From Nitrosotalea sp. (GTDB lineage: Archaea > Thermoproteota > Nitrososphaeria > Nitrososphaerales > Nitrosopumilaceae): a DNA stretch of 18,875 nucleotides. The notes below the pieces were generated by a model. The model had not been told where the DNA came from, ran no database searches, and saw only the letters and a program-made list of their open reading frames with translations. The stretch covers positions 155,754 to 174,628 of the forward strand of contig JBOGRD010000002.1 of the NCBI GenBank assembly GCA_050749405.1, given 5' to 3'. A program made the translations under genes and the position numbers. Numbering within the stretch: the stretch's first letter is position 1; each line of letters opens with the position of its first letter. Shown here piece by piece: positions 1 through 18,875 of this stretch.

Positions 1-198
1 GCCAAAAAGTGATCCAATTGCAGAGGAAGCAAAAACAGGATCATTTGCTTCTACTATTATCACAGAGTCATTCTTTCGTATACAAGCGAAGCTTTGCTTT
101 TTGATCTTAAGAATCGTCGAGATGCTTGTTTCTAAATCATTCATCTTATTTAATGAGAAAACGGATGGAAAAACAACCAGTACAGTCTTCTCACTCAT
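1..198 (-). CDS. Hypothetical protein, N-terminal 66 codons only; the gene continues past the left edge
   Basis: The reverse strand is open from ATG (complement of 196-198) down to base 1: MSEKTVLVVFPSVFSLNKMNDLETSISTILKIKKQSFACIRKNDSVIIVEANDPVFASSAIGSLFG. There is an in-frame stop upstream at 223-225. It is missing from the ORF track because no stop lies inside the window. It is divergent from cysH. I did not recognise a family with any confidence; the resemblance to a ThiI/THUMP-type N-terminal domain is weak. Confidence 0.45.
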   Translation of the reverse strand, partial: MSEKTVLVVFPSVFSLNKMNDLETSISTILKIKKQSFACIRKNDSVIIVEANDPVFASSAIGSLFG

Positions 199-273
199 TC
201 TGTTTCCAATGTTTTGACTCACTTATAATTCTAGGATAGAAAATCAACCTAAATAATTATATGACCAAAATGA

Positions 274-1005
274 ATGCGTTTTCTTATGCATAACTTCACT
301 GCTGAACAGATACAGCAGTTAAACGAAAAACTAAAGACGCCGCAAGATGTTCTCAAATGGGCATTAGATAATCTTCACCCCAAAATAGCCATGGCATCAA
401 GTTTTGGAGCAGAGGACGTTGTAGTAATCGATATGATGATGAAAATAAACCCAAAATCTAGAATCTTTACACTTGATACTGGCAGATTAAATCAAGAGAC
501 ATATGATGTCATGGATGAGATAAGAAACAAGTACAACACAAACATCGAAGTAATGTTTCCAGATTCTAATGAAGTTGAACAAATGGTTCGTGTCAATGGC
601 ATGAATTTATTTTATCAGAGTATGGTAAATCGTAAACTATGTTGTGGCATCAGAAAAGTTCATCCACTCAAGAAAATGCTTTCAACCGTAGATGGATGGA
701 TAACTGGACTAAGAGCTGACCAAACTGAAGTGAGGTCTAACGTACAAAGAATTGAGATTGATCCACAACACAATGGTATCATAAAAGTAAATCCGATAAT
801 TGAATGGACTTGGGAGCAAACTTGGGATTACATTAAGAATAATGGTGTACCTTACAACAAACTTCACGACAAGGGATATCCTAGCATAGGATGTGAACCT
901 TGCACACGTGCAATCAAACCGGGGGAACCATTACGGGCAGGACGCTGGTGGTGGGAAACAGATCCCCAAAAAGAATGTGGATTGCATGCGGAACACGGAA
1001 AGTAA
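274..1005 (+). CDS. cysH: Adenylylsulfate (APS)/PAPS reductase, thioredoxin-dependent, of the Fe-S-containing CysH type
   Basis: PAPS-reductase fold motifs are present (SSFGAEDVVVIDM, FTLDTGRLNQETY) plus the C-terminal catalytic ECGLH. A CC pair (residues 123-124) and CEPC (207-210) match the CC...CxxC [4Fe-4S] signature of APS-specific reductases. It lies directly upstream of sat. A leaderless start at ATG 286 is an alternative. Confidence 0.9.
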   Translation: MRFLMHNFTAEQIQQLNEKLKTPQDVLKWALDNLHPKIAMASSFGAEDVVVIDMMMKINPKSRIFTLDTGRLNQETYDVMDEIRNKYNTNIEVMFPDSNEVEQMVRVNGMNLFYQSMVNRKLCCGIRKVHPLKKMLSTVDGWITGLRADQTEVRSNVQRIEIDPQHNGIIKVNPIIEWTWEQTWDYIKNNGVPYNKLHDKGYPSIGCEPCTRAIKPGEPLRAGRWWWETDPQKECGLHAEHGK

Positions 1006-1022
1006 CATTCTAGGTAAATGAT

Positions 1023-2153
1023 ATGGGTACTGCGCAACCACATGGCGGTAAGCTAGTAAACAGATCTACAAACAAAAACCAAGATAACCTGTTTTCGATA
1101 CAAGTCGACGCTGATCTGGCAAGCGATATTGAAAATATATCTGATGGTATATTCAGTCCACTTGAGGGATTTCTTCTACGAGAAGATTTTGAGAAGGTGA
1201 TCACAAAGGGAAGATTAGCAAATGATCTTCCCTGGACAGTTCCAATAGTGCTTGATGTTGATAAAGAAACTGCAACAAAGATGAAAGATGCAAAAGACGT
1301 TGCACTAAGTGTTAACGGTACAAAATTTGCAGTCTTGCATGTAGAAGAGATCTACACATTTGATAAAAATGCAACAGCAAAGGGAGTTTATGGTACAACT
1401 GATGAAAAACATCCCGGAGTAGCAAAAACCATGTCGATGAAAGAATCTCTAGTGGGGGGCAAAATTGATTATATTGCAAGACCAGCAGAAACGCCAATTC
1501 GCAGATACAGAAAAACCCCAAGAGAAACAAGGGAACTGTTTGAAAAGGCAGGGTGGAAGACAATAGTTGGATTTCAAACTAGAAATGTGCCACATGTTGC
1601 ACATGAGATGCTTCAAAAGGCATCACTGAACACACACGACGGGCTTTTTGTTAATCCTCTAATAGGGAAGAAAAAATCAGGCGATTACAAGGATGAAGTA
1701 ATAGTTACAGCCTATGAGACACTGATCAAGTACTACTATCCACAGAATCGCTGCCATCTTGCTACGCTACACACAGAGATGCGATACGCAGGTCCAAAGG
1801 AAGCTATTCATCATGCCATAATGAGAAAGAACTTTGGATGCACTAATATCATAATAGGCAGAGATCATGCCGGTGTGGGCAATTATTATGATCCCTTTGC
1901 TTCCCAGAGAATATTTGACGATTATCCTGACATTGGAATTGAACCAATATTCTATCCTGCCTTCTTTTATTGCAAAAAATGTTTGTCCTTTGCAAGTGAA
2001 AGAAATTGTCCACACGGACAGGAATTTCAGGAACAGCTTAGCGGTACAAAGCTTAGGACGATGATCCTTGAAAAACAAAGTCCATCAGAATACATGATCC
2101 GACCTGAGGTATCGAAGATACTTATGAATTGGGATAATCCATTTGTCGACTAG
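1023..2153 (+). CDS. sat: Sulfate adenylyltransferase (ATP sulfurylase), short form without an APS-kinase domain
   Basis: The N-terminus is [20 protein letters not shown] corresponds to the QTRNPxHRAH motif, and GRDHAGVG is present. The C-terminal CKKC-x8-CPH resembles the Cys3His zinc site described for the Thermus ATP sulfurylase. The start is ATG, 17 nt after cysH. Confidence 0.93.
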
Positions 2154-2165
2154 ATTTTTATTGAA

Positions 2166-2852
2166 ATGAATCCAGCTCATCTTATGCGTAGCCTGGCACT
2201 TGTTGCACTTTTACTGGTAACGCCACTTTTACCGGTATATGCTCAAGAAGCTACGATGAATAAATCAGTACACTATGATACAGTAGAGATACCTGCTGCC
2301 GCATTTAATGTTGTAAGAGATAACGGCACTTTCTTCAAGCTACCTCATGAACATGTTACTAATTGGCAACTTACCATGGAAAATAAGCTCACATATGCAA
2401 ATCCAAACGGCAATGCTATAATCAGACTTTACGAAGATCCTAAGGAACAGAAATTCATCGAGGTTGGGATGGGCAGTCCTCCCAATCATAGATTATGGGT
2501 AGCTGTCAATACTCCAGCTGATGGATACTTTGTGATTCTAGATGAAAGGACAGGTGGATGGAGCCCAGGCCAGATCGTAACAGTACAACACACTAGTAAC
2601 GGTGGATTATCTGCTTCAATAGGCCAGCAGGTGCTTGTTGACAATTTGGATGTGGCAGGATTCACAGTAAGGGATATTGACGCATCTGGGCTGGACTCAA
2701 CTTCTGACCCTCCAGCCACATCCTCAGGAAGCATTTCCATAAACATAGTTTCAGGAGATCCTGCACAAAACCCAATCTTCTACTTGCCATTTATTGTAGT
2801 TGGAGTAACTGGTGCCTTGATTGGCATTTTAATGAAGACTAAGAAGAGATAG
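2166..2852 (+). CDS. Secreted hypothetical protein with an N-terminal signal peptide and a C-terminal tripartite anchor
   Basis: The signal peptide is MNPAHLMRSLALVALLLVTPLLPVYA/QEA. The C-terminal tail is PIFYLP + FIVVGVTGALIGILM + KTKKR (motif, TM helix, basic cluster). The middle part looks beta-rich and I did not recognise a family. The gene begins 12 nt after sat on the same strand. Confidence 0.6.
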   Translation: MNPAHLMRSLALVALLLVTPLLPVYAQEATMNKSVHYDTVEIPAAAFNVVRDNGTFFKLPHEHVTNWQLTMENKLTYANPNGNAIIRLYEDPKEQKFIEVGMGSPPNHRLWVAVNTPADGYFVILDERTGGWSPGQIVTVQHTSNGGLSASIGQQVLVDNLDVAGFTVRDIDASGLDSTSDPPATSSGSISINIVSGDPAQNPIFYLPFIVVGVTGALIGILMKTKKR

Positions 2853-3516
2853 TCTTGTAATAATTACACTCTTTTTTTATCTTACAGACTGTACACATTG
2901 GAGATATTGGTTTACAGATATTCTGGCCATACATGACAAATGTATCATTTATCCGAATCCAATGTTTTCTTGGAATTTTTTTCATTAGCTCAACCTCTGT
3001 GTCTTCTGGGGTCTTTGTCTGAACAAGTCCAATCCTATTTGAAATTCTGTGCACATGTGTATCTACAGGTATGGCAGGCTTGTCAAATGCGTACACCAGA
3101 ACACAATTTGCAGTTTTCCGGCCCACGCCTGGCAGCTCAACTAGCTTGTCCAATGTTTGTGGCACCTTGCCAGAATACCTTGAATCTATTATGGACGCTA
3201 CTTCTATTATGCGCCTTGCCTTTACGTGATAAAATCCTGTTGACTTGATAATCTTTTCAACATCTGAAATCTTTGCGCCTGCAAGGGCATGGGCTGTCTT
3301 GTATCGTGAAAATAATTTTCTGACCACTGCAGATGTATTTTCATCTCTTGTTCGTGCTGAAAGTATTGTTCCAATAAGAATGCTCAAAGGGCTTCCATTT
3401 TCAGCTTCACGCAATTGTCGTAATGCAGTCATTCGGGGTGGCTTGACCGCATCCATCGTCTTTATCATTCCATCTAGAATTTTTTCTATCTTATCCAACT
3501 GATCACATTTGATCAT
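2839..3516 (-). CDS. nth: Endonuclease III (HhH-GPD DNA glycosylase/AP lyase with a 4Fe-4S cluster)
   Basis: The helix-hairpin-helix LPGVGRKTANCVL carries the catalytic Lys, and the catalytic Asp sits in PVDTHVHRISNR. The C-terminal Fe-S loop is C-x6-C-x2-C-x5-C (CKPISPMCTVCKIKKEC). ATG start; its 3' end overlaps the convergent upstream gene by 14 bp. Confidence 0.92.
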   Translation of the reverse strand: MIKCDQLDKIEKILDGMIKTMDAVKPPRMTALRQLREAENGSPLSILIGTILSARTRDENTSAVVRKLFSRYKTAHALAGAKISDVEKIIKSTGFYHVKARRIIEVASIIDSRYSGKVPQTLDKLVELPGVGRKTANCVLVYAFDKPAIPVDTHVHRISNRIGLVQTKTPEDTEVELMKKIPRKHWIRINDTFVMYGQNICKPISPMCTVCKIKKECNYYKTISS

Positions 3517-3550
3517 AAAGTATTATATCTGTTATAACAAGATCATCATA

Positions 3551-4708
3551 TTGGAGCTAACAAAAGAAGAAGAATCTGTGCTTGCTGGAAAACATGGAGA
3601 AACTCTTGCACTTGCATACAGAGTTCTTGTGGCAATAGGTGAGGCTACAGGGGCAGACAAACTGATTCCAGTAGAGTGGGCTCATCTGTCTGGAGTAAAT
3701 TATAATACCATAGGTGATGCAGGGGAGGAATTTCTTTCACATATTAGCAAAGATGCAAAATTTAAGATAAAAACCACTGTAAACCCAATGGGGTTTGATT
3801 CTGATAGTGTTTCAAAGTTTGAACTTGATGAGGAATTTATCAAAAAACAAAATAGCATCAGACAATCGTATGAGAAGATGGGTGCCATATCATCTTTTTC
3901 TTGCATTCCATATGAAATATTTGAGCTCCCAAAAAAAGGAACCCAAGTATCTTTTGCAGAAAGTAACGCTGCCATTTATGCAAATTCAATTTCTACCCTA
4001 AAAACTAACAAAGAAAGTGCGTTCAGTGCACTAGCGAGTGCAATTACTGGAAAAAGCATCTACTCTGATTTACGAGACGATGAAAGTAGAAAACCAAATC
4101 TCACCATAAGAATGAAGACCAAACAGAAAGATGAACTGACATACGGTTTGTTGGGATATTTTGCGGGAAAGGAAGCAGGCAGCTCAGTTGCCATATCTGG
4201 CGTAAAAGAACTAGATAGACGTAGCTGCAAATCATTATGCGCAGGAATGGGAACCTCTGGAAGCTGTGGTATGTTTACTCTGGGAGAAGGAGAGGGGGGA
4301 GAAAAGATGGACTTTGATGATAAAGAGATGAAGAATGTCAAAGACGAACTCAATACGGCAGAATCAGGCGATGTTATTACGCTGGGAAGCCCACAACTCG
4401 GACTGGAGGAAATATCAGATCTGACAACTAAACTAAAGGGGCAATCATTTAGAAAACGCTGCATGATTTTCTGTCCACGGGCTATACAGGGACAGATTAA
4501 AAACCTAGGCTATGATAAAGAGCTAAGCCGAGCTGGCGCAGAAGTACTCTATGATTGTTGCATATGCCTGACTCCGCTCATAGACAAAGAAGATGTCGAT
4601 TCTGTCATTACAAACAGCGTTAAGGGGGCATATTATCTGAGAACATCAAACGGCGTAGATGTCAATCTAAAAAGTCTTGATCAAATTGTTCAAGAGGAGA
4701 CAAAATGA
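3551..4708 (+). CDS. Aconitase X (DUF521) catalytic/large subunit; probable phosphomevalonate dehydratase large subunit of the archaeal mevalonate pathway
   Basis: The N-terminus (L/M)ELTKEEESVLAGKHGETLALAYRVLVAIGE is typical of AcnX/DUF521. Conserved cysteines lie in SFSCIPYE and the C-terminal region. It is coupled to a DUF126 subunit by an ATGA overlap at 4705-4708. The ORF-track start (3509) is itself a TTG and overlaps the divergent nth start, so I prefer the in-frame TTG at 3551. There is no ATG before residue ~95. Confidence 0.8.
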   Translation: MELTKEEESVLAGKHGETLALAYRVLVAIGEATGADKLIPVEWAHLSGVNYNTIGDAGEEFLSHISKDAKFKIKTTVNPMGFDSDSVSKFELDEEFIKKQNSIRQSYEKMGAISSFSCIPYEIFELPKKGTQVSFAESNAAIYANSISTLKTNKESAFSALASAITGKSIYSDLRDDESRKPNLTIRMKTKQKDELTYGLLGYFAGKEAGSSVAISGVKELDRRSCKSLCAGMGTSGSCGMFTLGEGEGGEKMDFDDKEMKNVKDELNTAESGDVITLGSPQLGLEEISDLTTKLKGQSFRKRCMIFCPRAIQGQIKNLGYDKELSRAGAEVLYDCCICLTPLIDKEDVDSVITNSVKGAYYLRTSNGVDVNLKSLDQIVQEETK

Positions 4709-5088
4709 ATGCAAGGATAATCGTTAGGGGAAAAGCAAAAGGCACTGTACTTTGCGCAGAAAATCCAGTGAATTTTCTTGGGGGTGTAGACAAGATAACG
4801 GGAAGGATACGGGACGAGAATCATGATCTCTTTGACAAATTTGTAGGAGGCAGGATTCTTGTATTTCCAAAAGGTATAGGCAGCAGTGTCGGTGCATATA
4901 CAATTTACTCACTAAAATACAACAAATGTGCACCACTTGCAATGATATGTCTCAAGGCAGATATTACAACAGCATCGGGTTGTGCAATCTCAAACATTCC
5001 ATTGGTTGTGGCAGAAAAGAAAGACTATGAATCCCTTAAAGATGGTCAAGAGGTCACAGTTGATGCAATAGAAGGCAAGATACTATAG
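4705..5088 (+). CDS. Aconitase X swivel-domain (DUF126) small subunit; probable phosphomevalonate dehydratase small subunit
   Basis: The 127-aa protein has the DUF126 pattern: GKAKGTVL...PVNFLGGVDKITGRIRDENHDL...GGRILVFPKGIGSSVGAYTIY...APLAMI. Its ATG overlaps the upstream stop (ATGA). Confidence 0.8.
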   Translation: MNARIIVRGKAKGTVLCAENPVNFLGGVDKITGRIRDENHDLFDKFVGGRILVFPKGIGSSVGAYTIYSLKYNKCAPLAMICLKADITTASGCAISNIPLVVAEKKDYESLKDGQEVTVDAIEGKIL

Positions 5089-5685
5089 TTCTATTCGTAC
5101 TACTGGGCCACTTGGTTCTGTTTCTTTGAATACAATCCCCTCGAATCGTAAAACTACCGTACCCTTTTGCTTCCAATAATCAAACGGAGCCCCTGCCTTC
5201 TCACATGTATGAGATAGAAATTCTTCTTCATTCCATCCGTATTCTACAGGGACCTGAGGAAGCAGAAGACCAGAACCAAACTCCCATTTTACAATTAGTC
5301 CGTCTCTACCAACCCTTATCTTAGATGGATACTCTGATGGATCTTGTACCTTTACCACTTCGGGAGGAGTCAAAATTGTTATCTCAAAAGTAATCTTGTC
5401 CAATTCATCATATTTTACAGGCAAAAATCGCGGATCTTCTGTTGCTGATGCTATAGATGCATCCAAAAGAGATTGGTATAGTTTTCTATCTGGTGTTGGA
5501 AATCCTATACAACCTCTGAGATTTTCTTCTTTGTTTAGAGTAACAAACACTCCAGAGTTGAAGGAAAATCTAGATTTGATTTCACTAGAAAGTGCTGTCT
5601 GCTTTCCGGTTTGGAGATATTCCATGACAACTGATCTTGCTGTCCTGACAAGTAACTCTCCATCTTGATCAGATATTACACTCAT
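5083..5685 (-). CDS. AMMECR1 domain protein
   Basis: AMMECR1-family motifs are present (GVFVTLNK...LRGCIGFP, DPRF.PV, LLPQV) and the ~200 aa length is typical of archaeal members. The ORF-track start at 5778 is a TTG that would overlap the upstream gene by ~97 nt. The ATG at 5685-5683 forms an ATGA overlap with the upstream stop and gives the family-typical N-terminus MSVISDQDGELLVRTAR. Confidence 0.85.
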   Translation of the reverse strand: MSVISDQDGELLVRTARSVVMEYLQTGKQTALSSEIKSRFSFNSGVFVTLNKEENLRGCIGFPTPDRKLYQSLLDASIASATEDPRFLPVKYDELDKITFEITILTPPEVVKVQDPSEYPSKIRVGRDGLIVKWEFGSGLLLPQVPVEYGWNEEEFLSHTCEKAGAPFDYWKQKGTVVLRFEGIVFKETEPSGPVVRIEL

Positions 5686-6173
5686 TTCAATCTCTGGTTT
5701 AGTTTTTCTACAAACTCTTGAATCTTTATCAAGTGAGTTCCTTCCCAGTAAATTTTTTTGCAACCCTTGCAAATCCAAAATTTTTCCTGTCTTTCATAAA
5801 TTCCGAGTGGAACCTTCTCCATGATTCTTATTTTATCAATAGCCTCGATTTTTCCATTACAATTGACACATCTTGAAGAGTTGGTGTCAATTACAAAATT
5901 TGAAAGACCGATCTTTTTTGCAATCTGGATTAGCTGCTCAATCTCATCATTTCCTCTAATGAGGACTGTCGTAATGCCGCCTATCTTTTCAGCACTTTTG
6001 GAAAGATTTTCGTCTTTTGTAACTATGACACGCCTTTGATTCTCTGCAAATTTGATCAATTCTGAATCCTCAATTGAAGACTCGTACTTGGAATCATAGC
6101 CAAGAATACGCAATTTTCTTGCCAAGTTCCCAAGCATTGCATCTACAACAAAACTAGGCTTATGTGCACTCAA
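5682..6173 (-). CDS. Mut7-C RNase domain protein (PIN-like nuclease fused to a C-terminal zinc ribbon; PF01927/DUF82-like)
   Basis: The N-terminal FVVDAMLGNLARKLRILGYD is the hallmark Mut7-C opening. The C-terminal CVNC...CKGC is the zinc ribbon. The start codon is TTG (complement of 6171-6173) and overlaps the NFACT stop as TTGA. Confidence 0.8.
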   Translation of the reverse strand: MSAHKPSFVVDAMLGNLARKLRILGYDSKYESSIEDSELIKFAENQRRVIVTKDENLSKSAEKIGGITTVLIRGNDEIEQLIQIAKKIGLSNFVIDTNSSRCVNCNGKIEAIDKIRIMEKVPLGIYERQEKFWICKGCKKIYWEGTHLIKIQEFVEKLNQRLK

Positions 6174-8098
6174 TATCCTTGACCAATACCTGACTCTACT
6201 ATGTGACCATCTCCAGCAGGAAGTGCACGTATAAAATCATCAATATTAAATGCCTTAACAACATCTTGGTTTTCTGCAAGTTTTAGAAATTCCAGTCTTA
6301 CCTTTTTTGCAAGATCTGTCATATCAGTTCCAGATGGTTCTATAATTACATAAAACAAGCATCTCATCTTCACTGCTGGTAGTGGACCAGACATGATTGT
6401 ATAGCTGTCATCTTTTTGATACAACCCTATGGCCAGCTGCAAGTTGGAAACTTGAACAAAGTTTCTAGTACCCTCTATCGGGAATGCTCCCTTTGCAAGA
6501 AATTGACCAGTAGGAGCTCCCATCTTGATCTGATCTGGCTTTACCCAGTAGGCATTTAATCCGTACAATCCTTCCCTCCACGCTCTACTAAAGCAGACCG
6601 TAGCTTGCGCTACTTCTGTTATGCTTGATATCATGTCATCTTTACTATCCTTTAGGATAAAAAATGGTGATCCCACTATCTCTGCGTGGAAGACTCTGTC
6701 ATCTTTACCTAGGTGTTTTCTAATTACCGAAGAATTGGAAGATGCATCTCGTCCTCCAATTGCCAAAAGTCCATCTGAAGTAAAAAACCACCTGTATCTC
6801 TCATACCATTCTTTCTTTTTCTGTATTGCAAAAACAATGGAATTTTGTGCGATAGTGGCCTGCTTTCTTAATGCCTCCAAATTCTTTTCAGTCTTGATTT
6901 TTTCTGACCCTATTGTCTCAATTGCTTTTAATTGTCGTTTTGATTCGTTAAACAAGACAGAAGCTATGGCCTGAATCGATGATTGTGGATTAATCTTTAC
7001 TTTATCTTCTTCGATATTTATCATTAGTATGCCACTTTCTCTTATCAGAGAAGAATGGTATTCTTGCAATAGTGGCGGAACTCTTGAATCCTCGATGGAT
7101 GTAACTCCAATTGATGCCAAACCAAAGAGAGCCTTGGCAACTTTGGATATTGATTCAGCTCTTTGCTTAACCAATGAGATTGCCTTGTTTTGCTCCTCAA
7201 GTTTATGCTCAACCTCCGTTATCTTTTGGCTTACGGTATCAGTCTGCGTCGTCTTTCCCTGCTCTAGAAGATTTTCAGAAAACAATGAATCCAGCCCTTC
7301 CATAAAACTAGACACTTGGCTGACATTTTTTTGTGAAACATCTCCAAGCGGTATGGGATACACGTCTGCTCCCTTGTCATCACGAACAATGCATGGCTCG
7401 TGTTTTCCATTGACAACTTTTTCAATCAGCTCCCTTGTCGCCTGATATATCTTGGCAACCTCTTCGCTAGACAATGTGTTTCCCAATCTCTGGCCGTCTA
7501 CATCAGATCTCTTCATTATCTCCTCTGCATATTTGGAGGGCAATCCCAGAGTTCTGCCAATCCACCTTACTGCCACAGTAGATGCAGATCTTATCTCCTC
7601 CAGATCTTTTTGTGTAACTTTAAAAATATCTGAGCCGCTTGATGGAGGAGGTACATACGTTAGGCCAACCCCTAACTTTCTATGCCTTACATCAATTGAA
7701 TGAAGAAGCGACAGGATCTTCATCTCTTTATTGCACAAAAGTATGTTGCCATCACCAAAAAACTCCCCAATCAGAATAAATTCTTGGTTAAAACCGCTAA
7801 ATGTAACTTGGACTATTCTTTCACTACCAATTTGCTCAACGTTAGTAATTCTTGCGCGAAGAAGATCATTTCTGAGTCTCTTTACCAGTCTGTTCTCCTC
7901 CATCTGACTTATCTTTACATTGGTAATCCAAAATCCAAATGTGGAAAACATGAGCAAAAGATCTGGCTTTTCGGGATGATGCAACTTGAAGAGAAGACTA
8001 TTGCGGGTTATACCATAGATATTGCTGACATAATAGTCCTTTGTCTTACTGGATATTTCATTTACCAGATAACATAATTCAATTCCTGCAAGCGTCAT
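6170..8098 (-). CDS. NFACT-family protein (archaeal Rqc2/NEMF/RqcH homologue; FbpA N-terminal + DUF814)
   Basis: The 642-aa protein has an NFACT-N region (GSERIVQVTF...IGEFFGDGNILL), a central coiled-coil segment, and an NFACT-R/DUF814 region (WYERYRWFFTSDGLLAIGGRDASSNSSVIRKHL...VFHAEIVGSPFFILK). ATG start. Confidence 0.88.
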   Translation of the reverse strand: MTLAGIELCYLVNEISSKTKDYYVSNIYGITRNSLLFKLHHPEKPDLLLMFSTFGFWITNVKISQMEENRLVKRLRNDLLRARITNVEQIGSERIVQVTFSGFNQEFILIGEFFGDGNILLCNKEMKILSLLHSIDVRHRKLGVGLTYVPPPSSGSDIFKVTQKDLEEIRSASTVAVRWIGRTLGLPSKYAEEIMKRSDVDGQRLGNTLSSEEVAKIYQATRELIEKVVNGKHEPCIVRDDKGADVYPIPLGDVSQKNVSQVSSFMEGLDSLFSENLLEQGKTTQTDTVSQKITEVEHKLEEQNKAISLVKQRAESISKVAKALFGLASIGVTSIEDSRVPPLLQEYHSSLIRESGILMINIEEDKVKINPQSSIQAIASVLFNESKRQLKAIETIGSEKIKTEKNLEALRKQATIAQNSIVFAIQKKKEWYERYRWFFTSDGLLAIGGRDASSNSSVIRKHLGKDDRVFHAEIVGSPFFILKDSKDDMISSITEVAQATVCFSRAWREGLYGLNAYWVKPDQIKMGAPTGQFLAKGAFPIEGTRNFVQVSNLQLAIGLYQKDDSYTIMSGPLPAVKMRCLFYVIIEPSGTDMTDLAKKVRLEFLKLAENQDVVKAFNIDDFIRALPAGDGHIVESGIGQGY

Positions 8099-8257
8099 AA
8101 TGAATCGTTATCACTCCAAAATTATACTCTTGCTATTGTAGGCTTCCAAACGTTGTGAACCATTTACCCTTACGGAGGGTAGGATTGCAAGAGTTTGAAG
8201 AAAAAAGACAATTCTACACTTGGACGCGATATCTTTGGTGTTAAATTCCAGTAATTC

Positions 8258-8743
8258 ATGCCTTACTCTCATAACGGTAAATATTTACACAGGCTTCACC
8301 GAGTGAGTTTGAAAATTTACTTGGTAAGACATCCAAAAGGCAAAGACAGCGATAAGAAATCAGGACCAAGTGATAACCCTGCAAAGGACACACCTCCTGA
8401 GGAACCACGTGCTATGGAGACTGACGAATCTAGGATAAAGAGCGGCCTTGACAAGGTGTTTTGGTTGCGCGTTGGTCTGGGCATACTAGCTGGAGCTATT
8501 TCTGCCATAATTGGAAAACCCATGGATCTGGATTCAAGAATATTTATAGGATTTGGAACCATGATCGCACTGTTCATAGTTTCATATGGAATTGCCAAGT
8601 CCCTTCGAGTACCACTGTTGCCATCAGACAAGAGAAAACTTATCATGACTGGTATTGGGAGCTACTTCCTGATGTTCATATTTAGTTGGATTCTGGTAAA
8701 TACCATAATCAATCCAGATGTTGGCATTGGAATAGTGCATTAG
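8258..8743 (+). CDS. Hypothetical integral membrane protein (about 3 TM helices, K/P/D-rich N-terminal tail)
   Basis: Hydrophobic segments: VFWLRVGLGILAGAISAIIG, IFIGFGTMIALFIVSYGIA, LIMTGIGSYFLMFIFSWILVNTII. The start is uncertain. ATG 8258 is the longest option. A TATA-like AAATATTTA at ~8279-8287 lies inside that extension and would favour TTG 8321 or ATG 8414. Confidence 0.55.
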   Translation: MPYSHNGKYLHRLHRVSLKIYLVRHPKGKDSDKKSGPSDNPAKDTPPEEPRAMETDESRIKSGLDKVFWLRVGLGILAGAISAIIGKPMDLDSRIFIGFGTMIALFIVSYGIAKSLRVPLLPSDKRKLIMTGIGSYFLMFIFSWILVNTIINPDVGIGIVH

Positions 8744-8783
8744 ACAAGCGCTAAATATCCAAAACGCCTTTTCACTTAATTAT

Positions 8784-9374
8784 ATGTGGAAATATAGAAC
8801 CCCTGGCATTCCAGATGAACTATTTGAAAGAGTAGAAGAGGTACCAATTACAAAAGAAGAAGTACGCACAGTACAAATTAGTAAAGGCAGGCTTGACCAG
8901 GGCCAAACTGTATATGACATTGGATGTGGAAGCGGGTCTGTATCAATAGAAGCTGCCCATCAAATAGGTGTAACAGGAAAAGTTTTTGCAATTGATTTTG
9001 ATCCAAAAGCAGTAGAACTTAGCAAGAAAAACCTATCAAAATTTGGGGTATCAAATGTTACAGTCATTTTAGGAAATGCGCTAGAAAAAATTTCAGAACT
9101 TCCTGTAGCTGATGTCATATTTATTGGGGGAACAGGAGGCGATACATCTGAGATACTAAAACTCTGTGAGGGAAAGCTCAAGCAAGGAGGGAGAATAGTG
9201 ATAGGAACCATTTTGATTGAGACCCTTTATTCTGTACTTTCAGCTATGGAAAAACTCCAATTTTCATCCGTTGATATCACTCAAGTTACAATATCCAAGA
9301 GCCGCAAGACATCTACTGGTACCATGATGCTAGCTAGAAATCCTGTCACCATAATCTCTGCAACAAAAATCTAG
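8784..9374 (+). CDS. cbiT: Cobalt-precorrin-6B C15-methyltransferase (decarboxylating)
   Basis: The N-terminal signature PGIPDELFERVEEVPITKEEVR is present, with the SAM-binding motif VYDIGCGSGSVSIE. At 196 aa the length is typical. TAAATAT lies ~30 bp upstream of the ATG. Confidence 0.88.
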   Translation: MWKYRTPGIPDELFERVEEVPITKEEVRTVQISKGRLDQGQTVYDIGCGSGSVSIEAAHQIGVTGKVFAIDFDPKAVELSKKNLSKFGVSNVTVILGNALEKISELPVADVIFIGGTGGDTSEILKLCEGKLKQGGRIVIGTILIETLYSVLSAMEKLQFSSVDITQVTISKSRKTSTGTMMLARNPVTIISATKI

Positions 9375-9487
9375 CCAATATCTTTCTATCATTGTCTAAT
9401 CAACGCCAAAATATGGATCTGAATACAAATTGCCTTCAAACAAATAATCAACAGAGCTTGCTATTCATAATCGACTTACACTATTTA

Positions 9488-9880
9488 TCAGACCGAAGGA
9501 TCTGATTTTAAAAATTCCTTCAGTTTGGAAACCGAGCCACCAAGATTCATAGTCTTTATTGCAAGGTTTGCCTGATCTTTTATCAATTCAGGACTTGATA
9601 TGACATCATCCAAAGAAAGCATACTCAGCTGCATATTCAGAGTTGTCAAGAATGGATCCCTCATTGCATTTCTGATCATGTTTAACAAATCATGGTCAAC
9701 TGGCGGCTCACTTGCTACTAGATTGTAGACATGCTGCATTTGATGGTAGGTATTGATTATTGAGCTTAATTCGTTTACCAAGTCCTTGGCACTGCCTCCG
9801 CTAGATTCGATACGCATTATATTTTTGTAAGATTCTAGAATCTTATCTAGAAGTGCCTTGAATTGTTCCATAGAGCTCAT
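9488..9880 (-). CDS. Hypothetical all-helical protein (130 aa), family not recognised
   Basis: A clean ATG-initiated ORF with no competing ORF on either strand. The composition looks helix-forming (MEQFKALLDKILESYKNIMRIE...). It lies antisense between cbiT and cbiL. Confidence 0.5.
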   Translation of the reverse strand: MSSMEQFKALLDKILESYKNIMRIESSGGSAKDLVNELSSIINTYHQMQHVYNLVASEPPVDHDLLNMIRNAMRDPFLTTLNMQLSMLSLDDVISSPELIKDQANLAIKTMNLGGSVSKLKEFLKSDPSV

Positions 9881-10115
9881 TACGTATGTGTTATCATTAT
9901 AAAAATCAGGGTCATATTAAGATCGGCAATAAAAGCAATCAAGTGGTTCCAATCTGGAAATATCAACAATAAAGCGTGTCTCAAAAATCATTCTTTTTGT
10001 ATTGCATGACTAGCTCCAAAAACAAAAAATGTTACACTGATTATTTTGCATATGCTATGAAACATATTTCCAAAAAATCTAGCTTTTAATTAGGTACCAC
10101 CACGACTTTCATTAA

Positions 10116-10838
10116 ATGGCTGAATTGACATGCGTTGGTTGTGGTCCAGGCGACCCGGATCTTCTTACCGTAAAGGCAGTAAAGGCCATTCAAAGTGCTG
10201 ACGTGATCATGTGCCCCACTTCAAGGGAAGGCAAAGAAAGCATTGCATACTCTATAATATCATCATTAGTTGATAATTCCAAAAAACCTGACATCATGAA
10301 CTTGGTATTTCCAATGGTAAAGGACAGGGAGACTTTGGAGAACACGTGGAAAACCAATGCACGCATAATAGCTGACAAAGTAAAAGATGGGAAAAACGTT
10401 GTATATCTTACAGTGGGAGATCCGTCACTATACAGTACATGGATTTACCTGCAACGTGAGCTCAAGTCAAAATATCCTGAGATCAAGATAACAGTGGTTC
10501 CTGGAATAGTATCCATGTTTGCTTTTGCATCCAAGGTGGGAATCAGCATAGCAGAAGGGGATGAAACGGTTGCCGTGATACCTGCGTGCTATGACCTTTC
10601 TAGAGTAAAAGAGACTGCAAAGAACTGTGATACCATGATATTTCTAAAAGATGGTAGGTATTTTGATCAGGTCATTGCGCTGCTAAGAGAGGCCGGCTTT
10701 CCTGACAGCTCACTTTTTGCCATAGCTCAAGACGTAGGAACAAATGAAGAAATTGTAAAGAAATTAACACTTGGCGAGGTCACAAAGGACACATTGACCA
10801 GCAAATATTTTTCAATCATGGTGGTAAAACGTGCATAA
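10116..10838 (+). CDS. cbiL: Cobalt-factor II / precorrin-2 C20-methyltransferase
   Basis: A tetrapyrrole methylase fold (VGCGPGDPDLLTVKAVKAIQSADVI, LTVGDPSLYST, VPGIVS). The FPM...W segment (LVFPMVKDRETLENTW) is characteristic of CbiL/CobI. The TATA-like CTTTTAATTAGG ~28 bp upstream of the ATG suggests a leaderless or short-leader mRNA. Confidence 0.82.
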   Translation: MAELTCVGCGPGDPDLLTVKAVKAIQSADVIMCPTSREGKESIAYSIISSLVDNSKKPDIMNLVFPMVKDRETLENTWKTNARIIADKVKDGKNVVYLTVGDPSLYSTWIYLQRELKSKYPEIKITVVPGIVSMFAFASKVGISIAEGDETVAVIPACYDLSRVKETAKNCDTMIFLKDGRYFDQVIALLREAGFPDSSLFAIAQDVGTNEEIVKKLTLGEVTKDTLTSKYFSIMVVKRA

Positions 10839-11598
10839 AGTATACTTTGTTGGCTGTGGTCCGGGTGATCCCGAACTGATTACAGTCAAGGCCAAAAAAT
10901 TAATCCAAAAAGCTGATGTGGTCGTATACTCTGGCTCGTTGATCCCGCCTGCGATAGTCAAGCTCTGTAAAAGAGCCGAACTGCATGATGCTGCAAAACT
11001 AGTAAGAGAAGACATTTTCAAGATTCTACGGAATAACGCATTGAAAGGAAAACTAGTTGTTAGATTACATGATGGCGATCCCTCAATCTATGGAGCGATA
11101 AGGGAGCAGACTGACAACCTCAAAAAGGAGGGAATAGGATTTGAGGTAGTTCCAGGAATTACTTCCTTCTTGGCATCTGCTGCAGCGTTAGGCTGTGAGC
11201 TTACACTCCCCGGTGTTACGCAAACCATAATTGTAACAAGGGCAGAATCACGAACCAAAGTTCCAACAAGAGAGAAAATTTCAGAGCTTGCCAAGCACAA
11301 AGCTACCATGATATTCTATCTGAGTGTTCATCTCATATCAGATATTGTTAAGGAAGCCATCAAGGGAGGATATCCCAAGTCAACTCCTGTAGCAGCTGTA
11401 TATCGAGCAAGCTGGAGCGATGAAAAAATAATAAGAGGGACACTTGAAAACATTGCAAAAAAAATCAGAGATGAAAAAATTACAAAAACTGCAATCATAA
11501 TTATCGGTGAAATTGTAAACCCAAAGCACTATGAATATTCTAGACTATATGACAAAACTTTCAGCCATGGATACCGAAAGGCAAAAGTAATTTCATAG
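10831..11598 (+). CDS. cbiF: Cobalt-precorrin-4 C11-methyltransferase
   Basis: VYFVGCGPGDPELITVKA...ADVVVYSGSLIPP and VVRLHDGDPSIYGAIREQ match CbiF/CobM. The GTG start overlaps the cbiL 3' end by 8 nt. Confidence 0.88.
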   Translation: MHKVYFVGCGPGDPELITVKAKKLIQKADVVVYSGSLIPPAIVKLCKRAELHDAAKLVREDIFKILRNNALKGKLVVRLHDGDPSIYGAIREQTDNLKKEGIGFEVVPGITSFLASAAALGCELTLPGVTQTIIVTRAESRTKVPTREKISELAKHKATMIFYLSVHLISDIVKEAIKGGYPKSTPVAAVYRASWSDEKIIRGTLENIAKKIRDEKITKTAIIIIGEIVNPKHYEYSRLYDKTFSHGYRKAKVIS

Positions 11599-11608
11599 CG
11601 TGAGTAAT

Positions 11609-11626
11609 GTAACTGTTACCTTTTTT
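11609..11626 (+). terminator. Candidate cbiF terminator: GTAAC-T-GTTAC palindrome followed by T6
   Basis: GTAACTGTTAC occupies 11609-11619, followed by C and TTTTTT at 11621-11626, 11 nt after the cbiF stop. Archaeal termination typically uses oligo-T tracts. Confidence 0.4.
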
Positions 11627-11908
11627 CTATTTGCTTGTCATATAATTCAAATAAAAAATTGGGAGAGGGTTTTTTGGTTTCACCCAAATCCCCTTTCTTA
11701 TTTTGCGTGTAAGAATGGATCCTGTCTTGGTCATGTGTGAGCCGAGACACCACTCAACTCGTACCCGTACACTATATGAAGTTCAAGCATTAGATAGTAC
11801 ATTTCATTTTCATACCTTTTATGAAACATTGAATAAAACTTACCAGATTAGAGATGAATCAACATTTCACCGTCAGAGATGCTTTTCAAATTTGGGATTT
11901 TAACAATA

Positions 11909-12106
11909 TTAGGTATATTCAATTATTCTGCCTGTTTGATCATCTATTTTTACATACCTGGTTTCCTTGCTTGTAATTCCGATATTTACTTTGACTATCA
12001 AAAATTTATCTTTGCGAACAACTCCTTCTGGGAAAACATTGGAGCGATGCTGTTCAAAAAATCTATAAGCTATATTCATTGCTGCGGCTTCATCTACTCT
12101 ACTCAA
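11909..12106 (-). CDS. Small PepSY-like protein (65 aa), paralogue of 13022-13246
   Basis: The C-terminus RYVKIDDQTGRIIEYT aligns with RVKVDAETGRILGYT of the other small ORF. The N-terminal VDEAAAMNIAYRFFEQ aligns with VDSAQVKEMVRSFLAQ. The start is TTG (complement of 12104-12106), and because the alignment extends upstream of the first internal ATG it supports that TTG. Confidence 0.55.
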   Translation of the reverse strand: MSRVDEAAAMNIAYRFFEQHRSNVFPEGVVRKDKFLIVKVNIGITSKETRYVKIDDQTGRIIEYT

Positions 12107-12337
12107 TTTGATGTGGCATCTCCTCTATACGCACGTGTACCTACCATGCAAGTGCTACGTGAACATGATACAAAAGTATCAGTTCCAAGCGTCTCGATGG
12201 AATTGGGGGGAAAAAAGTTGTATTGCCATCACATAATCCCAAATAAAGTCACTTTGATTGCTAAAGTGGTTTGTTTTAACTTGAATTGAATTTGAAAATA
12301 GTTGACAGATATCAAAACTATTGGCGCGAATTTGACA

Positions 12338-12817
12338 TTAGAGCCTGTCAATTATATATAGTGGGATTGAGGTCTTTGTTCCCACTATTTCCACAATCTC
12401 AGTCCATATCACATCTTTAATCCCACTAATACCCTTTAGTAACTCTAACATTCTTAATATTTCGCCATTGTCTTTTAGGATGGTTTCCACCCTCAAGTCT
12501 ATAGTGTGCTGTCCTATGCTCTTTCCAACATATATTATCTCATCACGTTTTAAAAGCATCTTACCAATAGCATCAGTCCTACCGCTTTCTGTCGCAATGA
12601 GAAAATCAACCTTGTGCCAGCCAAACTTTGCCAAGTCAAGAGTATACACCACTTTCAAGAATTCTTTTTCTAGTCGCTTGCGCCTTCTCTGGACGGTCGT
12701 AGCAGGCAGCCCAAGTCTCTTTGCTAGCGTCTTGGAAGAAAGTTTGCCATTAGGAGCAAGAAGTATTTTCAAGATCTTTCTGTCTATTTGTGTTAATGTA
12801 ATATTCTTGCTACTCAT
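12338..12817 (-). CDS. Lrp/AsnC-family transcriptional regulator (N-terminal wHTH + C-terminal RAM-like domain)
   Basis: LTQIDRKILKILLAPNGKLSSKTLAKRLGLPATTVQRRRKRLEKE is a classic Lrp/AsnC HTH. It is followed by a ~80-aa alpha/beta effector domain. ATG start. Confidence 0.85.
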   Translation of the reverse strand: MSSKNITLTQIDRKILKILLAPNGKLSSKTLAKRLGLPATTVQRRRKRLEKEFLKVVYTLDLAKFGWHKVDFLIATESGRTDAIGKMLLKRDEIIYVGKSIGQHTIDLRVETILKDNGEILRMLELLKGISGIKDVIWTEIVEIVGTKTSIPLYIIDRL

Positions 12818-12986
12818 GTTTGCATCTAACTATTAATCCATCATGTAAAACTGGGATTATATCAGGAAATGTCCCAATATGCATACAATTATAATACAAT
12901 CCGCTAAATATATGGTTTTTTAATCCATTATTCTCTTATTAGTGGATAAAAATGAAATGATGTTCTGGATTGATCTGCCACAGGTT

Positions 12987-12999
12987 TTTTATATAAAAA
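12987..12999 (+). promoter_or_regulatory. Strong archaeal TATA box for the 13022 gene
   Basis: TTTTATATAAAAA is centred ~28 bp upstream of ATG 13022, a spacing consistent with a leaderless transcript. Confidence 0.45.
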
Positions 13000-13021
13000 T
13001 CACTAATAATATTTTACTGAA

Positions 13022-13246
13022 ATGGCTCCTACAATCGATGCTGTTGATTCTGCCCAAGTTAAAGAAATGGTAAGGAGTTTTTTGGCACAAGGTAATGTGG
13101 TTTATGATGTTAGAGTGCTCACGTTAGAAGACCATATTTGGACTGCTGAAGCAGAAGTTTCGTTATATGGTATAACTCGTATTAAAAGAGTAAAAGTGGA
13201 TGCAGAAACAGGCAGAATCTTGGGGTATACAAGCCTAAAATTATAA
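13022..13246 (+). CDS. Small PepSY-like protein (74 aa), paralogue of 11909-12106
   Basis: ATG start with a strong upstream TATA. The C-terminal VKVDAETGRILGYT resembles the PepSY-domain terminal strand motif (v.vDa.tG.i). It is a paralogue of the other small ORF flanking the Lrp gene. Confidence 0.6.
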   Translation: MAPTIDAVDSAQVKEMVRSFLAQGNVVYDVRVLTLEDHIWTAEAEVSLYGITRIKRVKVDAETGRILGYTSLKL

Positions 13247-13486
13247 AATCAACCATCAATAAGTTTCATTTACATCCGACGGTTTTTTACAGGTTAAAGA
13301 TCCGACGCAGATTATACAGAACCCAAAAGAGGATTCTGACGGCACGACTGTTTGATGGATTTTATGGCATACAATTACTAGATGAGAGTTTATTTGCAAG
13401 AAAAAAGTGTGGTTATACTGTTATTATCTAAGGAGAGGCGATCAGAAGAAGATCACGATCAACCGAAGAGGTAACACAACCTCATT

Positions 13487-14242
13487 TCATAACTGAAATA
13501 CTTTGTTCCTAATTCCCAATTTTTGCAGCTTTTCTTGAAAATCTTTGATATCTCCAGATGCAAAGATCTTTAATTTATGTCCACTTGATTTCTTATTCTT
13601 TAGTAGAATTGCAATCTTATCGGCTATGGCATCAGCAGGATCAAGGAACGTTACACTGGGAAAAGTTTTCTTTAGCATTGGTAGAAGAAATGGGAGATGT
13701 GTACTAGATAAGGTCACGACATCAACCTCCTCCTTCTGAATTTGTTGCAGAACATCTCTAATCTTTTTTTTGCAAAACTCTTTTTTAGAAATAAATTTTC
13801 CAGATTCTACAAGCTCCACAAGTGGTGATATGTTAATCTTAATCACTCTAATTCCTTTGGGAACTTGTTTTTTGATGTGGTTTTGTAATTTCTTACTTTC
13901 AACAACTGATTTGGTGGCAAGAATTGCTATTGAATTTGTAATTGTCTTCCCTGCAGCATCTTCTAATGGTGGATAAACCCATAAAATTTTTGATTGTTTT
14001 TTTAGGTTTAGCAAAAGCGAAGGCGTGTTTGAAGCAACCACTATCAAATCGGGCTCGAATTTTTCTTCCAATTTTCTAATGGTTGACTTGATAACCTTTC
14101 TTAATTCACTAATAGATTTTGTACCATATGGAAAATTGTCTTGATCAGCAAAATAGATAATTTCAGTTTTAATCTTTTTTTGAATTGGTTTTATTATGGA
14201 AAGGGAACCTAAACCAGAATCAAACACTGCTATCCTTGGCAC
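13487..14242 (-). CDS. Glutamate racemase-like (Asp/Glu racemase superfamily) protein lacking both catalytic cysteines
   Basis: MurI-type motifs are present: IAVFDSGLGSLS (for IGVFDSGVGGLT), YFADQDNFPYG, and VVASNTPS and LSSTHLPFL at the positions of ACNTAS and GCTHYP. GTG start (complement of 14240-14242). Confidence 0.8.
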   Translation of the reverse strand: MPRIAVFDSGLGSLSIIKPIQKKIKTEIIYFADQDNFPYGTKSISELRKVIKSTIRKLEEKFEPDLIVVASNTPSLLLNLKKQSKILWVYPPLEDAAGKTITNSIAILATKSVVESKKLQNHIKKQVPKGIRVIKINISPLVELVESGKFISKKEFCKKKIRDVLQQIQKEEVDVVTLSSTHLPFLLPMLKKTFPSVTFLDPADAIADKIAILLKNKKSSGHKLKIFASGDIKDFQEKLQKLGIRNKVFQL

Positions 14243-14346
14243 AATTTCAAACTAATTCTCACAGATTTATTTTGTGAGCTTAATTTAGCCTAAAGTTGAC
14301 GATAATATACACCGGCTATTAAGAACTAACTTTCAAACTAGCAGCC

Positions 14347-14988
14347 ATGACCGGCTTCGATAAGACCTGGACTCGTCCCGAGTCTGCAGGTTTAAGCGAA
14401 AAATTACGTGAAACTGTAAAACCACAGGGTGCACTCAAACCTAGAATTGAGGGCGCTGTGAACAAATTACAGGGTCAGATATCGAAGATGGATTCTATGC
14501 TGACAAAGCTGAGACAAAGAGATGAACAGCTTTTCAAGCGAATCGTAACCGCCATGCAACAGCACGATGCGAGCACAAGCAGAGTTCTGTCCAACGAGCT
14601 TGCCGAGATAAGAAAGGTCACAAAAATGCTAGGAAACGCCAGAATGGCACTAGAGCAAGTACAATTGCGTCTAACAACAATACACGACCTAGGAGACGCA
14701 ATGGTAGCAATAGCTCCTGCAATGTCTACAATGAAGGGACTCAAATCATCCCTTGGAAGATTTATGCCAGAGGCAGATTCCGAACTGAACTCTATGACCC
14801 AGACACTCAATGGACTAATGATGGACTCGCTGGCAGGAGGAGACTTTAACGTAGACTCTGACGTATCAAGCGAAGAGACAGACAAGATACTCCAAGAGGC
14901 ATCCGCAGTTGCAGAACAGCAAATCGGCGACAGATTCCCATCAGTTCCATCACCCTCCGGCGTATCGTCACAATCAACATACGAGTAG
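14347..14988 (+). CDS. cdvB: ESCRT-III / Snf7-family cell-division protein (CdvB paralogue)
   Basis: The 213-aa helical protein has the Snf7-like core (LEQVQLRLTTIHDLGDAMVAIAPAMSTMKGLKSSL...). It has an acidic C-terminal region and a proline-rich tail, DRFPSVPSPSG. Thaumarchaeota divide with Cdv proteins. ATAATATA lies ~40 bp upstream. Confidence 0.85.
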   Translation: MTGFDKTWTRPESAGLSEKLRETVKPQGALKPRIEGAVNKLQGQISKMDSMLTKLRQRDEQLFKRIVTAMQQHDASTSRVLSNELAEIRKVTKMLGNARMALEQVQLRLTTIHDLGDAMVAIAPAMSTMKGLKSSLGRFMPEADSELNSMTQTLNGLMMDSLAGGDFNVDSDVSSEETDKILQEASAVAEQQIGDRFPSVPSPSGVSSQSTYE

Positions 14989-15020
14989 GGGAAACTCGGA
15001 TGGGGAAATGGACGAGAACG

Positions 15021-15043
15021 TCTCTTTTTATATTGTAAAGAGA
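15021..15043. terminator. Candidate bidirectional terminator hairpin between convergent cdvB and the UDG gene
   Basis: TCTCTTT (15021-15027) pairs with AAAGAGA (15037-15043) around a 9-nt loop. A T5 run at 15025-15029 lies on the plus strand. Confidence 0.35.
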
Positions 15044-15079
15044 TCCTGATTCTCTTAACCAGCTATGATCTCATAAATT

Positions 15080-15742
15080 TCATTTATTGTCTAGAAACTT
15101 TCTTGCCTTTACAAATATCGCTGACCACTGTTTCCATGTCAGGCGTCCTGTCTGGGTATTTTGTCTACTTGGATGGTATGAGCATATTATTGTCAAATGC
15201 TGGTGTGTAAATGATTTGCCATGGGAAAAACCAACGCCCTTTATGTGCAACAATTTGCAACATGTATCAAAGGCTATCCTTCCAAGGCATACTATTACCC
15301 TGACTTCTTTTAGCAAAGAAAACTCGTTTATCAAATAGGGAAAACAGTTTTCAAACTCTTCTTTCGTGGGCTTGTTTTTTGGTGGCGCGCACCTGACCGA
15401 TGCGGTGATATATGCATCAACTAGTCTGAGCCCATCATCAGCCCTAAGACTTGTTGGCTGTGAAGCAAAACCATTCTCATAAAGTGCTTTGGCAACCCAG
15501 TCCCCTGAGCTGTCTCCAGTAAACATCCTTCCCGTCCTGTTTCCACCGTGAGCAGCCGGGGCAAGTCCTATGATAAATAACCGTGCGTGAAAATCTCCAA
15601 AACCGGTAAGAGGCCTTCCCCAATATTTTTCATTATTGAACCGCTTTACTTTCTCATCTGAGACTTTTCTAATATAGGATGCAAGTCTAGTACACTTTTT
15701 GCATTTTATTATATCTGAATTCAGGCTTTGAAGAGATTGCAT
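15080..15742 (-). CDS. Uracil-DNA glycosylase, family 5 (UDGb-type) with a 4Fe-4S cluster
   Basis: Motif A is GLAPAAHGGNRTGRMFTGD. GLAPA is the family-5 variant of the family-4 GEAPG. Fe-S cysteines are CKKC...C(118)-x14-C(133). The HPS motif lies near the C-terminus (SYHPSRQN). Confidence 0.85.
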   Translation of the reverse strand: MQSLQSLNSDIIKCKKCTRLASYIRKVSDEKVKRFNNEKYWGRPLTGFGDFHARLFIIGLAPAAHGGNRTGRMFTGDSSGDWVAKALYENGFASQPTSLRADDGLRLVDAYITASVRCAPPKNKPTKEEFENCFPYLINEFSLLKEVRVIVCLGRIAFDTCCKLLHIKGVGFSHGKSFTHQHLTIICSYHPSRQNTQTGRLTWKQWSAIFVKARKFLDNK

Positions 15743-15762
15743 TCAAAACTCGACTTGTTATG

Positions 15763-16566
15763 TTATCTAGATCTTGTAAAGTACAGGGTAATTGACAATG
15801 CAAGGGGAAGTATTAGCGCAGGCAATGGAAATTCTGGAAGCGATTTATCTGGAGAGATCATCGTTCCCCACCGAGCCGGGCTTGGAATCTCTAGAGGCCC
15901 AACTGGACCGATATCGCGTGGATATGAATAAACTGTATTAGAATGAGAATCATAAACTCCGACATAAATGCCGTAAATATCCGATCTTCCAACCAGATCA
16001 ATTGGAATCCTAAATTCGTATGTTGAATGCGGAGTGGGTGTGTATCTGTCATTTTGATCCGAGATGCCGCCAACTGCAATAAAGCCATCGGGATTTGGAA
16101 TTATCTTGTAGTGACTTGTCAGCCCCAAGGGTGAGCCACCCTGCAACACAAAAGAATTTTTGCTATTCAGTACTGAAATAAAACAATAATAGCTAGAGTC
16201 AGGTATCTGCAGTTTGCTATCATTTGCATCAAGGCAGATGACTGCCCTGTCTGAGTTTTTAACAAAATTAGTTTGAGTCAGCGCATCAATCATAAAATAT
16301 AGATAATTTTCTTGGTGAGCTGACCTCAGTTCTATTCTTGTAGTATCGTTATATGTAAGGTCGTTAAGACTTGATTCCTTCCATTCTGTATAAAACGTCC
16401 ATTTGCCGTCAAAGATTACGTGATTTAGAGTACCGGTCTTTGTAATTAGTACCTGGTCGTCTGCAAACGCATTTGGCGAACTCTCAAAAAAAACAAAAAC
16501 CGCGATAAACAAGAGACCCAAAACAAAATGAAAATTGCCGTAATTTTTTCCGCAATATCTTACCAT
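15763..16566 (-). CDS. Secreted hypothetical protein with a PEFG-CTERM-like C-terminal sorting signal
   Basis: The signal peptide is ...FVLGLLFIAVFVFFESSPNAFA/DD. The beta-rich body has no family I recognise. The tail is PEFPLP + ALILPLALSITLYF + TRSR. The gene sits 20 nt upstream of the UDG gene on the same strand. Confidence 0.65.
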   Translation of the reverse strand: MVRYCGKNYGNFHFVLGLLFIAVFVFFESSPNAFADDQVLITKTGTLNHVIFDGKWTFYTEWKESSLNDLTYNDTTRIELRSAHQENYLYFMIDALTQTNFVKNSDRAVICLDANDSKLQIPDSSYYCFISVLNSKNSFVLQGGSPLGLTSHYKIIPNPDGFIAVGGISDQNDRYTPTPHSTYEFRIPIDLVGRSDIYGIYVGVYDSHSNTVYSYPRDIGPVGPLEIPSPARWGTMISPDKSLPEFPLPALILPLALSITLYFTRSR

Positions 16567-16670
16567 GAAATCATTTTTAATGATAACGATAAAAGCATTC
16601 GTTCAATTCCTGCTGGTCATCGATTAATGTTTATATCCAAAAAGAGAGACTAGAGTACGGCTCGCAAAAT

Positions 16671-16907
16671 TTGAATAAGAAGTCTATGATAGGCATAGGG
16701 GTTGGAATTGCAGTATCTTTTGCAATACTGGCAGTTCTTTCCAGTGCCGCTTTGGCACCAAATACTGGTAAGGTACCATCTAATGCAACTACAGCAGGGC
16801 CATCCTCTATTCCTGCTACAAACCCGTCCCTTTCCACCCCAACCACTCCAGCAAAGAAGAGCTATACCGTTGAATTGAACGAAACTGTCGGCATAGCTGC
16901 AAAGTAA
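16671..16907 (+). CDS. Small membrane-anchored protein with a Pro/Thr/Ser-rich linker (78 aa, or 73 aa from ATG 16686)
   Basis: The N-terminal hydrophobic helix is IGIGVGIAVSFAILAVLSSAALA, followed by PNTGKVPSNATTAGPSSIPATNPSLSTPTTP and a short C-terminal KKSYTVELNETVGIAAK. The track start is TTG, and ATG 16686 is an alternative. TTTATATCC at 16630-16638 is a plausible TATA box. Confidence 0.45.
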   Translation: MNKKSMIGIGVGIAVSFAILAVLSSAALAPNTGKVPSNATTAGPSSIPATNPSLSTPTTPAKKSYTVELNETVGIAAK

Positions 16908-16984
16908 GGTTATGCCAAATTGGTCATTGTTATCAATGATTTTTTCCATGACACTTAATATCATCAGACTAATAATGGAAGCAA

Positions 16985-17608
16985 ATGCAACGCTATACAA
17001 CCATAGCACTGTTCAGCGCTATTGCGCTTTCAGTGGGTATTCTAGGGGTCTACGGACTCGCTTCAGTACCTTCCACACTGAAAGTACAATCAGACACACA
17101 AAACATAGGTGCAGTTCCAATGTTGGGACACGTAACCATGACTGTGAAAGATGCGCAAGGAAACATACTGGCATACCATCAAGGCGACAACGTTGTGGTA
17201 AACCAAGCAGAAGACTGCTTGTCCAAGAAAGTATTTGGAATTGCTAGCAGCATATGCCCAGGTGGTGGCGCGGTCTATAACGTGATCGCAATTGGTAACG
17301 GAACTGTTACTTCAGCAAAGACAGACTCGGCACTAACTACTGAAGAGAGTGGAGTCGTAAACATGCAAAGAAAAACAGCTACGACACAAACTGAGACTGA
17401 TGCAACAGGTGTAGCACCTGTATCAGATGTGCTACAAGCACAATTTACCAACGATGGTACTACTGGCAATACCGTAAAAGAAGCTGGTTTGTTCAACAGC
17501 ACAACAGTTGGTGCTGTAGGAATGTTTGCTCACCAATCATCTTTTAGTGTGAGTCTCAATACTGGCGACTCGCTGACAGTCAAGTGGACAGTAACAATGG
17601 GAACATAA
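16985..17608 (+). CDS. N-terminally anchored or secreted hypothetical beta-rich protein (207 aa)
   Basis: ATG start. The N-terminal hydrophobic segment is TTIALFSAIALSVGILGVYGLA. The rest is Thr/Gly/Val-rich. The pattern NVVVNQAEDCL...IAIGNGT...TDSALTTEE...VKEAGLFNS...GDSLTVKWTVT resembles phage tail-collar-type domains; this is from memory and unverified. A terminator-like T8 follows. Confidence 0.6.
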   Translation: MQRYTTIALFSAIALSVGILGVYGLASVPSTLKVQSDTQNIGAVPMLGHVTMTVKDAQGNILAYHQGDNVVVNQAEDCLSKKVFGIASSICPGGGAVYNVIAIGNGTVTSAKTDSALTTEESGVVNMQRKTATTQTETDATGVAPVSDVLQAQFTNDGTTGNTVKEAGLFNSTTVGAVGMFAHQSSFSVSLNTGDSLTVKWTVTMGT

Positions 17609-17612
17609 AACA

Positions 17613-17635
17613 CGTCCATTTTTTTTGAAAGGACG
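17613..17635 (+). terminator. Terminator: CGTCC/GGACG hairpin enclosing a T8 tract
   Basis: CGTCC (17613-17617) pairs with GGACG (17631-17635). TTTTTTTT occupies 17619-17626, beginning 11 nt after the stop of the 16985 gene. Confidence 0.5.
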
Positions 17636-18017
17636 CCCCTCATATTTTTAATACCATGCAAAAATCAATTGTATTTGCAAAATCTACTAAATCAACTATT
17701 ATGACTAGTTCGGAAATTTGCAATAAAAATGTCCACAATTTTCAAACTGCAGATAATGTTTTCCTTCTTCCAGTTTCTTATGATTATGATCAATCATGAG
17801 ACAGAATTTGATGGATCTGCAAAGAATGGCATCTTTGGTTATTACCTCACGTTGTCTCATATAGTTGGTAGCGACATTTAATGAGTAATTTCCATTTTTG
17901 GCAGACCAATTTTATACGATTGTTTTTTTTACAAGAAACAATGATGGAACAAACCAAAGAATCATACTTGATAATAGTACAAAGGAGTATATTGTGTACA
18001 TATGATAGCATGAGAAA

Positions 18018-18875
18018 ATGAAGTTCAAGTTATTCATGGGCATAGCCTTTGTGGTCATACTCTTTTCATCTGTTTTCCTAGTTACAGCCATAAATTCAAA
18101 CAAGGTTTATGCACAAAATGGCGCCGATGTTTTCTTGAAAAGCATAACTAGAATTCCCGGTGGTGCTGTATTTCATTCACCATCGGGTGTTGCTCTTGAC
18201 ACATCAGGGCATATCTATGTGGCCGATGCTAACAATTATCGTGTAGCAGAATTTAGCAACTCCAGTACTTTCATTGCATCATTTGGTACTTTAGGACTTG
18301 GGGAACTTAACACAACATCAGGCGTTGCTGTTGATACATCAGGTAACGTATATGCCGCAGACACTGACCACAACCGCATTGTAGAGTTTTACAACAATGG
18401 TACTTTCATAAAATCATTTAGTAATGGGCTATCGTTCCCATCAGGCGTTGCTGTTGATACATCAGGTAACGTATATGCCGCAGACACTGACAACAACCGC
18501 ATTATAGAGTTTAATAACAGAACAGGCAATTTCGTTGCATCATTTGGATCCGGAACATTGTCATCACCATCAGGCGTTGCTGTTGATACATCAGGTAACG
18601 TATATGCCGCAGACACTGACAACAACCGCATTATAGAGTTTAATAACAGAACAGGCAATTTCGTTGCATCATTTGGCTCCGGAACATTATCCTCACCATC
18701 AGGCGTCGCTGTTGATACATCAGGTAATGTATATGCTGCAGACACTGGCAACAACCGCATTATAGAGTTTAATAACAGAACAGGCAATTTCGTTGCATCA
18801 TTTGGCTCCGGAACATTATCCTCACCATCAGGCGTCGCTGTTGATACATCAGGTAATGTATATGCTGCAGACACT
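18018..18875 (+). CDS. Secreted NHL-repeat beta-propeller protein, 5' partial (286 codons, continues past the right edge)
   Basis: This gene is not in the ORF track because no stop lies in the window. ATG 18018 is the first start after the in-frame TAG at 18006-18008. The signal peptide is MKFKLFMGIAFVVILFSSVFLVTAINSNKVYA/QNG. At least six NHL units follow, of the form SPSGVAVDTSGNVYAADTDNNRIIEFNN..G.FVASFGSG. I checked the reading frame codon by codon and it is open to base 18875. Confidence 0.88.
   Translation, partial: MKFKLFMGIAFVVILFSSVFLVTAINSNKVYAQNGADVFLKSITRIPGGAVFHSPSGVALDTSGHIYVADANNYRVAEFSNSSTFIASFGTLGLGELNTTSGVAVDTSGNVYAADTDHNRIVEFYNNGTFIKSFSNGLSFPSGVAVDTSGNVYAADTDNNRIIEFNNRTGNFVASFGSGTLSSPSGVAVDTSGNVYAADTDNNRIIEFNNRTGNFVASFGSGTLSSPSGVAVDTSGNVYAADTGNNRIIEFNNRTGNFVASFGSGTLSSPSGVAVDTSGNVYAADT
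18441..18875 (+). repeat. Tandem in-frame 129-bp (43-codon) repeats, about 3.4 copies visible, nearly or fully identical
   Basis: Unit starts (TCAGGCGT...) fall at 18441, 18570, 18699 and 18828. An older unit starts at 18318 (123-bp spacing) and a divergent one at ~18180. Copy 18699-18827 matches what is visible of copy 18828-18875 exactly. Copies 18570 and 18699 differ at only a handful of mostly synonymous sites. Confidence 0.92.

What the first reader, a model, noticed from the sequence alone, without database searches (positions are those of the whole stretch)
5083..8098. Tightly coupled NFACT (Rqc2-like) / Mut7-C RNase / AMMECR1 operon: a candidate archaeal ribosome-quality-control module
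Three minus-strand genes are joined by 4-nt start/stop overlaps: TTGA at 6170-6173 and ATGA at 5682-5685. This is the classic signature of translational coupling and of products that act together. The first gene has the full NFACT-N / coiled-coil / NFACT-R architecture of Rqc2/NEMF/RqcH, which bind obstructed large ribosomal subunits. The second is a PIN-like Mut7-C nuclease with a CxxC...CxxC zinc ribbon. The third is AMMECR1, a universally conserved protein with no established biochemical function, proposed on fold grounds to bind nucleic acids or nucleotides. A nuclease and AMMECR1 hard-wired to the archaeal NFACT protein would suggest a stalled-ribosome rescue pathway in which mRNA or peptidyl-tRNA is cleaved. 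It would also give AMMECR1 a functional context. To my knowledge this trio has not been described as a system.
Basis: partly seen in the sequence, partly recalled or inferred. Interest (0 to 1): 0.72.

Follow-up and report, generated by a model that had tools for sequence, protein, structure and literature searches.

The report
Known archaeal RqcH–Mut7-C–AMMECR1 operon
Three overlapping genes in this Nitrosotalea-like archaeon (ribosome-rescue protein RqcH, a Mut7-C PIN-like putative RNase, AMMECR1) are a real operon whose linkage recurs across archaea, but the trio was already described in 2014 and 2019 and its biochemistry is still untested.

Summary
Three minus-strand genes (6170-8098 RqcH, 5682-6173 Mut7-C, 5083-5685 AMMECR1) pass curated family thresholds and overlap by 4 nt at exactly the stated places. 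A conserved TATA box lies about 23 nt upstream of the RqcH ATG.

The novelty claim does not hold. Burroughs & Aravind 2014 (PMC4075521) reported NFACT + Mut7-C RNase + AMMECR1 as a conserved neighbourhood across archaeal lineages, thaumarchaeota included. Makarova et al. 2019 list AMMECR1 as linked to the PIN/Zn-ribbon gene.

My survey of 167 RqcH loci supports a functional link. Mut7-C sits by RqcH in at least seven arrangements, spanning Nitrososphaeria, Thermoprotei, Sulfolobales, Bathyarchaeia, Asgard and Halobacteriota-like loci. One Asgard ORF fuses Mut7-C to AMMECR1. Four Asp and the Zn-ribbon Cys are invariant.

The link is not hard-wired. The pair is cleanly missing in Nitrosopumilus/Nitrosopelagicus. 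AMMECR1 is solitary in the Thermococcales and Methanosarcina loci examined.

Elsewhere RqcH neighbours Pelota and ABCE1, which fits a ribosome-quality-control role.

A by-product may be new. An EMC6-like membrane-protein gene (8258-8743) lies head-to-head with RqcH across phyla.

The parts
8121..8126 (-). TATA box (TATAAT) of the operon promoter, about 23 nt upstream of the RqcH ATG. This implies a leaderless or near-leaderless transcript.
   Evidence: Read. The hexamer is invariant in 8 Nitrosotalea-group loci while the spacer down to the ATG varies (alignment A5). Promoter function is inferred, not measured.
6170..8098 (-). aRqcH (archaeal Rqc2/NEMF homologue), 642 aa: NFACT-N plus middle/coiled-coil region, NFACT-R, and a C-terminal region.
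   Evidence: Pfam NFACT_N 4.5e-42 and NFACT-R_1 6e-24. NCBIfam RqcH_arch 528 bits against a cutoff of 400. 97% identical to a Nitrosotalea MAG RqcH. It carries the family-invariant residues E112, G117, N118, R140, K387, W431, G449, N455, D467 and H471.
6170..6173 (-). TTGA start/stop overlap between RqcH and Mut7-C.
   Evidence: The same -4 position holds TTG in L001, L003 and L006-L010, and ATG in L004.
5682..6173 (-). Mut7-C (PF01927) PIN-like putative metal-dependent RNase with a C-terminal CxxC...CxxC zinc ribbon, 163 aa.
   Evidence: Pfam 6.6e-43 over the full profile length. D11, D27, D36, D54, R22, R48, C102, C105, C135, C138, W143 and G145 are invariant in 59 RqcH-linked homologues from several phyla. 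No solved homologue was found by sequence.
5682..5685 (-). ATGA start/stop overlap between Mut7-C and AMMECR1.
   Evidence: In most Nitrosopumilales trio loci the predicted start also overlaps the Mut7-C stop (-4, -11, -14 or -17); in a few it lies 1-2 nt after it.
5083..5685 (-). AMMECR1 / TIGR00296 family protein, 200 aa, with the LRGCIG cysteine motif.
   Evidence: Pfam 6.6e-52. TIGR00296 221 bits against a cutoff of 91. Aligns end to end with solved structures 1VAJ (PH0010, 3.7e-56), 1ZQ7 and 1WSC. Its stop codon overlaps the convergent AcnX small-subunit gene, which ends at 5088.
8258..8743 (+). Head-to-head neighbour: an EMC6-like small membrane protein. The homologous part is residues ~67-147; the N-terminal low-complexity part and the true start are uncertain. 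It may be a fourth, more widely conserved partner of RqcH.
   Evidence: Pfam EMC6 15 bits, below threshold, for the window copy. Homologues reach EMC6_arch 29 and 58 bits against a cutoff of 26.7. It lies head-to-head with RqcH in 72 of 80 Nitrososphaeria loci (77 have at least 500 nt upstream) and in 38 of 87 other archaeal loci (79 have at least 500 nt upstream).

Best explanation
The locus is a tricistronic operon, aRqcH > Mut7-C > AMMECR1. It is a Nitrosotalea-lineage instance of the archaeal NFACT neighbourhood already described by Burroughs & Aravind (2014).

Shown here:
- The three family assignments.
- No intergenic space between the genes.
- A conserved TATA box ~23 nt upstream of the first ATG.
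- Recurrence of the RqcH-Mut7-C(-AMMECR1) association in many arrangements across archaeal phyla.
- An intact set of four acidic residues plus a Zn ribbon in the Mut7-C protein.
- Pelota and ABCE1 next to RqcH in other archaea.

Inferred mechanism:
1. aPelota/aABCE1 split a stalled ribosome.
2. aRqcH binds the 50S subunit that still holds peptidyl-tRNA. By homology with bacterial RqcH and eukaryotic Rqc2/NEMF, it drives template-free C-terminal tailing.
3. Mut7-C, made from the same mRNA, is a metal-dependent RNase or RNA-binding factor that acts on the RNA presented by RqcH. The most likely substrate is the acceptor end of the trapped peptidyl-tRNA, which would release the nascent chain. That would be functionally analogous to eukaryotic Vms1/ANKZF1, which archaea appear not to have.
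4. AMMECR1 works as Mut7-C's partner, using its conserved Cys cleft on the cleavage product (tRNA end or peptidyl-nucleotide remnant).

The pair is an accessory to RqcH, not an obligatory part of it.
For: Anatomy. Promoter. Tight junctions conserved in 24 loci.

Prior description of the neighbourhood 'across all archaeal lineages'. arCOG linkage of AMMECR1 to the PIN+Zn-ribbon gene.

Independent survey, by arrangement:
- Co-directional and overlapping in Nitrosopumilales.
- RqcH > CBS > Mut7-C in Nitrososphaerales.
- RqcH > CBS > Mut7-C > AMMECR1 in a Thermoprotei MAG.
- RqcH > CBS > amidohydrolase > Mut7-C in Asgard and Bathyarchaeia, with AMMECR1 added in L171.
- Head-to-head NFACT <> EMC6-like > Mut7-C > AMMECR1 in Sulfurisphaera.
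- Head-to-head RqcH <> Mut7-C in 12 Halobacteriota-like loci.
- A fused Mut7-C::AMMECR1 ORF overlapping the RqcH stop in an Asgardarchaeia contig.

Enrichment: 21 of 87 non-Nitrososphaeria RqcH loci hold Mut7-C within ~6 kb. My rough estimate for a single-copy gene by chance is about 0.5 loci.

Other support:
- Four invariant Asp plus four Cys in 59 sequences.
- Pelota immediately downstream of RqcH and ABCE1 head-to-head with it in euryarchaeal-type loci.
- Vms1 is stated to be of bacterial provenance in eukaryotes.
Against: - No experiment exists on any archaeal RQC component in the searchable literature.
- The only biochemistry on MUT7-C domains shows RNA binding, not cleavage. [quoted passage not shown] - The pair is dispensable next to RqcH. 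It is cleanly missing in Nitrosopumilus/Nitrosopelagicus with the flanking synteny intact. Mut7-C alone is missing in L015 and L041.
- AMMECR1 is solitary in the Pyrococcus, Thermococcus and Methanosarcina loci examined.
- AMMECR1 also passes the AmmeMemoRadiSam protein-A model, which points to a different partnership.
- Within Nitrososphaeria general synteny is high, so conservation inside the class carries little weight.
- Overlapping junctions are common in this genome.
- Co-transcription, translational coupling and substrate identity are all inferred.
Confidence: 0.45

Rival explanations
1. RNA-modification pathway, the original 2014 proposal. AMMECR1 is an enzyme that transfers a group onto an RNA base through its conserved cysteine. 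Mut7-C processes the same RNA (rRNA or tRNA). NFACT supplies RNA recognition. In this reading the module modifies or repairs ribosomal or transfer RNA rather than releasing nascent chains.
For: Proposed by Burroughs & Aravind and repeated as 'not mutually exclusive' in 2019. The AMMECR1 Cys motif LRGCIG is intact. AMMECR1 passes the AmmeMemoRadiSam protein-A model, which suggests an enzyme- or radical-SAM-linked chemistry. AMMECR1 is retained without RqcH or Mut7-C neighbours in Thermococcales and Methanosarcina, in one case next to an RsmB/NusB-type RNA methyltransferase.
Against: From established knowledge, not tested here: NFACT-N is now understood as a tRNA/ribosome-binding module of RQC factors, not a glycosylase. 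RqcH sits next to Pelota and ABCE1 in other archaea, which points to rescue rather than biogenesis. No modification has ever been assigned to AMMECR1.
Confidence: 0.2
2. Mut7-C is a non-catalytic RNA-binding accessory that stabilises P-site tRNA on the 50S during tailing, playing the role of bacterial RqcP or eukaryotic eIF5A. AMMECR1 is a co-factor of unknown role. No RNA is cleaved.
For: MUT7-C domains of C. elegans MUT-7 and human EXD3 contribute to RNA binding, and no nuclease activity has been shown for them. The authors suggest RNA binding as the ancestral role. No RqcP-like S4-domain gene was seen in the window.
Against: Four aspartates (D11, D27, D36, D54) are invariant in all 59 RqcH-linked homologues across phyla. 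That pattern is typical of a metal-binding catalytic site and unnecessary for plain binding. Burroughs & Aravind call the archaeal version 'active'.
Confidence: 0.2
3. The adjacency is genomic happenstance: inherited synteny in compact genomes, with the three proteins working in unrelated processes.
For: Synteny across Nitrososphaeria is generally very high. The unrelated cobalamin gene cbiT is next to RqcH in 73 of 80 loci, more often than Mut7-C (42 of 80) or AMMECR1 (26 of 80). Overlapping junctions are common in the window. The linkage is lost in many lineages.
Against: The association reappears in at least seven different gene orders and orientations in lineages that share no other synteny. 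It includes one gene fusion. Enrichment over my rough chance estimate is about 40-fold. The linkage was found independently by two earlier comparative studies.
Confidence: 0.05
4. Mut7-C is a PIN-like toxin of a toxin-antitoxin or defence module that happens to sit in this operon.
For: The Mut7-C structural group contains COG4634, PIN_10 and PIN_16 families, which are predicted TA toxins. There are weak sub-threshold hits to PIN_10 and DUF5615.
Against: The protein matches PF01927 proper at 147 bits, while PIN_10 scores 18.5 against a cutoff of 26.2. No small antitoxin-like gene is present. The context is housekeeping, single-copy and vertically conserved, with no compositional anomaly.
Confidence: 0.03

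Closest known systems
Conserved archaeal NFACT + Mut7-C RNase + AMMECR1 gene neighbourhood (Burroughs & Aravind, RNA Biol 2014, PMC4075521; also arCOG01336-arCOG04290 linkage, Makarova et al. 2019, PMC6393860)
   Same: The same three families, the same predicted operon, and thaumarchaeota explicitly included. The window is simply one instance of it.
   Different: The published interpretation was an RNA base-modification pathway. Knowledge about RqcH/Rqc2 gained since 2015 re-frames it as ribosome quality control. The papers as searched (main text of the 2014 paper; the AMMECR1 entry of the 2019 table) do not mention several things seen here: the lineage-specific losses, the Asgard fusion, the CBS/amidohydrolase inserts, and the EMC6-like, Pelota and ABCE1 neighbours.
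Bacterial RQC (B. subtilis RqcH + RqcP/YabO, Ala-tailing, ClpXP degradation)
   Same: The NFACT-N/NFACT-R protein is homologous. A role on obstructed large subunits is expected.
   Different: No S4-domain RqcP homologue lies in the window. Bacterial NFACT genes have no conserved neighbourhood. Neither Mut7-C nor AMMECR1 is part of the bacterial system.
Eukaryotic RQC release step (Vms1/ANKZF1 cleavage of the tRNA 3' end; ELAC1/TRNT1 repair)
   Same: It works like this only by inference: a nuclease coupled to the Rqc2-type factor could free the nascent chain from 50S-bound peptidyl-tRNA.
   Different: Vms1 has an eRF1-like fold, not a PIN-like one, and is stated to be of bacterial provenance in eukaryotes. 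There is no homology to Mut7-C. The activity has not been shown here.
MUT-7/EXD3 C-terminal MUT7-C domain (Busetto et al., NAR 2024, PMC11347159)
   Same: The same Pfam family (PF01927) with the Zn-coordinating cysteines. Prokaryotic stand-alone proteins are described there as the minimal form.
   Different: In animals the domain is appended to a DEDD exonuclease and serves RNA binding or partner recruitment. Here it stands alone with four invariant Asp and is linked to RqcH.
AmmeMemoRadiSam system (AMMECR1 + MEMO1-like + radical-SAM activase; TIGR04335-7)
   Same: The AMMECR1 protein passes the protein-A model at 190 bits against a cutoff of 99.
   Different: No MEMO-like or radical-SAM gene was detected in the 18.9-kb window. 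The partner here is Mut7-C.

Membership tests
aRqcH / NFACT (Rqc2/NEMF) family | NFACT-N plus middle coiled-coil plus NFACT-R architecture, scoring above the curated equivalog threshold. | tested here: met
   Pfam NFACT_N residues 5-418 and NFACT-R_1 residues 435-543. NCBIfam RqcH_arch 528 bits against a cutoff of 400, covering 2-644 of 645 profile positions.
aRqcH / NFACT (Rqc2/NEMF) family | Family-invariant residues of NFACT-N and NFACT-R. | tested here: met
   E112, G117, N118, R140, K387, W431, G449, N455, D467, H471 and G476 are invariant in 42 diverse archaeal homologues and present in the window protein. Mapping them to the B. subtilis DR/EIM motifs rests on memory only.
aRqcH / NFACT (Rqc2/NEMF) family | Binds 50S-peptidyl-tRNA and adds C-terminal tails. 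| not testable with these tools
   No archaeal experiment was found. The only indirect support is Pelota/ABCE1 adjacency in other archaea.
Mut7-C (PF01927) PIN-like domain | Full-length match above the gathering score, with a CxxC...CxxC zinc ribbon. | tested here: met
   146.8 bits against a cutoff of 23.3, covering profile positions 2-145 of 146. C102, C105, C135 and C138 are invariant.
Mut7-C (PF01927) PIN-like domain | Complete acidic active site ('active' version). | tested here: met
   D11, D27, D36 and D54 are invariant in 59 RqcH-linked sequences. Their clustering in 3D could not be checked because the AlphaFold single-sequence model failed at pLDDT 42.7.
Mut7-C (PF01927) PIN-like domain | Ribonuclease activity. 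| not testable with these tools
   Only RNA binding has been shown for MUT7-C domains. Function is listed as unknown.
AMMECR1 / TIGR00296 | Full-length match above curated cutoffs, with the LRGCIG cysteine motif. | tested here: met
   PF01871 175.8 bits against a cutoff of 25; TIGR00296 221 bits against 91. The motif is read. It aligns over residues 4-197 with PH0010 (1VAJ).
Archaeal NFACT-Mut7-C-AMMECR1 neighbourhood (Burroughs & Aravind 2014) | The three genes adjacent, unidirectional and sharing a putative promoter. | tested here: met
   overlaps; single conserved TATA box upstream of RqcH; definition.
AmmeMemoRadiSam system | AMMECR1 accompanied by a MEMO1-like protein and a radical-SAM activase. 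| tested here: not met
   The protein-A HMM is passed, but no Memo or radical-SAM domain appears among the 21 window genes scanned. The rest of the genome is not available.
PIN-type toxin-antitoxin module | PIN_10/COG4634-type toxin with an adjacent small antitoxin, in a mobile or variable context. | tested here: not met
   PIN_10 scores 18.5 bits against a cutoff of 26.2. There is no antitoxin ORF, the context is a conserved housekeeping one, and composition is normal.

The most novel reading that the evidence does not exclude
Archaea may carry a larger ribosome-quality-control gene network centred on aRqcH than has been described, with two parts.
- Mut7-C/AMMECR1 would be the missing release or tRNA-recycling step that frees the tailed nascent chain from 50S-bound peptidyl-tRNA. 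This would give AMMECR1, a conserved protein in the human AMME contiguous-deletion region, its first biochemical role.
- The EMC6-like partner of the archaeal YidC/Oxa1 insertase is kept head-to-head with rqcH from Nitrososphaeria to Asgard and methanogen-like lineages. This could link RQC to ribosomes stalled at the membrane insertase.

I found no published mention of the EMC6-like linkage, or of the Pelota/ABCE1-RqcH adjacency, in the papers I could read.
Probability: 0.2. Interest if true: 0.8.

Novelty: already known. Interest (0 to 1): 0.38.

Why it matters
Archaeal ribosome quality control has not been studied experimentally, and archaea appear to lack the eukaryotic release factor Vms1. 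AMMECR1 has had no assigned activity since it was named, despite solved structures and presence in all three domains of life.

The conserved genomic coupling of RqcH with an apparently active Mut7-C and with AMMECR1 is the best available lead for both problems. It has been in the literature since 2014, so this window adds an instance, not a discovery.

What this check adds:
- A sharper experimental design. Use lineages where the link is present (Sulfolobales, Nitrosotalea) and compare them with natural 'deletion mutants' (Nitrosopumilus).
- A candidate Rosetta-stone fusion of Mut7-C with AMMECR1.
- Support for the RQC reading from Pelota/ABCE1 adjacency.
- A possibly new, broadly conserved RqcH neighbour, the EMC6-like membrane protein.

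Tried and rejected
- The genome-contig scan with a 42-sequence RqcH profile returned only Nitrososphaeria. Wider lineages had to come from encoding-contig look-ups and from a metagenome scan led by a euryarchaeal sequence.
- A profile of 'distant' RqcH sequences returned only Bathyarchaeia.
- An exact look-up of the window's Mut7-C found no record.
- A PDB sequence search for Mut7-C gave only chance hits with E above 0.5.
- An AlphaFold single-sequence model of Mut7-C was unusable at pLDDT 42.7. No fold search was run, so the PIN versus TOPRIM question stays open.
- The supplement of the 2014 paper, which lists the neighbourhoods, is not held.
- The sigma-70 promoter and intrinsic-terminator scan does not apply to archaea. 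I used only its TATAAT hit at 8126-8121, and then confirmed that hit by comparative alignment.
- I first misread the Halobacteriota-like Mut7-C genes as convergent with RqcH. Recomputation shows they are head-to-head.
- The right-flank methyltransferase at 8784-9374 looked PrmA-like, i.e. ribosome-related, but it is CbiT of a cobalamin cluster. It is general synteny, not part of the module.
- The toxin-antitoxin and AmmeMemoRadiSam readings were rejected (see the membership tests).
- No tRNA, tmRNA or Rfam family lies in the window.
- I could not determine whether Nitrosopumilus keeps Mut7-C/AMMECR1 elsewhere in its genome, because only +-8 kb was available per locus.

Full report
**1. The observation**

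The window is from a Nitrosotalea-like ammonia-oxidising archaeon. The RqcH protein is 97% identical to a Nitrosotalea sp. MAG protein.

On the minus strand there are three consecutive ORFs:
- 6170..8098, 642 aa, ATG start.
- 5682..6173, 163 aa, TTG start.
- 5083..5685, 200 aa from the ATG at 5685.

Reading the sequence confirms TTGA at 6170-6173 and ATGA at 5682-5685. In each case the start codon overlaps the preceding stop by 4 nt.

Family assignments all pass curated thresholds:
- RqcH: NFACT_N 4.5e-42, NFACT-R_1 6e-24, and NCBIfam 'ribosome rescue protein RqcH, archaeal' at 528 bits against a cutoff of 400.
- Mut7-C: PF01927 at 6.6e-43 over the whole profile, with CxxC...CxxC.
- AMMECR1: PF01871 at 6.6e-52 and TIGR00296 at 221 bits against 91. 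It carries the LRGCIG motif and aligns end to end with the solved PH0010, MM0484 and ST0229 structures.

One caveat applies. Overlapping junctions are common in this genome: 4 of 8 same-strand junctions in the window overlap. The overlap by itself says little.

**2. Operon anatomy**

Upstream of the RqcH ATG there is a TATAAT box at 8126-8121, about 23 nt from the start codon. The hexamer is invariant in eight Nitrosotalea-group loci while the spacer varies. This is what is expected of an archaeal TATA box driving a leaderless mRNA.

There is no non-coding space before Mut7-C or AMMECR1. In all 24 Nitrosopumilales loci with the trio, the conserved DxML motif of Mut7-C starts 10-38 nt after the RqcH stop. 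Predicted start/stop overlaps of -4, -11 or -14 nt recur.

The AMMECR1 stop overlaps the stop of the convergent AcnX small-subunit gene. Base composition is unremarkable. No tRNA or Rfam element is present.

Co-transcription and translational coupling are therefore well-founded inferences, but they are not measured.

**3. Already known**

What remains open is function.
- The 2014 paper proposed an RNA base-modification pathway.
- The PIN classification lists Mut7-C as function unknown.
- The only biochemistry on the domain shows RNA binding in animal MUT-7/EXD3. Those authors question the PIN relationship.
- No experimental paper on archaeal RQC, 'aRqcH' or these arCOGs was found.

**4. Independent survey**

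I collected 167 RqcH loci:
- 80 species-representative genomes, all Nitrososphaeria.
- 80 metagenome contigs 35-43% identical to a euryarchaeal RqcH.
- 7 targeted look-ups.

I scanned them with profiles built in the sandbox and spot-checked hits with Pfam.

*Within Nitrososphaeria*
- The full overlapping trio is present in 24 loci of the Nitrosotalea, Nitrosarchaeum and Nitrosotenuis type.
- 18 Nitrososphaerales loci have RqcH, then a CBS-domain/Zn-ribbon gene, then Mut7-C, with no AMMECR1.
- Nitrosopumilus, Nitrosopelagicus and Cenarchaeum loci have neither gene. In most of these the whole flanking block (cysH-sat-...-AcnX on one side, EMC6-like-cbiT-... on the other) is intact, so that AcnX abuts RqcH directly. 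This is a clean two-gene loss or relocation.
- Two loci (L015, L041) lost only Mut7-C.
- Synteny in this class is generally high; cbiT is next to RqcH in 73 of 80 loci. Conservation inside the class therefore proves little.

*Outside the class*

The association reappears in different architectures:

| Locus / lineage | Arrangement |
|---|---|
| Sulfurisphaera (Sulfolobales) | NFACT head-to-head with EMC6-like > Mut7-C > AMMECR1 |
| Thermoprotei MAG | NFACT > CBS > Mut7-C > AMMECR1 |
| Asgard (Atabeyarchaeum-like) contig | NFACT > CBS > DHOase-like amidohydrolase > Mut7-C |
| Bathyarchaeia contig (L081) | NFACT > 3 CBS genes > DHOase-like amidohydrolase > Mut7-C |
| L171 (lineage unknown) | Same as Asgard, plus AMMECR1 |
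| Asgardarchaeia contig | NFACT, then a single 368-aa ORF fusing Mut7-C to AMMECR1 |
| 12 Halobacteriota-like contigs | Mut7-C head-to-head with RqcH |

The Asgardarchaeia fusion is a continuous reading frame, but it is a single instance. A sequencing indel at an overlapping junction cannot be excluded.

In all, 21 of 87 non-Nitrososphaeria loci have Mut7-C within about 6 kb, and 5 of 87 have AMMECR1, four of those together with Mut7-C. My rough estimate of the chance expectation for a single-copy gene is about 0.5 loci.

Negative cases are real:
- A Bathyarchaeia locus with nothing nearby.
- Pyrococcus-like RqcH loci without partners.
- AMMECR1 solitary in Pyrococcus yayanosii, a Thermococcus and Methanosarcina.

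I draw three conclusions.
- The RqcH-Mut7-C link is ancient and selected.
- AMMECR1 is tied primarily to Mut7-C.
- The pair is accessory rather than obligatory.

**5. Clues to mechanism**

An alignment of 59 RqcH-linked Mut7-C proteins from all these lineages shows invariant D11, D27, D36, D54, R22, R48, the four Zn-ribbon cysteines, W143 and G145. This fits a metal-dependent catalytic site and Burroughs & Aravind's label 'active'. It argues against a purely RNA-binding role, though activity is unproven.

In euryarchaeal-type loci RqcH is followed directly by Pelota (L091, L139, L153, L155, L158). It is also head-to-head with ABCE1 (L091, L094, L099, L102, L108). Pelota and ABCE1 are the factors that split stalled ribosomes. 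This is independent genomic support that archaeal RqcH works in ribosome rescue.

RqcH-type factors act after splitting, on 50S-peptidyl-tRNA, where the mRNA is gone. The most economical substrate for a coupled RNase is therefore the trapped tRNA. That would make Mut7-C a functional analogue (not a homologue) of Vms1/ANKZF1, which eukaryotes are stated to have acquired from bacteria.

AMMECR1, with its conserved Cys cleft, would then process a product.

I rate the operon and 'known neighbourhood' part at about 0.9. I rate the specific release mechanism at about 0.3. The combined statement gets 0.45.

Rivals:
- The original RNA-modification idea (0.2).
- A non-catalytic tRNA-holding role for Mut7-C (0.2).
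- Happenstance synteny (0.05).
- A toxin-antitoxin reading (0.03).

**6. By-products**

The gene divergent from RqcH in the window (8258-8743) is an EMC6-like small membrane protein. Lewis & Hegde 2021 proposed this family as the partner of archaeal YidC. Every one of the nine proteomes they queried contained exactly one such protein, and they mention no NFACT linkage.

It lies head-to-head with RqcH in 72 of 80 Nitrososphaeria loci and in 38 of 87 other archaeal loci. These include Bathyarchaeia, Sulfolobales, both Asgard contigs, and Methanobacteriota- and Pyrohabitans-like contigs. My profile never hit more than once per locus.

This neighbour is more widely conserved than Mut7-C or AMMECR1 in my sample. 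It is not mentioned in the 2014 paper.

It may reflect a shared bidirectional promoter with no deeper meaning, or a link between RQC and membrane-protein insertion. I could not test this further.

**7. Verdict**

The finding is a correct reading of a real operon, and its functional linkage is well supported. However, it re-discovers a published conserved neighbourhood, and thaumarchaeota were explicitly covered.

The RQC re-interpretation is sensible and now better supported by the Pelota/ABCE1 adjacency, the invariant acidic site and the candidate fusion. It remains a hypothesis.

Novelty: already known. Interest is moderate-low for the trio itself. The open biochemical questions, and possibly the EMC6-like linkage, carry higher potential.

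Noticed in passing
window 8258-8743 (+); also L086:4317-4565, L091:4714-4977, L083:4712-4975, L090:1806-2099, L100:5607-5948, L172:4686-4964: An EMC6-like small membrane protein gene sits head-to-head with rqcH. This holds in 72 of 80 Nitrososphaeria loci and 38 of 87 other archaeal loci across several phyla, which is more widely than Mut7-C or AMMECR1. It is not mentioned in the NFACT paper or in the paper that defined archaeal EMC6-like proteins. The start codon of the window copy is uncertain because of a low-complexity N-terminal extension.
   Followed up: partly
L091:7078-7685, L155:7969-9015, L139:7978-9021, L153, L158 (Pelota); L091:2792-4591, L102:3617-5416, L094, L099, L108 (ABCE1): In euryarchaeal-type contigs RqcH is followed directly by Pelota on the same strand, and/or is head-to-head with ABCE1/RLI, the ribosome-splitting factors. 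In the loci surveyed this group shows neither Mut7-C nor AMMECR1 next to RqcH.
   Followed up: partly
L090:4088-5194 (+): A single 368-aa ORF fuses Mut7-C (N-terminal) to AMMECR1 (C-terminal). It overlaps the RqcH stop in an Asgardarchaeia contig. Only one instance was seen. An indel artefact at an overlapping junction cannot be excluded.
   Followed up: partly
L019, L024, L027-L038, L040, L042-L049, L069, L076 versus L001-L026: Nitrosopumilus, Nitrosopelagicus and Cenarchaeum loci lack Mut7-C and AMMECR1. In most of them the flanking synteny is kept, so the AcnX small subunit abuts RqcH. L015 and L041 lost only Mut7-C. Whether the genes exist elsewhere in those genomes could not be checked.
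   Followed up: partly
L061:9984-10583; L173:7027-7839; L172:7139-9326; L081:7163-10880; L171:8023-10033: A CBS-domain gene recurs immediately downstream of RqcH: 24 Nitrososphaeria loci and 11 others. In Nitrososphaerales it carries a C-terminal Zn ribbon. A DHOase-like amidohydrolase gene overlaps the Mut7-C start in Bathyarchaeia, Asgard and L171 (5 loci).
   Followed up: partly
L075:6132-8141; L049:7983-9943: RqcH is split into three ORFs in Candidatus Nitrosotalea sp. FS and into two in Nitrosopumilus salarius BD31. The cause is either frameshifts (pseudogenes) or assembly errors.
   Followed up: no
window 274-5088 and 8784-11598: The flanks are ordinary metabolism. One side holds sulfate assimilation (cysH, sat), endonuclease III and AcnX large and small subunits with a 4-nt overlap. 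The other holds a cobalamin cluster: cbiT at 8784-9374 and two corrin methylases with an 8-nt overlap. The AcnX small-subunit stop overlaps the AMMECR1 stop convergently at 5083-5088.
   Followed up: yes
window 14347-14988 (+): A weak Snf7/ESCRT-III-like ORF (Pfam 7.2e-4, below threshold) lies in the window's highest-GC segment (0.47 against about 0.39). It is probably a CdvB-type cell-division gene.
   Followed up: no
L085:3200-5624; L088:5001-6971: Where AMMECR1 is solitary in Thermococcales, its neighbours are RNA- or tRNA-related. In Pyrococcus yayanosii they are a D-aminoacyl-tRNA deacylase family gene and a nucleotidyltransferase. In a Thermococcus it is a NusB/RsmB-type RNA methyltransferase, tail-to-tail with AMMECR1.
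   Followed up: no

What the first reader, a model, noticed from the sequence alone, without database searches (positions are those of the whole stretch)
13487..14242. MurI-like racemase homologue with both catalytic cysteines replaced by serine, in an organism without peptidoglycan
The protein aligns by eye to glutamate racemase along its whole length (FDSGLGSL, FPYG, the THxP histidine). However, the two thiol bases of the two-base racemase mechanism are serines here. ACNTAS becomes ASNTPS, with Ser71 encoded by TCA at 14030-14032. GCTHYP becomes SSTHLP, with Ser180 encoded by AGT at 13703-13705. Two independent substitutions using different Ser codons argue against a sequencing error. Superfamily members with altered catalytic pairs are known to have changed chemistry; arylmalonate decarboxylase and the Thr/Cys pair in E. 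coli YgeA are examples. A Ser/Ser pair therefore suggests either a non-racemase activity or a binding/regulatory pseudo-enzyme. Archaea of this lineage lack murein, so a classical MurI role is unexpected in any case.
Basis: partly seen in the sequence, partly recalled or inferred. Interest (0 to 1): 0.6.

Follow-up and report, generated by a model that had tools for sequence, protein, structure and literature searches.

The report
Cysteine-less glutamate racemase homologue in archaea
This soil ammonia-oxidising archaeon, like nearly all of its relatives, carries a well-conserved copy of the bacterial cell-wall enzyme glutamate racemase in which both catalytic cysteines are serines, so it belongs to an unstudied sister family and is probably not the D-glutamate racemase a recent paper took it to be.

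Summary
ORF 13487-14242(-) is a 251-aa protein with the MurI fold (AF2 pLDDT 95.9; TM 0.82-0.87 to solved glutamate racemases). Ser71 (TCA) and Ser180 (AGT) sit in the two catalytic Cys columns.

This is not a local degenerate copy. Ser/Ser is fixed in 120 close homologues and in every family of ammonia-oxidising archaea (AOA) sampled. The gene was found in 281/315 genomes of the four AOA families and in 0/85 genomes of 16 other families of the class. It is under purifying selection (dN/dS about 0.19).

Ser/Ser proteins form one clade, separated from Cys/Cys MurI by a fully supported branch. The clade also has a bacterial wing (Halomonadaceae, Rhizobiales, Burkholderiales, Nocardia, Mammaliicoccus, Brocadiaceae). 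All five bacterial carriers tested also have a canonical MurI.

The AOA proteins keep the MurI glutamate-binding and helper residues (D8, S9, PYG, N72/T73, T110, E146, T181-H182). The N. maritimus protein A9A551, described in mSystems 2025 as having the necessary catalytic residues, is also Ser/Ser.

Best reading: a distinct enzyme subfamily with oxygen-based chemistry on glutamate or a close analogue, not a MurI-type racemase. The actual reaction is unknown. First readers of this scan noted the same thing on two other genomes.

The parts
13487..14242 (-). MurI-fold gene of the Ser/Ser subfamily: 251 aa, GTG start, TGA stop
   Evidence: It is the only PF01177 gene in the genome.
14030..14032 (-). 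Ser71 codon (TCA), in the column of the first catalytic Cys of MurI (ACNT becomes ASNT)
13703..13705 (-). Ser180 codon (AGT), in the column of the second catalytic Cys of MurI (GCTH becomes SSTH)
14216..14221 (-). Asp8-Ser9 of the FDSG block. Asp8 is invariant in both the Ser/Ser and the Cys/Cys proteins. Ser9 is kept in AOA and in MurI but is mostly Ala in the bacterial Ser/Ser branch.
14204..14206 (-). Ser13, a subfamily-diagnostic change (Gly in all 24 Cys/Cys rows; Ser in 54 of 56 Ser/Ser rows)
14123..14131 (-). Pro38-Tyr39-Gly40 (PYG block), shared with MurI
14021..14029 (-). Asn72-Thr73-Pro74. N and T are shared with MurI. Pro74 is subfamily-diagnostic (Ala in MurI).
13913..13915 (-). 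Thr110, kept in AOA and in MurI, Val in the bacterial Ser/Ser branch
13805..13807 (-). Glu146 of the LVESG block, invariant in all groups
13697..13702 (-). Thr181-His182 (the TH of the catalytic motif), conserved in all groups (one Cys/Cys row has Ser at 181). Leu183, next to it, replaces the Phe/Tyr of MurI.
13706..13708 (-). Ser179 (TCT), subfamily-typical (Gly/Ala in MurI; Gly in two deep AOA families; Cys in one Nitrososphaeraceae genome)
14243..14346 (.). 104-bp divergent intergenic region shared with the CdvB-like (Snf7) gene at 14347-14988(+). The head-to-head pairing is kept in three AOA families.

Best explanation
The gene encodes a functional member of a distinct, old sister subfamily of glutamate racemase (MurI). 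In this subfamily both thiol bases are serines and four further active-site-shell positions are changed: G13S, A74P, G179S and F/Y183L.

In ammonia-oxidising archaea the protein keeps the MurI glutamate pocket (D8, S9, P38-Y39-G40, N72, T73, T110, T181). It also keeps the residues that assist the two bases in MurI (D8 for site 1; H182 and E146 for site 2).

I infer that it still binds glutamate or a very close analogue. I infer that it acts on the ligand with oxygen-based acid/base or nucleophilic chemistry, through a Ser71-Asp8 pair and a Ser180-His182-Glu146 triad. The reaction would be something other than efficient Glu racemisation: proton exchange or epimerisation of a more acidic substrate, or elimination, or hydrolysis at the alpha-carbonyl.

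It is not a D-glutamate supplier for a cell wall. It is unlikely to give AOA a robust route for using D-glutamate.

Shown: fold, column assignment, fixation of Ser/Ser, purifying selection, the clade structure, coexistence with canonical MurI in bacteria, and the absence of Mur ligases.

Inferred: ligand identity, that the protein is catalytic, and the chemistry.
For: - Fold and columns.
- Ser/Ser is fixed: 121/121 and 120/121 among the query and its near homologues. It is present in all four AOA families sampled and in 15 further Nitrosopumilaceae-type genomes. Among 116 representatives that cover both columns, 61 are Ser/Ser, 55 are Cys/Cys and none is mixed.
- Selection: dN/dS has a median of 0.19, and synonymous Ser codons vary at both sites.
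- One clade: Ser/Ser versus Cys/Cys is a single branch with SH-aLRT 100 and length about 0.68. FastTree agrees.
- Different job from MurI: 5 of 5 bacterial carriers also encode a Cys/Cys homologue, which reaches the TIGR00067 cut-off in four. All Ser/Ser copies score below the cut-off.
- No D-Glu sink: the 99.9%-complete genome has no Mur_ligase_M domain and only this one PF01177 gene.
- An intact catalytic constellation argues for catalysis. D8, S71, E146, S180, T181 and H182 are invariant over 57 archaeal and bacterial members at 28-87% identity. This holds even though the bacterial branch has changed pocket residues 9, 73 and 110.
- In a relative of the superfamily, Cys-to-Ser at the second site abolishes racemase activity (EcL-DER C197S, as cited in PMC12838360).
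Against: - No biochemical data exist for any member.
- No conserved operon partner points to a substrate. The bacterial neighbourhoods are heterogeneous. The AOA neighbourhood is a block of inherited synteny.
- The invariant Asp, His and Glu residues could be kept for ligand binding alone, which would also fit a non-catalytic sensor.
- Single Cys-to-Ser mutants of MurI are reported to keep a small residual activity (my recollection of Glavas and Tanner 1999, not retrieved here). A slow racemase is therefore not excluded, and AOA grow slowly.
- I could not inspect model coordinates, so the Ser-His and Ser-Asp geometry is assumed from MurI.
Confidence: 0.5

Rival explanations
1. It is a non-catalytic pseudo-enzyme. 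The protein keeps the MurI pocket to bind glutamate (or another small acid) without racemising it. It would act as a sensor, a regulator or a protein partner, by analogy with the racemase-independent moonlighting of bacterial MurI as a gyrase inhibitor.
For: - Cys to Ser is the near-isosteric change that removes thiol chemistry while preserving shape and hydrogen bonding.
- The Glu-binding residues are kept in AOA.
- There is no metabolic operon context.
- The head-to-head pairing with a CdvB-like ESCRT-III gene is kept in three AOA families.
- MurI moonlighting is established knowledge (from memory, not retrieved here).
Against: - The helper residues D8, H182 and E146 and both serines stay invariant even in the bacterial branch, where pocket residues 9, 73 and 110 have changed. 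That pattern is more typical of a catalytic core than of a binding site.
- The CdvB adjacency lies inside a larger inherited syntenic block and is missing in Nitrososphaeraceae. It therefore says little about function.
Confidence: 0.28
2. It is a genuine, physiologically relevant glutamate racemase that lets AOA convert environmental D-glutamate to L-glutamate. This is the reading of PMC12363236.
For: - The fold and all Glu-contacting residues other than the two bases are MurI-like.
- The gene is nearly universal in AOA and was not found in non-AOA relatives (PMC12363236).
- One-thiol racemases exist in the superfamily: RacX with Ala/Cys and EcL-DER with Thr/Cys (PMC12838360).
Against: - Both thiol bases are missing in every AOA protein examined, including A9A551, the protein that paper modelled.
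- No racemase of this superfamily without any thiol came up in the literature searches made here.
- The family scores below the TIGR00067 equivalog cut-off.
- Bacteria with the Ser/Ser protein still keep a canonical MurI. That implies the two are not interchangeable.
Confidence: 0.17
3. It is a decaying gene copy or a sequencing or assembly artefact.
For: None beyond the loss of the canonical catalytic residues.
Against: - The frame is intact, with dN/dS of 0.19.
- Motifs are invariant across hundreds of genomes.
- The structure model is confident.
Confidence: 0.01

Closest known systems
Glutamate racemase MurI/RacE (EC 5.1.1.3; TIGR00067; e.g. PDB 2GZM, 1ZUW, 2JFN)
   Same: - Same two-domain fold (TM 0.82-0.87).
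- Same length.
- Same FDSG, PYG, NT, VESG and TH blocks, including the helper Asp, His and Glu.
   Different: - Both catalytic Cys are Ser.
- G13S, A74P, G179S and F/Y183L are changed as well.
- The score is below the equivalog cut-off (123 vs 146.65 bits).
- It forms a separate clade.
- It occurs in organisms without murein or Mur ligases, and alongside true MurI in bacteria.
One-thiol members of the Asp/Glu racemase superfamily: E. coli EcL-DER/YgeA (Thr/Cys) and RacX (Ala/Cys)
   Same: They belong to the same superfamily (PF01177) and show a natural replacement of a catalytic Cys, with altered specificity or directionality (PMC12838360).
   Different: - They keep one thiol, and the Cys-to-Ser mutant at that site loses activity. 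Here no thiol is left.
- They belong to the aspartate-racemase branch, to which this protein is only distantly similar (TIGR00035 23.9 bits; Asp racemase structures TM about 0.6).
Arylmalonate decarboxylase (Gly/Cys) and maleate isomerase, the non-racemase members of PF01177
   Same: They are precedent that changing the catalytic pair on this scaffold changes the reaction type (established knowledge).
   Different: They have a different branch, different pocket residues and retain at least one Cys. No sequence affinity was found here beyond the superfamily level.
Proline-racemase-like trans-3-hydroxy-L-proline dehydratases (Cys/Thr pair)
   Same: This is an analogy only. A cofactor-independent two-base racemase scaffold became a dehydratase when a thiol was replaced by a hydroxyl residue (established knowledge, from memory).
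   Different: The fold is unrelated (DapF-like), and only one of the two bases is replaced.

Membership tests
Asp/Glu/hydantoin racemase superfamily (PF01177) | Profile match above the gathering cut-off | tested here: met
   38.1 bits against a cut-off of 31.
Glutamate racemase MurI (TIGR00067 equivalog, EC 5.1.1.3) | Two-domain MurI fold | tested here: met
   AF2 model with pLDDT 95.9. The 40-plus top Foldseek hits are all glutamate racemases, with TM 0.72-0.87.
Glutamate racemase MurI (TIGR00067 equivalog, EC 5.1.1.3) | Score at or above the curated equivalog cut-off | tested here: not met
   123.2 bits against 146.65. NF002035 gives 94.7 against 328 and NF002034 gives 81.3 against 408. Bacterial Ser/Ser copies score 92-133 bits, also below the cut-off.
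Glutamate racemase MurI (TIGR00067 equivalog, EC 5.1.1.3) | Two catalytic cysteines (ACNT and GCTH motifs) | tested here: not met
   Ser71 and Ser180 occupy those columns. This is fixed in homologues.
Glutamate racemase MurI (TIGR00067 equivalog, EC 5.1.1.3) | Helper residues Asp (FDSG), His (CTH) and Glu (VESG), and the Glu-binding Ser, Thr and PYG residues | tested here: met
   D8, S9, P38-Y39-G40, N72, T73, T110, E146, T181 and H182 are conserved in AOA.
Glutamate racemase MurI (TIGR00067 equivalog, EC 5.1.1.3) | Branches within the clade of canonical MurI sequences | tested here: not met
   It lies on the Ser/Ser side of a branch with 100% support that separates it from 24 (IQ-TREE) or 56 (FastTree) Cys/Cys proteins.
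Glutamate racemase MurI (TIGR00067 equivalog, EC 5.1.1.3) | Physiological context: a D-Glu consumer such as a MurD- or CapB-type ligase | tested here: not met
   No PF08245 match in the 99.94%-complete genome.
Glutamate racemase MurI (TIGR00067 equivalog, EC 5.1.1.3) | D/L-Glu racemase activity | not testable with these tools
   This needs an enzyme assay.
Aspartate racemase / broad amino-acid racemase branch (TIGR00035) | Profile score above the cut-off | tested here: not met
   23.9 bits against 93.1. Asp racemase structures reach only TM about 0.6.
Ser/Ser MurI-like subfamily (defined here) | FD[SA]GxGS, ASN[TAV]PS and L[SGC]STHLP motifs, and placement in the Ser/Ser clade | tested here: met

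The most novel reading that the evidence does not exclude
The Ser/Ser clade is a new enzyme class built on the MurI scaffold. A Ser-His-Glu triad and a Ser-Asp dyad would carry out a reaction not yet known for this superfamily, for example hydrolysis, elimination or epimerisation of a glutamate derivative. The clade would have been acquired once at the origin of ammonia-oxidising archaea and kept because the ammonia-oxidising lifestyle needs it. Homologues in anammox Brocadiaceae and many other bacteria would do the same chemistry alongside normal MurI.
Probability: 0.25. Interest if true: 0.8.

Novelty: new variant of a known kind. Interest (0 to 1): 0.62.

Why it matters
AOA are among the most abundant microbes in soils and oceans, and this gene is close to universal in them while it was not found in their non-ammonia-oxidising relatives. 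A 2025 study used it to propose that AOA feed on D-glutamate and stated that the N. maritimus protein has the required catalytic residues. That very protein (A9A551) lacks both catalytic cysteines, so the ecological inference needs a biochemical test.

For enzymology, this is a natural and widely distributed MurI lineage with no thiol. Its active-site shell is strictly conserved, and it coexists with true MurI in bacteria. That makes it a clean case for finding out what a two-serine version of a two-base racemase scaffold does. Automatic annotation as 'glutamate racemase' (K01776 and similar) is probably wrong for the whole clade.

Tried and rejected
The neighbourhoods of the Brocadiaceae and metagenomic members could therefore not be read.
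- Bacterial neighbourhoods were examined in 80 loci with 10 kb on each side. No partner is common to all. Recurrent but lineage-limited neighbours are: a LysE-type exporter (Mammaliicoccus, Salinicola, Kushneria), a 4HBT thioesterase (Mammaliicoccus), an AraC-type regulator (Halomonadaceae), a class I/II aminotransferase (one Selenomonadaceae MAG), and the chvI-chvG-hprK-NPr ... ahcY synteny in Rhizobiales. I rejected these as a basis for naming a substrate.
- A hydantoinase/oxoprolinase A-type gene lies directly downstream in three Nitrososphaeraceae genera. It is unlinked in three others, was not found in a fourth, and is absent from this genome. I kept it only as a lead.
- The CdvB adjacency was considered as a functional link. 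I down-weighted it because the whole NFACT ... methylase ... CdvB/MurI-like/UDG block is inherited synteny.
- Literature searches for the N. maritimus locus tag, for Cys-to-Ser MurI mutants and for AOA core-genome racemases gave nothing on this protein apart from PMC12363236.
- The tools do not expose model coordinates, so Ser-Ser, Ser-His and Ser-Asp distances could not be measured.
- The ESM Atlas returned only 'glutamate racemase' clusters.
- The direction of transfer between bacteria and archaea could not be resolved, because the base of the Ser/Ser clade is a polytomy. AOA monophyly is not rejected (p-AU 0.91).

Full report
**1. Observation**

The window holds one ORF at 13487-14242 on the minus strand, with a GTG start, a TGA stop and 251 aa. 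It matches PF01177 (38.1 bits, cut-off 31). Its best NCBIfam match is the glutamate-racemase equivalog TIGR00067, but at 123.2 bits it falls below the curated cut-off of 146.65.

Against solved structures the 23 sequence hits are all glutamate racemases; the best is B. anthracis RacE2 (2gzm, E 2.6e-20). The printed alignments put Ser71 opposite the Cys of ACNT and Ser180 opposite the Cys of GCTH.

An AlphaFold2 model built on 57 homologues has mean pLDDT 95.9. Its top Foldseek hits are all MurI structures, with TM 0.72-0.87. Aspartate racemases follow at TM about 0.6.

**2. It is not a local accident**

Among the query and its 120 closest database homologues (60-100% identity; Nitrosotalea, Nitrosopumilaceae and Nitrososphaera MAGs), position 71 is Ser in 121/121 and position 180 is Ser in 120/121.

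I searched 401 genomes of the class.

- The gene was found in four families of the window's order: f1 196/223, f2 10/10, f3 71/78 and f5 4/4.
- It was found in none of 85 genomes of 16 other families, with this query.
- This matches the AOA-only distribution reported in PMC12363236.

Representatives of all four families carry Ser at both columns. The first motif reads ASNTPS, ASITPS or ASVTPS. The second reads LSSTHLP, LGSTHL or LCSTHLP. All 15 further genomes I read had Ser before T-H in the second motif, and 14 showed the ASNTP-type first motif; the pattern scan missed the first motif in L149.

Within the genus, pairwise dN/dS has a median of 0.19 (range 0.10-0.36). Both serines persist through synonymous codon change. 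The genome has no other PF01177 gene.

Three of the 30 loci (same genus or close relatives) used come from unpublished genomes: L003 = G326, L007 = G231 and L015 = G132. G364 is counted in the tally. No claim depends on these genomes alone.

**3. A separate clade that also exists in bacteria**

A full-library HMMER search gave 7322 relatives. I aligned the best 150 representatives.

- Of the 116 that cover both catalytic columns, 61 are Ser/Ser and 55 are Cys/Cys.
- None is mixed Cys/Ser.
- The few other residue states are fragments, or one aberrant row (P0219).

The two states go with other fixed differences.

| Position | Ser/Ser proteins | Cys/Cys proteins |
|---|---|---|
| 13 | Ser | Gly |
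| 74 | Pro | Ala |
| 179 | Ser | Gly |
| 183 | Leu | Phe or Tyr |

In an IQ-TREE (LG+C20) tree of 80 rows, the 56 Ser/Ser rows and the 24 Cys/Cys rows are the two sides of one branch, with SH-aLRT 100 and length about 0.68. FastTree on 131 rows agrees.

The Ser/Ser side contains the following groups.

- The AOA groups: f1 (99), f2+f5 (100), and f3 near the base.
- A protein cluster from Brocadiaceae/Planctomycetes MAGs.
- A well-supported bacterial branch (100). I traced it to Mammaliicoccus sciuri. A scan of species-representative genomes then traced it to 305 loci, in Halomonadaceae, Brucella/Ochrobactrum, Mesorhizobium, Phyllobacterium, Bradyrhizobium, Cupriavidus, Undibacterium, Nocardia and others.

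AOA monophyly is not rejected (p-AU 0.91). The order of branching at the base is unresolved, so the direction of transfer between the domains is open.

In AOA the gene sits in an inherited syntenic block: NFACT operon, methyltransferase, two tetrapyrrole methylases, then the CdvB-like gene, the MurI-like gene and UDG. The block is shared by f1, f2 and f5. This fits one early acquisition followed by vertical descent.

**4. What the bacterial members say**

All five bacterial carriers tested (Mammaliicoccus, Chromohalobacter, Brucella, Nocardia, Undibacterium) have two MurI-like genes.

- One is a Cys/Cys gene. It scores above the TIGR00067 cut-off in four of them, and 111 bits in Nocardia.
- The other is the Ser/Ser gene. 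It scores below the cut-off in all five.

The Ser/Ser protein therefore does not replace MurI, which argues for a different job.

Neighbourhoods in 80 bacterial loci show no common partner. The most suggestive recurrence is a co-directional LysE-type amino-acid exporter, found in two phyla.

The bacterial branch has changed three pocket positions that AOA and MurI share (S9 to A, T73 to A/V, T110 to V). It still keeps both serines and D8, E146, T181 and H182.

**5. How it most likely works**

*Shown.* The scaffold is intact. The residues that in MurI hold glutamate and assist the two bases are all present. Both thiols are hydroxyls. The gene is under selection. The genome has no Mur-ligase-domain protein that could consume D-Glu.

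*Inferred.* The AOA protein still binds glutamate or a near analogue. It acts on the ligand through Ser71-Asp8 and Ser180-His182-Glu146, with chemistry other than efficient Glu racemisation.

The strict retention of the whole catalytic constellation across archaea and bacteria, even where pocket residues diverge, makes me favour a catalytic role (0.5) over a pure binding role (0.28). A physiologically useful Glu racemase is the least likely of the three live readings (0.17), for three reasons.

- No racemase of this superfamily without a thiol came up in the literature searches made here.
- A Cys-to-Ser change at the second site abolishes activity in EcL-DER (cited in PMC12838360).
- Bacteria keep a true MurI next to the Ser/Ser protein.

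**6. Relation to the literature**

PMC12363236 (mSystems 2025) reports 'glutamate racemase' as ubiquitous in AOA. [quoted passage not shown] It proposes D-Glu utilisation on that basis.

I located that protein (L137:283-1038:-). An exact look-up confirmed it as UniRef100_A9A551 / ABX11960.1. It reads VASNTPS and TLSSTHLP, so it is Ser/Ser as well. The distribution reported by that paper is confirmed here. Its statement about the catalytic residues is not.

I found no paper in the searchable library that describes the Ser/Ser subfamily. No solved structure is closer than a canonical MurI at 26% identity.

First readers of this scan flagged the same feature on two other genomes. No follow-up of those notes was listed.

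**7. Verdict**

The gene is a new variant of a known kind: an unrecognised, widespread Ser/Ser sister family of MurI, mis-annotated as glutamate racemase. Its reaction remains to be found at the bench.

Noticed in passing
window 11599-13486: In about 28 same-genus genomes the MurI-like gene abuts, tail to tail, the tetrapyrrole-methylase gene (window 10831-11598). In this genome a segment of about 1.9 kb lies between them. It carries an Lrp/AsnC regulator (12338-12817) flanked by two small paralogous PepSY-like ORFs (11909-12106 and 13022-13246), so it looks like a lineage-specific insertion.
   Followed up: partly
window 5083-15742; L129, L130, L131: A long gene block is kept in three AOA families with only local rearrangement of the last three genes. 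The block runs: NFACT/Mut7-C/AMMECR1, orf8258, methyltransferase, two TP_methylases, then CdvB-like, MurI-like and UDG.
   Followed up: partly
L127:9349-11481, L128:6404-8515, G156:C98:31947-34076: In three Nitrososphaeraceae genera a hydantoinase/oxoprolinase A-type gene of about 705 aa lies 60-110 nt downstream of the Ser/Ser gene on the same strand. It is unlinked in three other genera, was not found in one, and is absent from the window's genome. It is a possible lead to a lactam or 5-oxoproline-type substrate, but it is not conserved.
   Followed up: partly
P0149 cluster: Anammox Brocadiaceae/Planctomycetes MAGs carry a Ser/Ser protein with the AOA-type motifs (FDSGVGS, ASNTPS, LSSTHLPF). 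It branches near the AOA at the base of the clade, which may reflect gene exchange between nitrogen-cycle chemolithotrophs.
   Followed up: no
P0153: This metagenomic Ser/Ser homologue has Trp at six conserved Gly columns, with 8 Trp and only 1 Gly in 272 aa. That is the pattern expected if a UGA=Gly organism (code 25, Gracilibacteria/Absconditabacteria) had been translated with UGA=Trp.
   Followed up: no
L100 (JAHREI010000006.1, labelled Bacillus subtilis SK6B4): Its Ser/Ser protein groups with Halomonadaceae and Brucellaceae sequences, and its neighbour cluster is shared with Pseudochrobactrum. The contig is probably contamination or mislabelled.
   Followed up: no
L033 (G120): One Nitrososphaeraceae genome has Cys at position 179, immediately before the catalytic-column Ser180 (LCSTH). 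It is a natural variant that would be worth including in assays.
   Followed up: no
L064, L075 and other Rhizobiales loci: In Phyllobacteriaceae and Brucellaceae the Ser/Ser gene is inserted between the chvI-chvG-hprK-(EIIA)-NPr cluster and ahcY.
   Followed up: no

What the first reader, a model, noticed from the sequence alone, without database searches (positions are those of the whole stretch)
18018..18875. Unlisted NHL beta-propeller gene built from near-identical 129-bp blades; the track's 161-aa antisense ORF is its shadow
The only ORF listed here (18389-18874, minus) is the antisense shadow of an open-ended plus-strand gene. The plus-strand gene has a clear signal peptide and textbook NHL repeats (SGVAVDTSGNVYAADTDNNRIIEF). 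Unusually, the last 3-4 blades are almost identical at the DNA level (period 129 bp; the copies at 18699 and 18828 are identical over the visible part), while the first blades are progressively more divergent. Propeller blades normally diverge strongly, so this is a snapshot of very recent intragenic amplification or ongoing gene conversion in a surface protein. The blade number could vary between strains, which would resemble contingency-locus behaviour. Such repeats are also a likely site of assembly collapse or expansion.
Basis: seen in the sequence. Interest (0 to 1): 0.62.

Follow-up and report, generated by a model that had tools for sequence, protein, structure and literature searches.

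The report
Recently amplified NHL propeller blades
The window ends inside a real gene for a large secreted protein of a soil ammonia-oxidising archaeon (Nitrosotalea) whose first beta-propeller was recently rebuilt from near-identical 129-bp blade copies; this is a known way propellers evolve, and here it mainly broke or collapsed the genome assemblies.

Summary
The + strand ORF 18018-18875 is a real NHL-repeat gene (Pfam NHL 4e-46). The listed minus-strand ORF is its shadow. Blades B3-B6 are 95-100% identical at a 129-bp period, and the last 127 nt of the window exactly repeat 18620-18746.

The window stops because a 100-N scaffold gap sits inside the array. After the gap the frame continues in register for 1175 codons: the tail of the last blade, a second diverged six-bladed NHL propeller, Ig-like modules and a DUF7305 C-terminal domain.

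A second public assembly has flanks 100% identical over 9.4 kb. It carries the same gene without a gap but with 381 nt (three blades) fewer. Copy number in the databases therefore depends on the assembler.

Blade 1 and the tail of the last blade are positionally conserved across Nitrosotalea orthologues. The internal blades cluster by genome, and 6 of 7 variable sites are synonymous. This indicates recent lineage-specific amplification or homogenisation under purifying selection.

Wherever the array is reliably resolved, the count is six: diverged blades in G068 and a long-read-like contig (L021).

The phenomenon is known (Pereira & Lupas 2022), so this is a new member of a known kind. The scan had noted a similar blade duplication and a repeat-caused assembly break elsewhere in this genome.

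The parts
17977..17999 (+). Candidate promoter region: A/T-rich box GTACAAAGGA followed by TATATTG, 20-40 nt upstream of the ATG
   Evidence: Orthologue upstream regions share GATAA.AGTATAAAGGA at this position. G000 has GTACAAAGGA instead (alignment A2). The promoter role is inferred and was not tested.
18018..18113 (+). Start codon and predicted signal peptide (aa 1-32, MKFKLFMGIAFVVILFSSVFLVTAINSNKVYA|Q)
   Evidence: Sequence features. The segment is conserved in orthologues. The orthologue AF2 model has a helix at residues 2-20 and then a low-confidence linker. Cleavage is inferred.
18114..18179 (+). Conserved pre-blade segment (QNGADVFLKSITRIPGGAVFHS), probably an extra beta-strand that helps close the first propeller
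   Evidence: It is conserved in all orthologues. The orthologue model has an extra strand at residues 38-42 ahead of the 48 blade strands. The closure role is inferred.
18180..18314 (+). Blade 1 of the first NHL propeller, an old and positionally conserved blade
   Evidence: It groups with blade 1 of the orthologues (support 100/98). It is 63% nt identical to B3.
18315..18437 (+). Blade 2: its head is nearly identical to the B3 head (3 of 75 nt differ); its tail (RIVEFYNNGTFIKSF) resembles the tail of the last blade, which lies after the gap
18438..18824 (+). Blades 3, 4 and 5: three complete 129-bp (43-aa) units, 95-98% nt and 98-100% aa identical
18825..18875 (+). Head of blade 6, identical to the B5 head and cut off by the scaffold gap that starts at the next base
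18749..18875 (+). Terminal 127-nt exact copy of 18620-18746. With the first 15 post-gap bases the periodic identity is 142 nt, a loop that short-read graphs cannot resolve
18389..18874 (-). 161-codon antisense ORF: a non-coding shadow of the repeat, kept open because the same stop-free antisense unit is repeated
   Evidence: No Pfam hit above a cut-off. Its sequence is periodic. The + strand carries the conserved protein.

Best explanation
The region is the 5' end of one intact gene for a large secreted or cell-surface protein (at least 1461 aa) of a Nitrosotalea ammonia-oxidising archaeon.

Domain order: signal peptide; a first NHL beta-propeller; a second, diverged six-bladed NHL propeller; about six Ig/PKD-like modules; and a C-terminal DUF7305 beta-helix-like domain. 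The propellers are most likely ligand- or surface-binding heads on a stalk. That function is inferred from the architecture only.

In this lineage the internal blades of the first propeller were recently amplified or homogenised. The likely mechanism is unequal recombination, slippage or conversion between 129-bp units, with a register starting near unit position 54. Blade 1 and the tail of the last blade stayed as old, positionally conserved anchors.

The copies are kept under purifying selection, so the protein is in use. The functional blade number is most likely six, giving two tandem six-bladed propellers.

Because the periodic exact identity (142 nt) exceeds short-read k-mers, the array cannot be counted from these assemblies. 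This assembly broke there with a 100-N gap (minimum path six blades). A second assembly of the same strain collapsed it to three blades.
For: Shown directly:
- NHL identity (4e-46; the best solved-structure sequences are Pizza6 5e-48, TRIM71 NHL and PknD).
- The gap lies in the array and the frame continues in register (..AADT|GNNRIVEF..) for 1175 codons.
- Post-gap domains: NHL 1e-34 and DUF7305 8.5e-7.
- Syntenic orthologues exist in Nitrosotalea.
- Blade tree: blade 1 forms a positional clade (100/98). All other G000 blades form one G000-only clade (96/95), with B3-B5 at 100/98. The G006/L021 internal blades form their own clade (100/98).
- G000 B3-B5 are 95-98% identical to each other but at most 76% to any orthologue blade.
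- Of 7 variable sites among the copies, 6 are synonymous (P=0.0014 against 25% synonymous sites).
- Median blade identity is 73% in the first propeller against 45% in the second.

For six blades:
- The AF2 model of orthologue P0004, whose blades are diverged so its assembly is unambiguous, has pLDDT 90.4 and 49 strands.
- Each half of that model matches TRIM71 NHL (TMt 0.88, rmsd 2.2 A over about 272 columns, TMq 0.43). That means two six-bladed propellers.
- The long-read-like contig L021 has six N-terminal blades where the short-read genome G006 of the same species has four.
- In the 4+6 model the N-module matches only about 4/6 of Pizza6 (TMt about 0.62) and does not close.

For an assembly effect:
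- The 127/142-nt periodic exact repeat sits at the contig end.
- All five scaffold gaps of the genome lie in intragenic tandem repeats.
- L022/P0121 is 100.000% identical over 4300 nt upstream and 5113 nt downstream but 381 nt shorter in the array.

Precedent: internal-blade amplification with differing blade numbers among homologues more than 80% identical, plus the stated assembly caveat (PMC9218822).
Against: - The true copy number in this strain is therefore unknown (six plus n), and 'six' rests on orthologues, models and the minimal graph path.
- The second assembly's 3-blade form could be a real deletion variant rather than a collapse.
- P0002 and P0003, from two different species, both show 4+6. 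If real, six is not obligatory.
- The tree cannot separate amplification from gene conversion.
- The signal peptide, the surface location and the binding function are inferred, and there is no expression evidence.
- The models are of orthologues, not of this protein.
Confidence: 0.82

Rival explanations
1. Genuine copy-number polymorphism. Blade number really differs between cells or strains (3, 4, 6 or more) through frequent unequal recombination, making this a variable-length surface protein (VNTR-like or contingency-like behaviour).
For: - Two assemblies with identical flanks differ by exactly three blade units.
- G006 and L021 (97-98% identical) differ by exactly two units.
- Orthologues show 4 or 6 N-terminal blades.
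- Symmetrised NHL blades can complete six-bladed rings by oligomerisation, according to the citation of Voet 2014 in PMC6805158. Odd numbers therefore need not be lethal.
- The VCBS precedent has 3, 4, 6 and 9 blades.
Against: - Every difference coincides with the places where short-read assemblers are expected to collapse.
- Zero SNPs in 9.4 kb of flanks suggests the same strain or read set.
- All reliably resolved cases have six blades.
- The 3- or 4-blade module is not predicted to close.
- The units are 129 bp and in frame, so there is no on/off switching as in classical contingency loci.
Confidence: 0.12
2. Assembly artefact. The tandem near-identical blades in this contig are not real, for example strain variants of one blade strung together. 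On this reading the true gene is the 1334-aa, 3+6-blade form of the other assembly.
For: A gap-free alternative assembly exists with identical flanks. The contig ends in a repeat node.
Against: - This contig contains sequence that the short form lacks entirely and that must come from reads: the B2 tail HNRIVEFYNNGTFIKSFSNGLSF and tail haplotype x.
- The junction B5-'GGC'+RIIEF exists only if at least two loop units exist (inference).
- Orthologues have the same layout with 4-6 blades.
- Three blades cannot form an NHL ring.
Confidence: 0.05
3. Decaying pseudogene or recombination debris of a surface-protein gene.
For: The gene is accessory: only 2 of 62 other species representatives in the genus have an orthologue. 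The content of the gap is unseen.
Against: - The frame is open for 286 + 1175 codons and in register across the gap.
- 6 of 7 substitutions between copies are synonymous.
- The same-strain assembly reads through without a stop.
Confidence: 0.02

Closest known systems
Highly repetitive ('recently amplified') beta-propellers, e.g. Npun_R6612 WRAP (PDB 2YMU) and VCBS chitinase propellers with internal-blade amplification (Pereira & Lupas 2022, PMC9218822; Afanasieva et al. 2019, PMC6805158)
   Same: - Near-identical blades at DNA level, with lineage-specific nucleotides shared by all amplified blades.
- A conserved first strand or blade outside the amplified part.
- Blade numbers that differ among close homologues.
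- Acknowledged assembly ambiguity.
- Median blade identity of 73% passes that study's >60% criterion.
   Different: - The family is NHL and the host is an ammonia-oxidising thaumarchaeon.
- The text of that paper does not name NHL (0 occurrences), so I cannot say whether NHL was among its 32 families.
- Here only the internal blades (about 4 of 6) are amplified, next to a second, fully diverged propeller in the same chain.
Designed 'Pizza' propellers (symmetrised from the M. tuberculosis PknD NHL sensor domain; PDB 3WW9, 6F0T and others)
   Same: They are the closest solved sequences to the window protein (E 5e-48). The blades are about 42-43 aa and NHL-type, with (near-)perfect repetition.
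   Different: Pizza is artificial and fully symmetric. The natural protein keeps a distinct first blade and last-blade tail, and it is one domain of a protein of at least 1461 aa.
Canonical six-bladed NHL domains (TRIM71/LIN-41, Brat, Thin; PknD extracellular sensor)
   Same: Pfam NHL. The orthologue model superposes at TM 0.88-0.89, rmsd about 2.2 A, 33-38% identity.
   Different: TRIM-NHL domains are intracellular RNA or protein binders with diverged blades. This protein is extracellular, has tandem propellers, and its ligand is unknown.
Archaeal surface-layer proteins with propeller plus PKD/Ig domains (Methanosarcina mazei YVTN-PKD, PDB 1L0Q)
   Same: The overall logic of a propeller head followed by Ig-like or PKD-like modules in a secreted archaeal protein. 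It appears among the Foldseek hits (rank 48).
   Different: That protein has a YVTN seven-bladed propeller, not NHL, and the match is weak (TMq 0.30). There is no evidence that the present protein is an S-layer component.
VNTR-type bacterial and fungal surface proteins with long in-frame tandem repeats (own knowledge: Alp/Rib, SasG, Als/Flo families)
   Same: Long, in-frame, near-identical DNA repeats in a surface protein. Copy number is prone to recombination and to assembly error.
   Different: Those repeats form open-ended stalks in which any number is tolerated. A propeller must close, normally at six blades for NHL.

Membership tests
NHL repeat beta-propeller (Pfam PF01436) | Significant match to the NHL repeat profile in several consecutive ~40-45-residue units | tested here: met
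   E 4.3e-46, 153 bits (cut-off 20), 6 stretches in the window part. E 1.2e-34 in the post-gap part.
NHL repeat beta-propeller (Pfam PF01436) | Six four-stranded blades closing into a ring | tested here: inconclusive
   Met for orthologue P0004: the AF2 model has pLDDT 90.4, and each half matches TRIM71 NHL at TMt 0.88. For this strain the first propeller is interrupted by the gap. The minimal path gives six blades, but the count is unverified.
Highly repetitive / recently amplified beta-propeller (sensu Pereira & Lupas 2022) | Median pairwise blade identity above 60% | tested here: met
   73% in the first propeller (gap taken as zero) against 45% in the second.
Highly repetitive / recently amplified beta-propeller (sensu Pereira & Lupas 2022) | Amplification independent of that in close homologues (blades share lineage-specific nucleotides) | tested here: met
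   Internal blades cluster by genome with 96-100% support. Blade heads are genome-specific in the alignment. Gene conversion cannot be separated from re-amplification.
Contingency (phase-variable) locus | Short simple-sequence tract whose length changes switch expression on or off | tested here: not met
   The units are 129 bp and in frame, so changes alter length and not frame.
Contingency (phase-variable) locus | Repeat-number heterogeneity within a population | not testable with these tools
Two assemblies differ by three units, but collapse explains that equally well.
Secreted / cell-surface protein | N-terminal signal peptide; extracellular-type domains | tested here: inconclusive
   There is a hydrophobic N-terminus with AXA-like VYA|Q, conserved in orthologues, and Ig-like modules plus DUF7305 lie downstream. 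No signal-peptide predictor or experiment was available, and no C-terminal anchor was seen.

The most novel reading that the evidence does not exclude
The array is a naturally occurring, near-symmetric 'Pizza-like' NHL propeller whose blade number is truly polymorphic within Nitrosotalea populations (3, 4, 6 or more). Non-six forms would complete rings by oligomerisation or leave open arcs. Unequal recombination would then tune the binding head of a surface protein: a live example of propeller birth and re-sizing under selection in an archaeon.
Probability: 0.1. Interest if true: 0.6.

Novelty: new member of a known kind. Interest (0 to 1): 0.3.

Why it matters
Scientifically, this adds an archaeal NHL example to the documented process by which propellers are continually re-made from single blades. 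It offers a convenient natural series within one orthologous gene: old blades in G068, intermediate ones in G006/L021, and 95-100% identical ones here.

Practically, public records of this gene are unreliable. In one assembly it is split into two partial proteins. In another, the same strain's gene appears as a 1334-aa protein that probably lacks three blades. Comparative counts of blades or 'strain variation' drawn from short-read Nitrosotalea genomes would be misleading.

It does not open a new biological question by itself.

Tried and rejected
- Exact-tag scans for the amplified-blade tail (AATAACAGAACAGGCAATTTCGTTGC): no match in metagenome contigs or genome contigs.
- Searching the other assembly for orphan contigs holding the missing blades: its record is not held.
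- Literature on Nitrosotalea NHL proteins: the only hit concerned an unrelated thioredoxin-NHL protein of N. viennensis.
- Whether Pereira & Lupas covered NHL: no mention in the text or in the held supplements.
- Earlier-findings look-up by sequence: only irrelevant two-word matches.
- A single ten-bladed ring for the 4+6 orthologues: not indicated. Foldseek found one complete six-bladed NHL ring plus a partial match, and no 10-bladed propeller was among the 50 hits listed.
- Pseudogene: rejected.
- Antisense ORF as a gene: rejected.

Full report
**1. Observation**

The + strand frame 18018-18875 is open to the window end (286 codons). The only long ORF on the other strand is 18389-18874. The + product matches Pfam NHL at 4.3e-46 in six stretches. 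The minus product matches nothing above a cut-off.

TRF reports a 129-bp period over 18316-18875 (4.4 copies, 92% matches, score 868). I delimited the blades as follows:

| Blade | Window coordinates |
|---|---|
| B1 | 18180-18314 |
| B2 | 18315-18437 |
| B3 | 18438-18566 |
| B4 | 18567-18695 |
| B5 | 18696-18824 |
| B6 (head only) | 18825-18875 |

B3, B4 and B5 differ at 3, 4 and 7 of 129 nt. The B6 head is identical to the B5 head. B2 is about 80% and B1 about 63% identical to B3. The last 127 nt of the window are an exact copy of 18620-18746.

**2. Why the gene is open-ended**

The window is G000:C2:155754-174628. The next base starts a run of 100 N (C2:174629-174728). After the N run the sequence resumes exactly in repeat register (…AADT | GNNRIVEF…). 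The frame then stays open for 1175 codons to a stop at C2:178256.

With the first 15 post-gap bases the period-129 exact identity reaches 142 nt. A de Bruijn graph with k up to 127-141 contains a loop here and cannot count the traversals (inference). The junction 'GGC + RIIEF tail' exists only if at least two loop units exist. The minimal path is therefore pre-gap plus post-gap with nothing hidden, which gives six blades (inference).

All five scaffold gaps of this 2.07-Mb, 53-contig assembly lie inside tandem repeats of large surface-protein genes. A genome-wide TRF scan shows this is the only NHL gene in the genome with a DNA-level repeat, although NHL paralogues are numerous (17 matches).

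**3. The whole gene and its host**

Post-gap content, in order:
- the tail of the last blade of the first propeller;
- six diverged NHL blades (NHL 1.2e-34; DUF5128 '6-bladed beta-propeller');
- about six Ig-like modules of roughly 100 aa;
- a C-terminal DUF7305 domain (8.5e-7).

The neighbours are housekeeping genes: PAPS reductase, ATP sulfurylase, aconitase X, NFACT, two tetrapyrrole methylases and UDG. NCBI names the orthologue P0004 as a Nitrosotalea sp. protein.

The gene is accessory. Only two of 62 other species representatives of the genus have an orthologue at 72% identity or more. NHL paralogues were found in all 24 genus genomes sampled. All orthologous loci are syntenic, with UDG, a protein of about 265 aa and a protein of about 207 aa upstream.

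**4. Blade counts in relatives**

| Source | N-terminal blades + second propeller | Note |
|---|---|---|
| G006 (short-read genome) | 4 + 6 | |
| P0002 | 4 + 6 | |
| P0003 | 4 + 6 | |
| P0004 / G068 | 6 + 6 | N-terminal blades diverged (58-75% nt), so its assembly is not in doubt |
| L021 | 6 + 6 | frameshift-noisy, long-read-like contig, 97-98% identical to G006, with exactly 270 nt (two 135-nt blades) more |
| L022 / P0121 (1334 aa) | 3 + 6 | flanks 100.000% identical to this genome (4300 nt upstream, 5113 nt downstream), but 381 nt (three blades) missing and no gap |

The same strain, or possibly the same reads, has therefore been assembled once as 'broken, at least six blades' and once as 'three blades'.

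This contig holds sequence that the short form lacks altogether, namely the B2 tail and tail haplotype x. The short form also follows the shortest path through the shared blade heads. I therefore read the short form as a collapse.

**5. Amplification or homogenisation is lineage-specific and recent**

In a maximum-likelihood tree of 24 blade DNA sequences:
- blade 1 forms a positional clade across genomes (100/98 for three genomes, 94/89 when P0004 is included);
- all other G000 blades form one G000-only clade (96/95), with B3-B5 at 100/98;
- the internal blades of G006/L021 form their own clade (100/98).

B3-B5 are 95-98% identical to each other and at most 76% to any orthologue blade. The tail of the last blade keeps positional similarity (75% to the last blades of G006 and P0002).

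Seven sites vary among the copies and six are synonymous (binomial P = 0.0014 against a synonymous-site fraction of 0.25). The copies have therefore been under purifying selection since they arose.

The variants form head haplotypes a (B3, B4) and b (B5, B6), and tail haplotypes x (B3) and y (B4, B5). The duplicated unit therefore runs from about unit position 54 to position 53 of the next blade. This pattern fits stepwise unequal recombination or slippage (inference). Gene conversion without a change in number would look similar.

**6. Structure**

| AF2 model | pLDDT | pTM | Strands | Foldseek result |
|---|---|---|---|---|
| P0004 residues 1-575, 43-sequence alignment | 90.4 | 0.70 | 49 | TRIM71, Thin and Pizza6 six-bladed NHL domains each match one half (TMt 0.84-0.89, rmsd about 2.2 A, about 272 columns, TMq about 0.43): two tandem six-bladed propellers |
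| P0002 (4+6) | 90.8 | 0.64 | 39 | one complete six-bladed ring (TMt 0.89); many Pizza6 alignments reach only TMt about 0.62 at rmsd about 15 A, which I attribute to the four-blade N-module matching about 4/6 of the ring (alignment ranges were not shown); no ten-bladed propeller among the 50 hits listed |

By sequence, the closest solved proteins to the window product are the designed Pizza propellers (5e-48), TRIM71 NHL and PknD. According to PMC6805158, all Pizza constructs, whatever their blade number, reassemble into the six-bladed parent form. NHL-type blades thus strongly prefer six-fold closure.

Six blades are seen in every reliably resolved case. Together these points make six the most likely true number here. 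The 3- and 4-blade versions are probably under-assemblies, or else forms that need oligomerisation.

**7. Comparison with what is known**

Pereira & Lupas 2022 (PMC9218822) describe the following:
- continuous amplification of new propellers from single blades;
- independent amplification in homologues more than 80% identical;
- the difficulty of assembling identical blades.

The present case meets their identity criterion: median 73% in the first propeller against 45% in the second. It is a further example, in the NHL family and in a thaumarchaeon. That paper's text does not name NHL, so I cannot say whether NHL was already covered.

It is not a contingency locus in the classical sense, because the units are long and in frame.

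**8. Verdict**

The gene and the repeat are real. The window edge is an assembly gap. This is a new member of a known kind, of modest interest (0.3). The main practical message is that blade counts for this gene in public short-read assemblies, including a 1334-aa record of this same strain, should not be trusted.

**9. Limits**

No reads were examined and there is no expression evidence. The function is inferred from the architecture only. The structural models are of orthologues, not of this protein.

Noticed in passing
G000 gaps: C1:119372-119471, C1:460759-460858, C2:138672-138771, C2:174629-174728 (just after the window end), C2:183038-183137: All five 100-N scaffold gaps of the assembly lie inside tandem-repeat coding sequence of large surface proteins: Ig/HYR-like, FN3-like, PT-rich, NHL, and SDSL/TDS 20-aa repeats.
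   Followed up: partly
L022 4001-8005 (P0121, NCBI assembly GCA_973421715.1): A public 1334-aa version of this same protein has flanks 100% identical to the window genome but three blades fewer. It is probably a collapsed repeat and therefore a wrong protein length in the database.
   Followed up: yes
L004 (G006) vs L021, N-terminal module: Two assemblies of one sister species (97-98% nt identity) differ by exactly two 135-nt blades (4 vs 6). The longer one is a frameshift-noisy, long-read-like contig.
   Followed up: yes
Post-gap protein, last ~270 aa (G000:C2 about 177450-178256) vs P0002/P0004 C-termini: The C-terminal domain differs between orthologues. This strain has a DUF7305 beta-helix-like domain ending in KPGDN repeats, while P0002, P0003 and P0004 have an unrelated C-terminal region with charged low-complexity spacers. 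Orthologue coverage of the query stops at 78%.
   Followed up: no
window 16985-17608 (+): A 207-aa protein with a hydrophobic N-terminus and no Pfam family lies immediately upstream of the NHL gene in every orthologous locus (207-217 aa). It is a conserved partner of unknown function.
   Followed up: partly
window 17977-17986: The conserved upstream box GTATAAAGGA of the orthologues reads GTACAAAGGA in this strain. A TATATTG follows 3 nt downstream and might substitute as the TATA element.
   Followed up: no
G000:C2:247152-247901: Another intragenic array of 120/270-bp units, 97-98% identical, encodes 40-aa units (…GDWTGSGKTSVGVFRPSAGYWYL…) that look FG-GAP/VCBS-like by eye. It has no Pfam hit. 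It may be a second recently amplified propeller-type repeat in this genome, and it may be the one noted in earlier finding e1-2586274.
   Followed up: partly
G000:C1:459151-459723: A 264-bp unit repeated 2.2 times at 99% identity inside an Ig-like surface-protein gene, about 1 kb from another scaffold gap.
   Followed up: no
G000 contigs C19-C53: Many contigs of 1-5 kb have 58-72% G+C, against 38-42% for the main contigs. They are likely bacterial contamination of the assembly.
   Followed up: no
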